Sequence record: PX969468.1
Reading direction: 5' to 3' (one strand)
Length of the DNA stretch: 64,000 nt
From: a phage
Part shown: piece by piece, positions 1 through 64,000 of the stretch
Position numbering within the stretch: the first letter of the stretch is position 1
Layout of the letters: each line of letters begins with the position of its first letter
The notes under the pieces: model-generated
Database searches by the model: none
What the model was told of the DNA's origin: nothing
The model's input: the letters and a program-made list of their open reading frames with translations, nothing else
Made by a program: the position numbers and the translations under genes

Positions 1-2625
1 GTGGGCCAAGAAATGAGGGTTCTTGAATGGGAGTTCACCAAAAAGGGCGGTGTCAAGGTAAAACTCCGTCAAGATGCTAAAGAGTGGAATGATGCCACAG
101 GGCAACTTCCGGATTCTGGAGATGTGGATATTCCGATATCCCCGTCCGGTGTAGCTCAACCGCAAAACTTCAGATACTCTGTTCTTCAAGCTGGGGAAGT
201 AACTCATGGTGTTTTGGCTTGGGACAACGTTGGAACTTATGCTCAAAATATTGTGCAGGTAAGAAAGAACGGAGAGATTATTTGGACAGCGCAAACAGTC
301 GAGCAGTTTGTCCGCGTAGAAGGATTGACCAAAGGGTCATATACAGCAACCGTGGTTGCAACATCTTATAAGGGTGGTGTATCTCCAGAAGCCTACTGCG
401 AGTTCAACATTCAAGCACCTGAAGCTCCTGTTTCTGTAGAAGTTAAGCAGGGATACTTTGCTATCACCTTGATTCCGCACAGCAGGGACTTAGCAAGTGT
501 AAGCACCCAGTATGATTTTTGGACATCTGGTATGACAAGGTTGCCTGACACAAGTGATGCAACCGTTACTTCAAAAGCCACCCGTATGGGTGTTGGTTCA
601 ACTTGGACATCTGAAGGTCTGCAGAACGATAAGATTTATTATTGGTATATTCGAACCACAAACGCTTTTGGTAGTTCTCAGTTTGTAGAATGCGCTGCAC
701 GCTGCTACACCTCTATTGAAGATTTGATGCCTCAGATAGATGCTGAATTTAAAAAGACAGAAACTTATAAAGAGTTGATGAGCACTTTAGATTCCTCTAT
801 CGAGGAGGTTGAAAATCGTGTCATAGAGCTTAACAAGTACATGGACGGAAGGGTAGATGAGGCATTCCAACAACTTGGAGATAGGATAGGTGCGGTAGTT
901 ACAGAGACAACTCAGAAGTTTGAGGATGTCAATGGAAATATCACAGCTCTGGATAGGAAACTTGTTGCTGCACAGAACAAGTTCACCAACGATCTGAACA
1001 CTGAAAGTGGAAGACTGGCATCCCTGATCGAGACAACCAATAAAGCAACCACTGATCTTCTGAACAAAAAGACAGAGGCTTTAGACGAGAAATTGGTTGC
1101 AGCCAAAGGGGAGTTGGTAGAACAAATAAGTGGTGTGGAGAGCGGATACCTTGCCGGAGATAAAACTCTAGATGGCAAGATCAATACCCAGAGAACGGAA
1201 CTTGATGCAAGCATCTTAAGCACCAACCAGGCGACAGTGGATCTTCTCAACAGGACATCTGAAACTCTGGATCAAAAGATCAGTCAGACAAACGCGACGG
1301 TATCTAAGAACTATACCACCCTTGATGGTAAGATAACTACCGCAAAAACTGATCTCAATACCTTGATTGCCAATACCAACAAGGCCACCACAGATTTGTT
1401 GAATCAGAAAACCTCTGCACTGTCGGAGCAGATAACTTCTGCACGTGGGGAAATTTCTACCAACAAACAGGCGATTAAGGATTTAGATGGGAAGCTGACC
1501 TCCACAAAAACAGCACTGGACGCTACAATCTCCGATACCAACAAAGCAACCGTGGATCTTATTAACGGCACAGCGTCAGCTATTCGTCAAGAACTTGCTG
1601 TTGCTAAGCAGGAGATCATTGATGATGTCGGTGATGTGTCAGAGCTTAGAGCTGCAGTAGCTACAACATCTAAGGCTGTGACAGACTTAGAGGGCAAAGT
1701 AAATGCTCAATGGGGCACAAAAATACAGGTAGACTCCGCAGGGAATAAGTATGTGGCAGGTATCCAGTTAGGCATGGAAGGCTCTGGAGGCCAAGTTCAG
1801 TCATATTTCATGGTTAGCGCAAACAACTTTGCGGTATACAACCCAGGCAATGGAACAGCAACCCTTGCTTTCGCAATCAAGAACAACCAAGCGTTCTTGA
1901 AAGACGCTTTTATAGAGAACGGCACGATCTCTTCTGCCAAGATCGCGCAAGAAATTTCGTCAAACAACTACGATGGCAATGGGTACCACAAATACGGTTG
2001 GTATATTAACAAGAACGGGCACGCCCAGTTTATGGATGTGTGGGTGAAAGGTAACATCAACGCTAGTGCAGGTAACTTCACAGGGGCAGTTAACGCTACC
2101 AGTGGCACCTTCCGTGGAGATGTTTATGCCAACAATGGTAGCTTTAGAGGAACCATAGATGCAACAGGAGGTACATTCCGTGGACGTGTAGAAGCTTCCG
2201 TTATCCGTGCTAACCAGTTCGAAGGTGCGATTGTTGCACACAGGACTTACGGAGATTGTGCTCCAGTATACAACTCCCAGCAAAGGGTTTGCCGTTGGAG
2301 GTGGAGATATGTAGATAACGTTTCAGGTCAGGGTAAGAACGTAACATTCTTCTTTAAACTGAATGGTACTCTTGCCAGCTCCCAGCTTAACGTTTGGATA
2401 GCCGGACATCAAATCCTTGCAGGCAAGAAGTACGGAAACGACAACAACGGCATGTGTGCGGTAGGGATAACAGGTCTTGGTGAACAAACTATAGACATTA
2501 TCGTCGAGATTTACACACCATGGTCAACGTCAAGTGTGACAGGGGTTACAATATCTTGTCCAACCGTAATAGTTAGTCGTTCAAACTCTAGCCTCCAGGG
2601 ACCTTGGAACGAGTCTCATGACTAA
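1..2625 (+). CDS. Tail tip/tail fibre (host-specificity, J-like) protein, C-terminal 874 aa; 5' end outside window
   Basis: ORF open at window start; repeated coiled-coil units (NKATTDLLN.., TALDATISDTNKATVDL..), then SYFMVSANNFAVYNP and GxFRG repeats typical of tail tip/fibre C-termini; intrinsic terminator follows. Confidence 0.75.
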   Translation: MGQEMRVLEWEFTKKGGVKVKLRQDAKEWNDATGQLPDSGDVDIPISPSGVAQPQNFRYSVLQAGEVTHGVLAWDNVGTYAQNIVQVRKNGEIIWTAQTVEQFVRVEGLTKGSYTATVVATSYKGGVSPEAYCEFNIQAPEAPVSVEVKQGYFAITLIPHSRDLASVSTQYDFWTSGMTRLPDTSDATVTSKATRMGVGSTWTSEGLQNDKIYYWYIRTTNAFGSSQFVECAARCYTSIEDLMPQIDAEFKKTETYKELMSTLDSSIEEVENRVIELNKYMDGRVDEAFQQLGDRIGAVVTETTQKFEDVNGNITALDRKLVAAQNKFTNDLNTESGRLASLIETTNKATTDLLNKKTEALDEKLVAAKGELVEQISGVESGYLAGDKTLDGKINTQRTELDASILSTNQATVDLLNRTSETLDQKISQTNATVSKNYTTLDGKITTAKTDLNTLIANTNKATTDLLNQKTSALSEQITSARGEISTNKQAIKDLDGKLTSTKTALDATISDTNKATVDLINGTASAIRQELAVAKQEIIDDVGDVSELRAAVATTSKAVTDLEGKVNAQWGTKIQVDSAGNKYVAGIQLGMEGSGGQVQSYFMVSANNFAVYNPGNGTATLAFAIKNNQAFLKDAFIENGTISSAKIAQEISSNNYDGNGYHKYGWYINKNGHAQFMDVWVKGNINASAGNFTGAVNATSGTFRGDVYANNGSFRGTIDATGGTFRGRVEASVIRANQFEGAIVAHRTYGDCAPVYNSQQRVCRWRWRYVDNVSGQGKNVTFFFKLNGTLASSQLNVWIAGHQILAGKKYGNDNNGMCAVGITGLGEQTIDIIVEIYTPWSTSSVTGVTISCPTVIVSRSNSSLQGPWNESHD

Positions 2626-2632
2626 CAGTAAA

Positions 2633-2660
2633 GCCCCGCTTCGGCGGGGTTTATTTTTAT
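2633..2660 (+). terminator. Intrinsic terminator
   Basis: CCCCGC-TTCG-GCGGGG hairpin followed by TTTATTTTTAT. Confidence 0.75.
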
Positions 2661-2667
2661 GCTCGGA

Positions 2668-2696
2668 TTGACTATTGTTACAAAATTTGGTAAAAT
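2668..2696 (+). promoter_or_regulatory. sigma70-like promoter
   Basis: TTGACT, 17-nt spacer, TAAAAT; upstream of GGAGG RBS and GTG start at 2730. Confidence 0.6.
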
Positions 2697-2729
2697 ACCT
2701 TGTAGAGATTTTCATACCGGAGGAGTGAC

Positions 2730-4220
2730 GTGGCTAAGTATGGATTGACAGAGGCTGGTTTCGTTATACCAACCCTAAATGACCTAATCGTTGAAACTAA
2801 GCAAAGCCTGATCCGTGCTTTTGGCGAAAACTTCAACGTACAGAGTAACTCCGTTGCAGATAAGCTGACCACTATCTTCAACGAGCGAGAGTATCAACTT
2901 ATTCTTATGGCAGCATCTGTATACGCATCGCAGACGCTGTATGGGGCAGAAGGTATTTACCTGGATGAGCTTCTTGGAAGACAGGGTATTTACCGAAGAG
3001 GCCGTTCTAAATCATCAGGTACCTGCCAGTTGACAATCAACACAACTGTGCCGTACAATATGATTTATGATTCCAAAACTTATACGCTGGACAGTGGCAA
3101 CTTTGTTCTTAGCAACGATGTGCAGGTGGCGGGAAATCTTATTGCTCACAGAATAAACGCTCCAGACCTAAGAATTGGGAAATACAACTTTCAAATTACC
3201 AACCAGACAGACGGAAGTATCAAAACAAAAAGTTTGGTTTTAACAGATAAGGCTCTGGACTCTTCTGATTTGCCAAGCTTTTACGGCGAGATTAAGCAAT
3301 TCATTGTCGATAATACAACCCTGCTGAATGATGATTTAATTCAGATAGATATGTTGACAGGGACGTTGTGGATAGGGTACAATTCGAATCTTGATCAGGT
3401 TGGACTTAATAGCAGGGTAGATTTCAGAGTATCCCCGATTGTAGGGGAAAGAACTATCACCCTAGATGTTATCGCTAACGAGGCTGGTGAGCTGTCAAGA
3501 GAGGCAGAAACCGTGACAACAATGTCACCTACTCCCAGCGGATTTATCAAGCTTACCAACCGAGAAAGATTCAATGAGGGTAGGGATGTTGAGAAAGACT
3601 CTGAGTATCGCTTAAGAGCTTCCAGCACTAAACAGCTGACATCTAAAGCTACCCGTCCTGCAATCCTTAGCGCTGTAAGCGAGGTGAAAGGTGTTGAAAA
3701 AGTAAGAGTGTTCTCTAACAACACCGATAAAACGGATGTGAAAGGTATACCACCTTATAAGTTTCAAGTGGTGGTGTTTGGTGGTGCAACAGAGGATATC
3801 TGTCAGGCGCTGTATCAAACCATAGCTTGCACAAACAGAACTTATGGGAATATCTTCTACGATATTACCACATCAGACGGTCAGACTGAAAGGATTTATT
3901 ACTCCAAGGCAAATACCTACCGCCTAGATGTAAGAATTACCTACTCAGGTGCTGCGCTTTCCACAACCGAAAAAGATGCCATTGTAGAGGCTCTTTTGCA
4001 GGTTGTTAACGGACTGGATGTTGCAGATACGTTGTACAATATCCAATTGGTTGGTGCTGCATCGGCTGCTGTGTCAATAGGCAGATTTAACAGACTTGTA
4101 ATTCAAGTCAAACCTGTGGGGGCCTCTGATGAAGCTTACACTACAAACGATATTGTTGCAAACATGACTGAGGTGTTTGACCTAGACGAAAGTAATATAA
4201 CTTTCCAACAAACTATTTAA
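2730..4220 (+). CDS. Virion structural protein (tail/baseplate region), function unassigned
   Basis: 496-aa ORF, GGAGG RBS, GTG start; sits inside tail-fibre module. Confidence 0.6.
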   Translation: MAKYGLTEAGFVIPTLNDLIVETKQSLIRAFGENFNVQSNSVADKLTTIFNEREYQLILMAASVYASQTLYGAEGIYLDELLGRQGIYRRGRSKSSGTCQLTINTTVPYNMIYDSKTYTLDSGNFVLSNDVQVAGNLIAHRINAPDLRIGKYNFQITNQTDGSIKTKSLVLTDKALDSSDLPSFYGEIKQFIVDNTTLLNDDLIQIDMLTGTLWIGYNSNLDQVGLNSRVDFRVSPIVGERTITLDVIANEAGELSREAETVTTMSPTPSGFIKLTNRERFNEGRDVEKDSEYRLRASSTKQLTSKATRPAILSAVSEVKGVEKVRVFSNNTDKTDVKGIPPYKFQVVVFGGATEDICQALYQTIACTNRTYGNIFYDITTSDGQTERIYYSKANTYRLDVRITYSGAALSTTEKDAIVEALLQVVNGLDVADTLYNIQLVGAASAAVSIGRFNRLVIQVKPVGASDEAYTTNDIVANMTEVFDLDESNITFQQTI

Positions 4221-4231
4221 GGCGGTGAGAT

Positions 4232-4918
4232 ATGGCAGAGATTAAGTCGGATGTCAACCACATCCACACTCTGCCAGATTTTGTTCAGGGAGGTCTTGAT
4301 TACCTGCCTGGGGATTTTCTGGCTGAGAAGGTTAATTTAGTCACATTCTTAACCGTGTACCTTAAAAGGTTGGAGAATGTTGATAAAATACTGGTAGGCT
4401 TGGCTGAAGGAAGATTGCTTAACAATGCCAGCGGGAGATACCTTGACGAAGTTGGTAATCAACTTGGTATCCTTAGGAATGGTCTTTCAGACGCGGATTT
4501 TCGTGCTACGCTGATTATTCAGCAGGCAGCATCATCAAGAGGTGGTACTCGCGAAGATGTCATCTCCACCTTACGACAGTTGTTCGGAAGAGATAATTTC
4601 GATACGTGGAAAGGTGACAATTTCAGGTTTGACATAAACATTAGAAAAACTTGCTTTGACATATTGCAGTCTATCGACCAGATCTTAGATATGCTGCCAT
4701 TGCCTTGTCATTTGCGTCTTACGGAATCGCAAGGGCAAGCTTTTGGTTTTGAAGGGGACTCTGCAGCTCTCGGCTTCGGATCAGTGTGGGAAGAAAACCA
4801 GTTCGGGGTTGGTGGGTTGGCTACTTTGTTATATGTTCCTGACGTAAGACCTGATTGGGACACCACAACTATTTATTGTGAAAGTATTACAGTAAACGCA
4901 ACTAGACAGGAGGGTTAA
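4232..4918 (+). CDS. Structural-module protein, function unknown
   Basis: 228-aa ORF, RBS GGCGGTGAG; stop overlaps next start (TAATG). Confidence 0.55.
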   Translation: MAEIKSDVNHIHTLPDFVQGGLDYLPGDFLAEKVNLVTFLTVYLKRLENVDKILVGLAEGRLLNNASGRYLDEVGNQLGILRNGLSDADFRATLIIQQAASSRGGTREDVISTLRQLFGRDNFDTWKGDNFRFDINIRKTCFDILQSIDQILDMLPLPCHLRLTESQGQAFGFEGDSAALGFGSVWEENQFGVGGLATLLYVPDVRPDWDTTTIYCESITVNATRQEG

Positions 4919-6990
4919 TGGCAATAGCTGTTTTTAAACCTTACCGTGATTACTCTACAATGGCTGCACGGTTTCATTACCGCACAGTTCAAGATACTGC
5001 AGTTCCAGGTAGGGATTATGATCATGTTGAGGGTGATATAACTATTCCGGTTGGGGCAACCAGTATTGAGATTCCTGTAGAAATTGTTGACAAATTGCCA
5101 AACAGGTTGCCAAGAAGCTTCTTTATGGAGTTTTCATCAAACTCCCAAGGGGTTATGATTGGAACACAAAGAGCGAAATGTACAATAGTTTCAGATGAGA
5201 ATCTTGACAGAATATCTTGGGATACCGTTGAGGAGAGAATGTTTCACCCAAGATACTGGGTTACAACCACACAGCAGACTGAAAGCACCTGTATTGTTGC
5301 GGATAATAACTGCTGTATTAACCGTTTAGTGTCAAGAACATATGGAGGCATGGCTGGGTGCATTTGGGAAACAGTTGACAAGTATGACCATTTCGGTATT
5401 GGATTTGATGATCACTACGAGATGAGAAACACCAAGCTTTGGTTCAGAATGTCAATAACCAATGCCAGCAACTTTTCCACCCCTGAAAAGATGATTATGA
5501 CTGTAGACCTTGTTGATGGTACAATCATCTATGTTCCTTTAGCTCAATATGCTGTCAGCATCTCAGAGGATAAGAATGTTGCAGAAATTCATATTGATTT
5601 CGAGGACTGCGTCGGGATGGACCAGAACAACAACATGATGGGTGTTGATCCTCGGCAGGTGAGAAGGATTCTAATACCACTTATGCCTAAAGATTGGGTA
5701 GGTAATAGCACAGACCCGAGAACGGAAAATGTAGAGTGTGAGCTGCGTCTAGATCTGCTTCAGCCGGACACAGGCTGGAAAATGATGCAACTTAACAATA
5801 TCCAGGTGAAAGAGCACGACGTCGGGATCTGCACAGCATATGACGATATGTGGAACGTATCCCCTTTAAGGGTGTTGAGCAATATCAAGCGCCTTGGCTA
5901 TACCGGAACCATAAATCATTATGTTGGTATGAGTCATTATTATGACTACACATGGTCAGGAACCCAATGGTCTATAAACAAAACAGGGGCTCTAAACGCT
6001 GCAGCTTATAAATGGCATGATGATTTTATGTACAATGCCAAACGACATGACTTCGACGTTATGCAGTCTGTAAGCTTTGAGCTTTATAGCGATGCCTGCC
6101 CGTTGGAATGGACCCAGAGAGACTGGAACGATAACTATGCTAAAACAGGCTATACGCCTTGTAGTTACCTCCTGTCTCCAACCATTGAAGAGGGTATGAA
6201 TTTCCTTACTGCGGTATTTAAGAATTTTGCATCAGCCGCTATGAGAAACAACCTGCCAGTGATTATGCAGATTGGTGAACCGTGGTGGTGGTTCAATACC
6301 GATACTCGTAAGCCTTGTATTTATGACTACCCTACAAAGCAGGCGTTTTATGATGAGACTGGTGAATATGCACTAGACATTGGGACTATTGACGATCCTA
6401 AAACTGGCGGTGTTTATGACAAGTATGTAGCATTTTGTCGTGGTAAGCTTGGCGCTCGTATTGCAGCCATTTCAAAGGCAATAAAAGCACACGCTGCATC
6501 GGCTCAGATGACAGCTTTACTGTTTTTCCCCACTATTATGGAAACCGAGCTTACGCAAAAACTGAACCTTGCTGACCAATATAAAAAGGAAGCAGGTGCT
6601 CTTGATTTCTTCTGCACTGAGTGCTACGATTGGGTGATGCAGGGAGGTATTGAAAAGGCAAAAGAGTCTGTAAACATACCTATCGTTAAGTTAGGTTGGA
6701 AACCGTCTGAAATACAATACCTTGCAGGGTTCGTTCCTAGCAAAGAGCTTGCTCCGGTATATGGCTACGACCCAACCAGGAATTACCAAGAATTTTTATG
6801 GAGATGTATTTGCGGAAACATGGCAACCATAGAGTATAGATACCCTGAGGTAAAACAGTATGTGTGGGCATACCCGCAAGTAATGTCTGACAGCATCACT
6901 GTTACCGCTAGAGATTCTACCGTGCTTCATATGGGGCAGGTTGCTCTGAAAGGGTATGTAGAAGATGTTGTCCCGCCAGACTTCTCATAA
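4918..6990 (+). CDS. Structural-module protein with N-terminal Calx-beta-like domain
   Basis: 690-aa ORF; N-terminus TVQDTAVPGRDYDHVEGDITIPVGATSIEIPVEIVDK fits Calx-beta pattern. Confidence 0.55.
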   Translation: MAIAVFKPYRDYSTMAARFHYRTVQDTAVPGRDYDHVEGDITIPVGATSIEIPVEIVDKLPNRLPRSFFMEFSSNSQGVMIGTQRAKCTIVSDENLDRISWDTVEERMFHPRYWVTTTQQTESTCIVADNNCCINRLVSRTYGGMAGCIWETVDKYDHFGIGFDDHYEMRNTKLWFRMSITNASNFSTPEKMIMTVDLVDGTIIYVPLAQYAVSISEDKNVAEIHIDFEDCVGMDQNNNMMGVDPRQVRRILIPLMPKDWVGNSTDPRTENVECELRLDLLQPDTGWKMMQLNNIQVKEHDVGICTAYDDMWNVSPLRVLSNIKRLGYTGTINHYVGMSHYYDYTWSGTQWSINKTGALNAAAYKWHDDFMYNAKRHDFDVMQSVSFELYSDACPLEWTQRDWNDNYAKTGYTPCSYLLSPTIEEGMNFLTAVFKNFASAAMRNNLPVIMQIGEPWWWFNTDTRKPCIYDYPTKQAFYDETGEYALDIGTIDDPKTGGVYDKYVAFCRGKLGARIAAISKAIKAHAASAQMTALLFFPTIMETELTQKLNLADQYKKEAGALDFFCTECYDWVMQGGIEKAKESVNIPIVKLGWKPSEIQYLAGFVPSKELAPVYGYDPTRNYQEFLWRCICGNMATIEYRYPEVKQYVWAYPQVMSDSITVTARDSTVLHMGQVALKGYVEDVVPPDFS

Positions 6991-7002
6991 TCAGGAGATA
7001 AA

Positions 7003-8043
7003 ATGTCAAAACCTAGTTTTCCATTAGAGATTTGGGCAGAGGAGGATCAGGTTCTGCCTAACACCCACAGACAGAACAGGCTACGCCCGATTGATGATTT
7101 GTGGAGAAAAGGTTGGGATCTTGGTCAAAAGCCCTCATGTGAAGAACTTAACTATATTTTCAATATGCTCGGAACTTGGGCAAAATACATTGCTGACGAG
7201 CAGATCCCCGCTCAAGAAGGCCGTTATCTGGTACGCGATAATAACTTGAGTGATCTTTTGAACATCCCTGTTGCCCGTAGAAACCTTGGGATTATTACTA
7301 AGGAAGAGGCAGACGCCAGGTATGTAAAAGTTACAGGTGATACAATGACAGGCCCATTGGGTTTGCAACGTATCAACTTTAAAGCTGCCGAGACAGACAG
7401 GGCTTGGATAGAGACAACTATTGGCCCAGATAAGACAACTCTCGACTTTGGGTTAAGTGATAATATTGGGTCGTTTGATGATGGTGGTACATCTACAGTA
7501 GATGCGTTTCGTTGGAGATTTCAGCCAACTCAGCCGGATATCAATCCGGAGTTCACTTTGATGTACCTTAACGCGATCACGGCTAACCGTGCGCTGTTGA
7601 AAGTGGTAGGCAATGTTGAAGTTGTCGATAACATGAGGTGCAATAACCTTACTATTAGCAATACAGCAACATTCACCAACTGTAATGTGGCTAGTCAGTT
7701 GACGGCTGGGTCAGTGTATGTTAATGGTGGTACAAGTTGTGACAGTATGGTTGTAAGAAGTCAGCACTGTGTTGTCGGTAACAGAAATGTGGTGCGCTCT
7801 GTAAATGGAGTGACGGCTAACGGTAACGGTGATGTAACAATCACTATCCCGCAGACAGGTGTGCAAGACATCAGAATCGGTGCAAGACTTGTTGACGGCG
7901 TTTCCGAATCTCCAATTCGCAACGGCTACGTTGTCACAGGCTGGCATTTCGGTGACAAAAAAGAGATGCGTGGTTCAACCTACTGGGCAGGACCTTTACA
8001 AAAACTTGTAAATGGTCAATGGATCACTGTTAATTATGCATAG
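7003..8043 (+). CDS. Tail fibre protein (receptor-binding, P2 gpH-like C-terminus)
   Basis: 346 aa; C-terminus LQKLVNGQWITVNYA resembles recalled P2 gpH end (IQKYINGTWYNV); RBS AGGAGA. Confidence 0.7.
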   Translation: MSKPSFPLEIWAEEDQVLPNTHRQNRLRPIDDLWRKGWDLGQKPSCEELNYIFNMLGTWAKYIADEQIPAQEGRYLVRDNNLSDLLNIPVARRNLGIITKEEADARYVKVTGDTMTGPLGLQRINFKAAETDRAWIETTIGPDKTTLDFGLSDNIGSFDDGGTSTVDAFRWRFQPTQPDINPEFTLMYLNAITANRALLKVVGNVEVVDNMRCNNLTISNTATFTNCNVASQLTAGSVYVNGGTSCDSMVVRSQHCVVGNRNVVRSVNGVTANGNGDVTITIPQTGVQDIRIGARLVDGVSESPIRNGYVVTGWHFGDKKEMRGSTYWAGPLQKLVNGQWITVNYA

Positions 8044-8057
8044 ATCGGAGGACTAGC

Positions 8058-8642
8058 ATGAAAATACTTCAAGAGTTTAAACTTTACCAACCGGGATCTG
8101 GCGAATACCACGCCAACAAGGAAACCAAAGAGCTGACCCCTCAAGAGGTTGAGGATTACACCGCATACACTGGGTATTTTTTACGTAATGATGATGGCGA
8201 TTGGTATGTGCAGTCACGAACATTACGACAAGAAAATCCGGGTTGTATCTTCCTACTTGTTGACGAGAAGGGAATTCTTAAGACATCTACAGAAGAGCCT
8301 GATGCCTTATGGCCTGCTCCAGGTCTTCGTGTGGTTATCGCCAAAAAAGAAGAGGTACCAGAAAACATTATGCTTCACCACGACGCTTTGCGTTTAGTTG
8401 GTGATGAATTTGTCACAGATAATGAATTCTTTGTTCAACAGGCAGAGGGTGTCATAGAGACAGAACTTGCTTGGGCTACTGCTAGAATTGGTGCCTATCA
8501 AGACATGATTGACCTTGAATATGATCTTACTGATGACCAGAAACGTAACATCAGAGATTTGAAAATGTACAGGGTAAAACTTCTTGAAATAGATACATCT
8601 AAAGCCCCTGACATTTTCTTCCCGGAGCGACCTACCCTCTAA
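8058..8642 (+). CDS. Tail fibre assembly chaperone (Tfa family)
   Basis: 194 aa; C-terminal LKMYRVKLLEIDTSKAPDIFFPERP matches Tfa signature (YR..L..ID.S.AP....P..P). Confidence 0.7.
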   Translation: MKILQEFKLYQPGSGEYHANKETKELTPQEVEDYTAYTGYFLRNDDGDWYVQSRTLRQENPGCIFLLVDEKGILKTSTEEPDALWPAPGLRVVIAKKEEVPENIMLHHDALRLVGDEFVTDNEFFVQQAEGVIETELAWATARIGAYQDMIDLEYDLTDDQKRNIRDLKMYRVKLLEIDTSKAPDIFFPERPTL

Positions 8643-8653
8643 GAGGAGGTGTT

Positions 8654-8968
8654 GTGGAGTTGGATTTGGCGGCATTGTACGGTATCTGCATGGGTACCGT
8701 TGTCCCGATCTGTGTATGGGCTTTCAACCAGTGGCACACCAAATGGAAAGGCATTTCCAAGAGGTTGGATGAACTGGAGAAAGACCTCATCTTAGTGAAA
8801 AACAGTATGGTTACAAAAGATAAACTTGATTCCGTTATCGAGACCCGGTTAAGCAAGCTAGAGGCCGATATTAACGACCTTAAGCAGGATGTCAGGACAG
8901 ATGTCTCCGGCATCCGAGCTGATGTACAAAAGATTTTGCACATGCTTGTAGAGCATAGTAAAAGGTAA
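8654..8968 (+). CDS. Small protein with hydrophobic N-terminus and coiled-coil C-terminus
   Basis: 104-aa ORF, GTG start 4 nt after AAGAGGAGG; start uncertain. Confidence 0.45.
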   Translation: MELDLAALYGICMGTVVPICVWAFNQWHTKWKGISKRLDELEKDLILVKNSMVTKDKLDSVIETRLSKLEADINDLKQDVRTDVSGIRADVQKILHMLVEHSKR

Positions 8969-8998
8969 ACAAAGGTCAGGACGGAAAGGACTCCGTTC

Positions 8999-9027
8999 TT
9001 GCATTTTGTTTCCTAAAGTGTTAAAAT
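8999..9027 (+). promoter_or_regulatory. sigma70-like promoter between the two fibre cassettes
   Basis: TTGCAT, 17-nt spacer, TAAAAT; upstream of AGGAGA RBS and ATG 9058. Confidence 0.55.
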
Positions 9028-9057
9028 AGTCCTAAGGAATTTTCTCAGGAGAACGTG

Positions 9058-10101
9058 ATGACTAAACCAGTTATCCCTCTTGATATTTGGGCCAATCAGG
9101 ATGTTGTGCTTGAAAATACGGGAGAATTGAATAAGTCTCAACCAAAAAAAGAAGAGAGATTGAAAGGTTGGGATATGACACAAAGAGTGGCATGTGAAGT
9201 TGTTAACTTTGAACTTCACATGCTTTCTGCGTGGTTAAAGCATTTAACAGAAGATGTTGTCCCAGGATGGGATAATAGATTCTTAAGGGTCACTAATAAT
9301 CTAGCAGACGTTCCAGACAAAGCTGCTGCACGTCAAGTTCTCAATGTATACTCGCCTGAAGAAATGGACGATCTGTATGTTGACAAGTCTGGAGACATAA
9401 TGACTCAGACTCAAACTTTAGGCCTTCAAAGAATCGAGTTTGCATCTGCGTCAACAGACAATGCGGCAATATATACCACCATAACCTCAGACAAGACGAT
9501 GATGGATTTCTGGATTATGGACAACATCGGTGGTGCTGACGGCACAGATCTTGATGATCCTTCTCACCAAATAGACGGGTTCCGTTGGAGATTTCAGCCT
9601 TCTGGTGGGCAGCCTGTGTTTTCGGCTATGAAGCTCAATGCTATAACTGCCAACCGTGCAAGACTGGCTATTCAAGGAAATCTTGAATGCAACGATGCAA
9701 AAAGTTCCTCTGCAAATGCCAATGCAGTTACTATACCAAGAGCCACTGTTAATGGTCAACAATCCTGTGGAAGCGCTCAAATAGGTGGAAGAGTTGATTG
9801 TAACGATGAAACCGTCAGGGGCCAATATGCAACAGTTGGTGGAAGAAACGTGGTCCGTAGGGTAAATGGTAACAGCGCAGACGGTAGTGGTAACCTTACT
9901 ATTCCTATGCCTAGTAGGGGTGTTGAAGATGTAAGGATAGCAAACCGTTTCAGAACCACCTACAGAGAATCAAGAGTATACCCTGGGCATGTAATGTGCT
10001 CCGGCAATTACGCCTATAAACACCCGTATCAGGGCGACTATTGGACTGGAGCCATTCAAAAATTTGTAAATGGTCAATGGATCACTATATCTTATGCTTA
10101 A
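9058..10101 (+). CDS. Tail fibre protein, paralog of 7003-8043
   Basis: Conserved N-terminus (P.IPLDIWA..D.VL.NT...KGWD) and C-terminus (IQKFVNGQWITISYA) shared with 7003-8043; central part divergent. Confidence 0.7.
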   Translation: MTKPVIPLDIWANQDVVLENTGELNKSQPKKEERLKGWDMTQRVACEVVNFELHMLSAWLKHLTEDVVPGWDNRFLRVTNNLADVPDKAAARQVLNVYSPEEMDDLYVDKSGDIMTQTQTLGLQRIEFASASTDNAAIYTTITSDKTMMDFWIMDNIGGADGTDLDDPSHQIDGFRWRFQPSGGQPVFSAMKLNAITANRARLAIQGNLECNDAKSSSANANAVTIPRATVNGQQSCGSAQIGGRVDCNDETVRGQYATVGGRNVVRRVNGNSADGSGNLTIPMPSRGVEDVRIANRFRTTYRESRVYPGHVMCSGNYAYKHPYQGDYWTGAIQKFVNGQWITISYA

Positions 10102-10112
10102 AAAGAGGGTAA

Positions 10113-10379
10113 ATGAAATTAACTCAGTTTTTATGGGGGTTGGTTGCAGCATCTGATGACCCTACGAAAGTGTCCCAATCTAAGCTATGGTCAAACATAG
10201 GCATGGCAGTGATGACTGGGGTGTTTATTCATATGGGGTACAATGATACGCTTCCTGAATGGTATGCGTGGATATATGCACCTTCAGTAGCCTGCCCCCA
10301 GCTTATTAGCAAATTCATCTCGCTCCGGTGGGGTTGCCAGCACCCTGACCACGTTAAAAACGAAGAGCAAAAAGCTTAA
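10113..10379 (+). CDS. Hypothetical protein (88 aa) downstream of second fibre
   Basis: ORF with hydrophobic stretch; position equivalent to a fibre accessory gene but no Tfa motif. Confidence 0.45.
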   Translation: MKLTQFLWGLVAASDDPTKVSQSKLWSNIGMAVMTGVFIHMGYNDTLPEWYAWIYAPSVACPQLISKFISLRWGCQHPDHVKNEEQKA

Positions 10380-10388
10380 GGAGAAATC

Positions 10389-12134
10389 ATGGCGCAAGAC
10401 ATGACAAGCTTCGAGCAGGCGGTAGATCAAGTAATTGTTGATTCTGAACGTTTGCACTTGATTGTCAACGGTAACGCTGTGGATGAAGTTGTCGTAGAGG
10501 ATGGGACCACCATCCCTACGGTACGAAAAGCCATGCTTGACACCCTTTATTTTAAAACGCCACCAATCCCTTGGGCGTATGGTGCATCCACAACAGTTTT
10601 TAACCAGTTGTATGAGTTTAAAGGGGATACAGGCACTCAGTGGTGGTATGCCCCAGCAGCATCAAAATCTAACCCGGTTAGGATGCCAGCAGATCCTTCA
10701 CAATCTCCGAACTGGAGATTATATACCGATTCTGCAGTAATGGCAAAATACTACGCAAAACTTAACAGTCCAAGGTTCGAAGGTGACCCGAGAGCACCTA
10801 CACCTCCAATGGACGATAAGTCCGAGTCTATAGCAAACACAGAGTTTGTTGTTGACTATGTGGATAGTATATTCAAAGCCATGGAGGGGATGAAAGTAAC
10901 TGTAGGGTCTTTGGTAGTAAAAGGTCTTACAGAACTGGCTAACACCATAGTTGGTGGCACCCTTACCATACACGGGCCTGTTAATGGAGCGGATTCTACT
11001 GCACGCTTCAGGAACCTAATCCTTACTGCAAATACTTCTACACTAACTTTTGCGTGGAGCGATCCTAAGCATGCCGACTGGAGAAGCACAGAGCTGCAAC
11101 CTCATGAAGTATCCACCCACAGAGTTATAGCCGACACTATAACCTCTGGGAAACCAGTGGCTAATAACAACGATGTGCATTTTGACGGTCTAGGTAATAA
11201 CTTTTTTGACTACGTGTACATTCGTGGTAATGCCATGAAGGCAGCAACCGAACCGACATTGCAGGTCGATGGGACCACTAGGGTTAAGAACCTTGAGGTG
11301 ACAGGTACCGTTACAGGGATAACCTACTCTGTCGATGGCACCATGATCTACCCTAGCTATATTGAAAGCACGGGTGACGCATTAATAAATGGTGATTTGG
11401 AGGTTGGCGGGTCTGTAGTTATTCGAGGTACGGCCTCTATCCAAAACATAGCTCTGAATACTCTCAGAGTCAATGAGCGTGCAACTTTTGAAGGAGAAGG
11501 GCTTACAGCCAACAAAGGTGTAATTACCGAGCTGACAACCACCACTTTAACTGCAACAACTGCAAACTCTGAAAACTGCAACGTTACCAGAAACTTGCAG
11601 GTAAATGGGGATGTTAGTTTAAACGCAGCAGGTACGGGCACCACCTACCTTCACAACCTTGAAATATCCGGCACAGTGACTGGTTGGCTGCCAGACTTCT
11701 CTAATGTCAACTTTGTCTGTAATGGTATTAACTCTAGTGGTAAGATAACCACCTCTCAAGAAATTGAGGCTGGTAAAACCATCACTGCCCCTACTTTCCA
11801 CGCAGGGAAGGTAGATTTCGATTTAGAGGAGGTTGACGCGTCCAGTGGGACATGGACACCTAACGGGCAGGCCAGTATGTATGTTGTCCACGCTAAAGGG
11901 GATTTTACAATAGGCCAATGGCCTGGAACATCGGCTGAAGATAAACCTTACCCGTTTACTGCAATCATCTATGTCATTCAAGATGCCGTAGGCCACAACG
12001 TGACTTTGCACGATAAATATGCCATACTGTCGGCTACCCCTGTTATTAACAACAAAGCCAACAGCGTCACCTTGCTACAATTGACATATTGTGGTGTTGG
12101 TGATATCGTAGATGTGGTTATTGCACAACGTTAA
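10389..12134 (+). CDS. Tail fibre protein
   Basis: 581 aa, Thr/Gly/Asn-rich beta-type repeats (LEVTGTVTGITYSVDG..), RBS AAGGAGA. Confidence 0.65.
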   Translation: MAQDMTSFEQAVDQVIVDSERLHLIVNGNAVDEVVVEDGTTIPTVRKAMLDTLYFKTPPIPWAYGASTTVFNQLYEFKGDTGTQWWYAPAASKSNPVRMPADPSQSPNWRLYTDSAVMAKYYAKLNSPRFEGDPRAPTPPMDDKSESIANTEFVVDYVDSIFKAMEGMKVTVGSLVVKGLTELANTIVGGTLTIHGPVNGADSTARFRNLILTANTSTLTFAWSDPKHADWRSTELQPHEVSTHRVIADTITSGKPVANNNDVHFDGLGNNFFDYVYIRGNAMKAATEPTLQVDGTTRVKNLEVTGTVTGITYSVDGTMIYPSYIESTGDALINGDLEVGGSVVIRGTASIQNIALNTLRVNERATFEGEGLTANKGVITELTTTTLTATTANSENCNVTRNLQVNGDVSLNAAGTGTTYLHNLEISGTVTGWLPDFSNVNFVCNGINSSGKITTSQEIEAGKTITAPTFHAGKVDFDLEEVDASSGTWTPNGQASMYVVHAKGDFTIGQWPGTSAEDKPYPFTAIIYVIQDAVGHNVTLHDKYAILSATPVINNKANSVTLLQLTYCGVGDIVDVVIAQR

Positions 12135-12142
12135 TATATCTG

Positions 12143-12170
12143 ACCGCTCCTGACGGGGCGGTTTTCTTAT
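12143..12170 (+). terminator. Intrinsic terminator
   Basis: ACCGCTCC-TGAC-GGGGCGGT hairpin followed by TTTCTTAT. Confidence 0.65.
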
Positions 12171-12182
12171 CTGGAGAACACA

Positions 12183-15100
12183 ATGCTTCCAATCCCTTTG
12201 CTAAAACTTGGTCGTCATTTCCTCGATAAGAGGGGTGGAGTTAAGGAACTTGCTGTTCTGTCATACCCAATAGACAACAGTGACGGTACAAGCACTACAG
12301 TGCCATATGTAAATAGCTTAGCCATACTTTTTGACGACGGTCAACTCAATATTACAGGTTACAACAGGTTCGGGGAGTGCAGGACTGGAGATCTTGACAC
12401 GATAAACTACCCAAATGAGGCTGCCTGGAACGTTGATCATGTGTGGAGAGCAGACCGTGCGTTTGTGATCCGAACTTTTGATAATCAGTTTTTCTACATC
12501 GGCTGCACTGCAGGGCTTATTGGATCTGATGCTGCAGGTGGTAATGATGTTTGTGTAAGGGAGTGGACACCTCTTCCTGAACAGATTGTTAAAGGGTTGC
12601 ACCTTGACACCCACCCGGAGCGCCTTGTTGAGGTGATGGGTGGTATTAACAACACTGTCTGGGTTATTGCAGAGGCAGAAGGCACAGGCATACTGAATCT
12701 GTATGGGTCTGGTAACAACACCTACGGATCTTTGCATGTAGATAAAAATCAGCATGCAACCCCTGTAAAGATCGGTGAGACATCGGAAAATCCTGAAACA
12801 GGCCCTTGGAAAAACCCAAGCATTAACTGCGAGGTGCATGACAACTCTGTTATTTTCGGTGGTCCTAGAGGTTTCTGGATTGCTGGATACGACTTTCTGA
12901 GAAATAACAGTAGAAACGACCTTGTTTGGCCTCCTGTGCAGATTACTCGTAACGATTTGAGAGGCATTCCTGCAGATGAGGAGTGGAAAGGGTTTATGTG
13001 TGGTCCTAACGGGGCAATAATTGCCACACAGAGGATGCACAAACCTAATGACCAGCAGCTTGTTAACGTATTCTACGGGCAAGACGTCTGGGGAGATGAC
13101 ACATGGCGTTCCTTAAATATCACCTACACCCATGAGGTGATAATGGCTCGTGGATACGGCACAAGTGGCATTTTCTTCAATAATGGCACTAAGCAGTATC
13201 GTGGGTTCTCTCGCAACTTGTGTAATGATATTGGTGCACAATCTGCAAACAATAGCCCTAGGGCCAATTTTATCCACTATCAAGCTCTTGCTACAGCTAA
13301 ATATGTTGAGCAACGCCTGCCAGTTAGCTGGACAGAGAGTGTTTATTTCCAAGGCATCCACAGAGAAGGTTTCTTAGGGACCTTTACTGTTGTTAATGGT
13401 AAACTTTGGTGGTCAGGCATCCCGAGGGGAAGTTTTGCAGGATCTAACAACCTGTTTGGCGGCAGACTTAATAGTCAGGGGTTCACAGAGGTTCCTGAGA
13501 ATTGGTATAAAAATGTCCCAGTAGACAGTTGGGGTGTTGATGATATTTTCGATGTTAACGGTGTTAGCAGCGTTAGCAATATCTACATTGGTGACACGGT
13601 CAAGATGAAACTGAAGCCTCAGCCAGAGGGGGCTACGTTCATTATTGACAAAATTGAACTGGTAAATGCTGCAGGCACGGTTGTTACAGATGCAAATTAC
13701 CAATTCTCCACCAACTGGAACCACGGTGGGGCCAACGAAGTTGTTGTTACCCAATATAACAGAAATGTTAACAGACGTGGACTGTACTCTGTAAAAATAA
13801 CCTATCATGACAAACATGGCACAGGCAGAACCCACACAACAAGGACTTTGAACTGGAACACTATCGTCCCAGCGTACCCGTCTGATGGTAAATGGCATAC
13901 TGTCGGTAGAAACAAACAGTTCCATGTCAACGATACTGTATACTTTGGGTTGAATGCCGCCCAGCCTGCAGTAGAAGGGGATACATCGTATATGGTCAGA
14001 CTCCATAGAATGGATGCTGGATCAGTAACTTATGATGTTACTCAAGAGATTTATAATCAGCGACGAAATACCTATGATAACTTGGTGCAGACACAGGCCT
14101 TATGGGAGTTCAACCCAAACGGCAGAGGTGGTAAAATGTTGCAGGTCAATGAACAAAACTGGACATCGTTGACTGTTCACGAACACCAAAACCCTTGGCC
14201 TGATCCTGGAAAACCTAACTCTGGTGCTCGTACACTGAAAATTGTCAGCCATGATGTAGGGTATTTCGGAATACGCTGGGAAGCTACAGTAAGATATGCT
14301 GATGGGACAACAAACAACATAGGGATCACTCTTGGTGGCACTAGTGAGGATAACTCACTGAAAATTGCCTACACCCCTAGAGGCATCTCTATTGACAATA
14401 TGGATGTTGTTCGCAACGGTTACGGCGATGTGAATGTCAAAGTTACTCTTGGCGAACATCTTGGTGGGGAAAGGATCATCATGTATGCCTTTGATCATGA
14501 CCCTCGCACCAATGGAACCTATGCAGACCAAGCATGGAGTTACCTGATAAGCGCACCTGAGCCAAATACTAAAGAATTCTACTATGGTATGAAGCGAGAT
14601 GTGTGCAAGAAAACAGGAACACATGACTGGATTGCTATCTGCGTTAAAGATGAGCGCACAGCTTGGGATGAGCCTGTTAACAGATGGTTCATAGGTATTC
14701 CTACCAGAAGTGATAAGTATGTCGCAGAGTATATTGTATGCATGGGCGGTACCAACCTGAACATGTGTTGGAACGAAGATGTAAACAAATACTCTGATTA
14801 TGACTATATGAGGGATTACTCTTGCAATCTGTGGTTTAACCAAACTACAGGTTACCCTCCGCGTCAGGCAAGGGTAAATCCTGCAATCTTTACAGATACT
14901 CAGGTTTTCTTGACAAAACAGGCCAACGAGGTTCAGACCTTCAAGAATAAATACGATCCTAACAAGTGGTTCTACAACTGTTACGGCGCATTTTTCTGGG
15001 GCCCTGGTGAGTTACCTGGTGGAGGATCTTGCTTGAATGAGGCAACTTACGCCAGTGACTACATCATGGGGCAGGTCAAGAAGTATAAGATAATTCCCGG

Positions 15101-17810
15101 TCCTGAAACTCTGGGTAATGCCGTTGACCCTTATATCATCATGACTGCACTGAGATCCAACATGGACGGGACATCCATGTCTATGCAAATTCCGGTAACA
15201 AACGGGTACAAACGTGTTGTGATGATCATTAAGTGCGACTTAATAGGTAAACAAGTTCTTGCAGAAAACGGGACATCCACACATCCTTTTGAGGTTGCTC
15301 TGCACTATCAGTTTGCTGACTCACCTTTTGCAGGCGATAAGAGAATATCTGATACAGATGCACAGCGTTGTAAGAAAGTATTGTTGGGTGCAGGTTGGTG
15401 GTGGTATGAGTTTGATTTAACAGACAAATTCACCGACACGTCTAAAGTTGTAACAGGACTTCGTCTAGACCTTGGTGAGAACATGCACAAAGCTGTTTGT
15501 GATGGCACCTATGGTGACCCTACAATATACCTAAAATATATTTCTTTTGAGCATCCGGAAGATGTTGTCTACGGTCCAAAACTGAGATTGTTTGGCAGTT
15601 GGATTGCAAAAGATAGGGTAGGGATGGGTAAGAAGGTGAGAGGGTTCTTGGTTGATGCAGGAACAGAAGACATGCTGGTTAATGCAGTATGGCCTGAATT
15701 ACCCGGGACTCAGTGGAACAACTCAGCCAAATCTATAAACTGGTTTAACATTCATAGAGCCATGTGGACCACCAACTGCTACTTGTGGAGAGAGCTTAAC
15801 GATCAGGCCTTTGGCTTCAGCGATGGTAGAAGGATGGCGATCATTTGCTGGACAACACTGCAAAGATGTTATGACCATGACTACGAGATTGGGGGCAGGG
15901 CATGGAAAAATATCAGGGACAGAATCATAACCAATTTTGCAGACGACAACGGTGGTGGAGCACATAACTTTGGCACAAGCCGACTCATCCATTTGAACGG
16001 ATCCTCAGCCTACAAGAAAGAAGGTTACTCTGGGTCTATGATCGAGTGGGGTCTGGTGAAAGATGCTCGCGTATTGATGGGCCAGCAACTTGCTGCCGCA
16101 ATAGGTCCCAGCGCAGTGCAGTCGGTTAAACCAGCGTGGTTCGATATTCCAATATGGTCATCTGGAACACCAGGAACTGCTGCAATCAATCCTACTACCG
16201 GGGATCTGGAAATCTCTTGGGAGGACTTGAAGCAGGTTGGGGGCTGGGATAAGACAGGGTACCAGGTGCAATGGTGGAGGTCTGACGGATCGTTAGCTGC
16301 TGATGAGTTTGTTAAGGACAACTTCTACACCATGCCCTCTGCAAAAGCACAACAACTGTTCGGTCAGTCTACCCCGTCAACGATCACCATGTCCATGTGC
16401 TGTAAAGACAACAGGACTGGAGCTTTGGGCCCAAGGGTTGCTAAAGTTTTCTCAGGTATCAAATGGAATCTTCCTGTTCAAAGTGTTGCATGGAAGCAAA
16501 TAGGCGATAACAAGCTGCTAGTTACCCCAGCTTGTCAGTTCAACGCAACTCTTAACGTTGATCCTGCTGTTGCGGCAAACTCAGCTAAAGCTTCTGACTT
16601 CTCTGTGTCTAACACTGCCATGGCAGATGTGAGGAAGATTGACACGCTGAACGCCAGAATTACCTGTAAAAACACTTATGGCACATTTCAGATCATCAAC
16701 AACTTCACAGACGCGGATTCTAAGGTAGTGAGGACAGCAAGCCAGACTCTGAGTTTAGGAACTCTGGCCTATGCGGCCCTGATCACTGAACAGTCAGCAA
16801 CACTCCAAGGGGGTGGTGTAGGCAAGTCCATTACAACACCTGTGTGGAAGCCAAATGAGTGGGTTGTGTTTGATTTGACCGTGGACTTCTCCAGCGATAA
16901 TAACTGGACATGGGTAAGGAATTGCTTGTCACAACTGATGGGTGGTCCAAGCTCCGTTAGTGATAGCCACTACTCCACTGACCCGAGTGTGTTTCAGGTG
17001 GGTAAAACTCACCCGGAGACTGGAGCAACGTTGCCTGACAGGAAGTATGCTTTGGTTTGCATCTCTTACGGGAAGGCAGATGTCACCTTCTCAGGGACAC
17101 ACACTTATAACGGAACCTACAACTTCTCAAGGAAGTATAGTCTCAAAGCAGGGAACATTATAGACGAGGTTGGTGTGCTGTATAATCCTGGCAACGGCAT
17201 AGGGATTGTGGGCGGTAAACTGCAGATGCAGGAACCTTCTATTACCCCTTCCAACGTATCCGGGATTAGAAAGACTTGGGAAAGTAGTAATACCAACATT
17301 GCAACAGTGGATGCCACCACAGGGCTGGTAACATTTAAAGCTACTGGGAATGTCACCATAAAGTTTGTAGTTACAGATGATGCAGGCCGCAAAACGTCTT
17401 CAACATCGTTTACTGTCAGACAGATGGCACCTCAGTGGTTTATTTGGGAAGGAAATCCTCTTGACGGGGCTTACCCTAGACCTGCAGGAACGTCCAATAT
17501 GAGGGTCTTTACCGGTCCGGTCATGAACAATCCGACCACAACCACCAACCCTACATTTTTTGGTGCTTACATACCTGAAATTATTGGCCTACCAAGGAAC
17601 CAGATACAACTGCTTTTCGGAGCAGGTGTTGATGGTCTAGCCACTTTTGGGTACAGTGACAACATTGATGCAGCCAGAAGCTCGGGTTGGATTGGATTTA
17701 AGTTTCAGTGGAACCCTGGTGGTAGAACATTAGGTGTTGCAAGCATAGGTGTTATGCTACCTGGTGACCAGCAATACCATCTCGAAGCTTATACAAACTT
17801 CCCTAGTTAA
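12183..17810 (+). CDS. Large tail-associated protein (1875 aa) with C-terminal Ig-like (Big_2-type) domain
   Basis: Single long ORF; Big_2-like segment (ITPSNVSGIRKTWESSNTNIATVDATTGLVTFKATGNVTIKFVVTDDAGRKTSSTSFTV); Gly/Asn-rich repeats at N-terminus. Confidence 0.7.
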   Translation: MLPIPLLKLGRHFLDKRGGVKELAVLSYPIDNSDGTSTTVPYVNSLAILFDDGQLNITGYNRFGECRTGDLDTINYPNEAAWNVDHVWRADRAFVIRTFDNQFFYIGCTAGLIGSDAAGGNDVCVREWTPLPEQIVKGLHLDTHPERLVEVMGGINNTVWVIAEAEGTGILNLYGSGNNTYGSLHVDKNQHATPVKIGETSENPETGPWKNPSINCEVHDNSVIFGGPRGFWIAGYDFLRNNSRNDLVWPPVQITRNDLRGIPADEEWKGFMCGPNGAIIATQRMHKPNDQQLVNVFYGQDVWGDDTWRSLNITYTHEVIMARGYGTSGIFFNNGTKQYRGFSRNLCNDIGAQSANNSPRANFIHYQALATAKYVEQRLPVSWTESVYFQGIHREGFLGTFTVVNGKLWWSGIPRGSFAGSNNLFGGRLNSQGFTEVPENWYKNVPVDSWGVDDIFDVNGVSSVSNIYIGDTVKMKLKPQPEGATFIIDKIELVNAAGTVVTDANYQFSTNWNHGGANEVVVTQYNRNVNRRGLYSVKITYHDKHGTGRTHTTRTLNWNTIVPAYPSDGKWHTVGRNKQFHVNDTVYFGLNAAQPAVEGDTSYMVRLHRMDAGSVTYDVTQEIYNQRRNTYDNLVQTQALWEFNPNGRGGKMLQVNEQNWTSLTVHEHQNPWPDPGKPNSGARTLKIVSHDVGYFGIRWEATVRYADGTTNNIGITLGGTSEDNSLKIAYTPRGISIDNMDVVRNGYGDVNVKVTLGEHLGGERIIMYAFDHDPRTNGTYADQAWSYLISAPEPNTKEFYYGMKRDVCKKTGTHDWIAICVKDERTAWDEPVNRWFIGIPTRSDKYVAEYIVCMGGTNLNMCWNEDVNKYSDYDYMRDYSCNLWFNQTTGYPPRQARVNPAIFTDTQVFLTKQANEVQTFKNKYDPNKWFYNCYGAFFWGPGELPGGGSCLNEATYASDYIMGQVKKYKIIPGPETLGNAVDPYIIMTALRSNMDGTSMSMQIPVTNGYKRVVMIIKCDLIGKQVLAENGTSTHPFEVALHYQFADSPFAGDKRISDTDAQRCKKVLLGAGWWWYEFDLTDKFTDTSKVVTGLRLDLGENMHKAVCDGTYGDPTIYLKYISFEHPEDVVYGPKLRLFGSWIAKDRVGMGKKVRGFLVDAGTEDMLVNAVWPELPGTQWNNSAKSINWFNIHRAMWTTNCYLWRELNDQAFGFSDGRRMAIICWTTLQRCYDHDYEIGGRAWKNIRDRIITNFADDNGGGAHNFGTSRLIHLNGSSAYKKEGYSGSMIEWGLVKDARVLMGQQLAAAIGPSAVQSVKPAWFDIPIWSSGTPGTAAINPTTGDLEISWEDLKQVGGWDKTGYQVQWWRSDGSLAADEFVKDNFYTMPSAKAQQLFGQSTPSTITMSMCCKDNRTGALGPRVAKVFSGIKWNLPVQSVAWKQIGDNKLLVTPACQFNATLNVDPAVAANSAKASDFSVSNTAMADVRKIDTLNARITCKNTYGTFQIINNFTDADSKVVRTASQTLSLGTLAYAALITEQSATLQGGGVGKSITTPVWKPNEWVVFDLTVDFSSDNNWTWVRNCLSQLMGGPSSVSDSHYSTDPSVFQVGKTHPETGATLPDRKYALVCISYGKADVTFSGTHTYNGTYNFSRKYSLKAGNIIDEVGVLYNPGNGIGIVGGKLQMQEPSITPSNVSGIRKTWESSNTNIATVDATTGLVTFKATGNVTIKFVVTDDAGRKTSSTSFTVRQMAPQWFIWEGNPLDGAYPRPAGTSNMRVFTGPVMNNPTTTTNPTFFGAYIPEIIGLPRNQIQLLFGAGVDGLATFGYSDNIDAARSSGWIGFKFQWNPGGRTLGVASIGVMLPGDQQYHLEAYTNFPS

Positions 17811-17820
17811 CAGGAGGCAA

Positions 17821-17853
17821 ATAAAAAGGGGGCCAGACGGCCCCTTTCTTTTT
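17821..17853. terminator. Bidirectional intrinsic terminator between convergent modules
   Basis: GGGGCC-AGAC-GGCCCC hairpin flanked by A-tract on one side and T-tract on the other. Confidence 0.75.
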
Positions 17854-17857
17854 ATAA

Positions 17858-18058
17858 TTAGTAATATTCCCAACACGACCCATCTTCAGACGGCTGGACA
17901 CGCTTACCTTCATGATCGACATAGGTGTAACCACAGCCTTCACAGATAACAGGGGCCGCATAACCTTCCTTCCACTGGTCCTCTGTGATCAGTCCTTTCA
18001 GATCTCCGCAGTCACGACCAAACAACTCTTCAGAACAATCTTTGCAAAAATCAGCCAT
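17858..18058 (-). CDS. Zinc-ribbon protein (66 aa)
   Basis: CxxC..C..C and CEGCG Cys pairs. Confidence 0.5.
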   Translation of the reverse strand: MADFCKDCSEELFGRDCGDLKGLITEDQWKEGYAAPVICEGCGYTYVDHEGKRVQPSEDGSCWEYY

Positions 18059-18061
18059 TTC

Positions 18062-18508
18062 TCAGTCCTCGCATTTAACAAATTTTTCTACAGATCCACC
18101 AAGCACAGCTTGTTGTTTAATGGCACTTTCTTCATCATAGTGGGTAGATTTATGTTCCGTACCTCCAAACTTACCTGTGTGGAAGGTGTGCACCCAAATC
18201 TCTTTAGGAAGGGATTTATTCTCTTCCTCCACCAACTCCCACATACCCCACAAGTGATCTGTGATATCTCTGATGAAATATCCCTCACCGAGGTTTGTAT
18301 TCACACTATAAGCTGATTCGTGATCTCCGCAAATATAACGGAAGGCAGTGTACTCTTTACCTGGTGTGAAGTGAGTGTCCATTAGTATAGCTGTTAAAGA
18401 ATAAGGGTCTCGAAAGCCTAAGAACTTTAGTTTAACAATTTCGACATTTACATCCGCAAGATTATCCATGACGATCTCCTCTGTTCGGTTGGTGAGATAA
18501 TCATACAT
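18062..18508 (-). CDS. Hypothetical protein (148 aa); weak phosphoesterase-like motifs
   Basis: MDTHF and ICGDHES motifs only; weak. Confidence 0.45.
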   Translation of the reverse strand: MYDYLTNRTEEIVMDNLADVNVEIVKLKFLGFRDPYSLTAILMDTHFTPGKEYTAFRYICGDHESAYSVNTNLGEGYFIRDITDHLWGMWELVEEENKSLPKEIWVHTFHTGKFGGTEHKSTHYDEESAIKQQAVLGGSVEKFVKCED

Positions 18509-18633
18509 AGATCTGGTGTTGGTGTCAAGTTTAATTTTAAGCGATTCTGGGGAGGTATTTTGTTCAGGAGGGTAATCACACAGGGTAGGGCAATTTATGA
18601 AGGCACAGGCCTCGTTTGAGGCCTTAAAATAGG

Positions 18634-19014
18634 TTATGACGCTTTGACGTAGCGCTCTGACAAAGCTGGGAAGCCAAAAGCAGTACCTATACTACCGTAT
18701 GCTACCCACCAGTGAAGTTCATCGTGACACCATTTTCCGATCAGGAAGGTGCTGGGGTAGCGGGTCAGTATTTTGGCATAAGCTTTAGGGTCTGCATCCT
18801 CTGGGATAATGATACTTGGAACATCTTTGTTATGACCACAGCAGCAGTTTAGAGTTTTCAATCCTGCCGCCCATAGACTCATGATAGGCTTAGCCATGCA
18901 CTTATCAAGGCACACACGTTTTTTGCCGTCACGGAGCTTTTTAGGCACATCAACGATAACATTTTGATGCTTGGCACCTTTCACTTTCCAATTATAGGAT
19001 TTACACTTGCACAT
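18634..19014 (-). CDS. Cys-rich hypothetical protein (126 aa)
   Basis: CKCK..., CLDKC, NCCCGHNKD clusters suggest metal binding; GGAG RBS. Confidence 0.5.
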   Translation of the reverse strand: MCKCKSYNWKVKGAKHQNVIVDVPKKLRDGKKRVCLDKCMAKPIMSLWAAGLKTLNCCCGHNKDVPSIIIPEDADPKAYAKILTRYPSTFLIGKWCHDELHWWVAYGSIGTAFGFPALSERYVKAS

Positions 19015-19039
19015 TTAATCAGTCTCCATCTAGAAAGCA

Positions 19040-19215
19040 ATACTTTACTTAAAATCTTTGTCACCTATTACGATTGCACGAATCCACTCATTGTGATGTT
19101 CAATGGCGGTAAGATGTAACATAATGCAGTGATTGTCATTACCAAACACGGTGCGGTAAGCTTTAGCAGCACCATGATATAACTTCCACATCAGGTAATG
19201 ATATCTTCGCCTCAT
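19040..19215 (-). CDS. Possible small protein (58 aa), below ORF-track cutoff
   Basis: ATG overlaps stop of upstream gene (ATGA); His/Tyr-rich; low confidence. Confidence 0.3.
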
Positions 19216-19691
19216 GGCTCTTTCTCCGGTTCAGGATCTGGGTAATCTTCAATAATAAAGGGCCATCCGTTCCGCTTAGCCTCAGACTTGTACTCAATCT
19301 CCTTCATTGCAAACTCTAACTGATTTTTAGCCGGAATACATGCCGGAGAATCATCCACCCAGATGTCAGGGTAGATATCGAACTGCGCCAGGTAGGCTGC
19401 CTTCTGCACACCGCCTGTATAGAACACACCTACGTCCAACTCTTTGCGCCAATACTCAATGTCCACGTTGTCTTGAGTGATGAATCGGAAAGTCACAAGG
19501 TATACTGTCCACCCTTCCTTTTTCAAGTCCCTAATCAGACGGGAGAAGATGAAAGGACTCGCATTAAATGTTCCATCAAAGTCAATGGCAATGATGTGTG
19601 TGCCGTGGCGAGTCTCGTATGGATTGCTTGTGGTAAGATTACTGTAGTTAAAAGGAACTTCTTCCCCGCAGTAGCTGTAGTCCATATTCAC
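19212..19691 (-). CDS. HAD-superfamily phosphatase (nucleotidase-like)
   Basis: Motif I IIAIDFDGT and motif IV DIWVDD. Confidence 0.6.
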   Translation of the reverse strand: MNMDYSYCGEEVPFNYSNLTTSNPYETRHGTHIIAIDFDGTFNASPFIFSRLIRDLKKEGWTVYLVTFRFITQDNVDIEYWRKELDVGVFYTGGVQKAAYLAQFDIYPDIWVDDSPACIPAKNQLEFAMKEIEYKSEAKRNGWPFIIEDYPDPEPEKEP

Positions 19692-19963
19692 ACCTTCTCG
19701 TTGATAAATTTACGGGCGGTTTGGTGAGTTGTTTCTGCTGTCTTCAGAATGATATTAATTTTATTGTCAAGATCATTCATCTCTGCAGTTAATTCAGGAA
19801 TCTCTCCAGCATGCATAGTGAAATCATACATAGACATGCCCAGAATCTCATTGATGCGACGGTTGCATTCTGCAGCACGCTGGTTCATTTTCCAAGCTAA
19901 TACCAAAGCCTCCTGCGTAGCCTCTAGTGCAAAGTCTAATACGTCGGCCTCTTCTTTCGTCAT
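19688..19963 (-). CDS. Hypothetical protein (91 aa)
   Basis: ORF in operon-like array on - strand, overlapping stop/start with neighbours. Confidence 0.45.
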   Translation of the reverse strand: MTKEEADVLDFALEATQEALVLAWKMNQRAAECNRRINEILGMSMYDFTMHAGEIPELTAEMNDLDNKINIILKTAETTHQTARKFINEKV

Positions 19964-20018
19964 CTCAGTCTCTCCTGTTGTATTGTTGGTAGGTGCATGA
20001 ACACCTTATATCTCACTT

Positions 20019-20585
20019 TTATTCAAACTGCAATAGCAAGTCCACCACCGCACTAGGCCTGTCAACAAATTCCCCAGGTCCACATGCCCATAGAGGGTAT
20101 CCATCAACATACCGCCATATCCAACCTGCAGTGTGAAGCTCAAGCAGGGCAGTGCCGTCCTTACTGTCAACCACCCTTTCCCACAGTGTTGGGCAGCGAA
20201 GCTTGAGAATCGGATCACCCCCCTTATACCCGTCCATGTAGATGCCCATTGCAAAGTTCAGCATCATCTTTTTGTGCACTGATCTCTTACTGAGAGTGCT
20301 CATCACTTCCTCTTTGTGAATGTTTGTAAGCTTCTCTTTGGCTACCCGCAGATCGTTGCAACCATTGTTCAGCAGATCTTCCAGACACTTGATCCGAAGG
20401 TCGTGAATGTCTTTGTCGTGTACCGTTGGCACAGGGTCGTAGCGGTATAGCACTGTTGATACAAGGTTGCTCGGGTGTGGGTCTGACAGCAACCCATAAC
20501 CCCAATACTCTTCTGTATCTGAAAGGACAATACACCCAATGTCTCTGTCAAGCTTTCCTGTGTTGTAAGCCACATTGACCGCCAT
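20019..20585 (-). CDS. Hypothetical protein (188 aa)
   Basis: ORF, no recognised motif. Confidence 0.5.
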   Translation of the reverse strand: MAVNVAYNTGKLDRDIGCIVLSDTEEYWGYGLLSDPHPSNLVSTVLYRYDPVPTVHDKDIHDLRIKCLEDLLNNGCNDLRVAKEKLTNIHKEEVMSTLSKRSVHKKMMLNFAMGIYMDGYKGGDPILKLRCPTLWERVVDSKDGTALLELHTAGWIWRYVDGYPLWACGPGEFVDRPSAVVDLLLQFE

Positions 20586-20587
20586 GA

Positions 20588-20833
20588 CTATAGCTCCACT
20601 AACAAAGTGCTTTCAAAGTGCCGTTCATGCAGACCGTTGTAAGGGACCACTTCTACAACGCCATCACGGACATATGGGGCCATCATAGTAGTATAATCTC
20701 CAAACGGGTTGGTATTGTCACTAACCACAACCACCTTCTGCCCTTCCTTGGCAGAGTGCCAGATAGACCTGCACTTCATCAGGTGTTCGAGAGTTCCTGG
20801 TAAAATTTTGTTACGTTCTTTACGGGTCTTCAT
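20588..20833 (-). CDS. Hypothetical protein (81 aa)
   Basis: ORF, tightly packed with neighbours. Confidence 0.45.
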   Translation of the reverse strand: MKTRKERNKILPGTLEHLMKCRSIWHSAKEGQKVVVVSDNTNPFGDYTTMMAPYVRDGVVEVVPYNGLHERHFESTLLVEL

Positions 20834-21279
20834 AACAGGTATAGCTCCTTATGAAAGTAGTCTTTTAATTTCTCACTGAGAAACTTCTTGATACCTTCCT
20901 CTAAAGTGTTTTCGATGTAGTCCAGCTTAACTGCTTCGATGGACATATCATAGATCGCCAGCTCTAAGCTGTCAAGTCCCATCATAGCATGAACCATAAG
21001 ATTTTCATCTTCAGATACATTCAGGGGACTTCCTATAACATCTGTAGGGAGGATAGTTTCCCAATTATTCTGGGGGGTAGTTCTCCCGCCATCCACTTTA
21101 CGGCGCAGTTCGAAGGTGTTCTTAGTGTAGAACACTTCATAAGAAACGATACGACTATCGCTCTCATAATAAACGAAGTTCAGGTAGGAGCCTAGCCGCA
21201 GTCGGCAAACTTCTACCCCAAACCATTGTTTCTTATAAGAATTCAGGCTAATGCTGTCGCATTCACGTTTGCTCAACAC
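20830..21279 (-). CDS. Hypothetical protein (149 aa)
   Basis: ORF overlapping neighbour by 4 nt. Confidence 0.5.
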   Translation of the reverse strand: MLSKRECDSISLNSYKKQWFGVEVCRLRLGSYLNFVYYESDSRIVSYEVFYTKNTFELRRKVDGGRTTPQNNWETILPTDVIGSPLNVSEDENLMVHAMMGLDSLELAIYDMSIEAVKLDYIENTLEEGIKKFLSEKLKDYFHKELYLL

Positions 21280-21294
21280 GGCTCTCTCCTTTTG

Positions 21295-21528
21295 TTAATC
21301 TTCGTAAATCAGGATTTCTGCTTTAGGTTTTCGTGCTTTCAGGTCCAGCTCTATCCAGTGCACCATAGCTGTTTCAAGAAAAACAGCTTGGATGCATCCG
21401 TCCTCAGCGTGCCCCACCAACATAACAAGATCTTCACCTTCGTCATCTGCATCACGAACATACAGAATCTCTCCAGATTCAAAGTCTTTCACAACCTGAT
21501 TGCTGGATAATTTACGAATTTTTGCCAT
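21295..21528 (-). CDS. Hypothetical protein (77 aa)
   Basis: ORF. Confidence 0.45.
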   Translation of the reverse strand: MAKIRKLSSNQVVKDFESGEILYVRDADDEGEDLVMLVGHAEDGCIQAVFLETAMVHWIELDLKARKPKAEILIYED

Positions 21529-21529
21529 A

Positions 21530-21793
21530 TCAGAAACCCTCTAAAAAGCTCTTGTAGAAAATAATTTCAGTGTCCACACCTGTCACGATCTTATCGTTTC
21601 GGATCTCATCTGTGAGGTAGGTGTCAAAACGCAGAACCTGTGTGGTGTTGTCACACATCCACTCAGCTGTGACCATTGCGAAAATCTTAGCATCTTCATT
21701 ATCTGGTGTGAATGTTACCACCTCACCGCACTTAAACTTTTCGATAGGTTGAGTGTTGGCTTTCGGTTCTGCGATAGTGATTTTTGTGGTCAT
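21530..21793 (-). CDS. Hypothetical protein (87 aa)
   Basis: ORF. Confidence 0.45.
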   Translation of the reverse strand: MTTKITIAEPKANTQPIEKFKCGEVVTFTPDNEDAKIFAMVTAEWMCDNTTQVLRFDTYLTDEIRNDKIVTGVDTEIIFYKSFLEGF

Positions 21794-22059
21794 TACTCTT
21801 CCTCCATAGTTTCACCAAATACTTCGATACGAGCATCGAGCTCGGTTGCTTTCAGCTCCCCAACAAAATCTTTTAGTTCTTTCTCGTCCAGATCGTAAGC
21901 CCACACACAAGAAGAACATGCAGATTTCACAATCAGCAGCGTAGATATACGGCCTGACTCCGTGATCATGCTCACAATGGTTCCTACAGGGAACGTGTTG
22001 ATAGCTTTTTTAACTGGGCGTTCAGCTTTGATTACTACCTCTGTTGCCATAAATAACAT
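21793..22059 (-). CDS. Hypothetical protein (88 aa)
   Basis: ORF. Confidence 0.45.
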   Translation of the reverse strand: MLFMATEVVIKAERPVKKAINTFPVGTIVSMITESGRISTLLIVKSACSSCVWAYDLDEKELKDFVGELKATELDARIEVFGETMEEE

Positions 22060-22065
22060 CCTCTC

Positions 22066-23559
22066 TTACTTAGCGTACTCGATTAATTCCACAGTTTTCC
22101 CAAAGCTCGGAATATAATTTTTATTATACCCTTCGGTGAGAACCCATAGAGTATCGTACTTTTTCCACTTGTTGTCAACAGCCTTTTGTTCAAAGTTATG
22201 CTCAAAGTATAGGTCGGTCAGGACGATGACATCTTTTGCATTCGGTATGTTAGCATCCAGATACTCGAACACGCAAGCAGCTGTTGTGCCCCATGTTGAG
22301 TGGACCTCATAGTTGATCATCTCGTCTATGTTGCCGCGAGTGTATACTTTAACCTCTCCAACCTCAGTTGACCAACAGAACATTGTAACCTTAAACTCTT
22401 TATACAGATTGCACAATCCTGTGATTTCATTGAACATTTTCTTTAAAGTTCTTTGAGAGATCGAGCCAGAAACGTCCAAAGCCACCACAATATCTATAGT
22501 GTTTTCCGGATTACGACCAGGAACAATAACGTGTTGGTTCTTGTTTATAGCTCCGACTTTTCGCATTGTGCTGGTCAAAGACCCAGATCGGCGACCAGGT
22601 TTTCTGTAGGTCAGTTCGGCCTTTCTTTTAGACAACATACGCTGCTTGATGATGTCTATATAATTGATTACAGGCTTACCTCTATTCTTGACAAACTCAC
22701 GAACCGCCTCAGGGCAACGACCTCCGGAAGCTTGCATTGCTGCCTCAAGCATGTCACCAGAGTCCTGCATGGCCTGATCTTTATCAGATTGGCTGATTAC
22801 AGGTTGTGGCTGATCATACCCCATCGCCTTTCCAAGATCATCACTAGTGCCACCGTTACCACTCATGTGATCGTCGGTTTGTCGTTTATCTCCTTGAGAG
22901 TTCTCGCCTTTACCGTTCTTACTTTTACCGCTATTCTGATCTCTTTGCTTATCAAGAACCGCATAGACGTTCTCAGCAATCCATCCATGGAACCTCATGT
23001 CACAGTAGCAACTAGCTAAGAAGCCAAAAGACTTACCTTTTACAAACGTAGTGCTTTTCCCCTTCGGGAAGAAAACACAAGGGGGCTTGCTAAAGTCAAC
23101 CACAAGACCTGTGTTGATAACATGATCACAGGCAATATTGAACAGCTCCGGCTCAAAACTTTTGCCACGGACCAGATGATCACAGATAATATGCCCCACC
23201 TCATGCGATAGAAGAAATGCCACCTCTTTCACAGATTTTGGGGAATAGAAAACCTCAGCCATCTCAAACTGCTTGTCAGTCAAAGATGCTTTAAGAATGG
23301 TTTTGCGCTCATCCGCCAATCCCATAATGAACTCAGGGCTGTAATAAATGCGTTTATGGTCTGTTGCCATGGTGGAGCACCATGTGTGGTTTTCTACGAA
23401 CTGCAACCCTGACAACAGTGTGCCATAAAACGGCAGTTTTTCAAGAAGATACATACGTGCTGCCTGCAGCATTCGCAAGGCGTCATCTTTTTGTGCGGCA
23501 ATGATTTCTGAACTTCTGCTATCCATTAAAACTCCAGAAGGGGCCTTGGCCCCTGTCAT
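22066..23559 (-). CDS. vWA-domain protein with N-terminal HExxH metallopeptidase-like domain
   Basis: HEVGH motif (LLSHEVGHIICDH) and MIDAS DxSxS (VVALDVSGSIS). Confidence 0.7.
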   Translation of the reverse strand: MTGAKAPSGVLMDSRSSEIIAAQKDDALRMLQAARMYLLEKLPFYGTLLSGLQFVENHTWCSTMATDHKRIYYSPEFIMGLADERKTILKASLTDKQFEMAEVFYSPKSVKEVAFLLSHEVGHIICDHLVRGKSFEPELFNIACDHVINTGLVVDFSKPPCVFFPKGKSTTFVKGKSFGFLASCYCDMRFHGWIAENVYAVLDKQRDQNSGKSKNGKGENSQGDKRQTDDHMSGNGGTSDDLGKAMGYDQPQPVISQSDKDQAMQDSGDMLEAAMQASGGRCPEAVREFVKNRGKPVINYIDIIKQRMLSKRKAELTYRKPGRRSGSLTSTMRKVGAINKNQHVIVPGRNPENTIDIVVALDVSGSISQRTLKKMFNEITGLCNLYKEFKVTMFCWSTEVGEVKVYTRGNIDEMINYEVHSTWGTTAACVFEYLDANIPNAKDVIVLTDLYFEHNFEQKAVDNKWKKYDTLWVLTEGYNKNYIPSFGKTVELIEYAK

Positions 23560-24611
23560 TATTTAACGTGCTTGAAAATACCAGCCAACTCGGTCATTGT
23601 CATGCGGGTGGTCTTCATAAGGTCTGTCATAGCCTTCTCCATAATTGGAGATACTACCATAAAGTTACCTTTGGTGAAACCTTTATTCCAATCGGTCACT
23701 AATAGTGGTTTAAGTCCGGTCCCGAGACGCTCACCAGTTAAAGCACAACATTTTCGAATATACGTGCTCTTAAACTGACTGAATGACAGATCAACTTTCA
23801 TACCTGCATCGTAGAACGTCTGGCAATAGAAAGTGTAAGCTTTGGCAATCTCAACATCGTCAGGCAGTGCAGGAACCTCTTCTGTAAGCTCTTCTTCGGC
23901 CTCTTGAGGCTCTTTTTCCTCTTCGTGATCCTGTTGCATCATTTCTTCAATCTCTTCTGTTACAGGCTCATTTACGATGTCAGAAATGTGCTTGTTGGCT
24001 CCACGATTAGCCATGAAGTTTTTAAAATCCTGCATTGGTGACATATCTTCCTCCCATTCTTCGTCAAAGAGTGCTAGTTTATCCTCTTCCGTTCCATATT
24101 GCAAGATGAAATCTTCAAAAGTGTAATCACCTTTCAATTTCTCCATACGCTCTTCGCTCAGGTGGAGCATCATCTGCTGGACAATTTTTCGATCAGTTTT
24201 GTCTTTAATCAAGACTGCGGTCTTTTTATCTACCAGACAGTCCTTTAGAGAGTTGCATCTCAATCCCACCACACAACAATTATCAACAGCATAAGGACCT
24301 TCATCATCTATCCGCTCTAGGGAGGGGTAGAAAGGATTTCCCAGTCCGTTTTCATCTGTGTGCATGTCGAAAGGTATAAGGGTATAGTCGCACACCCCCT
24401 CTCCTAAAAGTTTTTTACCAAATAGGAGGTATTCTTCCCATGACAGGTTGAACTCTATATCTCGTTTCCGTGCATTATTTTGTTTGCGTCTGTATTTTTT
24501 GAGCAAGCGCTCTAACTCTTCTGGTGTATAATATTTTTCAAGATTCATGAGTTGTCTCTCGTGCTCTGTAAGTGAAGAAATCTTATCAATTGTCTCAACA
24601 GATGTCAACAT
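23559..24611 (-). CDS. HNH endonuclease-like protein (possibly degenerate), acidic central linker
   Basis: ARKRDIEFNLSWEEY and KVDLSFSQF repeats, IRKCCALTG..DWNKGFTKGNF resembles HNH_3 core but lacks terminal Cys pair. Confidence 0.4.
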   Translation of the reverse strand: MLTSVETIDKISSLTEHERQLMNLEKYYTPEELERLLKKYRRKQNNARKRDIEFNLSWEEYLLFGKKLLGEGVCDYTLIPFDMHTDENGLGNPFYPSLERIDDEGPYAVDNCCVVGLRCNSLKDCLVDKKTAVLIKDKTDRKIVQQMMLHLSEERMEKLKGDYTFEDFILQYGTEEDKLALFDEEWEEDMSPMQDFKNFMANRGANKHISDIVNEPVTEEIEEMMQQDHEEEKEPQEAEEELTEEVPALPDDVEIAKAYTFYCQTFYDAGMKVDLSFSQFKSTYIRKCCALTGERLGTGLKPLLVTDWNKGFTKGNFMVVSPIMEKAMTDLMKTTRMTMTELAGIFKHVK

Positions 24612-24621
24612 CAAAAACGTG

Positions 24622-24650
24622 TTGACTTTACTCTAAATCTCCGATATAGT
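24622..24650 (+). promoter_or_regulatory. sigma70-like promoter for + strand module, in divergent intergenic region
   Basis: TTGACT, 17-nt spacer, TATAGT. Confidence 0.65.
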
Positions 24651-24690
24651 GCACCCATTCGAAAGAAAACTAACATAGGAGCACTCACTC

Positions 24691-25590
24691 ATGGCAAATC
24701 TTAACAGTTTTAGTACGCGGTGGAAACAGGACATAACAACCAATCTTTCAGCTGGGGACATCCTTTCTGCAATTTACGAGGCTTTAGATGATAAAGCTAC
24801 TTCAAAAGCGGTTTGTACCAACCCACTAATTCCTATAGTGATGAAGGTGATTGAGCGTAGATTGGTATCGGGGTCTGATAAGTGGACATATTTAGATAAT
24901 GAAGGACACACCTATTCCAACGGGTATGTCGATATAAAAGTAGAATACGCGGTATCATACCGCCGGAGCGGTTCTGTGACTTTCAACTTTTCTGGAGGTT
25001 TTCGATCTCTGGCAACTTCACCTTTTGTTTCCTCAGAAGAGAAGTTTGAACTTCCGTTCCTTTGGATGATGGCTAACGCGACAGGAAAAACCCCCGTGAG
25101 CATTCGCGTAAAATACAACTACAACGGGTCCAGTAAGATCTATGCCGAGAGTATCTCAGCAAGTTTTTATTTTGTGATGGGGGATGGAATCCTCAAGCAC
25201 ATAAAGATGTGCGATATGCATGATGTTATAAATGAAGTGACTGATAAGAATGTTTTAGTGAAGGACCTCAACAATTTCTATACACCTGGGGACTATTACG
25301 TCAACCGCCCACTGTGCATCTTTAATGCCGCACACCCTTTAGGTGAATACCTGATCGTTAATAGTGACATTGCTAACAACATTTTTGAACTGGCAAGAGT
25401 ACAAAATGAGGTATTGACATCCTGCAAAAGTGGTGATAAATTTACTGATGAAGAGATGGGTGTTTTAGAAATGATGGGGTATAAATGCAGTCTTTGGGTA
25501 GATGAGGTGTTTAATGACTACATCTACGGACAGGATATTTACCCGTTAAAGAAGTATACTGATACAAGTTTAATTTATGCGGGGATTTGA
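24691..25590 (+). CDS. Hypothetical protein (299 aa), first gene of + strand module
   Basis: ORF with RBS AGGAG. Confidence 0.55.
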   Translation: MANLNSFSTRWKQDITTNLSAGDILSAIYEALDDKATSKAVCTNPLIPIVMKVIERRLVSGSDKWTYLDNEGHTYSNGYVDIKVEYAVSYRRSGSVTFNFSGGFRSLATSPFVSSEEKFELPFLWMMANATGKTPVSIRVKYNYNGSSKIYAESISASFYFVMGDGILKHIKMCDMHDVINEVTDKNVLVKDLNNFYTPGDYYVNRPLCIFNAAHPLGEYLIVNSDIANNIFELARVQNEVLTSCKSGDKFTDEEMGVLEMMGYKCSLWVDEVFNDYIYGQDIYPLKKYTDTSLIYAGI

Positions 25591-25865
25591 CTATGATGAA
25601 GGCATGTGGTAATGTATATTACGTCGGTGAGCATGTTCAGGCAGACAGTGTGTGGAAATCTATTAAGTCCACCACTGACGATGCCTTTCTGAGTGGACTA
25701 TGTTTCCCCAATCCGGGAGACATCCTCCCTCACCCTGGAGATTTTGTTATCAACAAGATGGACGGTTATACCGTGTGCCTGATGGTTGAGAAAATCTTTT
25801 TAGACACTAGGCACAATCACCGTCTTGTGTTAAAATTTCAAGAATGTAAAATGACAATTGCCTAA
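25587..25865 (+). CDS. Hypothetical protein (92 aa)
   Basis: ORF overlapping upstream stop. Confidence 0.4.
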   Translation: MTMMKACGNVYYVGEHVQADSVWKSIKSTTDDAFLSGLCFPNPGDILPHPGDFVINKMDGYTVCLMVEKIFLDTRHNHRLVLKFQECKMTIA

Positions 25866-25878
25866 GGAGGCCTTACCT

Positions 25879-26235
25879 ATGTCTAAAGTTACTTATCGTG
25901 CAGCTATTTACTGCAATGAACACCCAATCAATAATGATGGTCACTGCCTTTTTAAAGAAAATCAGTTGGGCTGTATTGTCCTACCTGATGAAGGGGAAGG
26001 TTATCTGATTGCATTGACAGGGTTTGAGCCTGAAGCTCTGGAAGCCAATCTGGACTACCTGGTAGAAGAGGGTGCTGCAGACCTGGTTGCTAATGGCCTC
26101 TCCGTAAGCCTTGACGAAGTGGAGCGCTTCATGGGCAATTACCGTGTAGTGCGGGAGTTTACTATCGATGTGGAAACTCCAGAGTGGGGTAGCACTGAAA
26201 CTAATGCCGAAGAAAAAGAAGAGGAGGTAGAATAA
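25879..26235 (+). CDS. Hypothetical protein (118 aa), acidic C-terminus
   Basis: ATG 8 nt after AAGGAGG; track start 25858 is an in-frame TTG. Confidence 0.45.
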   Translation: MSKVTYRAAIYCNEHPINNDGHCLFKENQLGCIVLPDEGEGYLIALTGFEPEALEANLDYLVEEGAADLVANGLSVSLDEVERFMGNYRVVREFTIDVETPEWGSTETNAEEKEEEVE

Positions 26236-26492
26236 TGAAAGTACAGATCTTGACTAATGCCGAGAAGATGTTTATTGAAGATACACCTTTTGAAGCTGGT
26301 GAGCTACAGTTTGTTTATTTTGTTGACTTAGATAAGGTGTTTCCTGCACTGAATCTGGGTCTGGATGAAGTTCCTCATAAGGTTTTGTGCCAAGTTGTTC
26401 GTGCCTTAGCGGCAGAGGGGGAGTTCCGCACCCTTCAAGATGTCCAGACCTACGGGTATCTTGAACTACAACGAGAAGAAGAGGTGGACTGA
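26235..26492 (+). CDS. Hypothetical protein (85 aa)
   Basis: ORF, ATGA overlap with upstream gene. Confidence 0.45.
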   Translation: MKVQILTNAEKMFIEDTPFEAGELQFVYFVDLDKVFPALNLGLDEVPHKVLCQVVRALAAEGEFRTLQDVQTYGYLELQREEEVD

Positions 26493-26494
26493 TA

Positions 26495-26875
26495 ATGGCA
26501 CGGTGGAAGACAACAGTTGACCTTCATGATCAGTGGTTAGGACGCATCACTGAAGACGGGAAACTAGTGGAGTGGGACAATAAGCATGTTAGCGAGTTGG
26601 CAAGCATTGTGGCTGGCAAGTTACGCTCCAAGTTCCCTGAACAACTGGATCCTGATAATTCAAAGTTCGATCCTGAGTTGGAGGATGTTGTATACTACTT
26701 CGATACCGTGGATGACTACGATGCGTGGTTTGCAGCACGAGAGCTTTACCCACAAGGCTCTGCTATGCGCCAGATGGAAGAAGATTATCCTCCGTGCGAG
26801 CAATTTAATAGCGCAATGACTTGCCTCTACGATTGGGCAGATAAGAACCTTGTCTGGATTCGGACTGCATTCTAG
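26495..26875 (+). CDS. Hypothetical protein (126 aa)
   Basis: ORF. Confidence 0.45.
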   Translation: MARWKTTVDLHDQWLGRITEDGKLVEWDNKHVSELASIVAGKLRSKFPEQLDPDNSKFDPELEDVVYYFDTVDDYDAWFAARELYPQGSAMRQMEEDYPPCEQFNSAMTCLYDWADKNLVWIRTAF

Positions 26876-26881
26876 CAGGTA

Positions 26882-27184
26882 GTGGCAAGGATGCCACTTA
26901 AAAGAGTAATAAACATGTTATACCAGAAACACGAACTTTGTGCAGAAAAAGAGTTAAATTTTGACAAAGTTATCCACAGATATTGTTATGGAAAAACCGG
27001 AAGACAACTAAGAAGATGCACTCCAGCATTCTTTCACCCCAGCAGGCGGCTAAGTCCTGAAGAGGCGACAGCAGAAAGGGTTGCATACAACTGGGAAGTT
27101 GTGTACGATATTGACAGATCCGATGTGACATCTGTTTTGGAAAACTTTGAAAACACTTACACACAAGTAGAGGATTTTTACTAA
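26882..27184 (+). CDS. Hypothetical protein (about 100 aa), start uncertain
   Basis: ORF; weak RBS. Confidence 0.4.
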   Translation: MARMPLKRVINMLYQKHELCAEKELNFDKVIHRYCYGKTGRQLRRCTPAFFHPSRRLSPEEATAERVAYNWEVVYDIDRSDVTSVLENFENTYTQVEDFY

Positions 27185-28368
27185 TGTCAAGAAACGTATT
27201 TGAAAGTGGTCAAATCACTGTCCGTGAGTTGCCAGCTATCATTCAGTTTGCCCAGCGTCATAACCGATCTGTCCTGATTTTAGGACCAATGGGTGTGGGA
27301 AAGAGTCAGGTGATGAAGCAGATCGCTGATAATATGTTCGGTGAGCGAGATGACAACCTGGTTGACGTGCGGCTGTCAGATAAAGATCCTGCCGACTTAT
27401 CTGGGCTACCTATCCCTGTAGAAGCTGATGGAACTACACGTACAGTGTTTGCAATTCCAGAATTTTGGCCTGCAGATCCGAACTGGAGCGGAATTATCTT
27501 TCTGGATGAGCTTACTCATGCAGATAACTATCTGCAAAAGGTTGCAATGCAGATTATGCTCGACCACAAGTGCGGCACCTATGCATTCCCTAAAGGCTCT
27601 GTTTTTGTGGCTGCGGGTAACCGTTCTACAGATGGTGCTGTTCTTTCGGCGCTCGAAGCTCCTCTGGCTAACCGCTTTATCATTGTAGAGGTTACAAGCA
27701 ATGCAGAGGTGTTTATTGAGGACTACGCATTCCTCAACGGGGTTCACTCCTCTGTAATTGGGTATCTGAAAAGAGTTCCATCAGCTATTGATAATTATGA
27801 GGCTATGGCTGAGATTAATTGTCCATCTTTTGCCACACCACGATCTTGGGTTGCTGCATCTGACATCTTGCACGATTTTGACAGCGGTATTATTTCTGAC
27901 GCTATGGCCCGTGTTCTTCTGCAAGGTGCTATTGGTCACACTGCAGCGGTAGAGATCTGGACCTACCACACCAAGAAACGCAACTTACCGGAAATCGGTC
28001 GGATTATGGCAGGGGGTTGCAAAGAATACGTAGGTCCTAAACAGCCAGACATCTTGTGGATTCTTGGATCTGAAGGTTGTATCGCTATTCGTAATATGAT
28101 GGAAAATGCAAGTATCTCCGACGAAGATCTTGTTAGCTGTGTGGCAAACTTCCTCGATTTCCTTTGGGAAAACTTCAAGGACGAGAACCGAGATTTTGTA
28201 TTCTCAGTCTTTATGGCGATGATGAAACCTAATGCCTTAGGAAATGCCTTGCTTATCGGTAAAGGTCGTGACAAGATTGTTGCTCAGCTGATCAAAGCAT
28301 ACCCAAACCTGATGAAGATTGTAAAAGAGTTTGGTGAAGAGTTTAGCGCCATTTTGGCTAAAGCTTAA
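27184..28368 (+). CDS. MoxR-like AAA+ ATPase
   Basis: Walker A LILGPMGVGKS, Walker B IIFLDELTHA. Confidence 0.75.
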   Translation: MSRNVFESGQITVRELPAIIQFAQRHNRSVLILGPMGVGKSQVMKQIADNMFGERDDNLVDVRLSDKDPADLSGLPIPVEADGTTRTVFAIPEFWPADPNWSGIIFLDELTHADNYLQKVAMQIMLDHKCGTYAFPKGSVFVAAGNRSTDGAVLSALEAPLANRFIIVEVTSNAEVFIEDYAFLNGVHSSVIGYLKRVPSAIDNYEAMAEINCPSFATPRSWVAASDILHDFDSGIISDAMARVLLQGAIGHTAAVEIWTYHTKKRNLPEIGRIMAGGCKEYVGPKQPDILWILGSEGCIAIRNMMENASISDEDLVSCVANFLDFLWENFKDENRDFVFSVFMAMMKPNALGNALLIGKGRDKIVAQLIKAYPNLMKIVKEFGEEFSAILAKA

Positions 28369-28377
28369 GGAGGTTGT

Positions 28378-28758
28378 ATGGCTAAAGTAGGTAAGCGGGG
28401 AAACTACCTGGTGGTATTGACCGAGGAGCCGGAGAAGGAGTACGAATGCAGCTCCACTTGCGTGATCGATATCCGAGAAAAAGATGTAGATGAAATCTGG
28501 TTTAAAATATTGGACGCTTGCGATAGCAGTGATTATTTCTTCATCTATGTCAACGATAAGGCTGGGTTCTTCCATGACGACGGAGAGTTGCCGTATGAAA
28601 TCTATGAACTTGTAGAGGCTTGCCATCGTGGAGATGCGGAGTTGTTTGGCCTACGGCTGAAAAGCGGTAAATTCTTCTATCAAGATGAGTGCATGAATCT
28701 TCATAACTTTGTAGAGGGAACTTGCAACGATGGAGAGATTTTGGCACACTACGATTAA
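28378..28758 (+). CDS. Hypothetical protein (126 aa)
   Basis: ORF with RBS AAGGAGG. Confidence 0.45.
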   Translation: MAKVGKRGNYLVVLTEEPEKEYECSSTCVIDIREKDVDEIWFKILDACDSSDYFFIYVNDKAGFFHDDGELPYEIYELVEACHRGDAELFGLRLKSGKFFYQDECMNLHNFVEGTCNDGEILAHYD

Positions 28759-28769
28759 TTTCTAATACC

Positions 28770-28797
28770 ACCCCGCTTCGGCGGGGATTTTCTATTT
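28770..28797 (+). terminator. Intrinsic terminator (same stem as 2633-2660)
   Basis: CCCCGC-TTCG-GCGGGG followed by ATTTTCTATTT. Confidence 0.7.
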
Positions 28798-28806
28798 GGA
28801 GTTATT

Positions 28807-29307
28807 GTGAAAATTAAGATCTTTGCTATTATTTTGAGCGCATTTTTATCGCTGCCTGTTGTTGCAGCACCAAAACAAAAAGTATATCATACTTGCAAGC
28901 CCTCAGATACTAAGGAAAACATTTTGGCATGTAATATCTACAGGGAAGCTAGAGGGGATGGCACGATGGGTATGCTGGCATCTGGGTTTGCCACATTAAA
29001 CAGGAAATCTCACCCTAAATACCCAGACACTATAAGAAAGATTGTCTACCAACCTAACCAGTTTTCGTGGACAAACCACGGCAAAACTTTTAAGGTGACA
29101 GAAAAAGATTCATGGGATCACGCTAAAAGTCTTGCAAAGATGCTTCTAAAGGTCTATAATAACAACCATGTTGCATACATGGCTATGGACATAACAGGTG
29201 GAGCAACACACTACCATACAACCAAAGTACTACCGAAATGGGCAAAAAAGATGCAGAGGACAGCTCAATTCGGGAGCCATATCTACTACAAGGAGCGCAA
29301 TAAATGA
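28807..29307 (+). CDS. Secreted cell-wall hydrolase, SleB/CwlJ-like
   Basis: N-terminal signal peptide (MKIKIFAIILSAFLSLPVVAAP); NIYREARGDG..ATLNR resembles EARGE motif of the family. Confidence 0.6.
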   Translation: MKIKIFAIILSAFLSLPVVAAPKQKVYHTCKPSDTKENILACNIYREARGDGTMGMLASGFATLNRKSHPKYPDTIRKIVYQPNQFSWTNHGKTFKVTEKDSWDHAKSLAKMLLKVYNNNHVAYMAMDITGGATHYHTTKVLPKWAKKMQRTAQFGSHIYYKERNK

Positions 29308-31286
29308 TTGTAAACAGTAATGAAACTAAAGCAGTGCTAACCGGAAATATGGAGGTCACCAGGGGCTCAATTTCTCTTAACAAAGAGACTTTTGGGCTAA
29401 TCATTAAAGGGATTTACGAAGATAAGGTGCTGGCAAGCTGCCGTGAACCAATCTTCAATGCTGTGGACTCTCATGTTGAGTCTGGACGGGGTGATGTGCC
29501 GATCATTATTCACTCTCCTACAGACCTTGAACCATACTTCTTTGTGCAGGACGTTGGATTGGGCATGTCAGAAGAGATGGTCCGCAACACTTTCATGAAC
29601 CTCGGTGAGTCAACCAAGCGCAACAGCAACGCTCTGGTTGGCAATAAAGGTGTTGGTTCAAAGGCTCCGTTCAGCATGGTGGACACTTTCGATGTTATCA
29701 GTGTGCACAATGGTATTGAAAGCACATATCTATTGTTCTTGGATCAGGGTATCCCAAACGTTACCAAGATCCGCGAGCGGAAGACTGAAGAGCACAACGG
29801 GGTAAAAGTTCAGTTCCATGTTAAGAAAGAGCATGTTCTGAAATATCGCACTGCTATTGCGTCATGCCTACGCTATGCAAAGTTTCCGTTTACCGTTACC
29901 GACCCTATGACCAGTAAGATGCTGGAAGGTGACAAGGTTGAGGCGCAGTATCGCTACGAGAAAGATGGTTGGAAAATGACTATCCTGAAAGGTTATACCA
30001 GCTCTGATGAGAGCCGTGTGGTGATGGGACACCAACCTTACCGCTCTAAGTTTCTGGAAACATTGACAGACTACCCTGCAATCTGTGTAGAGATCCCTAT
30101 CGGGGATTGCAATATTAACCCTGGGCGCGAATGGACCATAGAGGGGCACGACGATGGTGGATTCCAGGATCGCCTGGAGGCCTTTGTCAAAGAAGGTATA
30201 CGTCTTCGTGGGGCAGAAGTTGTTGCAGAACTGGAGACGGCAAAAACCTCCGCAGAAGCACGTGAAATGATGAAGAATAGTGGGGTGTTCGGACACATCT
30301 TCGGCAAAAACTTTATGTGGAACCGTTGGGAAGAAACAGGACTTGGAGACTTAGGCGATTGTGAAATTTTCGCTGGCGGCTTAAATAAAGGCCGCATAGG
30401 CTATGCTCGTTATGGAAAGTCAGAGTTCTTACGGGGAGTCTATTTAGTATTTAACGACGGAGACGGCAAATATAACCGAAATAAGTGTAACTACTTAAGC
30501 GAGATCACCGGACGCAACGTTTTCTATTGCCGTAACACGGATCTGGTGGAAGAGTTTAAAGAAGCGGCACACCACCCGTTCTTTGCAGATACAGTCAAAT
30601 TGTTATCAGAGCTCCCTCGCCGACCTGTCAAGAAAGGTGAAACAAAAACTCGTTATGAGCCAGGCTATTGGGTTAAAAAACTTGAGAAGGATGGTTACTT
30701 CCGCCGTGAGCGTATTACTAAGGCAGAGTTCCGGAAGATTAAACACTGCATCCCTTATGAGGGTGATATCCAACGTGGAAGTTGTTGGCTGGGGCAGATG
30801 AGTAACATCTACCAGCAAGATTATGACCGTGTACGTGCGGCACTTCAGATTCCTGAAGGTGAAGATCTGTATCTGGTATCTGAATCTCGTCTGCTTTGGA
30901 CTGATCCTGATTGCCAGTATGTTACAGAGAAGAATGTGGAGCACCTGTTGAAAGAGGATGCTTGGAAATTCTTACTGACCCGTGCAGCAAATGAGACTTC
31001 TTATGACAGCCTGTATAGACAATTAGGGAAAATTATTCCCATGCAAGATTTTGGAAATTATCGGCCACATTTCCACAAGTGGGAAGGTAACACCACGTGG
31101 AAGCACAGTGAGCTAAATCATCGTGCCAAAATCTTAATCGCCAACCGAGTTAAATGCGGGAAGGCCTATATTGCAAGATTGGAAAAGAAATACCCACTTT
31201 TGAAGCATGTAGGCTTGAAATATTGGGACACTCCTGCTATGATTGAATACCGTGAACTGATCGATACAAAGAATAACATCAAATAA
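29304..31286 (+). CDS. rIIA: rIIA-like protein
   Basis: N-terminal GHKL-type motifs (FFVQDVGLGMSEEM, GNKGVGSKAPFSM) matching recalled T4 rIIA N-terminus. Confidence 0.7.
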   Translation: MIVNSNETKAVLTGNMEVTRGSISLNKETFGLIIKGIYEDKVLASCREPIFNAVDSHVESGRGDVPIIIHSPTDLEPYFFVQDVGLGMSEEMVRNTFMNLGESTKRNSNALVGNKGVGSKAPFSMVDTFDVISVHNGIESTYLLFLDQGIPNVTKIRERKTEEHNGVKVQFHVKKEHVLKYRTAIASCLRYAKFPFTVTDPMTSKMLEGDKVEAQYRYEKDGWKMTILKGYTSSDESRVVMGHQPYRSKFLETLTDYPAICVEIPIGDCNINPGREWTIEGHDDGGFQDRLEAFVKEGIRLRGAEVVAELETAKTSAEAREMMKNSGVFGHIFGKNFMWNRWEETGLGDLGDCEIFAGGLNKGRIGYARYGKSEFLRGVYLVFNDGDGKYNRNKCNYLSEITGRNVFYCRNTDLVEEFKEAAHHPFFADTVKLLSELPRRPVKKGETKTRYEPGYWVKKLEKDGYFRRERITKAEFRKIKHCIPYEGDIQRGSCWLGQMSNIYQQDYDRVRAALQIPEGEDLYLVSESRLLWTDPDCQYVTEKNVEHLLKEDAWKFLLTRAANETSYDSLYRQLGKIIPMQDFGNYRPHFHKWEGNTTWKHSELNHRAKILIANRVKCGKAYIARLEKKYPLLKHVGLKYWDTPAMIEYRELIDTKNNIK

Positions 31287-31296
31287 GGAGACCAAG

Positions 31297-32502
31297 ATGA
31301 TTTTCATCTACGAACATTTCAAAACTCGTAAAGAAGCACGCGACCGCCGTGCAGAACTTGAGAAGAAAGGTTTCACATGTGCCATTGAGAAAGGTGACAC
31401 AACCTGGACACTGGCAGTGGGTGCCCCAGAATTGTTCGATCCTGACCGTGACAGCGTCTGCTACACCCGTGAGGATTTTGAAACCCGTGAAGAGGCCCGT
31501 CTATTTCGATATGGGCTGGAAGATAACGGTAAGTACGCCATGATCTTAGACTTAGGCGAAGGTTCCGTTAAACGTTGGGGCGTGATATACCCACTGTGTG
31601 TTGTTCACGGTGTGGGGTTTACTGGGGTAGCAATCAAGTCAGAAGAACCTTTAGTAGAAGTCAAAGATCCGGTGCTGGAAGTGGTGAGCAGTGTGTCTCA
31701 GCAACAGACTCGAAGCATCGAGCCTTTGGTAGTTATTTGCGGGGAACTCCTCCAGATCACCTGCAACGAAGGAATTTTTGAAATTCGCCGCAGCGAAAGT
31801 GAGGAAGTTTACCAGAAAGTCTTCGACCATATCTCTGTTCAGGAATATGATGAGGCAATTGGTGAAATCCTTGTCTGGCTGGAACGCAAGAATGAGTTCA
31901 CCACACTTGCAGACAACCTGATCATGAAAGATGGTAAGCTCTACTACTACGGTGTAGAGATGCGATCCACCATTGCAAAGAAAATTGAGAAAGATTATGC
32001 AGACGGAACGCTGGATGACCGCTATGTGAAATTCCTCGTTCGCCTGCTACGCAATCCTTCTGCAAAATCTGTAAACATGCTCTACGATTTTATGCAGGCC
32101 AATGATATTCAGATTGCAGAAGATGGTCGAATCATTTGCTACAAAGGGGTTCAGTTTAACGGCAGCAAGTGGGTGGATTGTCACAGTGGTAAAGTTCCAC
32201 AATACCAGGGTGCTTTTGTATCCATGCCTCGTAACTTTGTAGAGGATGATCCGGAAGCTGCGTGCTCCTATGGCTTACACTGCGCCAGCAAAGAGTATGC
32301 AAAGAGCTACGGCACTGTAATGACTGTTATGGTTGATCCTGCAGATGTGGTTAGTGTGCCATACCAACACAATAGCGCTAAGTGCCGTGCATGCCGCTAT
32401 GAGATTGTGGTAGCTCCGGAAGCACGCAAAGATGGAGACCCTATTGAATATGTAGTTGATCGTGACGGTAACACTATCGACATTCTTTACGAGGAGGCGT
32501 AA
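31297..32502 (+). CDS. rIIB: rIIB-like protein
   Basis: C-terminal signature (MLYDFMQANDIQIAEDG..DCHSGKV..MPR..SYGLHCASKEY..DVVSVPY..AKCRACRYEIV) matching recalled T4 rIIB. Confidence 0.65.
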   Translation: MIFIYEHFKTRKEARDRRAELEKKGFTCAIEKGDTTWTLAVGAPELFDPDRDSVCYTREDFETREEARLFRYGLEDNGKYAMILDLGEGSVKRWGVIYPLCVVHGVGFTGVAIKSEEPLVEVKDPVLEVVSSVSQQQTRSIEPLVVICGELLQITCNEGIFEIRRSESEEVYQKVFDHISVQEYDEAIGEILVWLERKNEFTTLADNLIMKDGKLYYYGVEMRSTIAKKIEKDYADGTLDDRYVKFLVRLLRNPSAKSVNMLYDFMQANDIQIAEDGRIICYKGVQFNGSKWVDCHSGKVPQYQGAFVSMPRNFVEDDPEAACSYGLHCASKEYAKSYGTVMTVMVDPADVVSVPYQHNSAKCRACRYEIVVAPEARKDGDPIEYVVDRDGNTIDILYEEA

Positions 32503-33872
32503 TGGAAAAAGGGCAGTATGATGTAGGCACAGATGCTGCCCTCGTTGCAATCATGAGCGGTGAGAATGTCTTCGTTTCAGGACCCGCAGGTTGTGGGAAG
32601 ACGTACCTCATCAACATGATCCAGTCAATGTATGGAGACTCTTGCATAACGGTTGCCCCGACAGGGGTAGCCGCTTTAAACGTTAATGGAGCAACAGCAC
32701 ACCGAACCTTCGATCTTGCAGCAGGTGTGAGCATGGAGTCAGACTGGACCGCAATAAGGGAAAAAACAGCAAAGCCTTTGAAAAGCAAGGCATTTACCAT
32801 CCTAATTATCGATGAAATCTCTATGATCCGTGCTGATAAGTTTATAGAGATGGATAGGAAACTCCGCTTCCTTCGAAAAAATGACAAACCTTTCGGGGGC
32901 ATACAGGTCATATTGTTTGGCGATTTTTACCAGGCACCTCCTGTTGTCTCTTCTATGGAGAAGGAAGCCTACTTCAACTTCTACCATACGGACCTATGTT
33001 GCTATACCGAATCTTGGAAAGAGCTTGACCTCCACAACATAGCCCTAATAGATCAGTTCCGACAGGAGTCTATTCGATTCGCCACAATGCTCAACTGTGT
33101 TCGTGAGGGTCGTCGCATAAAAGAGGTTGTAGCAGAGCTTAATGCTCGCTGTTACAAAGGTGGTGTACCAACAGACGCTCTCACAATTTGCGCCACCAAC
33201 AAACAAGCAGAGGAAGTGAACAGAAGGTTCTATGATGCCATCAACGCCCCAGAGAAGGTATACACTGGTGAAATGAAGGGTAAGTTTCCCTCCACCTTGC
33301 CAGTTGAGCAGGAGATGAAGTTGAAAATTGGCATGAAAGTTATGATAACCGCCAACGATGTTGACCCGACGCACAAAGTACCTTATTATGTTAACGGAAC
33401 ACGTGCCACGATTGTTAAATTTAAGAACAAGGCAGTGGTGGTAGAGCTTGAAGATGGAACACAGGTTGACATAGAGCAGAGGTTGTGGGAGAATAACGAG
33501 TATAAGCCATCTCAAAGATACAACATTGCAGAAAGGAAGATGGAGAAGTTTATAGAGAGGGTAGTGATTGGATCATACAAGCAACTTCCTCTGAAATCTG
33601 GGTATGCCGTAACATCTCATAAAAGTCAAGGACTTACGCTAGATTGTTACAACCTGGACCTTGGAAAGAACGGAGCTTTCTCTCCTGGGATGACGTATGT
33701 TGCTTTGAGTCGAGTTAAGACAATACAAGGAATAAACTTGTTGCGTCCACTAAGAGAAGTTGACATTATTGTTGACCCGCGAGTCGTAGAGTTTTACAAT
33801 ACAACATTCCCTGACTTAGACAAAATTGTCAGGAAAGATTTTGAAACCAGAGCAGAAGAGGGGGACGTATGA
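32502..33872 (+). CDS. SF1 helicase, Dda/Pif1-like
   Basis: Walker A VSGPAGCGKTY, Walker B ILIIDEISMI, YAVTSHKSQGLTLD motif. Confidence 0.75.
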   Translation: MEKGQYDVGTDAALVAIMSGENVFVSGPAGCGKTYLINMIQSMYGDSCITVAPTGVAALNVNGATAHRTFDLAAGVSMESDWTAIREKTAKPLKSKAFTILIIDEISMIRADKFIEMDRKLRFLRKNDKPFGGIQVILFGDFYQAPPVVSSMEKEAYFNFYHTDLCCYTESWKELDLHNIALIDQFRQESIRFATMLNCVREGRRIKEVVAELNARCYKGGVPTDALTICATNKQAEEVNRRFYDAINAPEKVYTGEMKGKFPSTLPVEQEMKLKIGMKVMITANDVDPTHKVPYYVNGTRATIVKFKNKAVVVELEDGTQVDIEQRLWENNEYKPSQRYNIAERKMEKFIERVVIGSYKQLPLKSGYAVTSHKSQGLTLDCYNLDLGKNGAFSPGMTYVALSRVKTIQGINLLRPLREVDIIVDPRVVEFYNTTFPDLDKIVRKDFETRAEEGDV

Positions 33873-34210
33873 GTTTGTGGAGAAATATAGTTAACTACGT
33901 GTGTGGCAATCCAACTCCTGAAGAGAAGGATGTTGTGATTCACGATTTTACTAAAAGATCTCGTGAAAAAGACCTACTGCTAACAAAGGTGACTGATAAA
34001 GATCCTGCAGTAGGGGACTGGGCAGGTTTTGCGTTTACATCGGACAAATACACCTTTAACAAAGGTGACTATCTTGTTGTAGATTTTAACGAAGACATTG
34101 ATGGTGCTGAACCCTACTATCAGACCCTTATTATTGCAGGGTGCGTTGATCTCTCTGCAGGCATGCACAGTTTGATTCTTTTTGAGCTTGACTCTGAAGA
34201 CCTTCAGTAG
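33869..34210 (+). CDS. Hypothetical protein (113 aa)
   Basis: ORF. Confidence 0.45.
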   Translation: MSLWRNIVNYVCGNPTPEEKDVVIHDFTKRSREKDLLLTKVTDKDPAVGDWAGFAFTSDKYTFNKGDYLVVDFNEDIDGAEPYYQTLIIAGCVDLSAGMHSLILFELDSEDLQ

Positions 34211-34270
34211 TAAGATGTTAGTCTAAAGGGGAGGCACTCCTCCCCACAAAAACTAAGGAAGCACTAAACG

Positions 34271-34573
34271 ATGAAACGTTATAAACCATACACTTTTGAA
34301 ATCGATTTCGAACTTGACGATATGTTTACTGTGGAAGCTCAAGCAGTTGTCCAGTTGCCAGACTCGGAGTGCCGTGACTCTGATGTTGACTATTACGGAT
34401 TTAGACAAATTACCGATGTGCGTGTTTACCACAACGGTGAAGAGGTGGACTTCCACCAACTGCCAAACGATATGCGCTACTCAATTTACAAACGTGCAGC
34501 CCGTGAACTAGAGTCCTATCTGGATGCAGCGACGACAGCAGCTGCATTTGCTGAAGAAGTTGGAGGTTTCTGA
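34271..34573 (+). CDS. Hypothetical protein (100 aa)
   Basis: ORF with RBS AAGGAAG. Confidence 0.45.
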   Translation: MKRYKPYTFEIDFELDDMFTVEAQAVVQLPDSECRDSDVDYYGFRQITDVRVYHNGEEVDFHQLPNDMRYSIYKRAARELESYLDAATTAAAFAEEVGGF

Positions 34574-34968
34574 TGATTACAGGTGTGAAGATTATCCAAT
34601 ACCACTTAACCAAATTGGAAGATGCTGAAAAAGAGCTTGCAGAAGTTCTGAATAGTGGATATACTTTGCTATCATGCGCCTGCTCAGATACCTACGCTGT
34701 GTGGACACTTACCCGGAAGGAAGAGCCTGCATGGGTCTTGGTGCCAAACCCTAAGATTATTAGTGAGGTGGATGACTACCCTCAGGACGGCCTGCCAGAA
34801 GACTGGGAAGTATGGGAAGGTGGTGAAAACCCTGCACCAGGTAAGTGGGTAAAATATAAACTACGTAGTGGTGCACAGTACGCTGACTACTCTGATAACC
34901 TAGACTGGAGTCATTCTTCACTAGGATCGTCTGCAAGTTCATATGATATCGTTGCTTTTCAGGAATAA
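34573..34968 (+). CDS. Hypothetical protein (131 aa)
   Basis: ORF. Confidence 0.45.
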   Translation: MITGVKIIQYHLTKLEDAEKELAEVLNSGYTLLSCACSDTYAVWTLTRKEEPAWVLVPNPKIISEVDDYPQDGLPEDWEVWEGGENPAPGKWVKYKLRSGAQYADYSDNLDWSHSSLGSSASSYDIVAFQE

Positions 34969-34980
34969 GGAGAAGGTAGT

Positions 34981-35463
34981 ATGTCAGATTTTATGTGGAA
35001 AGTAGGTTATGCCTCTCCTGAAATGTGCGAGGCTTGCTTTGTAAAAATAGGCCGCGAGGATATTGACAAAGTGATCTTTAAGTTTCGTGATGTATCTGTG
35101 ATCGGCAACCGAGTGCTTAAGCACTTAAAGAATCTGAAGCTCACCAAAAAGAAGTTCTTCGGACTTTTCGAAGAGAAAGTTGATGCTTGGACCCATTGCA
35201 TTCAGGAAGCTAAATCTCACTACAGTGCTATCGTTACCCCAGAACGGGTAGCCAAGATGGAAGGATTCATCAACAGCACAGAGTTTGAGTGCCTAAAGGC
35301 TGCCCTTAATAGTTATCCAAAGTGCCTCAAACACCTTGACAAGTATGTAGAAAAGGATGGGGAAATGTATCTCACCCTGGATGCATACTATGAGATGCAA
35401 GAAATTTTAAATTTAGATTTGACATTGGTATCCACCGAGTATACAATAGGTATCCGGGTTTAA
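34981..35463 (+). CDS. Hypothetical protein (160 aa)
   Basis: ORF with RBS AGGAGAAGG. Confidence 0.45.
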   Translation: MSDFMWKVGYASPEMCEACFVKIGREDIDKVIFKFRDVSVIGNRVLKHLKNLKLTKKKFFGLFEEKVDAWTHCIQEAKSHYSAIVTPERVAKMEGFINSTEFECLKAALNSYPKCLKHLDKYVEKDGEMYLTLDAYYEMQEILNLDLTLVSTEYTIGIRV

Positions 35464-35468
35464 CACTA

Positions 35469-35497
35469 GGCCCTGCCCGAAAGGGTGGGGCTTTTTG
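35469..35497 (+). terminator. Intrinsic terminator (identical stem-loop to 46467-46495)
   Basis: GCCCTGCCC-GAAA-GGGTGGGGC followed by TTTTTG. Confidence 0.7.
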
Positions 35498-35514
35498 CAT
35501 TAGGAGACAGCAAA

Positions 35515-36279
35515 TTGAAATTTATCTATAAAGAACACTACCACAAAGGTGTTGTGTGGAGTCTATTTGACGGATCTGGCGGTGCAGTCATTGACTGGGC
35601 AAAAGCTGGATATCTGTGCCTGTGCTTTAACGCAGAAGGTGCTGACCACGGCAGTTATGCAGAGGTGATCACCGATCATCCAAATATTCACTATGTAGAT
35701 TATTGGATTGATCCATGGTTCCCTCAGGAAACTTTCTGCATGTACCCAGCTCCGGACTTTGTTCTTGCATTTCCTCCGTGCACGCATTTAGCGGTATCAG
35801 GTGCTGCACATTTTAAGAAAAAGCTGGCTAAGGATCCTTTGATCCAAATTAATGCTGTAAAGGATGCTCGGGTTGCGGAAGAGCTGGGAGAGATTTACGA
35901 TTGCCCGTGGCATGTAGAGAATCCTGTTGGTGTTATGTCCACACTGTGGCGCAAACCTGATTACCGTTTTCATCCTTCTGACTATGGCGGGTATTTACCG
36001 GAGGATGATGTAAACCCCTGGTTTCCTGAATTTATAGCTCCACGTGATGCCTATCCAAAAATAACTTGCGGCTGGATAGGTAATGGATTTATAATCCCGG
36101 CCACAAAACCTGTCCCGCAAATAGTTGACGCGGTTAGCGGGTATTCCATGCAACACGCCAAGCTGGGTGGAAAGAGTGCAAGAACGAAGATGATCCGAAG
36201 CCTCACACCACGTGGCTGGGCAAAAGCCGTATTCTTAGCAAACGAGCCTGTAGTAAGGAGCAGAATTAATGGGAAGTAA
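35515..36279 (+). CDS. DNA (cytosine-5)-methyltransferase-like protein
   Basis: Motif I LFDGSGGAV (FxGxGG), motif IV FPPCTHLAVSG (PC), motif VI HVENPVG (ENV); TTG start after GGAGA. Confidence 0.55.
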   Translation: MKFIYKEHYHKGVVWSLFDGSGGAVIDWAKAGYLCLCFNAEGADHGSYAEVITDHPNIHYVDYWIDPWFPQETFCMYPAPDFVLAFPPCTHLAVSGAAHFKKKLAKDPLIQINAVKDARVAEELGEIYDCPWHVENPVGVMSTLWRKPDYRFHPSDYGGYLPEDDVNPWFPEFIAPRDAYPKITCGWIGNGFIIPATKPVPQIVDAVSGYSMQHAKLGGKSARTKMIRSLTPRGWAKAVFLANEPVVRSRINGK

Positions 36280-38347
36280 ATTTATGGCATCTGCATACAA
36301 CCGTTTCGGTGAGCCAAACCCGAAAGCAACTAAGTATAAAAGTGGGGGAAGTGTGAAACGAGACTATCGTGATGAAAAAGAAGTTGAAACTGTAGAGACT
36401 GTTTTAGAAAATACTAAAATTGTCCCTGTCCCACAACAAAATATCGGTCTGATGGCTGCACAATATTTTGGTGTGCGATCAGCATTGTCCCAAGAAGACG
36501 GTGTGACAGTCACTGCAACATATTTCCCATATTACGACCGCTACGGAAATCTGTCCGGTTTCAAAAAGCGTGACTGGACGATTCCTAAAGAGCAAAGGGG
36601 CCATTTCTCCGTTGTTGGCATCGTAAAGGCCAACTCCCAGATGTTTGGTCAAAAGCTGTGTGCATCTTCCAACAACCGTAAGCAGATTAACGTTTGTGAG
36701 GGAGAAGGTGATGTTATTGCAGCATGGCAGGCTGCATATCAGATACAAGTAAAAGGGATTCTCACCAACGCTAAAGCCCCGGCAAAGGTGAAGCAGTGGG
36801 CTAAAGAGGTCCAGGACGGGATCGACGCAGTTATCAACGGTGGTGATCTGGCAGGAAAACCCTGCCTGCCTTTTGTTGGAATTAACTGTGGATGTGCAAA
36901 CGCAGTAGATACTTTTGCAAACAATGAGAAGTTTATCCGTAGCTATGGAACAGTTGTGCTGGCAATGGATAACGATGCAGCTAACGAGGTAGAGAAGCAA
37001 AAACACGTCATTAAAGGTGTTGAGGCCACGCACAATATCGCAGCATTTTTGATGGCTGATAACGTTTACCACGTAGAATACCCTGGTGAAGTAAATGACC
37101 CTGACGGTGTAAAAGATATCCGAGACATGCTGAAGGCTAAAAAGCTGGAAGATATTGTCAACATGTTCCGGCACCCTGTTAAATATGTGCCTGATGCTGT
37201 GTCGGATTTAGAAGACTTCTCTATCGAATCTTTGCGGAAAAAGACTTCCAACGGGGTAGATATCAGCGCAGAGTTCCCAAAACTGCAAAAAATGCTAAAA
37301 GGCTTGCACAAAGGGACACTTGTAATGCTTACAGGTCCATCAGGAGGCGGTAAAACAACTGTAGCTAAAAAACTGGAACACTGTATTGCAAGATACCTAA
37401 TGGACCCGACATGCCAGAAGGCTGATGACTACGAAGAGGATGATCGTCTATGTATGATCCATCTTGAGGAGGACCCAGAGGAAGCAATTAACTCCTTGTA
37501 TGCAAACCAGTTAGGGTTCGATGTTAAAGAGTTTGTTGAAGATCCTAGCCAGTTTTTAACTGATCAAGAACACGCAGAGATTCACCAATCATGGGCAAAA
37601 GCTGGAAAAATCAAAGTGTTCAAACATTTCGGGTCTATTCCGGTGGACGAGTTGATTACCAAGCTTAAGCAAATGGTTTGCCTGTACCATTGTCGTTATA
37701 TTGTACTGGATCACCTGTCCATGGTAATTTCAGGGCTTAATGTTAAGGATGAGCGAAAAGAACTGGACATAGCTATGACCCAACTGGCTGCGTTTTGTAA
37801 GCAGTTTAATGTGTTTATCTTGGTGATCGCTCACCTCAAACGTACAGAGATTGTGCCTCCTAAAGACAAGGATGGTAACCCGTTACCTTTCTGGTATCCT
37901 GTGCGAAAAGAGAATTTGCGAGGATCGGCTGGGCTTGAACAGTTGAGTTGGGTAGTTATAGGTGTCGAGGCCGAAGAAATGGTGGATCGTTCTCGTGGAC
38001 GTGTCCGTCTGGTAGGTCTTAAAAACCGTCCAGCAAAAACTTTAGGTATTGCTGACACTTTGGTTATGGACCCGCATACAGGTAAGTTCCATGATGCCAG
38101 TAATTGGTACTGGGACAAAGAAATGCAAATGTTTACAGATGGAGAAGGTGGGGAGGTTGTTTGGAGACCTCAGGCTATGTTTGAGGATCAGGAGCATGCA
38201 GTTGTAGAAACACCTATGGGCAAGGTTGTGGCTGATAAGGTTGTAACTCCTACTGTTAAGCCTGTTGACACGCAGGAAGACCTCCAGTACGATGATCCGT
38301 CCTCTGACCCTGTTCCTGGTTTTGAAGACGATGAAACACCTTTTTAA
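36269..38347 (+). CDS. Replicative primase-helicase (DnaB/gp4-like helicase domain)
   Basis: Walker A LTGPSGGGKTT, Walker B IVLDHLSMV, RecA-like fold motifs; N-terminal domain putative primase. Confidence 0.7.
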   Translation: MGSKFMASAYNRFGEPNPKATKYKSGGSVKRDYRDEKEVETVETVLENTKIVPVPQQNIGLMAAQYFGVRSALSQEDGVTVTATYFPYYDRYGNLSGFKKRDWTIPKEQRGHFSVVGIVKANSQMFGQKLCASSNNRKQINVCEGEGDVIAAWQAAYQIQVKGILTNAKAPAKVKQWAKEVQDGIDAVINGGDLAGKPCLPFVGINCGCANAVDTFANNEKFIRSYGTVVLAMDNDAANEVEKQKHVIKGVEATHNIAAFLMADNVYHVEYPGEVNDPDGVKDIRDMLKAKKLEDIVNMFRHPVKYVPDAVSDLEDFSIESLRKKTSNGVDISAEFPKLQKMLKGLHKGTLVMLTGPSGGGKTTVAKKLEHCIARYLMDPTCQKADDYEEDDRLCMIHLEEDPEEAINSLYANQLGFDVKEFVEDPSQFLTDQEHAEIHQSWAKAGKIKVFKHFGSIPVDELITKLKQMVCLYHCRYIVLDHLSMVISGLNVKDERKELDIAMTQLAAFCKQFNVFILVIAHLKRTEIVPPKDKDGNPLPFWYPVRKENLRGSAGLEQLSWVVIGVEAEEMVDRSRGRVRLVGLKNRPAKTLGIADTLVMDPHTGKFHDASNWYWDKEMQMFTDGEGGEVVWRPQAMFEDQEHAVVETPMGKVVADKVVTPTVKPVDTQEDLQYDDPSSDPVPGFEDDETPF

Positions 38348-38405
38348 TGTTTAACCAAGAGTGGGAGGGGTAGTACAACCGCCTCCCCTTTAAGGAGAAC
38401 ACTTT

Positions 38406-40835
38406 ATGAGTATGTATAGCTTCGATTTTGAGGCCTCTGGGCTTTTGGAAGATCCAGACCTTTATTATCACTGCGGCCTGTTTAAAGCGTTGAATAAGAA
38501 CCGTTTTATGCTGTTCCTTCCTCTAAATGACCGCACACACTACTCCGAGGAGGATATAGAAAAGGCTAAGAACTTCATTCTGGCAAAGAAAACTCTTTAT
38601 AAAGATTTTGAAGTTCGCATAGCAGATTTTTCAGAGTTGGAAGGTTGGCTTACAGGAAATTCTGACTGGTCACCAACAGCTTTGAACTGCCATAACTGCT
38701 ACAGTTATGACTTTATGCTGATGGAAAGATTATCTGGTATTCATTTTGATATGTTCCGTGATCCTAAATGTATGGGGACTATCAACGATCACCAGGTTAA
38801 CCTGTTTGATACGTTGGCGATGAGCCGAATCTTGTGGCCTGATCGCCCTTTACCAAAAGGTTGTCCGGACTCTGTATTCAACCCGGTTACTAAGAAAATG
38901 CAGCCTGTTGGTCCTCACGGCCTTATGGCATGGGGCTACGCCCTTGGTAACCAGAAAGTTCAAATTGATGACTGGCGCGATCTTCCGTTATGGAAGTATG
39001 TGGATCGTGTATTTGAGGACGTTATCATCCAGGAGCTGCTCTGGAAAGAGCTGGTAGCGGAATCAAAAGGTGTATTCTACGGCAAATCTGACATGCAGAA
39101 CTTTATGTACGATCCTGCCAAAGAGAAGCCGAAAGGGTTCAAGAAGATCACCTGGAAGAACGCATTACGTCGAGGCATGTTGCAGCACTTCCTGATGGAG
39201 CTGCAGGCCCGTCAGGGTGTATACTTCGACATAGATGGAGCTATTGCTTTACGTGACCGTTGCGATGCGTGGATGAAAGAAATCGCTGATCGTGTTGAAC
39301 CACAACTGCCTTTAAAAGAGCTGTCAATGTCTCAGCGGCCCAAGTTCCCTGAAAAGCCGTTTAACCAAGATGGGACAATCTCTAATAATGGTTGGAAATG
39401 GTTAAAAGATAAGCTTGGCTATCCTGTGGACATGAGTGCTTTAGAGTTCAAAGCCCCACCTAAGCGAGCATTTACCTCTACAGGAGATGTCAGTAAGATG
39501 GGGATAAAATGGTGTGAAGAGATGGGCTGCAAAGACCACGATAAGATGGCTGATTTCTTGAGAGGCTATATTAAGGGCACCTCCACACCACAACCTTTAC
39601 CTAAAGAGCTAATGGATCAGGCAATAAGTGATCTACAGCAGAAGCGAATGCCGGACTGCAAGATACCTATGAAAATCAGCAATCAGGACGACATTAAGCG
39701 ATACCTGATCAGTGCTGGTTGGCTTCCGACAATGTGGAGAACTAAGGATGTAACTAAAGACAGCAAGAAGAAAGCTTTACCTGATGCAGATGTTGATGCA
39801 CGAGTATATGCATATATGGACGAGCTTTTGGAGTCAGAGTATTGTGACCTAATTATCAACTTCTGGAACAAAACTGATGCTAAGTTCCAGACAACCGTGC
39901 ACAAGTTCCGAAGCTTTCCTAACTCCGAAAGGATTAAAAAGGAAGTATTCGGGAAAATACGTAGAAAAGCTAGGGCACTTATTACTTCTCCGCAACTGAA
40001 AGATACGTTTGGACACCTGTGTCCGAATCTTGAAAAATTGAACGGAGAGATGGCTAAAGATATCGTCTTATGGTTATCATTGCGAAACCGCAGATCGGTA
40101 CTTGATCCAATCAAGGAGGATAAGGTTGACACTGGTCTTCTTAATCACCCACGTTTGAAGATTGACCATAAGCTTCCTGCTAAAAGCTCTGGATTAACAA
40201 ACACTTCCAGACAGAAACACAGTATTTGTGCAAACATGCCTAAACCCTCTCCTAAAGTGGTTATGGGTAAAGAGATGCGTAGCTTGTGGGGTGTTCCTCC
40301 AGGATACTTTGAGATCGGTATCGACGGGTCCAACTTAGAGCAGCTTATCGGGGCTTGGGGTGCCTTTGAGTTCGACAACGGCCTGTATTACGATGTTGTA
40401 AGTAACGGAGACGCACACCAAAACAATGCTGAGGCATATACAAAAGTAGCAGGCAGAGAGGTGTCCCGTAACGACGGTAAACCTATCACGTATGGGGTTA
40501 TGTACGGGGCACAAAAAGATAAAGTTGCAGATATGCTGGACATCTCTCCAGAGTTGGGACAAAGGGTAATCGATGCGCTTTGGGATGCCAACCCTGGTCT
40601 TAAGGGCCGTAAAGAGGATCTGGAGAAATTCTGGGAAGCAACGGGTAAGAAGTTTATCTACTCTTTTGATGGTCATGCCATCTGGACCCGATCTAAACAC
40701 TCTTTACTTAATGCATACCAACAGAATGGTGGTGCATCGCTGTGTGACTTAGTTGGGATACTCATGCACCACCAAATGGTGAAGCGTGGGTGGTACGATG
40801 AAGGTGTTCGTCGTATTATTTATTACCATAAATAA
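38406..40835 (+). CDS. DNA polymerase, family A
   Basis: Exo I FDFEASG, motif A IGIDGSNLEQL, motif B RNDGKPITYGVMYG. Confidence 0.85.
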   Translation: MSMYSFDFEASGLLEDPDLYYHCGLFKALNKNRFMLFLPLNDRTHYSEEDIEKAKNFILAKKTLYKDFEVRIADFSELEGWLTGNSDWSPTALNCHNCYSYDFMLMERLSGIHFDMFRDPKCMGTINDHQVNLFDTLAMSRILWPDRPLPKGCPDSVFNPVTKKMQPVGPHGLMAWGYALGNQKVQIDDWRDLPLWKYVDRVFEDVIIQELLWKELVAESKGVFYGKSDMQNFMYDPAKEKPKGFKKITWKNALRRGMLQHFLMELQARQGVYFDIDGAIALRDRCDAWMKEIADRVEPQLPLKELSMSQRPKFPEKPFNQDGTISNNGWKWLKDKLGYPVDMSALEFKAPPKRAFTSTGDVSKMGIKWCEEMGCKDHDKMADFLRGYIKGTSTPQPLPKELMDQAISDLQQKRMPDCKIPMKISNQDDIKRYLISAGWLPTMWRTKDVTKDSKKKALPDADVDARVYAYMDELLESEYCDLIINFWNKTDAKFQTTVHKFRSFPNSERIKKEVFGKIRRKARALITSPQLKDTFGHLCPNLEKLNGEMAKDIVLWLSLRNRRSVLDPIKEDKVDTGLLNHPRLKIDHKLPAKSSGLTNTSRQKHSICANMPKPSPKVVMGKEMRSLWGVPPGYFEIGIDGSNLEQLIGAWGAFEFDNGLYYDVVSNGDAHQNNAEAYTKVAGREVSRNDGKPITYGVMYGAQKDKVADMLDISPELGQRVIDALWDANPGLKGRKEDLEKFWEATGKKFIYSFDGHAIWTRSKHSLLNAYQQNGGASLCDLVGILMHHQMVKRGWYDEGVRRIIYYHK

Positions 40836-41102
40836 CATTGTGGCTTCATAGAGTAATCTATGTCGAATAACCTCTTTAACTGCGGGAAGCCTAAACCTTA
40901 TGGCAAGGTAATCCGCAACGAAGCGCTCAAAAGAGCGAACGCTCAGAGGCCATTCCGAAAGGAAGTAGACCAGCAAGTGCGGTCGAAATGGGAGGATTCC
41001 TGTGGTTGCTTATCATAGGAATATGAGATGGTCCGATCCTACGTGAAAACGTATGGCTATGCACGTAATGGTGCGGGGTAGCTTAACGACCTACCTGAAC
41101 TA

Positions 41103-41459
41103 TTGGATGAGTACCAACTTCAAGTGCCTGACACACCGAAGTATAAGACTGTGTACACCTTCGACACAATTGAAGAACTGGAAGCATTTAAGGCAGAACA
41201 GGAGGCCAAACTTCATGTGTTCGACGGTCATAAGTACAAAAAGGCACGCAAAGATGAGGACGGAAACGAAGTAGTTGACAGGGACGGAAACACGGTGTAC
41301 GATCCTATCCTGAACGATGACGGAAAGCTTGAACTTATCTGGAGCCCTGTGGGCGAAATGGTGGTGCATTGCTTCTGGCAAGCTTCTAAAATGATGGGCG
41401 TTCCGTTCCAGATCACAGGTGAATACTTGTGTGGTCGTAACTGGGGCGATTGTCACTAA
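41103..41459 (+). CDS. Hypothetical protein (118 aa), start uncertain
   Basis: ORF; weak RBS. Confidence 0.4.
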   Translation: MDEYQLQVPDTPKYKTVYTFDTIEELEAFKAEQEAKLHVFDGHKYKKARKDEDGNEVVDRDGNTVYDPILNDDGKLELIWSPVGEMVVHCFWQASKMMGVPFQITGEYLCGRNWGDCH

Positions 41460-41508
41460 TGTAAACTATCAACACACGGAAGTGTTGTTAGATAGAGAGG
41501 AGACTTTT

Positions 41509-41793
41509 ATGGTAGTAGAACCGACAAAAACATTTACCTCCATGACTATTCCTGTTATTATGCAGGTAGAGTGCGTTCAGGTGTCTCAAGTGTGGCCAGG
41601 TACTAAAATTCCAACAGGGCCTGATTTCTTTCAGGTCGGCAAAGTGTATAATGTCTGGAAGGCACCGGATTGTTACCCTTTCATTAAAGATGACCGTGGA
41701 ATGTTATGGTATCTGGGAAATGATTTGACACTGCATCTTGGAAATGCTATTATTGCAGTGTTCCGGCTCAACAAGAAGGAGGCAGATCAATGA
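41509..41793 (+). CDS. Small protein, paralog family A (member 1)
   Basis: RBS AGAGGAG; C-terminal DDRGMLWYLGNDLTLHLGNAIIAVF shared with next two genes. Confidence 0.45.
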   Translation: MVVEPTKTFTSMTIPVIMQVECVQVSQVWPGTKIPTGPDFFQVGKVYNVWKAPDCYPFIKDDRGMLWYLGNDLTLHLGNAIIAVFRLNKKEADQ

Positions 41794-42017
41794 CAACTTT
41801 GGTTAAAGCGACGTTTGTAGAAGAAAAGATGACAGACCTGTCATTCTTTGAAGAAGGTAAGGTCTACAAGGTTTACTACGATAAGGATCGCAGGAACAAT
41901 ATGATCGAAGACGAGGAAGGTGTTGCCTGGTTTATCTCCCATCTGGCAAATGGTGAGTATCATATCTATGGAACCACCCTACTTGCCAAGTTTGTAGCTG
42001 TTGAAGAGGATCTATGA
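41790..42017 (+). CDS. Small protein, paralog family A (member 2)
   Basis: DEEGVAWFISHLANGEYHIYGTTLLAKFV. Confidence 0.45.
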   Translation: MTTLVKATFVEEKMTDLSFFEEGKVYKVYYDKDRRNNMIEDEEGVAWFISHLANGEYHIYGTTLLAKFVAVEEDL

Positions 42018-42208
42018 AAGTAAAGTATCTGGCTGAAGGTATGAGTAGGTATTTTACCCTCGGAGAGGAGTATTGGCCCTTTACGGAAAATGGAGATGTA
42101 TACGTGAAGGATGACCAAGGTGTGCCGTGGTTTCTGCACCATAATGGGTTGGGGTATTCCATCTACTGCGGTGCAGTGAACAACACAACCCTTGCAGAGT
42201 TTGTCTAG
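42014..42208 (+). CDS. Small protein, paralog family A (member 3)
   Basis: DDQGVPWFLHHNGLGYSIYCGAV. Confidence 0.45.
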   Translation: MKVKYLAEGMSRYFTLGEEYWPFTENGDVYVKDDQGVPWFLHHNGLGYSIYCGAVNNTTLAEFV

Positions 42209-42218
42209 AGGAGGCAGA

Positions 42219-42590
42219 ATGTTAGTAAAAGGTACCCACACAGTCAAGCAACGTATTGAAGTTGAGATCGATGATTGTGAGCTGAAGCATATTTTGCGGT
42301 CATGCTCCAACGTTTTGCTCCTTAGTATTCTCCAGGAGCGAGCGGAGAACGAGTTCTTAAATGCACTGGCAGGTCGCCCCGGTGACTTCTGTGTGCGTAA
42401 GCGTGGTGACAACAAGTCATGGTTGTGGGAAATCGATGCCGACTGGGATTACCACAAAAATGAGGGTATAGATGAGCCTATTCGTGAATTGACAGACAAA
42501 GAGATTCAGATGTACAATGAAGTTTGTCATTGGGCAACACGCCAACAAATTTACCTCGACCCTGTGTGGCTGATTGAAAATAGCCATTGA
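42219..42590 (+). CDS. Hypothetical protein (123 aa)
   Basis: ATG after GAGGAGG. Confidence 0.45.
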   Translation: MLVKGTHTVKQRIEVEIDDCELKHILRSCSNVLLLSILQERAENEFLNALAGRPGDFCVRKRGDNKSWLWEIDADWDYHKNEGIDEPIRELTDKEIQMYNEVCHWATRQQIYLDPVWLIENSH

Positions 42591-42666
42591 CAAGAAGTAA
42601 GATTAGATATAAGATGCTTCACACAAACAGAGCGTTGATTTTTAAATAACCAAGGAGACTGCCAAG

Positions 42667-42921
42667 ATGAAAATCACTTTGAAGCCAGAAGAAGTTGCAA
42701 ATGACCGAGCTTTTAAGGATTGCACAGTCGGTGCAATTTATGAAGCAGAGTTTTGTGAGAACCCTCTGGTAAAAGCCCTTCTGGAAGAAGGGGCCCCTTT
42801 ATCACAAGAAGAGATTGATGAGCTGGAAAACTCAGCACAGTGCCTTACCTTTAAAGACGATGAAGGAGACTCTGTCTTGTGCACTGTTAACGAAGTAGTT
42901 TTTGTAAAACCTGAACATTAA
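42667..42921 (+). CDS. Small acidic protein, paralog family B (member 1)
   Basis: AFKDCT...DDEGDSVLCT motif shared with 42985-43245 and 43944-44189. Confidence 0.45.
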   Translation: MKITLKPEEVANDRAFKDCTVGAIYEAEFCENPLVKALLEEGAPLSQEEIDELENSAQCLTFKDDEGDSVLCTVNEVVFVKPEH

Positions 42922-42924
42922 TAC

Positions 42925-42961
42925 TTGACAACAGTGATAGGGCCTAATATAATGGCCCTAT
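42925..42961 (+). promoter_or_regulatory. Consensus sigma70 promoter with -10 embedded in an 8-bp-arm palindrome
   Basis: TTGACA, 17-nt spacer, TATAAT; ATAGGGCC-TAATATAAT-GGCCCTAT. Confidence 0.6.
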
Positions 42962-42984
42962 CAAAACGAAAGGGGACCACAGCA

Positions 42985-43245
42985 ATGACTAAACAATATC
43001 AACGAATTAAAGCCAAGGTTAAGCCAGACTATCTGGAGAAGGACTCTGCTTTTCGGGACTGCACAGCGGACAAAGTTTACACAGGGGCCGTCCTGTTGAA
43101 CGATGAACTTGAAGTAGATGTTCTGGGTAAAGAGGCCGTTATCGAGGATGACAACGGTGACTGTGTTTTCTGCACCACACGGGAGCTAGAAGTTTTAGAA
43201 TACTTCGGTGAAATCTTCAACTCCTTAGACGAAGAGGAAGCGTGA
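42985..43245 (+). CDS. Small acidic protein, paralog family B (member 2)
   Basis: AFRDCT...DDNGDCVFCT; ATG after AAAGGGGA. Confidence 0.45.
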   Translation: MTKQYQRIKAKVKPDYLEKDSAFRDCTADKVYTGAVLLNDELEVDVLGKEAVIEDDNGDCVFCTTRELEVLEYFGEIFNSLDEEEA

Positions 43246-43634
43246 TGAAAAATATTTGGGATATTGATATCTTTGAAGCCTCTAAGCTTGACGGTGCTGA
43301 TGGAGTGATTATGGTGTCTGATGGCAAGGCAACACTAACTTCCGGAGATACCATCTATGCCTTGGACGAGCTGGCGCTTCTGAAATCTACCGGTAACACT
43401 TTAGAGGAGCGTCTTCAAGGCTTCGCCTTCAAAGAAGGCACAAATACCGCCATGATGGGTACCACACGGACAGTCCAGGTTGGTAACGGTGTCTATATGA
43501 TCATTGCTGTGTGTCCTAAATTCAGCAACGTCAACAAAGATGATGCTGACGCTGTCAACGATGTGGTTGTTCTCTTCGTGGGTGACGCTATGGCAGACCT
43601 GATGAATGCAGGAGAAGCGGCAAATGAAGACTGA
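43242..43634 (+). CDS. Hypothetical protein (130 aa)
   Basis: ORF. Confidence 0.45.
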   Translation: MMKNIWDIDIFEASKLDGADGVIMVSDGKATLTSGDTIYALDELALLKSTGNTLEERLQGFAFKEGTNTAMMGTTRTVQVGNGVYMIIAVCPKFSNVNKDDADAVNDVVVLFVGDAMADLMNAGEAANED

Positions 43635-43926
43635 AAACATTACCCCAGCAGGGTTCTTAAAAGTATACCGTGAACTGCTATATACTACAGAGGACAGTGT
43701 TCTAGAGTATCCAGAATATCTTTTGCTGTATAAGTATCTACAGGAAGCTGGTGAAAATCTGCCAGTTAGTGCAGAAGGTGGTCCGAACTGGATATACAGC
43801 GCATGGAGAAAGGTTGACATTCTCCCAGATCCAGGTAAAGATATGGTAGTTTGGCAGCTTATCAACAACATCGGGATTCCAATCTTCGATGAAGCTGTTA
43901 AAATCTATTTTGAACTTGACGATTAA
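43624..43926 (+). CDS. Hypothetical protein (100 aa)
   Basis: ATG after GGAGAAG, overlaps upstream stop. Confidence 0.4.
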   Translation: MKTENITPAGFLKVYRELLYTTEDSVLEYPEYLLLYKYLQEAGENLPVSAEGGPNWIYSAWRKVDILPDPGKDMVVWQLINNIGIPIFDEAVKIYFELDD

Positions 43927-43943
43927 TATCAGGAGACCTTAAG

Positions 43944-44189
43944 ATGGCTGAAGCAGTTGCTCGCGCGGGACAGAAAGTACGTTGTGTTGAAGTAGGTTTT
44001 GGTGGTAAAGGGTGTCAAAACTTGACTCAAGGTAAGGAATACGCTGTTATTTCTGGTGGTGGCGACGAAAGTATTGTGTTCGAGGGCCACATCCTGGATG
44101 CTGAAAACTTTGAAATCTTTGACGACGATGGGGATCCGATCACCTGCCTGCTGGACGGGAATTGGGGAACTTTCGAAGTGATTGGCTAA
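43944..44189 (+). CDS. Small acidic protein, paralog family B (member 3)
   Basis: DDDGDPITCL motif. Confidence 0.45.
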   Translation: MAEAVARAGQKVRCVEVGFGGKGCQNLTQGKEYAVISGGGDESIVFEGHILDAENFEIFDDDGDPITCLLDGNWGTFEVIG

Positions 44190-44272
44190 CAAATACCTAT
44201 TGTAATTTACAGAAGGGGATGCTAAAATAGTGTCTCCTTCTATGTTGTTCAAATAAAATCGGAGATTCCATA

Positions 44273-44638
44273 ATGGAACAAATGAACGATCAAGCGTCGG
44301 TTGCGATGAACGAGCAAGAACAACCTCAAGAATTTTTCTTAGGGTTAAGTAAAGATCAAGTGTCTCTTCTGCTAGTGCTTTCTTCTTTCATGGGAAGACT
44401 TCAGGAGCTCACACAACAACCGGAGGCTGAACAATTATTTCAGGCTCTGCGTGAAGAAGAAAAATATCGTCGTTTGGACTATGCCTTAGGTTGGGTAGCT
44501 CAACAACGAGATATGCTGATGGCCCTCTCTGGGACCACAAGTTTTGCAATGGGCCTGTTGGCTCAAGTTCAGGACAAATTAATTCAAGCAGGGTTTGCAC
44601 ACACGGCAAACACTAACGAAGAACAAGGAGACAAATAA
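44273..44638 (+). CDS. Hypothetical protein (121 aa)
   Basis: promoter-like TTGTAA-17-TAAAAT upstream; RBS GGAGA. Confidence 0.45.
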   Translation: MEQMNDQASVAMNEQEQPQEFFLGLSKDQVSLLLVLSSFMGRLQELTQQPEAEQLFQALREEEKYRRLDYALGWVAQQRDMLMALSGTTSFAMGLLAQVQDKLIQAGFAHTANTNEEQGDK

Positions 44639-45864
44639 TGAGCGTTATTCAACAATTCGCTAACCCGATGAATCCGCGTGAAACTGTTTTACTGGCTCAC
44701 GGCATGATCAAGCGTGTTAGCATCAAGCCTATCAAAGGTGCTGATCCTACAACAGGTATTAAAACCACTGTGTGGCAAGGTAAGAAAATTGAGTCCAGCC
44801 ACACCATCTCTTTACTGATTTCTGAACTGGATTCCTCTGATAACCTACTTCAAGGTGGTGAAGAAGTTTGGATCAGTATGGGCGATAAGCTGCTTAAACC
44901 GGGTCATCAAGACTCTGTCTCTGTTAAAATTGATGACAAGTGGGAAACCGTAACGCCAGGATGGATCGTAAATATCCCTTTGAAGGCAAACGAGCATAAC
45001 GGTAAGACCTACTACAAAGGCTCACTGGCTAAGATGGTTAAGCTGGGTGCAGGAGAGGCTCCAGCAGCGACTCAGCAGCAAAAACCGCAACAAGGTGCAC
45101 AATCACAAGGCCAGAAGCAGAAACATCAGCAGAATGCCAATCAGGACGTTTTACGCATCTATGGTGATGTGACTCAGATTGTTGGCAACGTGGTTACTGT
45201 TAATGACCACAAGATTGGCGAAGGTGCTATGGTTGTAACTGATGAGCAGCTTAAAGACCTGGTGGTAGGTGGTCGTGTTGCAGCCATTGTTGACAAAGAC
45301 ACCGGAAACATTATCAGTGGTTTCAAGGCCTATCCTCCTAAGGCAGAGAACGGCACTCAAGGCTCTGGTGGCAAGCGTAAATCCTCTTACGACCCTATCG
45401 GTGTGGAAACGGGGCATAGCATCAATGCGTTGCAAATCATCCTGGATCGCGGGTTTAAGGTAGACGACCCACTAGGAGTGGCTAAAACACTACACGTAGT
45501 CACTATTGAGCTTAAGAAAGAGTATGCTCAAGCCACCAACCGAACTGAAGATGAAGTAGGTGCCAGTGTCGGTAATGCGGTGTTGAACGCTTGTCGCCGT
45601 ATTGACAAGAAAACGAAAGTTGATGATTTTGCAGCGGCAATTACTGCAGAAGCAAAAGATGTCTTGACTAATCTGGCTGAGCCGTTGTACGATTGGATCA
45701 AGAACGGTGCTGGGTCAACTGACCATCAAGAACCTCAGGCTGCCAAACAGGAAGCAGCTCCACAGCAAAACACTGTAGACGCTCCTCCTGTAAATGATGA
45801 GGAAGATGACCCAATGGATCAGAATCCAGCACAGTATGAGTTCGATGACTCGATCCCCTTCTGA
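44638..45864 (+). CDS. ssb: Single-stranded DNA-binding protein-like, with acidic C-terminal tip
   Basis: C-terminus ...EFDDSIPF resembles SSB acidic tip (DDDIPF); Gln-rich low-complexity linker. Confidence 0.55.
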   Translation: MSVIQQFANPMNPRETVLLAHGMIKRVSIKPIKGADPTTGIKTTVWQGKKIESSHTISLLISELDSSDNLLQGGEEVWISMGDKLLKPGHQDSVSVKIDDKWETVTPGWIVNIPLKANEHNGKTYYKGSLAKMVKLGAGEAPAATQQQKPQQGAQSQGQKQKHQQNANQDVLRIYGDVTQIVGNVVTVNDHKIGEGAMVVTDEQLKDLVVGGRVAAIVDKDTGNIISGFKAYPPKAENGTQGSGGKRKSSYDPIGVETGHSINALQIILDRGFKVDDPLGVAKTLHVVTIELKKEYAQATNRTEDEVGASVGNAVLNACRRIDKKTKVDDFAAAITAEAKDVLTNLAEPLYDWIKNGAGSTDHQEPQAAKQEAAPQQNTVDAPPVNDEEDDPMDQNPAQYEFDDSIPF

Positions 45865-45872
45865 GTCCAGTT

Positions 45873-46451
45873 ATGAAATGCAAACGTTGTGGGGAGGACA
45901 AGGAGGCCTCCGACTTCTATACCAGCAACAAATCAACGTGCAAAGAGTGTTGCAAGAAGGCCAGTAGAGAGTCTGACCAATTTGCTAGAGACTCTTCAGA
46001 AAAAGGTGTAATACGCGTGTTGTACAAGGCTCAAAAGTGCAACAGCAAGCAAAGAGGTCACCCTCCTCCGACTTACACCAAGAAAGAGTTTAAGGATTGG
46101 CTATACCTAAACGGTTACAAAGAGTTGTATGACCAATGGGTAGCCAGCGGATACGACAAAAGGAAAAAGCCTTCTTGTGACAGGATAGATGATTTCAAAG
46201 GATACTCTTTTGATAATATCCGTTTAACGACTTGGGGAGAAAATAAAGACAAGCAGACAGAGGATATTCTATTGCATAGAAGCACCAGCGGTAGACGGTG
46301 TAAAAACGTAAGAAGGCTGGACAGGAATGGCAACATTCTCAAAGAGTGGGTATCTCACAACTCTTGTAGGAGAGAAACCGGAATATGTGTTGATTACTAC
46401 ATTCATGAAAAAATTCCAGCCCCCGATGGGTACTTCTATGAATACTTTTAA
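45873..46451 (+). CDS. HNH homing endonuclease
   Basis: N-terminal CxxC..CxxC zinc motif; PSCDRIDDFKGYSFDNIRLTTWGEN resembles HNH_3 core. Confidence 0.6.
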   Translation: MKCKRCGEDKEASDFYTSNKSTCKECCKKASRESDQFARDSSEKGVIRVLYKAQKCNSKQRGHPPPTYTKKEFKDWLYLNGYKELYDQWVASGYDKRKKPSCDRIDDFKGYSFDNIRLTTWGENKDKQTEDILLHRSTSGRRCKNVRRLDRNGNILKEWVSHNSCRRETGICVDYYIHEKIPAPDGYFYEYF

Positions 46452-46466
46452 CACCTAGTTAACATA

Positions 46467-46495
46467 GCCCTGCCCGAAAGGGTGGGGCATTTTTG
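46467..46495 (+). terminator. Intrinsic terminator (identical stem-loop to 35469-35497)
   Basis: GCCCTGCCC-GAAA-GGGTGGGGC followed by ATTTTTG. Confidence 0.7.
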
Positions 46496-46513
46496 TATAA
46501 GGAGATCTGAAAA

Positions 46514-46930
46514 ATGACATTAGAAGATATCATTGTTAAACCTGAGAACTATAACCAATACAATCTATCAACCCAATCTGTGGACCTTGGATGCGCCACT
46601 GTCAGTGCGTGGCTGGTTAACGGAAAAGAGTTGGATAAATGCTTAGAAGCTCACATGACTGTGAACAAGTTCCTTGATGAAAATACTCACTGGCTGGAAG
46701 GTGCAGGTGTATACGCTTCGTGGCTAGAGAGTATGGGATTTGACTACCAATCTGAAGAGGGGTGGTGGAGCTATCTGGCTATCTGTCCAGAGACATTGCA
46801 ATGCTTCATGAAATATTCTGAAGATTTGGAGTACCGGGCGGTGGTTGACAGTGCTATTGCTCGTTATAGCCGTAAACCTTTTTCCCACGACATTAAAACT
46901 GTGGAAGAATTTGTTGAAGTTTTCTGTTGA
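46514..46930 (+). CDS. Hypothetical protein (138 aa)
   Basis: ORF with RBS AAGGAGA. Confidence 0.45.
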   Translation: MTLEDIIVKPENYNQYNLSTQSVDLGCATVSAWLVNGKELDKCLEAHMTVNKFLDENTHWLEGAGVYASWLESMGFDYQSEEGWWSYLAICPETLQCFMKYSEDLEYRAVVDSAIARYSRKPFSHDIKTVEEFVEVFC

Positions 46931-47026
46931 CACAGGTTGTAAGGTGTGCAATTATAACCTTGTAGAGCTGGAGGATGTGATGAACGAAGAAAACTGGGAT
47001 GTGTAACTAACAGGAGGCCACTGCCC

Positions 47027-47224
47027 ATGATTTATCGAATCCGTGTGAGAGAAGATGCACCAGGTTGTTACTTTGACTGGCGTGGGTGGTGGTTTCTCCA
47101 CCCAATGGATGGACTCACAGATAGAATGCTGGATGCTGCCCTTTACACAGATACCGACATAGAGTATAATCTTTACTTGAAAGATGGTATCGATAACGGC
47201 CTGTTTGAAGCAATTCCTGCGTAA
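47027..47224 (+). CDS. Hypothetical protein (65 aa)
   Basis: RBS AGGAGG. Confidence 0.4.
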   Translation: MIYRIRVREDAPGCYFDWRGWWFLHPMDGLTDRMLDAALYTDTDIEYNLYLKDGIDNGLFEAIPA

Positions 47225-47289
47225 GAGAATGTGATCGCCATGTTTTATGATCTTCCTGTAGCACCACCTATTGATCCTGGAGAACTACG

Positions 47290-47709
47290 ATGATTTATGA
47301 AATGCCAAAATTGATCCGTGACGATGCCCAAAACCACACCATTATTATGGGTAAACGCATGAATATCCTTTGCCGTAACGATTTCTGTGGTGTAGAATAC
47401 GTTGCAGACTACTTCGGTGAGAATGGTAAACACCCTGTTCAGTTCTTCCTTGACCATGAGGATAACATTATCTGGGAGTTTGAAACTGAAGATATCCGCA
47501 ACCTCTTCATCTTCCTCGGTGTCAAGGTTAAGGCCAATTTCGCGGAAGGTGAGTGCGACGATTGTGGATTTTATGAGGTGACAGACTTCTATCTCCCGAG
47601 TGGCAAGAACCTTTACTATGAGAGTCACTTCGGAAACACCAACATGCCTCAAAGCTGGGAAGAATTTTTCAGTATCGTAGAAGAGGAGCTGGCATACCGT
47701 GATTATTGA
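47290..47709 (+). CDS. Hypothetical protein (139 aa), overlaps macro-domain gene
   Basis: ORF with two Cys pairs (C..C, CDDC); 11-nt overlap with downstream gene. Confidence 0.45.
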   Translation: MIYEMPKLIRDDAQNHTIIMGKRMNILCRNDFCGVEYVADYFGENGKHPVQFFLDHEDNIIWEFETEDIRNLFIFLGVKVKANFAEGECDDCGFYEVTDFYLPSGKNLYYESHFGNTNMPQSWEEFFSIVEEELAYRDY

Positions 47710-48157
47710 TACTGTAAAGGGAGATTTAATCTCCCTTTTTAAGAGCGGTGCTGGTCACCTAATCCACGGTTGTAACTGCTTCCACACAATGGGTAAGGGC
47801 ATAGCAAAACAGATTGCCCGTGAGTTTCCTCAAGCATTGTCAGCCGACAAAGAGACCAGACACGGTTGCCTAAGTAAACTGGGTGCGTTCTCCCGATGGG
47901 AGCACTTATCTCCGAGAGGTATTGTCTACGGAATCAATCTGTATACTCAGTTCTACCCAGGGCCTAATGCTGAATATTTCTCAATCCTGAAAGGCTTTGA
48001 GCTAGTCAATGAGGTATTCGAGGGATCGACTTTACCATTCTACATCCCTAAGATCGGATGCGGTATAGGCGGTTTGAAGTGGGAGCACGTAGAGGACGTT
48101 ATTAACCTCGCCACTTTTGATATAGATATTATCGTGGTGGAGTACAAAGAGTGTTGA
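47699..48157 (+). CDS. Macro-domain protein (ADP-ribose binding/hydrolase-like)
   Basis: GDL..HGCNCFHTMGKGIAKQI resembles macro NAAN..GGGV..AI; IPKIGCGIGG resembles second Gly-rich motif; GTG start. Confidence 0.6.
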   Translation: MIIDTVKGDLISLFKSGAGHLIHGCNCFHTMGKGIAKQIAREFPQALSADKETRHGCLSKLGAFSRWEHLSPRGIVYGINLYTQFYPGPNAEYFSILKGFELVNEVFEGSTLPFYIPKIGCGIGGLKWEHVEDVINLATFDIDIIVVEYKEC

Positions 48158-48213
48158 CAGCTGACTTTTGAGATGGTATAGTCACCACAACGATTGAGAG
48201 AGGGAGCACCACT

Positions 48214-48414
48214 ATGGAGACTAAAATCTTAATTCTGGCTGTGATAGATACGACCGAAGGGGCCGTGTTCGAATCTGCAGGAGGGTATTTCTACCTGCCC
48301 TACGGAAAAATAACTTCCGAACCGAGTAAAGATTCAATCCTTAAAGTGTTCCCTTGTGCTTTCTGGCTGGAGATTCTGGTAGAAGATTGCAGAGGATTGG
48401 GGAGAGAATTATGA
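48214..48414 (+). CDS. Hypothetical protein (66 aa)
   Basis: RBS GAGGGAG; ATGA overlap with next gene. Confidence 0.4.
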   Translation: METKILILAVIDTTEGAVFESAGGYFYLPYGKITSEPSKDSILKVFPCAFWLEILVEDCRGLGREL

Positions 48415-48605
48415 GAAACAAGAAAGAGCTTTACTCTGGCGAGTGGATCAACGATCAACAGGTCGGAGAGGTAACCTGCTTCCGGTGTTTTACTCGGTAC
48501 AATCTTAAAACTGCACCAAAAAGTGTTCCAAAGACTGACGGTTATTACATAAAAGAACCTCATTGCCCAAAATGTAAATGCCGATTGTACTGGAGCAATC
48601 TATAA
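48411..48605 (+). CDS. Zinc-ribbon protein (64 aa)
   Basis: CFRCF ... CPKCKC. Confidence 0.45.
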   Translation: MRNKKELYSGEWINDQQVGEVTCFRCFTRYNLKTAPKSVPKTDGYYIKEPHCPKCKCRLYWSNL

Positions 48606-48668
48606 GAGGTTGACATCTGAAAACTGCAGTGTATAGTATACACATAAACTAACAGAGAGCGATGTATT

Positions 48669-48860
48669 ATGGTAATTTTTAACCGGGATGGTATCATAGT
48701 TAGACAGCACCCGTTCCTTGAATACTATCAAATTGAGCAATGGTGCTACGGGGATTGCAGTCACTCTTATGGGCAAAGTTGGGGATATCGCACAGTTTTT
48801 GAATCAACAGACCTTGACAAAGTAAGACAGAAAGTTTTAGAACTTATTAACAACAAGTGA
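48669..48860 (+). CDS. Hypothetical protein (63 aa)
   Basis: ORF. Confidence 0.4.
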   Translation: MVIFNRDGIIVRQHPFLEYYQIEQWCYGDCSHSYGQSWGYRTVFESTDLDKVRQKVLELINNK

Positions 48861-48870
48861 GTATCGTGCC

Positions 48871-49203
48871 ATGGTAACATTGGAAAGACGTAAAGCTATC
48901 GCCGCCACACTGGCAGACATCTTTTGGGATTGCAACTTAAAAGATACTCGAAATTGTGGCGCATCTGTAGATGTATTATTCCCACGGCCCACCATTGTTG
49001 CAATGGGAAACCTGCTCGATGTGGTATATGGAGCATGGGACAAGGAAGGTGGATTCTATATCTGGCAACCTGACTACGGGACTTGGAAAGAGGTTAGTGG
49101 TTCTTCGGACTTCACTCCTGCAGTGGCTAAAATGGATAGCTGGAAAATCTATGTCGGTAACGACATGGAACTGAAAGGCGAAATTGTTTACTGGTTACCT
49201 TAA
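48871..49203 (+). CDS. Hypothetical protein (110 aa)
   Basis: ORF. Confidence 0.45.
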   Translation: MVTLERRKAIAATLADIFWDCNLKDTRNCGASVDVLFPRPTIVAMGNLLDVVYGAWDKEGGFYIWQPDYGTWKEVSGSSDFTPAVAKMDSWKIYVGNDMELKGEIVYWLP

Positions 49204-49224
49204 GAAAGTCCAGGAGATAAAGTT

Positions 49225-49470
49225 ATGAACAAAGGGTGGACATTTGTAGACGGCGTTAAAAACATGCCTCTAGGAAAGTATATTGTAGCCATGGCAGATG
49301 AGAATGGCAATGTGGATTTCGGAGCTTGCGAGGTTGTTCTTGCAGGATCTGGTAACTATGTGGACAAAACCGGGATAATTAACGGTCAGTTCTACTTTGA
49401 TCACAACCCTGTTGTAGCGTATATGGCTATGCCAGAGTTCAAGTTCCCAAAGGAGGGTGCAGATGTTTAA
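49225..49470 (+). CDS. Hypothetical protein (81 aa)
   Basis: RBS CAGGAGA. Confidence 0.45.
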   Translation: MNKGWTFVDGVKNMPLGKYIVAMADENGNVDFGACEVVLAGSGNYVDKTGIINGQFYFDHNPVVAYMAMPEFKFPKEGADV

Positions 49471-49660
49471 GCTTAAATCTGCATGGAACATCGCTGTGGG
49501 GGACGAGATCCGTATCCCAGGTGGAAAGACCATTATGAAGATATCTCGTATCGAGTACGAAGGTGATCGTGTATTTCATATCTTTGCAGAGGATGGTCGA
49601 GAAATTTATATACAGGCAGGCTCTCACATCTATATTCGTAAGAAAGGGGACGACAAATGA
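49463..49660 (+). CDS. Hypothetical protein (65 aa)
   Basis: ATG after AAGGAGGG. Confidence 0.4.
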   Translation: MFKLKSAWNIAVGDEIRIPGGKTIMKISRIEYEGDRVFHIFAEDGREIYIQAGSHIYIRKKGDDK

Positions 49661-49983
49661 CAGAGATCATCGTTTCAACTGCAGGGTATGTATTCCTGAC
49701 AATCATTGCGCTGGCTATTCTGGTGGCGGTGTATGGATTTGTTATCCTGCCCATTCTTGAGACATTTAGTTTGTGTCGGTGTTGGAGAAAAGCTTACGGT
49801 CCACAACCATGGAAGGACTGGCCCCACCTGGTGCGCTTAGCGTTCTCTTATGCTTACGATCACTCCAGCAGTGCATGCATAACCGGATACCACGCCCACA
49901 ACTGGAGCTGGGAAGGGTTGAGGAAATGGAATGTTACAAAGACCATACCTCTGCGCATGTACAAAGGAAAAAGGAGGGATTGA
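49657..49983 (+). CDS. Small membrane protein (108 aa)
   Basis: N-terminal TM helix (YVFLTIIALAILVAVYGFVILPIL). Confidence 0.45.
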   Translation: MTEIIVSTAGYVFLTIIALAILVAVYGFVILPILETFSLCRCWRKAYGPQPWKDWPHLVRLAFSYAYDHSSSACITGYHAHNWSWEGLRKWNVTKTIPLRMYKGKRRD

Positions 49984-50627
49984 TGGGGATACCTGTTAAA
50001 GACAGAAAAATATGTGGTCGTGGAGTAAACGATTTAAAAGACAAAGTCCCAATGTACCAATCTGTTAATGGTAAGAGAGTACCAGAACCTCACTATGCTA
50101 CATGGAAAGCATTATTCCAGAGGTGCTACGGCGATAACTCAAAGTACCATACAGGTTGTGAAGTTGTAGAAGATTGGTGGTTGTTCTCAGAATTCTGGAA
50201 ATGGATGGATACACAAGAGTGGAAAAGAGACGCTAAGAAGTTCACTCTTGACAAAGACCTGAAAATCCCCGGAAACAGAATATACTCCCCAGAAACATGT
50301 ATGTTTGTTCCACCACAAATAAACACCTTATTTGGCATAAGACAGGCAGCACGAGGGGATTTACCTTTGGGTGTGACACTTAGAAAAGATGTAAACAAGT
50401 ATCTCGTGCATTGTCATCAAGATGGAAAAATTGTTCATGGTGGTCATTTCGATGATCCGCAGATAGCACACAAGGTGTGGCAAGAAATGAAACTTGAGGA
50501 GATGAAGCTTCAAGCTATTAAAAACAAAGATGAGATTTGGCTGTTCGCCATTAAACGTGCAATAACTATCCTTGAGAATGATTTGAAAAATAATAAGGAG
50601 ACTATAACATTGGTGAAATTTATTTAA
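49983..50627 (+). CDS. Homing-endonuclease-associated DNA-binding/HNH-like protein
   Basis: ATG after AAGGAGGG; YATWKALFQRCYG..YHTGCEVVEDWWLFSEFWKWM motif common in phage HNH/AP2-type proteins. Confidence 0.45.
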   Translation: MGIPVKDRKICGRGVNDLKDKVPMYQSVNGKRVPEPHYATWKALFQRCYGDNSKYHTGCEVVEDWWLFSEFWKWMDTQEWKRDAKKFTLDKDLKIPGNRIYSPETCMFVPPQINTLFGIRQAARGDLPLGVTLRKDVNKYLVHCHQDGKIVHGGHFDDPQIAHKVWQEMKLEEMKLQAIKNKDEIWLFAIKRAITILENDLKNNKETITLVKFI

Positions 50628-50639
50628 GATATTTATGGT

Positions 50640-51250
50640 GGTATTTATTTTAAAATTATAAAAATTTTAGGTGATGAGGGAAAATATGTAATGGATTTTC
50701 CCTTATTTATCAGATATTTGCAGATATTTGGAAATCCTTAGAAAATCAGAAAATGGATCGAAAACTAAAATGGATTTTTCAGAGTAGGCGCGACAAGCTG
50801 AATAACTCATCCTATCGTTTGCACCATATTCCAGGCCACCATTATAGATTTCCCACACATGCTAACCTCCCTCTACTAGAACTTCCTCCACTTACCCTTG
50901 ACCTTCTATGGTAACAATCTAACCACTATCTTGAAGTTGCGGTGCAGCTTTCCAGGTACTCGATCTACTTTTCATTTCAGGGCTTGGATTTTCTGAAAAT
51001 TTTTCTCGATAAATTTCTCAGTACTCGATCTGTTTTTCGTTTTCTGAATCGGATTTTCTGGAAATCGTTCCGGATCTAGGCCTGAAATTTTTAGGGACGA
51101 AATCGATTTTTCGTTTTCAGAAATGGATTTTTAAAATTTCTATATGGGAATATTTTAGTGGATACTATTTTATAGGAAATTGTTACGGAGGGTAATTAGC
51201 GTGCTAATTAAATTTATTAAATGCGAGGAGTTCTCATTTAGAATTTTGAA
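50640..51250. repeat. AT-rich non-coding region with short direct repeats (origin-like)
   Basis: AAATGGATTTTTC / GGATTTTCTG copies, tandem CAGATATTTG x2, GTACTCGATCT x2, GATTTTTCGTTTTC x2. Confidence 0.6.
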
Positions 51251-51278
51251 TGATAATCATTCTCGTTTGCAGAATAAC

Positions 51279-51308
51279 GGGCAGGCCCGGTGATTGTCTC
51301 CCGGCCCC
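51279..51308. repeat. Left copy of 25-bp inverted repeat GGCAGGCC(C/T)GGTGATTGTCTCCC
   Basis: Matches reverse complement of 61065-61089 at 23/25 positions; partial third copy at 51419-51437. Confidence 0.7.
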
Positions 51309-51675
51309 TACTGCCCCGGCTTGTTATTATAGTAACACACAGGACAAAGAAAGCAAGAAGTTTTTGCATAAATTTTTAGACGATAATGATAATCGTTCTC
51401 ATTTCATGCAGCGCCCATCCCCGGTGGTTGTCTCCCCCGTCACCGGTGCCTGCCGTCCTTTCGATATGTATATTGTGCCACCTGGCGGGGCCGCTGTCAA
51501 CACTTTTCAAAAAATTTTTTCTAACCTGATGCGCTAACCGCTGCAACCTGGCGGGGCCAGCCTGGCAGGACCTAACTGACCAGGTAGGGGAGAATGAAGG
51601 CTTGCAAACCTGGTGGGCCTATGCTATAGGATAGGTAACAATTGAAGAGGAGGTACAAAAAATGAAAGGTAATAT

Positions 51676-51840
51676 ATGATCCCCCTGGAAAATGTAGCTA
51701 TTAATGACACTGAGGCTATCGCCCTGGTTGAAAAGGCTATGGCGGGAGCGTTGGAACATAAAGAAGAGTACGAAAAAATGATGGTTAACCTGGCAGGGGC
51801 GGCGGCTGGAGAATTCTACCCAAAAAATAATTTTAACTAA
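51676..51840 (+). CDS. Possible small protein (54 aa), below ORF-track cutoff
   Basis: ATG after GGAGG and a 5-codon leader mini-ORF. Confidence 0.3.
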   Translation: MIPLENVAINDTEAIALVEKAMAGALEHKEEYEKMMVNLAGAAAGEFYPKNNFN

Positions 51841-51843
51841 TGG

Positions 51844-51872
51844 TTGACAGCTCGGACAGTTCTTGTTATTCT
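51844..51872 (+). promoter_or_regulatory. sigma70-like early promoter
   Basis: TTGACA, 17-nt spacer, TATTCT. Confidence 0.55.
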
Positions 51873-51925
51873 TATCCTCGCAAGGTGAACAACACCACAC
51901 CAATTAACAGAGAGGATAAAAAATC

Positions 51926-52123
51926 ATGAACGCCTACGGAATTAAAGTACGTCGCAACACTCGCCAGGTGGTCACCAATCAAGTGATTTGCCGGGTGGAT
52001 GTAACCATCAACAACGGGCAAGGCCTTTATAAATTTCGTCGCGGTCATAGCTATACCCTGCAGCAGCTTAACCGTTGCGCCCTGACAAAAGGTCAGATCA
52101 ACCACTGGTTTAATAAAAAATAA
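51926..52123 (+). CDS. Early-region small basic protein (65 aa)
   Basis: RBS AGAGAGG; own promoter. Confidence 0.5.
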   Translation: MNAYGIKVRRNTRQVVTNQVICRVDVTINNGQGLYKFRRGHSYTLQQLNRCALTKGQINHWFNKK

Positions 52124-52136
52124 ATATTGACACGTA

Positions 52137-52165
52137 GTCTGACACAAAATATACTTAAATCACAA
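52137..52165 (+). promoter_or_regulatory. sigma70-like early promoter
   Basis: TTGACA, 17-nt spacer, TATACT. Confidence 0.65.
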
Positions 52166-52187
52166 AAGACACTAAGAGGATAAAATC

Positions 52188-52586
52188 ATGAAAACTACAA
52201 CCTTTAATTTTGACAATGCCGACTTCTCTTTTTCTGATGTTAAGAATTGCCGCCGTGATCGTGGATTTTACAAGGCTTATAATCTGGTTGGCCTAGACGA
52301 TGATAATAATTTGCACGAAGTAGCGGAGATCCGGTACTATGCCGCCGCCAGCGGTAACACTAACTACTGCGTTTTTTGGATACACGACAACAAGAATAAT
52401 AAGTACGGTTATACTGGTGGCAAGGCGAGCGGTCACGGTTATGATAAGGCCAATGCAGCACTTGAGAGCGCGTTAAATGCTATGGGGATCACTGCCAACG
52501 GCTGGATCTATGAAGATGAGTTTTTGTCAGCACTTGCTGCCCACCTGGGGTATAAAAAGCACATTGTGACATGCGCCCACGAATAA
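52188..52586 (+). CDS. Early-region protein (132 aa)
   Basis: RBS AAGAGGA; own promoter. Confidence 0.55.
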   Translation: MKTTTFNFDNADFSFSDVKNCRRDRGFYKAYNLVGLDDDNNLHEVAEIRYYAAASGNTNYCVFWIHDNKNNKYGYTGGKASGHGYDKANAALESALNAMGITANGWIYEDEFLSALAAHLGYKKHIVTCAHE

Positions 52587-52597
52587 AAAAAAAATTA

Positions 52598-52654
52598 TTG
52601 ACACGCTGCAAAATTAAAGTAAACTAGACACAAAAGGCGGGAATGTTTCCCGCC
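52598..52654 (+). promoter_or_regulatory. Early promoter plus 5'-leader GC hairpin
   Basis: TTGACA-N16/17-TAAACT, then GGCGGGAA-TGT-TTCCCGCC hairpin, CA-rich spacer, SD, ATG 52675. Confidence 0.55.
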
Positions 52655-52674
52655 AACACAAAGGAAAAAAGATC

Positions 52675-53070
52675 ATGAATAAGAACGTACGCCGCATCAT
52701 GAACGAACTGGCAAACGATGAAAAAATTATTGATATGCATTTGGTAAACATTTGCCGCCGTTGTGTAACATATAACAACCGCGCCGCAAAAGCGCGTGAG
52801 ATGAACGCAAAAGGCACCTTAAAGCCCTTTCAGGTGGTTGTAAAATCTATAACCAGTGCAGCAGGCCAGGCGCATGACCACAACAACGGGAGCACTAATA
52901 TTGATCCGTCTTACGTAATGAAACGGATCCGGACTTGCAAGAATAAAGAGCAGGTGTATAACGTCATAGATTGGCTGGACTCCCTGGGCGATGTGGTTTA
53001 TAATAGGTTTTCTGCAGCTATCGAGATCCAGCTTGACAGACTGGACGGGAAAGTACTGAAAACTTACTAA
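52675..53070 (+). CDS. Early-region protein (131 aa)
   Basis: RBS AAAGGAAAAAAG; own promoter and leader hairpin. Confidence 0.55.
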   Translation: MNKNVRRIMNELANDEKIIDMHLVNICRRCVTYNNRAAKAREMNAKGTLKPFQVVVKSITSAAGQAHDHNNGSTNIDPSYVMKRIRTCKNKEQVYNVIDWLDSLGDVVYNRFSAAIEIQLDRLDGKVLKTY

Positions 53071-53082
53071 GTTTATTTTTAG

Positions 53083-53119
53083 ATGGCCTTGACGCCAGGG
53101 CCATCAATAAAGTAAACTA
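53083..53119 (+). promoter_or_regulatory. Palindrome-embedded promoter element, copy 1
   Basis: GATGGCC-TTGACGCCAG-GGCCATC with -35 TTGACG in the centre and TAAACT at -10. Confidence 0.6.
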
Positions 53120-53149
53120 ATCCCAGTTAAGCTAAAAGGAGGCTTGAAG

Positions 53150-53269
53150 ATGAGCACTACACGCCAGCACACAAAGGTAACTATTATCGTTTGCATCATT
53201 GGTTATATCCTGGCGCAAATGTTGATGGGTAGCGCCAACGGTGTCGCAAAATTTTTCTTAAACTTTTAA
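53150..53269 (+). CDS. Possible small hydrophobic peptide (39 aa)
   Basis: ATG after AAAAGGAGG immediately downstream of palindromic promoter; TM-like core. Confidence 0.4.
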   Translation: MSTTRQHTKVTIIVCIIGYILAQMLMGSANGVAKFFLNF

Positions 53270-53324
53270 TTGACAAGCTAACTTAGATCGGTATACTAAA
53301 CACATCAACGGGAAAACTTCCCAG
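53270..53324 (+). promoter_or_regulatory. Early promoter plus 5'-leader hairpin
   Basis: TTGACA-N16-TATACT, then GGGAA-AAC-TTCCC hairpin. Confidence 0.6.
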
Positions 53325-53347
53325 AACACACAAAAGGAGAAAACACC

Positions 53348-53689
53348 ATGACCACTATGACCGCCGCAGAAAAAGCTATTCAGATCGCTGCCCTGAAAAA
53401 ACAGATCGCAGACCTTGAGAATAAGATCGATAACTTTGAAATCGACGAGGACAAGTACGACGAAAACTATGATGAATGGTTAGACGAGATCTACGGCGAA
53501 ATTATGATCGGAAACATTTCTTTTCTTCCGTCGCGTATCCTCAAGGAGCTAGATCCTATCGCTTACCGCTGCGGATTTAGCGACTACATCGACAGCCTGG
53601 ATATTGAGGACGATGAAGAATACCAGGAATTACAGACAGAGTTGGAAGAAGCAAAAGAAGAGCTTGCGGAGCTGGAAGAAAACGAGTAA
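53348..53689 (+). CDS. Early-region highly acidic protein (113 aa)
   Basis: RBS AAAGGAGA; Asp/Glu-rich throughout. Confidence 0.55.
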   Translation: MTTMTAAEKAIQIAALKKQIADLENKIDNFEIDEDKYDENYDEWLDEIYGEIMIGNISFLPSRILKELDPIAYRCGFSDYIDSLDIEDDEEYQELQTELEEAKEELAELEENE

Positions 53690-53702
53690 GATTATTTTTA
53701 GA

Positions 53703-53738
53703 TGGCCTTGACTCCAGGGCCATCAATAAAGTAAACTT
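53703..53738 (+). promoter_or_regulatory. Palindrome-embedded promoter element, copy 2
   Basis: GATGGCC-TTGACTCCAG-GGCCATC then ATAAAGTAAACT. Confidence 0.6.
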
Positions 53739-53778
53739 TATACTGTTAACACTGAACTAATGCATAGGAGTTAAAACC

Positions 53779-54024
53779 ATGGCAGCACTAATCACTAAAT
53801 ATTACGCCCCTACCAACACCAAAAGCGCCCGTATCATGGTAAAAGGCTTCGGACGTAAAAAGGTTTACACCTGGGATTATGCCTTAGACATGGAAGACAA
53901 CTACACCAACGCGATGACAGATTTTATTAATGAGCTGAACACGCGGATCTTGACAAATTATAAAATTACCGATATTGCCTATATAGGGGAAGGCGGGATC
54001 TGTTTTGTCGGTATCGTCAAATAA
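53779..54024 (+). CDS. Early-region protein (81 aa)
   Basis: RBS TAGGAG. Confidence 0.5.
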   Translation: MAALITKYYAPTNTKSARIMVKGFGRKKVYTWDYALDMEDNYTNAMTDFINELNTRILTNYKITDIAYIGEGGICFVGIVK

Positions 54025-54100
54025 ACTGTTTTTTCGGTGGTCCTGGTAGCAGGGCCATCTATAAAGATAGTTTATCAATACAATGAAAGGAGAAAGTAAC

Positions 54101-54454
54101 ATGATCAGTGGGGCAAGTTTTATTATTGGCGCTATTGCTACGGCTTTAATTGTAAACAAGATCCAATCTAAAAACGAAAAAGAGAGCAACGCGCTCACAG
54201 AATACCCATTTTGGATATTCAACGACAATGAAGACTACATTATCAAGTACAAGAATGAGAAGGGCGACCAGGTAACACCGCGACCGATCCCGGCCTACAA
54301 GATGCAAGAAACACTATACCGCCTAAAGGCTGGAGGCGCAAAAATCGTAGACTTTTGGGGATATGATTGCAAGGATCAGGAGGTTATAAAACGGCGTATC
54401 CGGGCTATTCAGGCCAATATTGAAGTTAGCAAGGGGGGAATATATGAAGATTAA
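54101..54454 (+). CDS. Early-region membrane protein (117 aa)
   Basis: ATG after AAAGGAGAAAG; N-terminal TM helix. Confidence 0.5.
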   Translation: MISGASFIIGAIATALIVNKIQSKNEKESNALTEYPFWIFNDNEDYIIKYKNEKGDQVTPRPIPAYKMQETLYRLKAGGAKIVDFWGYDCKDQEVIKRRIRAIQANIEVSKGGIYED

Positions 54455-54641
54455 TTTTGAGAAGATTGTAAAGCGATCTCATGATTCCGAAGAGCTGCCG
54501 GAACGCCGCCAGCGTAACAATAAACTGAATAAGCCAAAAAGATTTGGGAAGATCTGGCGGAATCATTATGATCGTAAATTGCCGGGCCTCCTTTTGGAAC
54601 GTGAACGGCAGGCGGAACGATACCGCCATAAAGACAAATAA
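54444..54641 (+). CDS. Early-region small basic protein (65 aa)
   Basis: ATG after AAGGGGGGAA; Arg/Lys-rich. Confidence 0.45.
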   Translation: MKINFEKIVKRSHDSEELPERRQRNNKLNKPKRFGKIWRNHYDRKLPGLLLERERQAERYRHKDK

Positions 54642-54659
54642 CAACCAACGCCCCGCCAT

Positions 54660-54689
54660 CGTGCGGGGCTTTTTATTTCTACCCTACGA
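54660..54689 (+). terminator. Intrinsic terminator
   Basis: CCCCGC-CATCGT-GCGGGG followed by CTTTTTATTT. Confidence 0.7.
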
Positions 54690-54884
54690 ATAGCGCCCCT
54701 GGTTGGCCCCACAACGCCAAAAAGGCCCCACCTATGCAATCGCCCCCCTTTAACCTGAAAACATCGCTTAGGGCCGTTTTATGGCGTTAAAAATATCATT
54801 GACAGTGATTTTATTTAAAGCTTGACATCTAAAATATTCTAGATATACTAATCACATCAAAGCGAGAAGTAAGGAGTAAACGCC

Positions 54885-55145
54885 ATGCGTAAATTAAAAA
54901 ATTTTGATAAAGTTGATATTGTCCTGAATAATTTTTACTACTGCAATAACAAGGCCGTTTGGTGGCGTGATAGTTCCACCGATAAAGTCAAGGCGCGCTT
55001 TCTCCAGGGGCACTGGCAAGGCCGCCCAGTGATTAAAATCATGGGGCAATTGGTAGCGTTTAAAAATTGCCGCCGTGTTGATGACGTTGAAGAGATTTTA
55101 AACATTTTGCGCCACAATAATTTAAAAAATAGTGTTGACAAGTAA
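54885..55145 (+). CDS. Early-region protein (86 aa)
   Basis: RBS AAGGAG; promoter-like TTGACA-N16-TATACT at 54827-54856. Confidence 0.5.
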   Translation: MRKLKNFDKVDIVLNNFYYCNNKAVWWRDSSTDKVKARFLQGHWQGRPVIKIMGQLVAFKNCRRVDDVEEILNILRHNNLKNSVDK

Positions 55146-55191
55146 ATCTCAATAAGTATAATTAAAAACACAGGCGGGAAAACTTCCCGCC
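55135..55191 (+). promoter_or_regulatory. Early promoter (overlapping upstream stop) plus leader hairpin
   Basis: TTGACA-N16-TATAAT, then GGCGGGAA-AAC-TTCCCGCC hairpin. Confidence 0.65.
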
Positions 55192-55219
55192 ACTAACAAA
55201 GAAAACAGGAGAAAATATC

Positions 55220-55843
55220 ATGACCACCGTTAACATTACCACAGGTTACAATTTAGCTTTCGACGTGCTGACCGACGAACAAAAAGAAAAAGCCGTGGAA
55301 ATGGTCCGCGAAAGAGAAGAACACAGCGGGGATAACTTTTTTGCAGAAAGTGTAATTGAGTACTATAAAGAATATATCTTTCCAGAGTACGGCCTTGAAG
55401 ATACCGATGTACATTGGTCAGGCTTTTGGTGCCAGGGTGACGGCGCGTCAATCAGTGCGGAAAACGTGGATTTAGAAAAATTCTTGCGTAAAGTCAAGTC
55501 TCTGACTAAATTCCGCTCAATTCGTCACTTGTTCGGCACAATGCACGATGGCGAGTTATCCGCAAGTGTTGAGCGTGATCCATATAGCCGCTATAGTCAC
55601 GAAAACACTGTAAACGGATACATCGATACTACATGGCTAGACCTGACCACCAAACAAGAAAACAAAGTGGAAGATCTGGAAGAGCTGATCACCGAGACGG
55701 TACGGGAGTTATCCCGCAAGGTTTACGTAGACCTGGAGGAAGCCTATCTTGAACAATTCACCGCCGAAAACTTGATCGGCCTTATCGAGGCCAATGATTG
55801 GCGGTTTGATGTCGATGAACACGGTGAGATGACTTTTTCATAA
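55220..55843 (+). CDS. Early-region acidic protein (207 aa)
   Basis: RBS CAGGAGAAAA; own promoter and leader hairpin. Confidence 0.55.
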   Translation: MTTVNITTGYNLAFDVLTDEQKEKAVEMVREREEHSGDNFFAESVIEYYKEYIFPEYGLEDTDVHWSGFWCQGDGASISAENVDLEKFLRKVKSLTKFRSIRHLFGTMHDGELSASVERDPYSRYSHENTVNGYIDTTWLDLTTKQENKVEDLEELITETVRELSRKVYVDLEEAYLEQFTAENLIGLIEANDWRFDVDEHGEMTFS

Positions 55844-55931
55844 ATAAAGTGTTGCAATAACCTAAAAACCTGCTATATTAAAACTCAAGGGGCAAGACGT
55901 TTGCCCCACACAAAACAAAGAGGTAAACATT

Positions 55932-56312
55932 ATGAAAAACACTACTAAAGCTATTGACACCGTTATGTTTAACCTGGTTACATTCCGTGAAGATATGAAA
56001 GATCTTCCACGTGAAACAGTGTGCGATCACATTGAAAACTATCGCAAACTAATCAAAGAGTTGCCTTTAAAACGTGACCAGTATGCGGCTAACGCTATGC
56101 TTAACGCCATGATCAAAAAGATGATTCAGTGTGATTTAACTCTGGCCTATGATTATGCAGGTGGTCGTTTTGCAGTATACAATCAGCCCGTGCCTGGTAT
56201 GAGCACCACCGAAGAATTGCACGCGTTAAATCTGAAACAAGATGTATGGGATAACATGCCCCGCGTGGTGGTGTGGGCAGAAAGCGGAAAGATTTACGGC
56301 GATAATTTTTAA
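55932..56312 (+). CDS. Early-region protein (126 aa)
   Basis: promoter TTGCAA-N16-TATATT upstream, hairpin GGGGCAA..TTGCCCC, RBS AGAGG. Confidence 0.55.
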   Translation: MKNTTKAIDTVMFNLVTFREDMKDLPRETVCDHIENYRKLIKELPLKRDQYAANAMLNAMIKKMIQCDLTLAYDYAGGRFAVYNQPVPGMSTTEELHALNLKQDVWDNMPRVVVWAESGKIYGDNF

Positions 56313-56376
56313 TCAGGTAACAGGCGGCATATTTGCCGCCTTATTGTTAAACAGAACTGCAAAAGAGGTACATAGA

Positions 56377-56748
56377 ATGGAATTTATTATTTTGGCTGTA
56401 GTAGTTGCCTTGTTCAACGCCTGGATCGCTGGCAAGATAGGTAGATCCGCTTTTCTATGGTTTGTTATATCTATTTTCCTGGGAGTGGTTGCAACTATTG
56501 TATTGGTTATCCTTGCAATTGTTGACAAGGGCGATAATAGAAAGGGTAAAGTGTTTTCCGACCTGTATGACGCACAAACGTTTGTCAACGCCTATTATAG
56601 TGATCTTCCAGTCTCCCTACGCTGCAGCCTGGCACAACAGGTTTTTGATGAGGCTAAAACCAGAGACCAAGCCCATGAGATATGTTTAACTGAAGCGGAT
56701 CGCCTATTTGAGAGGAATAGAAAATATGTGGACCAGCCGTTTAAATAA
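56377..56748 (+). CDS. Early-region membrane protein (123 aa)
   Basis: ATG after AGAGG; two predicted TM helices; leader hairpin GGCGGCA-TATT-TGCCGCC. Confidence 0.5.
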   Translation: MEFIILAVVVALFNAWIAGKIGRSAFLWFVISIFLGVVATIVLVILAIVDKGDNRKGKVFSDLYDAQTFVNAYYSDLPVSLRCSLAQQVFDEAKTRDQAHEICLTEADRLFERNRKYVDQPFK

Positions 56749-56947
56749 CGCCACGTTAATTAATCCCTTTAGTGAAGATTTGAAGCCAGCCGCCTGGCGT
56801 GACGGATTCAATAACGAACGCTTTATTTTCAGGCCTGATCTTGAGGAATTTTATAACAATGGATCGAACAACAGCGGAGATAATTTTTCTTGTGGTGTGC
56901 GTGGTGATAGGACTCCTGGGGGCCATTGTAAACCACGTCACCACTAA
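56726..56947 (+). CDS. Possible small protein (73 aa); alternative overlapping frame also possible
   Basis: ATG after GAGAGG; overlaps 56859-56984 frame that would encode a TM peptide. Confidence 0.3.
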   Translation: MWTSRLNNATLINPFSEDLKPAAWRDGFNNERFIFRPDLEEFYNNGSNNSGDNFSCGVRGDRTPGGHCKPRHH

Positions 56948-56967
56948 CAGGAGGGAAGGGGGAGACG

Positions 56968-57087
56968 ATGACAACCAAGGATAAGCCATGCGCTGATAAG
57001 GTGCGCCGTGTTATGGTATGGCTTGAGATTATCGCCCTTGAAATATTGTTAGGCGTAGGGATGTACTTTATCGCTGTAAGTAACTAA
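56968..57087 (+). CDS. Possible small membrane peptide (39 aa)
   Basis: ATG after AGGAGGGAAGGGGGA; hydrophobic core; terminator follows. Confidence 0.35.
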   Translation: MTTKDKPCADKVRRVMVWLEIIALEILLGVGMYFIAVSN

Positions 57088-57091
57088 GAGC

Positions 57092-57125
57092 GGCCCCCGA
57101 TCATGGGGGCCTATCTTTTAAAAAA
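57092..57125 (+). terminator. Intrinsic terminator
   Basis: GGCCCCC-GATCAT-GGGGGCC followed by TATCTTTTAAAAAATTTTTC. Confidence 0.7.
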
Positions 57126-57225
57126 TTTTTCTTCCGGGGTGTTGCAATCCGGTCCGGAATGTGGATAATAACAATCAACGGGGAGCTAATCCCCACCACC
57201 ACAAAAACCAGAAAGGAGAAACAAA

Positions 57226-57426
57226 ATGAGCAACAATATCCGCGTTATTAACTTCAAAAAAGAAGAAAAAATTGCCGTGCTGATTGACGGTCAAGAAATC
57301 TTCAAGGGCGACTATGAAGATCATCAAACGGCGATTAGTATCACTCGCGTGATTGGTTATCATAATTTCTACCCCCAAGGCGCTGAGGCAGCAGTTAAAC
57401 GAATCAAAGAGATTGTAGGCCTGTAA
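57226..57426 (+). CDS. Early-region protein (66 aa)
   Basis: promoter TTGCAA-N17-GATAAT upstream, hairpin GGGGA..TCCCC, RBS AAGGAGA. Confidence 0.5.
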   Translation: MSNNIRVINFKKEEKIAVLIDGQEIFKGDYEDHQTAISITRVIGYHNFYPQGAEAAVKRIKEIVGL

Positions 57427-57438
57427 AATTTATTTTTA

Positions 57439-57475
57439 GATGGCCTTGACTTCAGGGCCATCGATAAAGTAAATT
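57439..57475 (+). promoter_or_regulatory. Palindrome-embedded promoter element, copy 3
   Basis: GATGGCC-TTGACTTCAG-GGCCATC then GATAAAGTAAATT. Confidence 0.6.
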
Positions 57476-57510
57476 TAAACCCTGTTAAAATACCACGCAG
57501 TTAACAAGGA

Positions 57511-57819
57511 GTGATAGACATGTTTATCCAGGCTAATAATCTTTATTTCTTTGATGGTCAGATCGTAGATGGTGTGGAAGTGGAGATCACCGGGTGCCCT
57601 GGCGGTCAGGCTATGACTTTTCGGAATAATGCCTTTGATGATTCTCATATCGTTATGAGAATGGAAGTTACGAAGCTGGACGACAAGAAAACACTTATTG
57701 ACTATTCTGTGAAAGATCATCCAGACTACCGCATGATCCATGGTGATTTGTGCATTGTTGACCGTGACAAGGTGGGCGGCATTGTGATCGCTATTGTGAA
57801 CGATGTTTTCTCAAACTAA
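57511..57819 (+). CDS. Early-region protein (102 aa)
   Basis: RBS AAGGAG. Confidence 0.5.
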   Translation: MIDMFIQANNLYFFDGQIVDGVEVEITGCPGGQAMTFRNNAFDDSHIVMRMEVTKLDDKKTLIDYSVKDHPDYRMIHGDLCIVDRDKVGGIVIAIVNDVFSN

Positions 57820-57836
57820 TTTCAGCAGGCGATTTT

Positions 57837-58187
57837 ATGAAAGTCAAACTATATTACCTTAATGAGCTTAACCCCCTTGCCCAGGTCCGCGCCCTAGCTA
57901 ATACCTTGATTTGTGAGAAATCTGTATATTGTGTTGAGCTTAACGCCATGCGTGAACGTCTCAAAGGTGGTTACTTTGACATCCATGCTGCAATCAACGG
58001 CCTGAATATGGAATTTATACGCTTACGTAACAGCCGCCGGAATCTGGCAAGAATGGAACAAGATCCGGCCCACCTTCGTAAGCTGGTTATTGAAAATCAT
58101 CTGATGTTTAATGCCGAGGGTGATTATTACCATTTTCACCGCAAACGCTGGTACCGTGGCGGCAATACAGGCAAGAATGCAAAATAA
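57837..58187 (+). CDS. Early-region protein (116 aa)
   Basis: ORF; weak RBS. Confidence 0.45.
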   Translation: MKVKLYYLNELNPLAQVRALANTLICEKSVYCVELNAMRERLKGGYFDIHAAINGLNMEFIRLRNSRRNLARMEQDPAHLRKLVIENHLMFNAEGDYYHFHRKRWYRGGNTGKNAK

Positions 58188-58222
58188 GGCCCCTAGCAGG
58201 GCCTGCAGCAATATAATCACAT

Positions 58223-58255
58223 AAAGGCCATGCGGTTGCATGGCCTTTATTATTT
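58223..58255 (+). terminator. Intrinsic terminator
   Basis: AAAGGCCATGC-GGTT-GCATGGCCTTT followed by ATTATTTTGG. Confidence 0.7.
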
Positions 58256-58389
58256 TGGCGTTACAACGGCATACGGGGCGCTTAAAAAATTTTTAAAGAA
58301 GTACTTGCATCATTCCCGACAATATGGATAATAAGAGTTGTCGAGGGGGAGGCCCCCAATCGTTGACCAGATAGATAGGAGTTAAAATC

Positions 58390-58674
58390 ATGGCTATTGT
58401 TACCGCTGGCGATGTAGTAGAAATGGAAGCAAAATACTTAAAAGCGGGTATGCACATCCTACGGAATGATCAAGAGTTATTATTAACGATGGTTGACTAT
58501 AATCACGGCCAGGATTATCCAAGCATCGACTACTTTTTTGAGTATGTTGATGAAGAGTTGAAAGAGGATGAGGCCTATTGCGGTGAGTTCTGCAACTTCT
58601 TTTGTCCTGATGAGGTTGTAAAGGTTATTTATCAACCTGGCGTAGCTTTCCCGCTGCACGCTATCAATAAATAA
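58390..58674 (+). CDS. Early-region acidic protein (94 aa)
   Basis: promoter TTGCAT-N17-GATAAT upstream, hairpin GGGGG-AGG-CCCCC, RBS TAGGAG. Confidence 0.5.
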   Translation: MAIVTAGDVVEMEAKYLKAGMHILRNDQELLLTMVDYNHGQDYPSIDYFFEYVDEELKEDEAYCGEFCNFFCPDEVVKVIYQPGVAFPLHAINK

Positions 58675-58729
58675 ACCTGGCGGGGCCGAAAAGGCCCCCA
58701 ATTATGAAAATAAAGAGAGGCAAATCATC

Positions 58730-58963
58730 ATGATGGAACAAATTAAACGCGCCGAGGCTATTAATGGCAACGTGATCTATTTTGTCAGCAAAAACGAAAA
58801 AGGCGTACCATATGCGGCAGTAATAGTACAACCTGACGGCGATTATTGGTTTACTGTGTACGGCACTTATTCTTTTGGGCGTCCAGTGCATGATAAAATT
58901 TTGAAAGTAGCGAACCCTACCGGGAAGAATATCACAGCAGAAAAATTTTTTGAAAATAGTTGA
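58730..58963 (+). CDS. Early-region protein (77 aa)
   Basis: RBS AGAGAGG. Confidence 0.5.
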   Translation: MMEQIKRAEAINGNVIYFVSKNEKGVPYAAVIVQPDGDYWFTVYGTYSFGRPVHDKILKVANPTGKNITAEKFFENS

Positions 58964-59038
58964 CATGACCATATAAGACTGTAATATATAAATCAAAGGG
59001 GGCAACGAACCCCACCAACTACAAAGAGGATAAAAATC

Positions 59039-59218
59039 ATGGCTATTATTGCAAAGACTGAGATCGTAGGCTTAGATTCTATTCTCCTCGCATATGAGGA
59101 AGCTATAGAAATGTATGTGGTTTCCTATGGTGAGTATATCCGTGAATATAAATCTATTGATCTGGCTTTTGAATGTTATATCCGCCAGGTTAATAAAGCG
59201 TACGATGATTATCGTTAA
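59039..59218 (+). CDS. Possible early-region protein (59 aa), below ORF-track cutoff
   Basis: promoter TTGACA-N16-TAATAT at 58968, leader hairpin, RBS AGAGGA. Confidence 0.4.
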   Translation: MAIIAKTEIVGLDSILLAYEEAIEMYVVSYGEYIREYKSIDLAFECYIRQVNKAYDDYR

Positions 59219-59224
59219 AATAGT

Positions 59225-59253
59225 TTGACAACAGCCATCTTACAAAGCATAAT
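59225..59253 (+). promoter_or_regulatory. sigma70-like early promoter
   Basis: TTGACA, 17-nt spacer, CATAAT; followed by GGCGG..CCGCC leader hairpin. Confidence 0.6.
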
Positions 59254-59305
59254 ACATAAGGCGGTGGAATGGTCCGCCACCTGGAACAAAGAAGAGGTAA
59301 ACACC

Positions 59306-59551
59306 ATGAAAAGCAATAAAGGTTATAACGGTTACAAAAACAAAACTCATTGGAATGTAAGCCTTTGGATTAATAACGATGAGTCATTGTACCGGTTGGC
59401 CCAAGGCTTTATTAACGCCAATGCTAATCGTAATGATGCGGCGCGGGATATGATGCTTTTTCTGGAGCTAACCGGACAAGATAAGACCCCGGACGGCTTC
59501 AAGTACAGCACTACGGCGATCCGTGCCGCGATGGTTGGAATGAAACACTAA
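59306..59551 (+). CDS. Early-region protein (81 aa)
   Basis: ATG after AGAAGAGG; track ORF start 59225 lies in promoter. Confidence 0.5.
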   Translation: MKSNKGYNGYKNKTHWNVSLWINNDESLYRLAQGFINANANRNDAARDMMLFLELTGQDKTPDGFKYSTTAIRAAMVGMKH

Positions 59552-59628
59552 AAGCACATAGCTGCCTTACCCTGGGGCTGTGGTAGCGGCCCCATGAATA
59601 AGGTTACTAACAGAAGAGAATAAACACC

Positions 59629-59733
59629 ATGAAACAGAAATTAATCGATGCAGTGATCTTGGTTATTGCCCTGGGTATTGGCCTGATTGCAACCATGTCT
59701 AATATGATCTTGTCTTCCAACGGTATCGGGTGA
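59629..59733 (+). CDS. Possible small membrane peptide (34 aa)
   Basis: ATG after AGAAGAG; hydrophobic core. Confidence 0.3.
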   Translation: MKQKLIDAVILVIALGIGLIATMSNMILSSNGIG

Positions 59734-59742
59734 GGTTGGCAA

Positions 59743-59958
59743 ATGATCACTAACAAAACAGGCAAAACGGAATTTTTACGCAACTTACAGATCGGCAAGC
59801 CTGAGATCTGGTACTGCACTAAAACACCGCGTGACGAAATGAAAGACTTCACCGCCACGCTGCAACGGGTAAAGATATCTATCACGCAGAAAAAGGCCTT
59901 ACTAGTGGTGGAAGGGGAGATCCCCCAAACCGTTGTTATAGTTGAGCGTACAGCATAG
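59743..59958 (+). CDS. Early-region protein (71 aa)
   Basis: RBS GAGGTTGG. Confidence 0.45.
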   Translation: MITNKTGKTEFLRNLQIGKPEIWYCTKTPRDEMKDFTATLQRVKISITQKKALLVVEGEIPQTVVIVERTA

Positions 59959-60049
59959 TTTAATTTATACAGATACCTGAAAATTAACCAACAAAGCATA
60001 AACAGGCGGTTACCGCCGCCTTAAACGTAGCAGAAAGAGGATAGACACA

Positions 60050-60334
60050 ATGAAAAAGATGATCGCAGTGGTTACCCTGGTTGTTGGACTTAATGCGCCT
60101 GTAATGGCTAAAGAGCTGGCAAAAGAGGTTAATCTAACGGATATTCATGCCGTCAATCAAATCGGGGTTACTTATCGCTTATGCCTTGCCGCTAAAACTT
60201 TTAAGGACGGCACAACAGAGTACTACGGATTCGAGGGTATCCGGTGCGGTGAGCTTGCTCGCGACCTTAAGGAAGATCCAGACCTGGAGGATCTGCCCAT
60301 AACCGTGAACGGGAAAACTTACGTGAACCGTTAA
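60050..60334 (+). CDS. Early-region secreted protein (94 aa)
   Basis: signal-peptide-like N-terminus (MKKMIAVVTLVVGLNAPVMA); RBS AGAGGA; leader hairpin GGCGG-TTA-CCGCC. Confidence 0.5.
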   Translation: MKKMIAVVTLVVGLNAPVMAKELAKEVNLTDIHAVNQIGVTYRLCLAAKTFKDGTTEYYGFEGIRCGELARDLKEDPDLEDLPITVNGKTYVNR

Positions 60335-60336
60335 CC

Positions 60337-60471
60337 ATGAGAAAGATAATTATTACCATGGGGATCGTGGCGGCAATGTTGGCGATCTTTCCCTTTATGG
60401 TTAGGTATGTGCTGATTAATGTTGTCCTGGTAGTCAGCGATCTGGTGTTATATATTAACTCATTGTTTTAG
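60337..60471 (+). CDS. Possible small membrane peptide (44 aa)
   Basis: ATG 2 nt after upstream stop; hydrophobic. Confidence 0.3.
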   Translation: MRKIIITMGIVAAMLAIFPFMVRYVLINVVLVVSDLVLYINSLF

Positions 60472-60479
60472 GCGCGATA

Positions 60480-60671
60480 ATGACAGCGGAAGAAGTTAAA
60501 AAAGTACTGGCGGTACTGCGTTATCATAATCATTGCAAGGTGAAGAATGATCCTGATTATCTTGATTCATCCCTTGAAGAGGATACACTACAAGCCATAA
60601 GCAACATGCAAGAATTGCTTAAGCGTATGACAGAGAAAAACCGACCGGACTACATAGGGGGTAAAATATGA
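60480..60671 (+). CDS. Early-region protein (63 aa)
   Basis: ORF. Confidence 0.4.
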   Translation: MTAEEVKKVLAVLRYHNHCKVKNDPDYLDSSLEEDTLQAISNMQELLKRMTEKNRPDYIGGKI

Positions 60672-60979
60672 TCGCTATTACGCCAACCGTTTTAGATTGG
60701 TATCGGCAACGCATAGCGCCTCCGCTGGCTATCTTCAAAGATGCGGAAGCAAAACAACGCCGGATCTCAATACATGAGATCATCAACCTTAACGCTGGAG
60801 GCACACCATACCGCCCAGGACCTGGCCGTGAGATGGACAATACATTGGCGATCCTGAAGATACGCCGTAAACGGTCCTCCCTTACGCTGGATTCATTACA
60901 CACAATGCAGTCTCCGTTCCAGGTGACTGGGAAACGGATCGCCAGGTCCTGGACAAAGGCCAATGACCGGACCGTATAA
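60668..60979 (+). CDS. Early-region protein (103 aa)
   Basis: RBS AGGGGG; ATGA overlap with upstream gene. Confidence 0.45.
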   Translation: MIAITPTVLDWYRQRIAPPLAIFKDAEAKQRRISIHEIINLNAGGTPYRPGPGREMDNTLAILKIRRKRSSLTLDSLHTMQSPFQVTGKRIARSWTKANDRTV

Positions 60980-61064
60980 ATAAAAAGTGTTTTGGTACTG
61001 ATTTTGGGGTTGACTTGTTCGGCCCCTTTTGCTATTCTTATTAAACGGGCGGCACTTGGGAACA

Positions 61065-61089
61065 GGGGGAGACAATCACCAGGCCTGCC
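61065..61089. repeat. Right copy (inverted) of 25-bp repeat GGCAGGCC(C/T)GGTGATTGTCTCCC
   Basis: GGGGGAGACAATCACCAGGCCTGCC is the reverse complement of the 51279-51308 core. Confidence 0.7.
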
Positions 61090-61197
61090 TGTCATATAAG
61101 AACTATAAAAACCGTTGACATCTGCCAGGGGGTGGGGTAACATTTATCTTGAAGGGGCAAAGGTGCCCACACAACAACCAGAAGAGAGGAAAACACT

Positions 61198-61470
61198 ATG
61201 TCAAGCTGGATTAATCAAGAAGTCGAATCACGTTTTAATGCTATTTGGGATCTCATCGAAAAAGAAGACGGCACATCAAGCCCCTACCTCAACAATTTGG
61301 AATTCCATTTTGTGGAAGCGATGAACGCAGAACATGATCACGAAGGTGGTGCGGACGAGTTCGCTAAAGGGTATGGCTTCAATAATGCCAACGAAATGAT
61401 CGAGGCGGTTGTACTCCAGGCTGAGGAAGATTATCAATTAAAAACGCTTGAATTCTGCCGCCGTAAGTAA
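61198..61470 (+). CDS. Early-region acidic protein (90 aa)
   Basis: promoter TTGACA upstream, leader hairpin GGGCA-AAGG-TGCCC, RBS AGAGAGGAAAA. Confidence 0.5.
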   Translation: MSSWINQEVESRFNAIWDLIEKEDGTSSPYLNNLEFHFVEAMNAEHDHEGGADEFAKGYGFNNANEMIEAVVLQAEEDYQLKTLEFCRRK

Positions 61471-61530
61471 TAAGATAATGACACGGGCCGGGAGGCCCAC
61501 TAATCAGAACCACACAAAGAGGTAAACATC

Positions 61531-61794
61531 ATGAAACGTCTTGATCAGCTTAAACTAGTTCAGTACATGGCCTACAAAGTTCTTGAAGTCCAAAAAGGTA
61601 GCAAAAAAGAGGTTTGCGAGAAAGCATATAAGATCTTTACCCGTAAAAAAGATGATTGGATGTTACGCCAGACCAAAAAAGCCGATATCCTGGGATACCT
61701 GGAAGAAGAGATCCGACTTGAAGAACAAGAAGAGATCCGCCGTAGTGAGGCAGATTATCAGGCAGCTTGGGAAAACTGGATGAGCAACAAATAA
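61531..61794 (+). CDS. Early-region protein (87 aa), Lys/Glu-rich
   Basis: leader hairpin GGGCC-GGGA-GGCCC, RBS AGAGG. Confidence 0.5.
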   Translation: MKRLDQLKLVQYMAYKVLEVQKGSKKEVCEKAYKIFTRKKDDWMLRQTKKADILGYLEEEIRLEEQEEIRRSEADYQAAWENWMSNK

Positions 61795-61937
61795 TACAAC
61801 AAGTTACATGGTCAGGGGCAATAAAGCCCCTTGATCACATAAAAATTATGCTATCCTTGGTTGACAAGGATCGGCAGTTTTGCTATATTCTTTTTGAAGG
61901 GAAGTTGTAAGAAAATTAACTAAGAGGTAAAAACACC

Positions 61938-62357
61938 ATGAACATTAAATCTAATAATCCGGCATATAGCTTTGATAACGCTTTTTGTCACGGTCCGGCG
62001 GCGAAAGGATTCGAAATCGATGGTAAACTAATTATTGTCAATGTTGACGGGGAAGAGGTTGCAGTATATCCGGTGGCAGACGTAAAAAGCCGTTTACAAT
62101 GCCGCATTGATGTTACCGCCTATCAGCTTGATCCGGTCCGCATAGTTGCCCTGGTCCTGGAAGAAGAAATTAAAGCCATGCACCATAGCAACAGATTTAT
62201 TGGTGACGCGCAGGATAATATGAAAGTATGCCGCCATAAAGTTAATGAAGTGCTTAAAGAGTACGGCTATAAAGATCTTATGATCAAACGTGAGGAAAAA
62301 TTCCGCTACCGTAACGACCTGGCAAATCGAATCTATGAAATATACGAATCATTATAA
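61938..62357 (+). CDS. Early-region protein (139 aa)
   Basis: promoter TTGACA-N17-TATATT at 61861-61889, RBS AGAGG. Confidence 0.55.
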   Translation: MNIKSNNPAYSFDNAFCHGPAAKGFEIDGKLIIVNVDGEEVAVYPVADVKSRLQCRIDVTAYQLDPVRIVALVLEEEIKAMHHSNRFIGDAQDNMKVCRHKVNEVLKEYGYKDLMIKREEKFRYRNDLANRIYEIYESL

Positions 62358-62376
62358 TTTCTTAACTAAACTATCA

Positions 62377-62403
62377 GGGGCTTTAAAAGGCCCCTTTCTT
62401 TTT
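62377..62403 (+). terminator. Intrinsic terminator closing the small-gene block
   Basis: GGGGCT-TTAAAA-GGCCCC followed by TTTCTTTTTG. Confidence 0.7.
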
Positions 62404-63020
62404 GTCTGTATTTCTCCTACCACAAACGGCCCAGCCTGGCAAGTGGAATAATTGACTAGCCATCAATCCCACACACTGTACAAATATACATGGAAAATAA
62501 CTATTGCATAATCTTTCATTGTGTGGTAGCAGGGACATTTTTACCCGTTTTCTCTCCCAAAAGTGCACGTAATGCCGCTATTGCACAAATTTTAACCTGA
62601 TGCACATCTCCAATATCTTGTCAACAACTAAAAATCTTTATAAGTCATACACTTACACAACATCGAAAGCGTGTCCTACGCGAAAAATCGAGTATAACTA
62701 TAGCCGCCAAATCTCAGAATTCACGTACGCACGCCATTCTATAGCCTGCAAAGTATTTATTCCAACCACAGAATAACGGAATAGTCAATACCTGCATAAA
62801 ATAATTATTCGTGTAAACTGCATAACATAAATCCGCTCAGGTGTCAACATTTTTCGTAAACAGTCCGAAATTATCACGATGAGTTATCATAAACAAAGAA
62901 ATCTTTAGTCGTCTAATGTTTACTGTACATTACTATACTGACTGGAATCATTAGATGACTAAGAGAAAGATAAGGAATAATTAACAATGTAAGTATTTTA
63001 CCTGCAACAATAAGGCAACT

Positions 63021-63040
63021 ATGCAAACGAATGGCATGGC
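63021..63040. repeat. 20-bp direct repeat, copy 1
   Basis: ATGCAAACGAATGGCATGGC; second copy at 63325-63344 with one mismatch. Confidence 0.7.
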
Positions 63041-63053
63041 GCGACGGAGTCGC

Positions 63054-63205
63054 GACATAATATAAAAGCAGTAACAATCACCCCCGTGATAGTTTTTCTG
63101 CAATCTATTATTCAGATCATAGTTGCCTTGTATCCAGTTAATCATGACATAATAAGCAAGGCAACTATAGATCTGATAATAGTTGCCCTGCTTTTATATT
63201 ATGTC
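63054..63205. repeat. Perfect 18-bp inverted repeat pair enclosing AAGGCAACTAT sites
   Basis: GACATAATATAAAAGCAG (63054-63071) and CTGCTTTTATATTATGTC (63188-63205); four AAGGCAACTAT-like copies between 63011 and 63190 in both orientations. Confidence 0.75.
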
Positions 63206-63256
63206 ATAGAAACGCCCGAAGGGGTGACCTAGTCACCTGGCATAGCCAGCGAAAGA

Positions 63257-63320
63257 TTATTAACTTGTTAATCGTCAGCTTGTTGGCTGTTAGCTTGTCA
63301 ATTGTTAACTTGTTAATTGT
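63257..63320. repeat. Iteron array 1 (4 x about 15 bp, TTAACTTGTTAAT-like)
   Basis: TTAACTTGTTAATCG, TCAGCTTGTTGGCTG, TTAGCTTGTCAATTG, TTAACTTGTTAATTG in tandem. Confidence 0.7.
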
Positions 63321-63324
63321 TTTC

Positions 63325-63344
63325 ATGCAAACGAATGTCATGGC
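63325..63344. repeat. 20-bp direct repeat, copy 2
   Basis: ATGCAAACGAATGTCATGGC. Confidence 0.7.
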
Positions 63345-63356
63345 TTATCATATCTG

Positions 63357-63432
63357 TGTAAACTGTCAAGGTGTAAACTATCCAGGCGTAAACAGTCTAT
63401 GCGGGAACAATCTATACGTGAACAGTGAAACA
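63357..63432. repeat. Iteron array 2 (5 x about 15 bp, GTAAAC-N3-TC-like)
   Basis: GTGTAAACTGTCAAG, GTGTAAACTATCCAG, GCGTAAACAGTCTAT, GGGAACAATCTATAC, GTGAACAGTGAAACA. Confidence 0.7.
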
Positions 63433-63453
63433 TGAAATAATAACAGTCGTTAT

Positions 63454-63545
63454 TGTGTCGAAAGTGTATAAAGTGTCAGATTATGGCATATTGTGTGACA
63501 TTGTGTCAAAGGTAAAAGTGTCAAAAGTGGCAAAAGTGTCAGACA
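63454..63545. repeat. Iteron array 3 (about 8 x 10 bp, AAGTGTCA-like)
   Basis: TTGTGTCGAA, AAGTGTATAA, AAGTGTCAGA, TTGTGTGACA, TTGTGTCAAA, AAGTGTCAAA, AAGTGGCAAA, AAGTGTCAGA at about 10-bp period. Confidence 0.7.
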
Positions 63546-64000
63546 AGTTTTTCTCCTCTTTGTCAAGTGCTGCATGAAAAATTTACAAACTGGTATGGTA
63601 GCATTTTTGCGGCCCTGTTTACATTCAGGAGTGTATGTATAACCCTTGTTGTGTGGGCGTTTAGACGTCTGGACGGTCAGAAGTCCGCAGGTTAATATCT
63701 AATCTATTGGTCGCTAACTATATCCCCCACAAATAATAAGAAATGCAATTGTTATGTGCGTAAACAGTGACTCATGTTATCAATCCCTGTATGTATCGCC
63801 AGTGGTGCGCATAATGGGTATTATGTTAAATTGCCCGTAATGATAACTATTCTCACAATGATAGGTATTCTCATTCAACCCCGCAAAACAGGTTGCAAAT
63901 GTTGTGCCACTGTGTGAACGGCCTCACCTATTAATCTGCCTCACTGCCCCGATATTTGAGAATTGTTATAAGAATGAGAAGTATTCCCATTTCGTCCGCC

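Follow-up and report, generated by a model that had tools for sequence, protein, structure and literature searches.

A large family of small, strongly acidic phage proteins with a conserved core, candidate DNA mimics carried by Vequintaviruses and other phages

The acidic gene of a Vequintavirus and its surroundings

The window analysed here is a 64,000-nucleotide stretch of phage DNA (sequence record PX969468.1), in which positions 53348-53689 (+ strand) hold the coding sequence of a 113-aa acidic protein of the PHROG 9294 family. The gene is a member of a one-directional block of small genes of a Vequintavirus, the Vequintaviruses being rV5-like Escherichia coli myophages with genomes of about 136 kb. 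The strongly acidic character claimed for this reading frame in an earlier note on the same DNA is borne out by its translation, which reads as quoted there: 35 of the 113 residues (31%) are Asp or Glu and 9 are Lys or Arg, giving a net charge of -26 and a pI of 4.05. Among the 188 ATG-initiated open reading frames of at least 50 aa in the 64-kb window, no other is as acidic, the runner-up having 24% Asp/Glu. The surrounding 4-kb stretch is 94-98% identical to more than 110 Vequintavirus genomes (top match, phage A6-1, 97.8%); orthologues of the gene are found in more than 110 Vequintavirus genomes, essentially all Vequintaviruses carry one, and every annotated orthologue is labelled “hypothetical protein”. 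The protein matches PHROG 9294 (function unknown) with E=1.3e-53, residues 1-113 aligning with profile positions 1-119 of 127, and comparison with the orthologue of phage Gotham yields a pN/pS of 0.12. Given this match, the orthologues and the pN/pS value, the gene is real and under purifying selection.

A sigma-70-type promoter (TTGACA-16 nt-TATACT, 53270-53297, + strand) lies upstream of the gene. The strong promoter of its own that the earlier note assigned to the gene is near-consensus, matching at 11 of 12 positions, and PhagePromoter places a promoter at the orthologous position of phage Gotham (4266-4293 of locus L001). The Shine-Dalgarno sequence AAGGAG (53334-53339, + strand), as read from the sequence, is located 8 nt 5' of the ATG, and the block formed by the ribosome-binding site and the start recurs at other genes (repeat family D6). 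The leader hairpin described in the same note exists (GGGAA-AAC-TTCCC, 53310-53322, + strand), but it is short and weak, with 5 bp, -5.9 kcal/mol and a z-score of -1.6, and 16 of 200 shuffled sequences fold equally well. It is a degenerate copy of an 8-bp G+C hairpin, GGCGGGAA...TTCCCGCC, present at 52636-52654 and 55173-55191 (repeat family D2), a few bases 3' of strong sigma-70 promoters. These two copies fold at -14.6 kcal/mol (z-scores of -3.5 and -4.7), with 0 shuffled sequences as good, and may be 5'-end stabilisers of early mRNAs.

At the stop codon of the acidic gene begins a 51-nt intergenic hairpin cassette (53687-53737, + strand), one of four copies of repeat family D1 in the window (53068-53118, 53687-53737, 54022-54072 and 57425-57475), each of which begins at or just past a stop codon. 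The two copies that were folded form a long hairpin (-24 and -20 kcal/mol, z-scores of -7.8 and -4.9, the latter values being those of 53687-53737). Stem and loop of the cassette contain a -35-like TTGAC(G/T) and, 18 nt further on, TAAACT; behind the acidic gene this -35/-10-like pair reads TTGACT-18-TAAACT. The cassette was rejected as a canonical terminator because no U-run is present 3' of the stem; it resembles T4-type phage promoter-early stem-loop cassettes or T7 RNase III processing sites.

Several other elements are found in the vicinity. A 39-aa hydrophobic mini-ORF (MSTTRQHTKVTIIVCIIGYILAQMLMG..., 53151-53269, + strand), annotated as a CDS in phage Gotham, is located directly upstream, between a hairpin cassette and the promoter of the acidic gene. 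A stretch of about 1 kb (50630-51620) is without a convincing open reading frame and contains three direct repeats of about 47-62 nt each with a spacing of 65-74 nt (50946-51131), as well as two copies of a 20-nt repeat, at 51249 and 51385; neither there nor near the acidic gene was a tRNA or an Rfam family found. A second acidic protein, likewise of a presumably early gene (55220-55843, + strand; 207 aa, 22% Asp/Glu, net charge -25), has its own consensus promoter (TTGACA-16-TATAAT, 55135-55162) and belongs to PHROG 5162 (function unknown); it has no Pfam match and is missing from phage PaulScherrer. The sigma-70 promoters and the gene block suggest that the 113-aa protein is expressed early.

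Predicted architecture and conserved residues

AlphaFold2 modelling with the family alignment (pLDDT 89) predicts three parts. An amphipathic N-terminal helix of mixed charge (aa 6-28, 53363-53431, + strand), supported by the predicted secondary structure and the column statistics and bearing a heptad Ile/Leu stripe, is followed by a conserved core domain (aa 30-88, 53435-53611, + strand) made up of a helix (34-49), a beta-hairpin (52-59) and two further helices (61-68 and 70-83), and by a C-terminal acidic helix (aa 90-111, 53615-53680, + strand) with Leu/Tyr at heptad positions a and d and Glu/Asp almost everywhere else. The helical, coiled-coil character that had been predicted in the earlier note agrees with this model, in which the first and last helices bear regular heptad Ile/Leu stripes. 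The model is confident and looks rigid, and the core modelled alone has an unchanged secondary structure (pLDDT 88); the predicted core looks like a new small fold. A GreA/DksA-like secondary-channel reading was rejected, since it is the termini, not a tip loop, that close the coiled coil.

The best-conserved part of the protein is this compact, folded core and not the acidic tail. Its motif, YDxxLDExYGxVxIxGxxFxxSRxLKELDPIAYRCGFSDYxD, spans aa 41-82 (about 45 residues); D69, Y73 and D79 do not vary among 39 sequences, and in a set of 141 sequences L65, D69, A72 and D79 reach at least 90% conservation. Acidic character is kept at E31, D39, E43, D46, E47, D69, D79, D82 and D85, as well as at nearly all non-core positions (b, c, e, f and g) of the C-terminal helix, and K66 and R74 are the only conserved basic positions. 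Helix 34-49 contains four Asp/Glu pairs placed four residues apart (ED..DE..DE..DE; a DExxDExxDExxDE stripe, aa 34-47), which by their spacing should form one continuous acidic stripe on the helix. The 219 homologues have medians of 31% for Asp/Glu content and -27 for net charge. Extensions at the two termini differ among members and include coiled coils, Zn-ribbon-like CPICG tails and non-helical acidic tails; even in relatives with non-coiled-coil tails, the sequence closes with acidic runs. Some members (P0054-56, P0197 and P0217) consist of the core only, at 64-71 aa, without the coiled coil. Cores from phages of E. coli, Pseudomonas, Vibrio and Actinobacteria and from marine contigs are about 40-65% identical to one another.

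Family size, host range and database names

A word-indexed search retrieved 71 relatives of the acidic protein, and a profile search of 1.84 billion cluster representatives identified 3,950 at E<=1e-3 and 1,792 at E<=1e-10, so that the family size of about 3,950 is a count of 50%-identity clusters at E<=1e-3. A second profile search returned 1,048 proteins at E<=1e-5. Members are mostly 100-130 aa long (median 118 aa in the 219 retrieved) and are encoded by phages of Proteobacteria and Actinobacteria and by marine viral contigs. Cultured carriers comprise the Vequintaviruses, large myophages of Klebsiella, Citrobacter, Serratia and Salmonella, Vibrio phages, Pseudomonas PAK_P-type phages, T7-like phages of Providencia, Proteus and Pseudomonas putida, and phages of Stenotrophomonas, Clavibacter, Microbacterium and Gordonia; marine TARA contigs encode a 64-aa core-only form. 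A tblastn search of 72,556 plasmid records found no family member except in the 137.5-kb record CP057073.1, evidently a mis-filed Vequintavirus genome.

No source, including the 1,048 proteins at E<=1e-5, provides a functional name for any family member. An E. coli entry of the acidic protein is named “gas vesicle protein GvpG” on account of a weak coiled-coil match; the entries P0035 and P0027, like the plasmid record CP057073.1, are database artefacts. The source names GvpG, SbcCD ATPase, Zn-ribbon and chromosome segregation ATPase were accordingly discarded as automatic coiled-coil labels, the remaining entries being “hypothetical”. A literature search returned nothing on the acidic protein and nothing on anti-restriction in Vequintaviruses, and a BFVD search matched uncharacterised phage proteins only.

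Seven metagenomic proteins of 211-837 aa (P0084, P0089, P0093, P0112, P0114, P0129 and P0169) start with two tandem family cores, followed by unrelated modules with recurring AE(T/S)FGA(E/D) linkers between them; several have a hydrophobic, membrane-anchor-like C-terminal stretch, which gives a polyprotein-like layout. One further family member is fused to Kyano_Gp96, whose function is likewise unknown. As the long marine tandem-core proteins contain no Pfam domains, the fusion partners were set aside as uninformative about function.

Genomic context of the homologues

In the Providencia phage PS3 (Kakivirus), two paralogues, gp02 and gp05, are encoded at the left end of the genome, behind annotated sigma-70 promoters and before the primase gene. 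They occupy positions 1683-1886 and 2931-3131 (locus L002), within the first 3.2 kb of a 41-kb T7-like genome, and the first of them is located directly 3' of an annotated sigma-70 promoter. In the Pseudomonas phage Kompost-2 (Ghunavirus), the homologue is the sixth gene before the RNA polymerase gene. The early regions of PS3 and Kompost-2 contain no match to the Ocr family of Pfam. The homologue of PAK_P5 (gp086) is found among small hypothetical genes, and in its relative PAK_P4 a comparable block, gp080-gp124, is transcribed early (PMC5563952), which is consistent, by analogy, with early expression of the family.

The neighbours that recur in 80 IMG/VR loci are small open reading frames of the same orientation, without a PHROG function and at variable distance, and the distances to the contig ends display no upstream or downstream bias by eye. 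Apart from the homologue itself, no gene is common to the T7-like, PAK_P5 and marine loci. Guilt by association failed accordingly, with no informative common neighbour in the 80 viral and six other loci; the absence of a conserved neighbour from these loci suggests that the acidic protein acts without a dedicated partner gene, as a stand-alone module.

Comparison with known DNA mimics and other families

T7 Ocr (gp0.3) is a DNA-mimic inhibitor of type I restriction-modification and BREX. It consists of 117 aa with 34 Asp/Glu, a net charge of -28 and a pI of 4.05, compared with 113 aa, 35 Asp/Glu, -26 and 4.05 for the acidic protein; both are phage-only proteins encoded behind host promoters, apparently early, with an acidic tail at the end. 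The dense Asp/Glu content and low pI of DNA mimics as a class are thus present in the acidic protein (31% Asp/Glu, net charge -26, pI 4.05) and family-wide. Homology is another matter: the acidic protein does not match the Pfam ocr profile (PF08684) at E<=1, a negative result given meaning by the positive control, in which T7 Ocr matches PF08684 at 1.3e-64, and hhalign comparison of T7 Ocr with the family alignment gives a probability of 0.2%. Ocr is an all-helical dimer without a beta-hairpin core; it is not among the fold matches of the acidic protein, and the all-helical dimer of bent B-DNA shape was not recovered for the latter.

T7 gp5.9, which blocks RecBCD, is an acidic coiled-coil DNA mimic and, like the acidic protein, a small acidic helical coiled-coil phage protein; it demonstrates that an acidic coiled coil can mimic DNA. 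The anti-restriction proteins ArdA (PF07275) and ArdB/KlcA of plasmids and transposons, also acidic, are directed against type I restriction-modification early upon entry; the acidic protein has no Pfam match to either, and its family is missing from plasmids, where ArdA-type mimics occur. T4 Arn is an acidic phage DNA mimic, and the targets of SPO1 Gp44/Gp46 and T4 Arn include RNA polymerase, HU and McrBC/H-NS. These proteins are, like the acidic protein, small, acidic and early, and they illustrate the range of possible targets; they are unrelated to it in sequence, with no PDB sequence or fold match. SPO1 Gp44 and Gp46 are reported to be acidic phage DNA mimics that bind host DNA-binding proteins (PMC8208478, PMC8892312).

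Queried with the single protein as well as with the profile, Pfam, NCBIfam, PADLOC and PDB sequences yielded coiled-coil noise only, which in the case of the PADLOC defence-protein models was LmuB at E ~0.009. Neither Ocr nor ArdA nor any solved DNA mimic turned up as a homologue or a fold match; given that the sequence, profile, BFVD and hhalign searches were negative, the acidic protein appears to belong to no known DNA-mimic family. The model recalls prefoldin beta in that long N- and C-terminal helices run antiparallel around a central beta-hairpin, and the PDB sequence search yielded a weak match to prefoldin beta (E=2.8). The acidic protein itself has no Pfam match to Prefoldin (PF01920 / PF02996), and 6 and 3 of 141 relatives have weak matches (E ~1e-5), which are driven by the coiled coil.

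Restriction phenotype of the carrier phages

Phages of the BASEL collection encode the orthologue at 96-99% identity (for example, bas59_0104), and their restriction phenotypes have been published. The Vequintaviruses Bas48-59 plate on EcoKI with an EOP of 0.22-0.90 in spite of 9-17 sites (PMC8594841, S1 Data, S5 Table) and on EcoCFT_I, with 4-6 sites, with an EOP of 0.50-2.0; on EcoRI and EcoRV, the EOP is ~2e-4 to 2e-3 and 1e-7 to 1e-15, respectively, and type III systems mostly restrict them strongly (PMC8594841). For Bas48-62, that is, the Vequintaviruses and the phi92-like phages, the EOP is 0.14-0.9 on EcoKI, ~0.5-2 on EcoCFT_I and 10^-3 to 10^-15 on type II systems; the authors did not comment on this type-I-specific evasion, to which no gene has been assigned (PMC8594841). 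Among other phages on EcoKI, the siphoviruses Bas10 and Bas11, with 7 sites each, have EOPs of 1.0e-4 and 5.5e-5, Bas12, with 2 sites, 8.7e-3, and P1vir, with 11 sites, ~2e-3 in one experiment; on EcoCFT_I, Bas10 (5 sites), Bas15 (1 site) and Bas17 (2 sites) have EOPs of 8.5e-3, 1.1e-2 and 2.7e-3 (PMC8594841). Most phages of the study were poorly restricted by type I systems; N4, with 7 EcoKI sites, has an EOP of 0.84 (PMC8594841). The 64-kb window contains 6 EcoKI and 2 EcoAI-type sites.

Since Bas48-59 are restricted by type II systems, general DNA modification was excluded as the cause of their type I escape. The carrier phages are, like T7 with Ocr, insensitive to type I and sensitive to type II restriction-modification, and the selective type I escape of the Vequintaviruses is the pattern that Ocr gives T7. 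Type I evasion does not, however, track the family cleanly. The phi92-like phage PaulScherrer (Bas60) plates on EcoKI, with 12 sites, with an EOP of 0.42 and on EcoCFT_I with an EOP of 0.91, and EcoRI and EcoRV abolish its plating (PMC8594841); the family HMM finds no member in its six-frame translation (best E 0.18, compared with 4e-45 for the window), and no small open reading frame of comparable acidity is present. The EcoKI-sensitive Bas10 is likewise without the family according to an HMM search. As PaulScherrer evades EcoKI without a member, the acidic gene need not be what lets this phage group evade type I systems. Few early-block genes are common to the window and PaulScherrer; they include those at 55932-56312 (72% identity), 59039-59218 (97%) and 59225-59551 (61%), all on the + strand, which are rival candidates for type I evasion and for other functions that the two groups share.

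Discussion

An acidic decoy or DNA mimic of new fold is a plausible reading of the acidic protein. As a nucleic-acid-mimicking decoy for a host DNA-binding protein it is possible, at somewhat less than an even chance, with the type I restriction-modification enzyme as the first candidate target, in itself an improbable one. As we infer it, the protein would most likely be made from its own sigma-70 promoter soon after infection and act stoichiometrically, its core (aa 30-88) and acidic helices presenting a rigid, strongly negative, nucleic-acid-like surface. By filling the DNA- or RNA-binding groove of a host protein, this surface would keep that protein off phage DNA; an Ocr-like effect on a type I enzyme would be considered first, and RecBCD-type nucleases, RNA polymerase and nucleoid proteins would come next.

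The candidacy as a DNA mimic that was put forward in the earlier note is supported in part. In its favour are the size, charge and pI, which are essentially those of T7 Ocr, the negative charge conserved position by position in a very large family, and the occurrence of homologues in the early, host-promoter-driven left ends of T7-like phages without an Ocr Pfam match, including the two paralogues of PS3, duplication being a common trait of counter-defence genes. To these are added the near-absence of EcoKI and EcoCFT_I restriction in Vequintaviruses that carry the orthologue and are restricted by type II systems, the rigid-looking model and the stand-alone, presumably early setting of the gene. 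Against it are the failure to find a relationship to any known mimic, the core-only members of 64-71 aa without the coiled coil, the absence of the family from plasmids, the type I escape of PaulScherrer without a member and the weakness of type I systems against the majority of BASEL phages. The placement of the highest conservation in the folded core (D69, Y73 and D79) points to a specifically shaped interface and not to charge mimicry of a generic kind. The BASEL phenotype is compatible with the mimic hypothesis and makes it testable but proves nothing, and a DNA-mimic role can reasonably be regarded as a legitimate candidate, nothing more. The strongest version, in which the protein is the founding member of a large new DNA-mimic counter-defence family with a new core fold and also the cause of the type I insensitivity of Vequintaviruses, is distinctly unlikely.

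The first alternative, somewhat unlikely, is a specific host-takeover adaptor, whose core would bind one highly conserved bacterial protein via D69, Y73, D79, K66 and R74; the partner could be in transcription, replication or RNA turnover, and the only role of the acidic helices would be in solubility, oligomerisation or long-range attraction. The core identity of about 40-65% among phages of distant hosts, which speaks for a broadly conserved bacterial target, is in line with such an adaptor, as are the existence of core-only members, the variation of the extensions (coiled coils, CPICG tails, non-helical acidic tails) and the presence of the gene in essentially all Vequintaviruses, where it is not variable. 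The acidity of the tail is, however, kept even where its sequence and structure are not, which a mere solubility role does not predict. The family is also patchy between sister phage groups, being missing from PaulScherrer and from T7 (no T7-group Escherichia phage is among the homologues listed), a distribution unusual for an essential takeover function.

A phage-internal helper, that is, a prefoldin- or scaffold-like chaperone or regulator that would hold a basic protein of the phage, such as one that binds DNA or is packaged, until needed, is less likely than either a decoy or an adaptor, and indeed very unlikely. The order of helix, beta-hairpin and helix with long antiparallel helices does recall prefoldin beta, and a few members have sub-threshold Pfam matches to Prefoldin or Phage_scaffold, but these matches are coiled-coil noise below the gathering thresholds, 0 phage genes co-occur with the family in the 80 loci, and the gene is found in host-promoter-driven early blocks and not in morphogenesis modules. 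Finally, a chance or non-functional low-complexity reading frame at 53348-53689, to which the biased composition of the C-terminal third might point, has next to no probability and is already refuted by the conservation data (PHROG 9294 at E=1e-53, 3,950 clusters by profile search, pN/pS of 0.12), along with the confident fold prediction.

Few phage counter-defences act as broadly as small acidic decoys of the kind of Ocr, ArdA and gp5.9, and acidic decoys also serve some defence systems as triggers. To our knowledge, each known acidic decoy has a separate fold and a narrow distribution. The acidic protein as a decoy would be an unrelated new version of this known class; as a family, it is entirely uncharacterised and unusually large, far larger than any known decoy family, spread over phages of distant hosts and nameless in databases. 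Its carriers include the rV5 group in the BASEL collection, phages that lend themselves readily to engineering. If the strongest version of the mimic reading is true, it would apply to about 4,000 50%-identity clusters with hosts from enterobacteria to actinobacteria and marine bacteria, and would provide an unrecognised factor behind the insensitivity of the Vequintaviruses, common coliphages, to EcoKI and EcoCFT_I despite 9-17 sites. A mimic would explain why the therapeutically popular phages of this group ignore type I restriction and would offer a new scaffold for the anti-defence toolbox. If the protein is not a mimic, its highly conserved core still indicates a widely shared host target.

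Follow-up and report, generated by a model that had tools for sequence, protein, structure and literature searches.

Processing of phage T7 concatemers is coupled to transcription by the T7 RNA polymerase. Within the T7 group, the terminal repeat is duplicated during concatemer cutting through a hairpin intermediate (PMC4281155), and a variable number (11-34) of short repeats adjoins the left terminal repeat (PMC5923468). Among large myoviruses closer to the DNA analysed here, a 514-bp direct terminal repeat (DTR) has been determined by twofold read coverage and PhageTerm in the Mydovirus KPP-1 (PMC9862379), and the virion DNA of phage Gotham was reported to have defined 459-bp terminal repeats with one specific packaging start (Dias et al. 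2020, PMC7471380). The latter study does not state how the repeat was detected and mentions three other, permuted phages without regions of twofold coverage; it gives the length of the repeat only, and the arrays, the palindrome and the motifs described below do not appear in it. A few Vequintavirus records tag short 'repeat_region' features only.

Here, we analysed a window, meaning a 64,000-nt stretch of phage DNA (record PX969468.1) as a whole, with a focus on its last 1.6 kb (62407-64000, hereafter the region). The features found are collected in Table 1.

Table 1. Features of the gene-free end of the window
Feature	Position	Strand	Basis
Terminator of the last gene	62376-62403	+	Stem 62376-62395, 8 bp with 5 GC pairs, then T-run
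Spacer, non-coding, moderately conserved	62407-63008		66-90% invariant columns, 0 gaps, 8 genomes
Palindromic element, 196 bp, almost invariant	63010-63205		Fold; 92-98% invariant columns
20-bp direct repeat, copy 1, ATGCAAACGAATGGCATGGC	63021-63040		Kept in 8/8 aligned genomes
Array 1, 15-bp units ARCTTGTYRRYTGTT, 4.4 copies	63256-63321		TRF score 69
20-bp direct repeat, copy 2, ATGCAAACGAATGTCATGGC	63325-63344		Kept in 8/8 aligned genomes
Array 2, five G(T/G)RAAC-centred units	63356-63434		TRF 63356-63397 and 63391-63426, period 15; direct reading
Array 3, (A)AGTGTCA/TGTCA units, 9-15-bp spacing	63455-63541		Reaches the DTR boundary
Inner DTR boundary, small palindrome TGTCA/GACA (slash, cut)	63537-63545		Cut between 63541 and 63542
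DTR, 459 bp	63542-64000		Match to the terminal repeats of relatives
Four TGAGAAT-N-ATTCTCA-like palindromic sites and GATATTTGAGAATTGT	63839-63989		Outer 160 bp of the DTR

The region is non-coding and lies where two gene blocks converge

In blastn searches, the region shared 87-96% identity with 120 Vequintavirus records and matched no other genus; on sequence grounds, the window is DNA of a Vequintavirus (rV5-like coliphage). The distant mode of blastn also found no homologue of the region's DNA outside Vequintavirus, and comparison across genera was therefore made through the neighbouring protein and short motifs. The last gene of the window (61938-62357) matches PHROG 12277, and the gene-free terminal region begins at its terminator, which is kept in relatives. 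As the initial annotation had stated, the genes are transcribed towards this region, and this is true of both flanking blocks of about 37 kb each. In circularised assemblies the full gene-free junction measures about 2.5 kb, of which the window, ending at 64000, shows a part only.

The absence of a convincing open reading frame (ORF) past the terminator, also noted initially, was confirmed in that no conserved ORF was found there. The longest ORFs of the region (61, 58, 56 and 54 aa) are broken by stops or frameshifts in most of seven relatives, those of the spacer, which contains an inverted repeat (62905-62926/62941-62962), are likewise disrupted in relatives, and the nine longest (42-61 aa) had no match in PHROGs. 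Only one ORF, of 47 aa at 63774-63917, is intact in 8/8 genomes. It lies within the DTR, and its variable sites are distributed 6/3/7 over the three codon positions, a substitution pattern that is, on this count, not coding-like. A tRNA scan of the 64-kb window returned none.

Such DNA might be a regulatory or transcribed non-coding region, holding operators, promoters or a non-coding RNA, that has nothing to do with ends or replication. The rV5-like phage PhiTE does have a repeat-based ncRNA locus (PMC3475682), all seven TTGACA hexamers of the region are on the minus strand, and the best sigma-70-like site (63509-63480, minus strand) matches at 11/12 positions. However, this site falls in the hypervariable part and is missing in close relatives, the 13 promoter-like sites of the region barely exceed the 8.7 +/- 2.7 of shuffled sequences, and no gene lies downstream for a minus-strand transcript to express. 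Moreover, apart from two chance-level matches in the region (Rfam 15; E = 0.1-0.2, far under the gathering score), neither the region nor the complete junction of phage AlexBoehm had a match in Rfam even at E <= 1, and the second repeat region gave nothing usable. RNA folding of an ultra-conserved stretch of 436 nt at the far side of the junction gave z-scores of -0.65 and +0.99, with no structure signal. We consider a purely regulatory role improbable.

A plasmid-like partition (centromere) site had also been put forward in the initial annotation. Tandem repeats are present, and nothing else points that way: the genus consists of virulent phages, the annotation of the flanks includes no ParA/ParB-type genes, no match to the region was found in 5,426 complete E. 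coli genomes, and the sole match in the plasmid database is an entire phage genome of 137.6 kb that had been deposited as a plasmid. Centromere repeats beside parA/parB-type genes in a stable replicon were not what we found, and this reading, with a negligible probability, is effectively refuted.

The window ends at the outer boundary of a 459-bp terminal repeat

The last 459 bp of the window share 94-95% identity over their whole length with the DTR of relatives, both boundary sequences are identical, and the last base of the window is the outer DTR boundary. Exact repeats were found at both record ends in four close relatives, HdK5, YN3, Gotham and ECP2309 (three repeats of 459 bp and one of 458 bp), which thus have the same DNA in direct orientation at both ends, as is characteristic of the DTR class; conserved boundaries and a non-coding repeat, which also characterise this class, were found as well. 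In ECP2309, positions 1-459 equal 136405-136863 at 100%, and the Gotham record (MT682716) annotates a repeat_region at 1-459 and at 136567-137025. Both DTR copies are present, with the record ends at the boundaries, in ECP2309, HdK5 (MK373780), EdH4, YN3 and Gotham, whereas ECP2303, Pr121LW, EcoIv14a_Aya and version 2 of bov10K2/bov25_3 have one copy, with the record start or end at a boundary. Altogether, at least 10 records start or end exactly at a DTR boundary. The window covers one genome end, and the second DTR copy of the same genome lies outside it. Later GenBank submitters may have copied an earlier start convention, so that the records are not all independent.

The boundaries TGTCA/GACAAG and CGTCCGCC/TGGCAGC (slash, cut) are identical in all genomes examined, the inner one being shared by HdK5, YN3, Gotham and ECP2309, and TGTCA immediately precedes the DTR in 12/12 genomes. 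At the inner boundary, indel-rich DNA with 4-38% invariant columns changes to indel-free DNA with 80-95% invariant columns. IMG/VR, scanned for exact copies of the DTR start, yielded only one contig. The suggestion in the initial annotation of a genome terminus or terminal-repeat junction is supported: the last 459 bp of the window are the Vequintavirus DTR. The DTR itself was already reported for the genus, and the region is real but largely already explained.

These ends have to be weighed against a headful pac region in a circularly permuted, terminally redundant genome, in which the 459-bp repeat would be a convention of assembly or annotation. Phage rV5 was described as circularly permuted (PMC3606486), PhageTerm classified four bovine vequintaviruses as 'circular permutated' and BpE1AUH, from a phage cocktail assembly, as headful, and most records were deposited with arbitrary start points. 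However, the exact 458-459-bp repeats with identical boundaries come from several laboratories and far exceed assembler k-mer overlaps, and Gotham was reported with terminal repeats and a single packaging start. Furthermore, the reads behind the 'permuted' bovine phages came from Nextera (tagmentation) libraries, later versions of these records begin at the DTR boundary, and sister genera carry short DTRs at the same genomic position. Judged from the records, neither distributed ends nor variable redundancy, as expected of headful packaging, was found, and we regard headful packaging as very improbable. Taken together, these data indicate, with a probability of roughly 0.8, that a linear, non-permuted chromosome with a 459-bp DTR ends physically at 64000, the region being its non-coding right end as the window is oriented.

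A conserved palindrome and variable arrays precede the terminal repeat

The repeat-packed character of the region was recognised initially, and all elements listed then were found at or near the places assigned to them; for the three tandem arrays, periods of about 15, 15 and 10 bp had been given, of which the first two stand and the third is 9 rather than 10. Hardly any other part of the window is as rich in repeats, and shuffled sequences have far fewer. The region has 42 direct, 10 local and 32 inverted pairs of 9-mers, compared to means of 11.8, 0.7 and 8.3 in the other 305 segments of 1594 bp and of 9.6, 0.8 and 10.5 in dinucleotide shuffles, and all five TRF matches scoring at least 50 in the 64 kb fall within it. 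The words GTAAACAG and GGCAACTAT each have 4 copies in the region vs 1 in the remaining 62 kb. The two copies of the 20-bp direct repeat, ATGCAAACGAATG(G/T)CATGGC, begin at 63021 and 63325, and the spacing between them differs among genomes because array 1 sits between them. A further 18-bp tandem pair occupies 63839-63873.

The palindromic element comprises a small hairpin (63019-63039), a GC hairpin (63040-63054) and a predicted long imperfect hairpin or cruciform (63054-63205), the last closed by an inverted repeat of 18 nt with 100% complementarity (63054-63071/63188-63205). Nested inverted repeats lie at 63012-63023/63118-63129, 63119-63130/63157-63168 and 63154-63168/63179-63193, and GGCAACTAT recurs within the element in alternating orientation (63014+, 63119-, 63160+, 63179-). 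DNA folding of 63005-63212 gave -48.1 kcal/mol (z = -9.5). The element is 196 bp long in 11/12 genomes, rV5 having a 33-bp insert in the apical loop; among the 69 predicted pairs, 5 are variable in the 12 genomes, and conservation is too high for covariation.

The arrays are hypervariable in number and sequence between genomes that are 87-99% identical, and the variable stretch as a whole ranges from 195 to 336 bp across 12 genomes. Array 1 has 0-4 CTTGY units in these genomes. In array 2, G(T/G)RAAC recurs in an exact 15-bp phase (63358, 63373, 63388, 63403 and 63418) with a copy number of 3-8 in relatives. Array 3, of which TRF reports 63503-63541 (period 9, 4.7 copies), has a 33-nt expansion in the window and in ECP2309, and the last 110 nt before the DTR contain 1-6 TGTCA in the 12 genomes. 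The 15-bp arrays look like slippage-prone DNA that may serve for protein binding or as a spacer, comparable to the short-repeat arrays of variable length beside the terminal repeats of the T7 group.

If the region were a replication origin, another proposal of the initial annotation, a phage initiator would use the arrays as its iterons, and unwinding or priming would take place at the palindrome and AT-rich DNA. The direct repeats in one orientation and exact 15-bp phase, the large conserved palindrome and a GC content of 0.38-0.40 vs about 0.44 for the window fit such a reading; no origin has been mapped for rV5-like phages, a search by the authors of the rV5 study having yielded only skew changes linked to transcription (PMC3606486), and we found no literature on the rV5 origin or describing these repeats. 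However, the region contains neither of the DnaA boxes TTATCCACA and TTATNCACA, no neighbouring gene is recognisably initiator-like (the neighbours are small unknowns), and the GC content is lowered mildly only. The number and sequence of the putative iterons differ between near-identical genomes, unlike iterons matched to a conserved initiator. Moreover, transcription runs into the region from both flanks, so that replication forks moving out of it would face head-on encounters on either side, and the cumulative GC skew peaks at the region, as expected of a convergence point. The conserved direct repeats that define an iteron origin, with DnaA boxes, an initiator or AT-rich unwinding DNA, were not found, and the proposal gained no positive support. 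An origin at this place appears unlikely. An origin function could coexist with a terminus function.

Palindromic motifs of the terminal repeat recur in sister genera

The outer part of the DTR contains TGAGAAT-N-ATTCTCA-like sites at 63841, 63859, 63957 and 63975. Sites with at least 11/14 matches number 4 in these 160 bp vs 11 in the other 63.8 kb. The motifs occur in the same order in the DTR of Mt1B1_P17 (Phapecoctavirus), and an identical 17-mer is present in the gap of the Mydovirus Seu621. A weak match in Enterobacter phage F2M1E, located within a gene, was set aside as a chance hit.

The motif family also occurs internally, in an intergenic, gene-poor part of the window (51246 and 51382), and these copies are close to the E. 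coli Fur box (15/19 at 51246, 17/19 at 51382), which lends some support to the regulatory reading discussed above; a regulatory operator fits the internal copies and the Fur-box likeness as well as a packaging signal does. The DTR site, however, matches the Fur box at 14/19 only, and we did not adopt the Fur box as an explanation of the DTR motif.

A model for how the ends are made

Under the chromosome-end reading, replicating genomes would join through the repeat into concatemers, in which each junction would be built from the 1.1 kb of unique DNA seen here, a single copy of the DTR and some 1 kb of the opposite genome end, making up about 2.5 kb of gene-free DNA between the two convergent gene blocks. 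The terminase, with or without accessory DNA-binding proteins, would recognise sites in the junction and cut at two fixed positions, and duplication of the intervening 459 bp would leave a copy at both packaged ends. Cutting and duplication of this kind would be T7/T3-like. As terminases generate DTR ends by cutting at specific sequences, we infer that the region also acts as a packaging site. The best candidate recognition sites are the TGTCA array, whose last unit would be the cut site, and the palindromic motifs of the outer DTR, and the 196-bp palindrome is a candidate for a hairpin or cruciform intermediate or for a protein platform in repeat duplication.

A more speculative extension, which we hold as a tentative possibility, joins these parts into a self-contained apparatus for making ends in the manner of T7, within a large myovirus lacking a T7-type RNA polymerase. 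Here, the TGTCA and 15-bp arrays would be the loading site for the terminase or an accessory protein, which would cut past the last TGTCA, the 196-bp palindrome would extrude as a hairpin and prime duplication of the 459-bp repeat, and the TGAGAAT-N-ATTCTCA sites of the Vequintavirus, Mydovirus and Phapecoctavirus junctions would mark the other cut. The same DNA might also serve as a start of replication, so that end formation, duplication and initiation would be coupled.

Significance and comparison with known systems

The rV5-like coliphages feature widely in collections for therapy and biocontrol, and of the roughly 120 genomes deposited, most continue to be handled as circularly permuted and begin at arbitrary points. 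Recognising the true chromosome end would fix genome orientation and annotation. The chromosome-end reading would also explain the conspicuous 2.5-kb 'gene desert' and show engineers which DNA packaging needs intact. The anatomy of the junction, with a cut at the end of the slippage-prone TGTCA array, a 196-bp palindrome and a motif shared by three genera, offers concrete hypotheses on how short DTRs are made outside the T7 group. The general picture is unchanged, the terminal repeat having already been published.

With iteron origins (lambda ori, P1 oriR and plasmid iterons), the region shares clusters of direct repeats in one orientation that adjoin a structured, somewhat AT-rich segment. 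It differs from them in that the periods are 15 and 9 bp instead of about 20 bp in helical phase, and in that the repeats are hypervariable, without DnaA boxes or an adjacent initiator gene.

The sister groups have short DTRs at the same position, a gene-free stretch where two blocks of small genes, each transcribed outwards, converge. Mt1B1_P17 (NC_052662) has an exact terminal repeat of 328 bp and a homologue of the last gene (89% aa identity) that lies 1.2 kb inside and is transcribed outwards, and Seu621 has a 2-kb convergent gene-free gap with the shared 17-mer. AATGATAAnTATTCTCA and GATATTTGRGAATTGT near the outer end are common to Vequintavirus and these groups, which otherwise lack nucleotide similarity to the region and differ in DTR length; the GTAAAC array, the TGTCA array and the 196-bp palindrome are missing from the Mydovirus and Phapecoctavirus junctions.

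Compared to T7 and T3, the phage is a 137-kb myovirus in which no phage RNA polymerase gene was seen, its DTR is about three times longer, and the genes at its two ends point outwards instead of all in one direction. Different as they are in these respects, both systems have a DTR that is short, exact and non-coding and has fixed ends, short tandem repeats of variable number directly inside the repeat (PMC5923468), and an inverted repeat close to the junction, the place of the hairpin intermediate in T7 (PMC4281155).

A direct terminal repeat marks the genome end

The decisive clue to the identity of region 62407-64000, of which the last part is a direct terminal repeat (DTR), came from relatives' records that start inside it. 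When window 63542-64000 was used as a query against related records, HdK5, EdH4, YN3, Gotham and ECP2309 were each found to open with the same 459 bp (positions 1-459) and to contain a second copy; in Pr121LW, EcoIv14a_Aya, ECP2303 and the revised bov10K2/bov25_3 records, these 459 bp begin or close the record. Exact terminal repeats were verified in HdK5, Gotham, ECP2309 (459 bp each; at both record ends in ECP2309) and YN3 (458 bp), with the same boundaries in all four, ...TGTCA/GACAAGTTTTT... and ...CGTCCGCC/TGGCAGC..., which establishes the position of the repeat in the relatives. The window ends exactly on the outer boundary. On these grounds 63542-64000 is identified as the DTR, and we consider it very probable (about 0.9) that the region is the DTR end of the chromosome, one of its physical ends. 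Among the alternatives raised by the initial annotation (origin, packaging site or terminus, plasmid-like partition site), the comparison with related genomes that it had proposed thus bears out the terminal-repeat junction, while a partition site received no support.

The 459-bp DTR itself is already known in the genus: it has been published, in a report giving no detection method (PMC7471380), and is annotated in GenBank (Gotham, repeat_region 1-459 and 136567-137025). Despite this, most records and several papers still assume permuted genomes. Headful packaging from a pac site, claimed for rV5 and some relatives, is nevertheless highly improbable, as it clashes with the exact repeat ends common to several records; moreover, one such claim was based on tagmentation libraries, and the records concerned were later revised.

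Approximately 120 records of rV5-like coliphages (Vequintavirus) match the 1.6-kb region at 87-96% identity, almost all leaving it unannotated, and a more sensitive blastn search gave no match to its DNA outside this genus. The closest relative is 98.7% identical across the final 12 kb of the window. Eighteen unannotated GenBank records named "Campylobacter phage" (MG0656xx, e.g. MG065662 and MG065647), some of them fragments, are 90-95% identical to the region; they probably represent Vequintavirus genomes present through mislabelling or contamination. In PLSDB, CP057073.1 (137,565 bp; match at 5508-6930) is classed as an E. coli "plasmid", non-mobilizable and sampled from pooled cattle faeces, but comprises an entire rV5-like phage genome; the phage DNA was presumably assembled together with that of the host.

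The region is non-coding and lies where two gene blocks converge

The absence of a convincing ORF proposed initially was borne out. Most relatives have interruptions in the larger ORFs, and a PHROGs search with the nine longest (42-61 aa) returned no match, whereas the last real gene did match. Only ORF 63774-63917 is intact in all eight genomes compared, with variable sites distributed 6/3/7 over the codon positions and almost all changes altering the amino acid, which is not a coding pattern. No tRNA match was found in the region. A regulatory or ncRNA function, with which the recurrence of a DTR motif family at 51246 and 51382 (matching the Fur box at 15 and 17 of 19 positions, respectively) would agree, is very unlikely, given that Rfam gave no match in the region and that promoter-like sites are at background level, the best one not being conserved.

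According to the gene context of AlexBoehm, a well-annotated relative, tail-fibre genes are followed in the window by a short minus-strand block and then by a long plus-strand block (rIIA/B, helicase, primase-helicase, DNA polymerase and approximately 45 small genes), which ends at window position 62357 and is transcribed towards the region, as the initial annotation had stated of the early genes. In circularised assemblies the gene-free stretch measures approximately 2.5 kb, and the opposite long block (ligase, nucleases, ribonucleotide reductases and approximately 45 small genes) is also transcribed towards it. This makes the region a point of convergence rather than a divergent promoter region. 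A replication origin here, for which the arrays had been read as iterons, is unlikely: forks leaving the region would meet transcription from both flanks head-on, DnaA boxes are absent from the region, no recognisable initiator gene adjoins it, and the "iterons" lack conservation even between almost identical genomes. Skew analysis by the rV5 authors gave no origin either (PMC3606486).

Repeat architecture and conservation of the junction

The terminator, nested inverted repeats (between 63012 and 63205), 20-bp direct repeat pair and three tandem arrays described initially were all found; the period of the third array was 9 bp instead of approximately 10 bp. In array 2, G(T/G)RAAC units recur at 63358, 63373, 63388, 63403 and 63418, in exact 15-bp phase by direct reading.

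Features of the junction and Fur-box-like sites (window coordinates)
Feature	Position	Description
Terminator	62376-62395	followed by T-run
Zone 1	62407-63008	66-90% invariant columns; moderately conserved, without indels
Zone 2, palindrome	63010-63205	92-98% invariant; best conserved
20-bp direct repeat	63021, 63325	two copies
rV5 insert	equivalent to ~63149	palindrome apical loop
Zone 3	63206-63541	4-38% invariant; hypervariable, indel-rich
48-bp segment	63206-63253	contains GGCATAGCC
Tandem array 1	63256-63321	period 15
SYGMH1 insert	equivalent to ~63317	inside array 1
Tandem array 2	63356-63426	period 15
Tandem array 3	63503-63541	period 9
Zone 4, DTR	63542-64000	80-95% invariant; indel-free
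Fur-box-like site	51246-51264	TTGAATGATAATCATTCTC; 15/19 to E. coli Fur consensus
Fur-box-like site	51382-51400	GATAATGATAATCGTTCTC; 17/19
Fur-box-like site, DTR	63836-63854	14/19

The claimed repeat density is far above chance. All five TRF matches scoring at least 50 in the 64-kb window fall in the region, which holds 42 direct, 10 local and 32 inverted 9-mer pairs, compared to means of 11.8, 0.7 and 8.3 in other windows of the same size and 9.6, 0.8 and 10.5 in dinucleotide shuffles. The region holds four copies each of GTAAACAG and GGCAACTAT, versus one in the remaining 62 kb, and the folding energy of 63005-63212 as single-stranded DNA is -48.1 kcal/mol (z = -9.5). All seven TTGACA hexamers of the region (62619, 62842, 63296, 63364, 63504, 63519 and 63561) lie on the minus strand, several within array units; a minus-strand transcript from the region would run antisense to the last genes.

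When the whole junction was aligned across twelve genomes, four conservation zones emerged. The palindrome is 196 bp long in 11 of the 12, rV5 being the exception, with 33 bp inserted precisely in the apical loop of its long hairpin; because just 5 of 69 predicted pairs vary, covariation is uninformative either way. Zone 3 ranges from 195 to 336 bp, all three arrays differing in copy number and sequence. In every genome it closes with a TGTCA unit that follows 0-5 others, placing the cut site at the final unit of this array, within a small palindrome, TGTCA/GACA. Four sites similar to the palindrome TGAGAAT-N-ATTCTCA lie in the outer 160 bp of the DTR.

A similar ~33-bp GC-rich insert occupies different positions in rV5 (TAAACTCAGGCATAGCCTTCGTCTCGAGGATGT) and SYGMH1 (TAAACTCGGGAGCATAGCCCTCGTCTCAAGGGTGT), and the 48-bp segment is missing from A6-1 and Gotham; the pattern suggests a small mobile or templated insertion. 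On the far side of the junction, outside the window, approximately 450 non-coding bp (SYGMH1 7100-7549), just downstream of the opposite block's last gene, are almost 100% identical in seven genomes that differ by 5-15% elsewhere. This segment gave no Rfam match and no RNA-fold signal (z = -0.65, +0.99), and a dispersed repeat, CTCTTCAGG (four copies), adjoins it.

A second repeat-rich stretch

Ten Fur-box-like sites of at least 14/19 occur in the window, versus approximately three in composition-matched shuffles. Window 50628-51650, between the replication genes and approximately 30 small genes running to the genome end, is a second gene-poor, repeat-rich stretch with the lowest GC of the window (0.376); its AlexBoehm counterpart (78915-80057) is almost gene-free. 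It contains three ~65-bp direct repeats (50946-51131) and two ~135-bp units, each with AATGATAATC(A/G)TTCTC followed by CCCGGTG(A/G)TTGTCTCCC. Rfam gave no match in this stretch, which may serve the terminal gene block as a promoter or operator region.

Proposed processing and comparison with known systems

We propose that genomes would concatemerise via the repeat and that terminase would recognise junction sequences and cut at two fixed sites, duplicating the 459 bp so that each virion genome carries a copy at both ends, as in T7/T3. The strongest candidates for recognition in this model are the TGTCA array and the outer-DTR palindromes; the invariant palindrome is a candidate hairpin or platform, and the 15-bp arrays may be slippage-prone binding or spacer DNA; we give these specific roles somewhat less than an even chance. 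Concatemer cutting in T7/T3 proceeds in several steps, with a hairpin intermediate observed (PMC4281155), and in the T7 group 11-34 short repeats, variable in number, separate the left repeat from the first promoter (PMC5923468). No description of the fine anatomy of the junction was found in the literature searched, and it appears to be undescribed; it yields testable hypotheses, though still as a variation on the T7-type theme.

Phapecoctavirus contains 89%-identical homologues of the gene that immediately precedes the region; in several records the homologue adjoins a record end. Phapecoctavirus Mt1B1_P17 has an exact 328-bp terminal repeat, with the homologous gene 1.2 kb inside it and transcribed outwards; its DTR shares almost nothing with that of the window except AATGATAATTATTCTCA and GATATTTGGGAATTGT, which keep the same order and a similar distance from the end. 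In Mydovirus Seu621, convergent small genes are separated by a 2-kb gene-free gap that includes an identical 17-mer, AATGATAACTATTCTCA, and in its relative KPP-1 coverage and PhageTerm show a 514-bp DTR (PMC9862379). Thus, all three groups have a gene-free junction of convergent small-gene blocks, and a short DTR in such a junction is documented for Vequintavirus, Phapecoctavirus and Mydovirus KPP-1, while the arrays and palindrome are genus-specific.

Follow-up and report, generated by a model that had tools for sequence, protein, structure and literature searches.

A conserved, terminator-like quasi-palindrome near the terminal repeat of rV5-like Vequintavirus genomes

The window (the whole stretch of DNA analysed, 64,000 nucleotides of phage sequence record PX969468.1) is rV5-like Vequintavirus DNA. 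Phages of this type are in wide use in typing, biocontrol and therapy collections. The right end of the window, position 64000, is a physical end of the genome, and the virion DNA is linear and terminally redundant. The records of EdH4, HdK5, YN3 and ECP2309, from at least three laboratories, begin at the nucleotide of window position 64000, each with two copies of the repeat, and EdH4 1-459 equals EdH4 135573-136031, corresponding to window 64000-63542; the rV5-like genome has fixed ends and a short direct terminal repeat. Korf et al. gave the terminal redundancies as 458 bp (PMC6563267), whereas circular permutation has been claimed for such phages by other groups (PMC3606486; PMC8407724), which conflicts with fixed ends. 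The 2- to 2.6-kb gene-free tract of rV5-like phages has so far been labelled just "non-coding," and the genome is treated as circularly permuted in most records. This tract is the genome-end region, with the 459-bp terminal repeat. It is the largest gene-free tract of the genome, its local GC content is low (0.34), and the gene blocks on either side of it converge. Its main parts are as follows.

62376 to 62395, plus strand: intrinsic terminator closing the last plus-strand gene block (8-bp stem with 5 GC pairs, then TTCTTTTTGT)
62400 to 63207, no strand: conserved non-coding block without indels, with the palindrome at its right end (alignment of 19 relatives)
63209 to 63256, no strand: variable module of three mini-hairpins (CCC-GAA-GGG, GGTGAC-CTA-GTCACC, CTGGC-ATA-GCCAG), outside the conserved core
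63256 to 63541, no strand: hypervariable zone of short tandem arrays (TTGTTAAC, GTAAAC and GTGTCA types; tandem-repeat scan), between palindrome and terminal repeat
63542 to 64000, no strand: right-end copy of the 459-bp direct terminal repeat (EdH4 record and Korf et al.)

The left gene block has its own terminator at 62376 (hairpin, −12.8 kcal/mol; annotated in Murica, Alma and EdH4), about 700 bp upstream of the palindrome. Column identity in the 62400-63207 block is 85 to 99% with zero indels in the 19 aligned relatives, and conservation ends at 63207. A hidden gene was rejected there: neither codon periodicity nor a conserved open reading frame was found, and the 48-amino-acid frame at 63086-63232 is frameshifted in L004. 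A large structured noncoding RNA was likewise rejected, the lower minus-strand alifold energy over 62400-63207 having vanished under column-shuffle controls; structure in 62400-62880 was not significant on either strand (column-shuffle z, −2 to +1.7). Rfam gave nothing credible in the window (best E value, 0.087, with scores well short of the gathering thresholds), no hit in the other lineages reached a gathering score, and the tRNA/tmRNA search returned none. The sequence GCGACACTATA bears what we take to be a resemblance to an SP6-type promoter. That reading was dropped, as a related genus is reported to have no RNA polymerase gene (PMC7344957). To the right, the mini-hairpin module is single copy in 55 of about 120 records, missing or truncated in L001, L004, L005, L007, L036 and L048, and in L004 found inverted at a different intergenic site. 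The hypervariable zone is gapped and variable among relatives; it contains a right 20-bp direct repeat (63325-63344) and a GTGTC array (63455-63540) that adjoins the terminal-repeat boundary. Copy number in the tandem arrays is hypervariable, and they are deleted in V18.

The palindrome (63054-63205) lies 337 bp inward of the terminal-repeat boundary, outside the repeat and 800 to 950 bp from the genome end. It and its immediate left flank comprise the following features.

63012 to 63022, plus strand: box A, a lone extra AAGGCAACTAT able to pair with box B; invariant in relatives
63021 to 63040, plus strand: left 20-bp direct repeat ATGCAAACGAATGGCATGGC, one border of a 304-bp unit (repeat scan; the FV3 junction lies inside it)
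63037 to 63057, plus strand: TGGCGCGAC-GGAGTC-GCGACA, a conserved motif just 5′ of the left arm, containing a mini-hairpin (63040-63054)
63054 to 63071, no strand: left 18-bp arm, A-rich on the plus strand and CUGC plus UUUUAUAUUAU on the minus strand; invariant in 19 genomes
63072 to 63098, minus strand: side hairpin, a 27-nt insertion in half-unit U1, on the left side only, with no right counterpart
63099 to 63130, no strand: hairpin T1 (degenerate box E, GATC-containing loop, box B; U1/U4 decomposition)
63131 to 63156, no strand: central loop of decayed A/T tracts, with a third GACATAAT copy at 63146
63154 to 63193, no strand: hairpin T2 (box C paired with box D, 15-bp stem, 10-nt loop with GATC), with A-rich and T-rich tracts at its sides; bidirectional-terminator-like
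63188 to 63205, no strand: right 18-bp arm, on the plus strand a CTGC clamp plus an TTTTATATTAT tract

The perfect 18-bp arms 116 bp apart that opened the preliminary description are there as it gave them, GACATAATATAAAAGCAG (63054-63071) and CTGCTTTTATATTATGTC (63188-63205). They form the longest perfect inverted repeat with a gap of at most 300 nt in the 64-kb window (runner-up, 13 bp); in 60 Markov-simulated 64-kb sequences the mean maximum arm was 12 bp and never exceeded 15 bp. The 12-bp inverted repeat with a 26-nt spacer (63119-63130/63157-63168) is equally real. All four AAGGCAACTAT-like copies exist, at 63012-63022 (plus), 63119-63129 (minus), 63158-63168 (plus) and 63179-63189 (minus, 1 mismatch), the two minus-strand copies having been placed one nucleotide off (63120 and 63180), and the CGCGAC-GGA-GTCGCG mini-hairpin exists at 63040-63054, not 63041-63055. 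The nesting of these repeats had been noticed, but it was overlooked that they compose one 152-bp quasi-palindrome (63054-63205) and not four protein sites. Its stems are the outer 18 bp and an inner imperfect stem of about 31 bp (63099-63130/63157-63187) around the loop at 63131-63156, and its folding z-scores are −9.65 (RNA, plus strand), −8.39 (RNA, minus strand) and −9.94 (DNA). Read another way, it consists of four alternating copies of a half-unit of about 40 nt (U1 to U4), which fold as two hairpins in a row; the A-rich and T-rich tracts at their outer edges are the 18-bp arms. T1 carries a direct repeat shared with 63165-63190, and its bulged nucleotide differs among relatives. Tandem duplication of a module ([A-rich tract][GCAG-GGCAACTAT stem][loop][stem][T-rich tract]) best explains this layout, as part of an overall explanation that we hold tentatively.

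Both arms are invariant in 19 aligned relatives, while the loops, one bulge and the central loop vary; the central loop is the seat of most point variation and holds a 33-bp insert after 63152 in 5 phages. The stretch 63006-63075 has 1 variable site. Among about 120 records the element is absent only from FV3, and it is otherwise single copy at the same locus. In FV3 a 304-bp deletion between the 20-bp direct repeats at 63021 and 63325 removes the whole unit, and A5-4 has a comparable direct-repeat pair on both sides of its unit. FV3 is an isolated phage despite the loss; a deletion of this kind, spanning a strong hairpin and bounded by direct repeats, could have been produced artificially by PCR or sequencing.

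Homologous perfect inverted repeats occupy the same position in three other lineages, the A5-4 group (A5-4/UPEC06/LTH01), Seunavirus and Avunavirus (PVP-SE1, EspYZU15 and Av-05/TH18 being the further genomes). Counted from a manual alignment, since MAFFT put a 2-nt arm indel in the wrong place, 9 of the 20 arm positions have changed compensatorily among 5 arm variants in four lineages, with no mismatch and no G:T pair. A single-copy palindrome has therefore stayed perfectly complementary in four lineages of the subfamily while its sequence drifted, and the earlier suggestion of a cruciform- or hairpin-prone element holds in the sense that compensatory changes, without wobble, keep the arms complementary across lineages. 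Template-switch homogenisation (PMC8604942) could maintain such complementarity instead of selection. The GC-rich motif beside the inverted repeat is 86 to 97% identical even though BLAST no longer detects similarity in the DNA around it: a homologue of 63037-63057, GGCGCGA(C/G)CGTAG(G/C)GAGCGACAC, is found in A5-4, PVP-SE1, EspYZU15, Av-05 and TH18, and this motif folds as a hairpin in Vequintavirus only. A motif scan of IMG/VR for more lineages returned only the two Vequintavirus contigs already known, and a metagenome scan for box A with the direct repeat gave 8 loci, of which 5 were fortuitous matches to GC-rich bacterial DNA.

These comparisons bear directly on the idea that the segment is a small non-autonomous insertion, a miniature transposable element with the 18-bp arms as terminal inverted repeats. 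Perfect arms of terminal type, small size and a sharp homology break at the right arm edge would fit it. However, there is one copy in the window and per genome, the position is fixed and orthologous in four lineages (other genera included), the left edge shows no homology break, and the flanks (ending in GGAGTCGC, ...GTCGC, on the left and beginning with ATAGAAAC, ATAGA, on the right) carry no target-site duplication. No relative lacks precisely 63054-63205, the presence or absence of which had been put forward as a check. Conservation does stop exactly at the right arm edge, where several independent deletion variants start right after ...GTCAT, and the homology break arises because independent deletions stop at a constrained boundary. 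We regard the transposon as effectively refuted. A recombination hotspot or integron-like site at the right arm was also rejected, the varied junctions being deletion variants of one ancestral sequence, as was an invertible segment, the palindrome interior having the same orientation in all 19 genomes.

A multi-site operator for a dimeric DNA-binding protein had also been proposed. Such a protein, from phage or host, would bind GGCAACTAT-N10-ATAGTTGCC palindromes, the 18-bp arms or both, and form a DNA loop. Boxes and arms are indeed invariant among variable spacers, the paired sites stand 21 and 60 bp apart centre to centre, and the motif is local and significantly over-represented (9 matches at ≤1 mismatch against 1.4 expected). 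Exact copies of the 9-mer GGCAACTAT number 5 in the 64 kb, always inside 62142-63187, and with this purely local distribution a genome-wide operator or promoter motif was rejected. The boxes, however, are the stems of two duplicated hairpins and are missing from sister lineages that retain the outer inverted repeat. One half-site is degenerate, with an inserted base that varies, a change compatible with a hairpin and not with a duplex site; the sites are not overlapped by any conserved sigma-70 promoter, the candidate −35 lying within the variable loop; and the variable inner parts of the arms are still complementary, more than protein recognition alone requires. Paired boxes elsewhere in IMG/VR are ordinary hairpin terminators: GGCAACTAT-N6-14-ATAGTTGCC had 24 matches against about 10 by chance (a rough estimate), all but the two Vequintavirus contigs being unrelated hairpin terminators. 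The operator is accordingly a very improbable reading.

Terminator-like features are plain on both strands. T2 folds at −17.7 kcal/mol on the plus strand (z, −4.0) and −22.5 kcal/mol on the minus strand (z, −5.4), so that on each a stable GC-containing hairpin precedes a U-rich tract: UUAUAUUAU on the plus strand, and on the minus strand AUUAUGUCAU (weak) and then the side hairpin and CUGC-UUUUAUAUUAU. Its flanks, ACATAATAA upstream and TTTTATATT downstream, mirror each other as A-rich and T-rich tracts. T2 is annotated as a terminator in two GenBank records, Murica and Alma, independently. The side hairpin with its clamp (63068-63071/63099-63102) is a minus-strand terminator-like hairpin preceding the left-arm U-tract; the terminator scan calls a minus-strand terminator there in Murica (L006, 2605 to 2583). 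It is more stable on the minus strand (−12.8 against −9.3 kcal/mol) yet weak (minus-strand z, −1.1 to −1.9). At the two imperfect stem positions the minus strand has G.U where the plus strand has A.C or C.A, and each hairpin is stabler on the minus strand. A generic bidirectional-terminator scan of the 64 kb found only 3 sites: 17826, 54649 (intergenic) and T2. The first, at the window's other convergent junction, is presumably the gene 26/27 bidirectional terminator reported by the rV5 authors. It (17826-17847) likewise has an A-rich tract, a GC-containing hairpin and a T-rich tract, gives a hairpin and then a U-tract on both strands, and sits between converging gene blocks. It is a compact hairpin, whereas the palindrome is a tandem duplicate whose interior measures 116 nt, is separated by about 700 bp from the nearest gene (already equipped with a terminator), is nearly invariant, and has outer arms homologous to non-U-tract inverted repeats in other genera.

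Our best explanation, possible though held at somewhat less than even confidence, is that the palindrome is a set of back-to-back bidirectional intrinsic terminators that fences off the terminal-repeat region and was built on an older DNA-level signal of the genome end. On this view the two hairpins, with the A-rich and T-rich arms, are Rho-independent terminators set back to back. RNA coming from the left would end at T2 and the right arm (CUGC-UUUUAUAUUAU), and RNA coming from the right at T2 and next at the side hairpin and left arm, likewise CUGC-UUUUAUAUUAU on the minus strand. Leftward RNA could come, for example, from a strong conserved promoter reading over the terminal repeat after end-to-end joining of genomes, and a conserved predicted leftward promoter, TTGACA-N16-TGATAAAAT, does face the palindrome. 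Termination in both directions would thus insulate the terminal repeat and the repeat arrays from the gene blocks that converge on them. The older layer would be the perfect inverted repeat with the adjoining GGCGCGAC...GCGACA motif, a core that, judged from sequence, is probably a DNA-level signal of the genome-end region. The sequence comparisons establish how the palindrome is built, how it is conserved and covaries, where it lies with respect to the terminus and that it resembles a terminator; actual termination and the role of the older core are inferred. Of the readings considered, the likeliest is that the palindrome stops transcription both ways, with a possible further role in marking the end of the genome for DNA processing.

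In this tract bidirectional terminators were expected by the rV5 authors, who found none (PMC3606486); if the palindrome terminates transcription, it supplies the one they missed. In the literature searched, no earlier description of the palindrome and no transcriptome of an rV5-like phage was found, the sole candidate for the latter being from an unrelated Kagunavirus. Termination is not the conserved function of the inverted repeat, because the Seunavirus and Avunavirus arms (PVP-SE1, EspYZU15, Av-05) are not U-tracts and the A5-4 signals are weak (local hairpin z, −1.2 and −1.95, with a weak U-tract signal as well); terminator features are not retained in the orthologous elements of related genera. 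The invariance of the palindrome is also far above what a terminator needs. In practical terms, the region is unsuited to disruption or to use as an arbitrary genome start in phage engineering and annotation.

The same hairpins and arms could instead belong to two fully overlapping convergent small RNA genes giving antisense RNAs of about 130 nt, each arm serving as a −10 on one strand (TGACATAAT, minus strand, 63206-63198) and as a terminator U-tract for the opposite transcript. An extended −10-like TGnCATAAT lies at the right arm in all 19 Vequintavirus sequences, terminator-like hairpins stand at both far ends, and an accessory open reading frame at 62142 contains a 12-nt match to box D. 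But no −35 accompanies the −10-like hexamers, the left arm is without TG, the hexamers are not conserved in other genera, and Rfam has no match. The absence of G.U pairs from the outer stem argues against constraint at the RNA level, and we consider such genes highly improbable.

A constraint on DNA is compatible with the palindrome being part of a lytic replication origin or a priming site, at which hairpins on both strands would load a primosome or primase-helicase beside iteron-like arrays. Inverted single-strand initiation sites in RSF1010 oriV and palindromes in lambdoid and herpesvirus origins are parallels. The arms end in GTC or GTGTC, a T7 primase recognition sequence. The rV5 genome encodes a T7 gp4-like primase-helicase, and its authors, who sought an origin, listed a skew change at 104425-105475, beside this tract (PMC3606486). 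The site also lies in the largest gene-free tract, with several short tandem-repeat families adjoining and a GC of 0.34, and the DNA-level covariation would suit it. Against it, the tract has 0 DnaA boxes, 0 IHF sites and no 60-nt stretch of at least 80% AT, and GATC is depleted; the arrays are hypervariable and are deleted in V18, as the palindrome is in FV3; and the flanking gene blocks converge and do not diverge. GTGTC enrichment is inconsistent across lineages, and a cluster of T7-type primase sites was rejected because it is enriched only in this window's array and not consistently elsewhere. An origin is thus unlikely.

The main rival to the terminator explanation, less probable than not by a clear distance but to be taken seriously, is a putative signal in the DNA itself by which concatemers are processed or packaged. 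Terminase or a structure-specific nuclease would recognise the perfect inverted repeat, along with its conserved flanking motif, in the form of a cruciform, a snap-back hairpin or two protein sites in inverted orientation, while unit genomes with the duplicated 459-bp terminal repeat are cut from concatemers. The hairpin-forming inverted repeat of T7 and the terminal inverted repeats of N4, described below, are the parallels. The location fits, 337 bp inward of the right terminal repeat in a genome whose ends are fixed: a hairpin-forming inverted repeat conserved among relatives does lie a few hundred base pairs inside the terminal repeat. The element is single copy, conserved in the sampled lineages and next to the GC-rich motif, and its arms are all Watson-Crick, with no G:T, as would be expected of a constraint on both DNA strands. 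Mapped ends again show the motif (G/A)TGTC found at the arm ends: the terminal repeat begins one nucleotide after ...AAAAGTGTCA, and ...TTATAGTGTC, a repeat of arm type, closes two Seunavirus assemblies made independently, although contig ends are suggestive only. However, FV3 is without the entire unit, which argues against strict essentiality if its sequence is correct; the circular permutation reported elsewhere (PMC3606486; PMC8407724) speaks against such a signal; and the Vequintavirus cut sites, 63542 and 64000, are not at the arms.

A sharper version, which we rate as doubtful, is that the palindrome and GGCGCGAC...GCGACA form the cis site that starts terminal-repeat duplication and cutting in rV5-like myoviruses; terminase or a structure-specific nuclease would recognise a cruciform or snap-back hairpin, and Vequintavirus would couple this to termination of a transcript crossing the concatemer junction. 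If so, no end-processing signal would have been defined earlier for this subfamily of myoviruses with terminal redundancy, and the making of direct terminal repeats would become experimentally tractable. The generation of terminally repeated genomes is acknowledged as poorly understood (PMC13595956).

Three systems offer comparisons. The untranslated injection-stop (iss) region of T5, with eight ordered DnaA boxes (bioRxiv 10.1101/866236), is similarly a large, conserved, gene-free near-end region with many direct and inverted repeats and palindromes kept across a phage group; the present tract has no DnaA boxes, and two-step injection is not known for rV5-like phages. At N4 termini, direct repeats some 500 bp long are accompanied by inverted repeats, and the 3′ ends prime as hairpins (PMC3896407); the likeness lies in short terminal repeats of similar size and in inverted repeats near the ends proposed as DNA hairpins. 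The N4 repeats are at the very ends, whereas the palindrome is 800 to 950 bp inward and outside the repeat. T7, like the present phage, has a linear genome ending in a short direct repeat, with an imperfect palindrome some hundreds of base pairs inward of the right-end copy and transcription signals beside the junction. A hairpin-forming inverted repeat of T7 is reported to lie to the left of the terminal repeat, at a distance of about 190 bp (Chung, Nardone and Hinkle, 1990), and an RNA polymerase pause site at the junction is said to be linked to packaging (Zhang and Studier, 2004). The present phage differs in that it is a myovirus using the host RNA polymerase, one relative (FV3) does without the element, and the repeat is 459 bp against 160 bp in T7.

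The window derives from an rV5-like Vequintavirus. Its 152-bp quasi-palindrome (63054-63205, here the element) is located between converging gene blocks, in a tract of ~2.6 kb without genes; the rV5 paper shows this tract as a "non-coding" box, and its authors expected bidirectional terminators there, but found none (PMC3606486). In a conservation profile of aligned relatives, 62400-63207 was conserved without indels, its right limit coinciding exactly with the right arm's outer edge; 63207-63540 was hypervariable, with short tandem arrays, and conservation returned at 63541. Neither codon periodicity nor a conserved open reading frame (ORF) was found in block 62400-63207, which is thus non-coding, and alignment-shuffle controls gave no significant RNA structure in it beyond 62880-63215.

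Korf et al. linearized assemblies at the abrupt end of most reads and reported 458-bp terminal redundancies in Vequintaviruses EdH4 and HdK5 (PMC6563267). EdH4 1-459 is duplicated at 135573-136031 and maps to window 64000-63542, so that position 64000 is exactly the first nucleotide of EdH4; EdH4, HdK5, YN3, and ECP2309 (at least three laboratories) share this start nucleotide and carry two copies of the repeat. On this mapping and common start, the window end (64000) is predicted to be the physical genome end and 63542-64000 (459 bp) the right-hand copy of a direct terminal repeat, with the palindrome 337 bp inward of it. Other papers state instead that these phages are circularly permuted (PMC3606486, PMC8407724), which conflicts with fixed ends. 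Most GenBank Vequintavirus records have a collapsed terminal repeat and an arbitrarily permuted start.

The 18-bp arms claimed in a preliminary description (63054-63071/63188-63205) are perfectly complementary and form the longest perfect short-range inverted repeat (IR) in the window (runner-up, 13 bp); in simulated sequences (n = 60), the longest arm never exceeded 15 bp. That description also listed a 12-bp IR with a 26-nt spacer, which was recovered, four copies of AAGGCAACTAT, all present but two displaced by one nucleotide, and a mini-hairpin, which is real but sits at 63040-63054. The 64-kb window contains five exact copies of the 9-mer GGCAACTAT, none of them outside 62142-63187. Folding united these repeats in one 152-nt quasi-palindrome (z-score of about −9 for the RNA of both strands and for DNA). 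Local alignment gave a simpler account: a half-unit of ~40 nt, composed of ATGACATAATATAAAA, GCAG-GGCAACTAT, and TATCAGATC, found four times in alternating orientation.

Features of the tract and the element
62376-62395, clean terminator closing the left gene block
63012, box A, a lone AAGGCAACTAT copy extra to the duplicated modules
63054-63071/63188-63205, outer stem of the quasi-palindrome, 18 bp (folding)
63072-63098, side hairpin, left half only, 27 nt (folding)
63099-63130/63157-63187, imperfect inner stem, ~31 bp (folding)
26 nt, central loop of the quasi-palindrome (folding)
63054-63118, + strand, half-unit U1, broken by the 27-nt side hairpin
63144-63174, + strand, half-unit U2
63210->63169, − strand, half-unit U3
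63151->63112, − strand, half-unit U4, degenerate

Because the half-unit recurs in this way, the element is one complete hairpin module duplicated in tandem, giving hairpins T1 (63099-63130) and T2 (63154-63193), with perfection kept solely in the outermost A-rich and T-rich tracts, the 18-bp arms. The 1.6-kb tract is poor in GATC, with 2 sites versus ~8 expected, and both (63115 and 63170) fall within the apical loops of T1 and T2. Within an accessory 139-amino-acid ORF (61938-62357; present in rV5, isim, and Murica and absent from SYGMH1, HMD-6, FV3, and Alma), 62141-62153 repeats 12 nt of box D (CAGGGCAACTAT, − strand), which may be a chance match or an RNA-RNA pairing target. Ninety base pairs left of the element is a separate, nearly invariant IR (62905-62962; TTAGTCGTCTAATG ... 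CATTAGATGACTAA; arms of ~14 bp, 22-nt spacer) with significant consensus structure (z = −2.5 and −4.1).

The element is present in ~120 GenBank records at 83-97% identity. Among 19 aligned sequences, both arms were invariant, as were the boxes apart from one uncompensated change in V18; 63006-63075 held one variable site, whereas 27% of columns varied in the block around it. Variable positions were the hairpin loops, one bulged base, and the central loop, which in five phages also contains a 33-bp insertion. The element is missing only from FV3, where 304 bp are lost and a 20-bp direct repeat (63021/63325) forms the junction; this loss could be an artifact of a polymerase jump across the hairpin between direct repeats. 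Sequence after the right arm differs among genomes as independent deletion variants, all starting right after ...GTCAT, as expected if selection acts against deletions reaching the arm. The earlier suggestion of a small non-autonomous insertion (MITE) is refuted.

Beyond the genus, to which the GGCAACTAT boxes are restricted, the A5-4/UPEC06 lineage was reached through a flanking protein; BLAST found no DNA similarity there, but the architecture matches (18-bp direct-repeat pair, motif TGGCGCGAC...GCGACA, and perfect 16-bp IR GACACTATAAAACGAG/CTCGTTTTATAGTGTC). Searching with this unit yielded a match of 36 nt in both Seunavirus and Avunavirus, each of which has a perfect 18-21-bp IR in the equivalent tract, beginning at GACAC with arms 136-188 bp apart. 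Among five arm variants, both arms differed together at 9 of 20 positions, and neither a mismatch nor a G:T pair was present (e.g., PVP-SE1 GAGAG/CTCTC versus EspYZU15 GAGGG/CCCTC). Homologous regions in other lineages are likewise dense nested-hairpin clusters (z = −4.3 to −10).

T2 (−17.7 kcal/mol on the + strand, −22.5 on the −) is flanked by A-rich and T-rich tracts, is annotated as a terminator in two GenBank records, and was one of only three sites in a generic bidirectional-terminator scan of the whole window, alongside the other convergent junction's terminator and one intergenic site. In Murica, the scan tool called the side hairpin plus left arm a − strand terminator. The two imperfect stem positions are mismatches on the + strand and G.U on the −, and each of the two hairpins has its greater stability on the − strand. 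A strong, conserved predicted promoter near the tract's other edge points leftward toward the element. We therefore favor, tentatively, a reading of the element as predicted back-to-back bidirectional terminators, which would insulate the terminal-repeat region. Termination leaves several features unexplained: Seunavirus and Avunavirus have arms that are not U-tracts, A5-4 shows only weak terminator signals, and the invariance of the element far exceeds a terminator's need.

This predicted promoter, ~800 bp past the window's right end (4295->4268 in the Murica locus L006; 5421->5394 in L002), is of sigma-70 type (TTGACA-N16-TGATAAAAT, 11/12 with TG), strong, and conserved; being near the other genome end and directed outward over the terminal repeat, it would give long transcripts only from circular or concatemeric DNA. 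A near-consensus site at 63509->63480 (− strand; TTGACA-N18-CATAAT with TG), in the hypervariable zone, is probably lineage specific or fortuitous, since most relatives lack it.

In T7, a hairpin-forming repeat lies left of the terminal repeat. The main rival to the terminator reading, a concatemer-processing or packaging signal, has this precedent and is less likely; it is suggested by a cross-genus motif, strictly Watson-Crick arms, and proximity to the terminal repeat. The motif, GC-rich, single-copy, and conserved across genera beside the IR, suggests sequence-specific recognition. The perfect arms point either to a constraint acting on the two strands of the DNA or to homogenization by template switching (PMC8604942). 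Two further points favor the rival: the arm-end motif is seen again at the repeat boundary (...GTGTCA|GACAAG), and ...TTATAGTGTC ends two independent Seunavirus contigs. N4 terminal repeats are a second precedent (PMC3896407). How such terminally repeated genomes are generated is described as poorly understood in a 2026 review (PMC13595956).

DnaA boxes, IHF sites, and an AT-rich unwinding element are all absent from the tract, which makes an origin of host type unlikely; an origin or priming site specific to the phage is improbable. The sister lineages lend no support to an operator, which is highly improbable, or to a convergent sRNA pair, marginally more so. Literature searches found no earlier description of the element, which best fits the description of a composite bidirectional terminator and/or a terminus-proximal palindrome, both known kinds.

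Independent Seunavirus assemblies of SalP219 (L060/L061) and SEW_6S (L062/L063; Seunavirus-like but labeled Demerecviridae in GenBank) share an end nucleotide, ...GTGTTATAGTGTC|GCGAGG, with end overlaps of 127 and 91 nt; SalP219 lacks a 92-bp segment between two direct arm-motif copies. A mini-insert of 33-35 bp, TAAACTC(R)GG..CATAGCC(Y)TCGTCTC(R)AGG(R)TGT, has zero copies in the window and two alternative positions depending on the phage, a pattern suggestive of a very small module that moves or recombines.

Positions of the mini-insert
Palindrome central loop (after 63152), rV5 locus L009 2647-2679; also loci L042, L043, L044, and L047
After the TTGTTAAC array (after ~63321), L002 ~3914-3948

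A ~48-bp module of three mini-hairpins with 3-nt loops (63209-63256) lies right of the palindrome in 55 of ~120 genomes; in an IMG/VR contig (L004 9719-9762) it is inverted and 100% identical in an ordinary intergenic spacer ~2 kb away. Three short tandem-array families fill 63256-63541 (15-bp TTGTTAAC type, 15-bp GTGTAAAC type, and 9-bp GTGTCAAAA type), differing in copy number and sequence even between phages >90% identical and mostly missing from V18; in Avunavirus the TTGTTAAC core also occurs as an inverted pair, and the window holds one inverted copy of it at 62981. The sequences of eighteen GenBank "Campylobacter phage" records (MG0656xx, e.g., L042 and L043) are those of ordinary E. 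coli-type Vequintaviruses, probably mislabeled or contaminant genomes; both records checked (2/18) are flagged UNVERIFIED.
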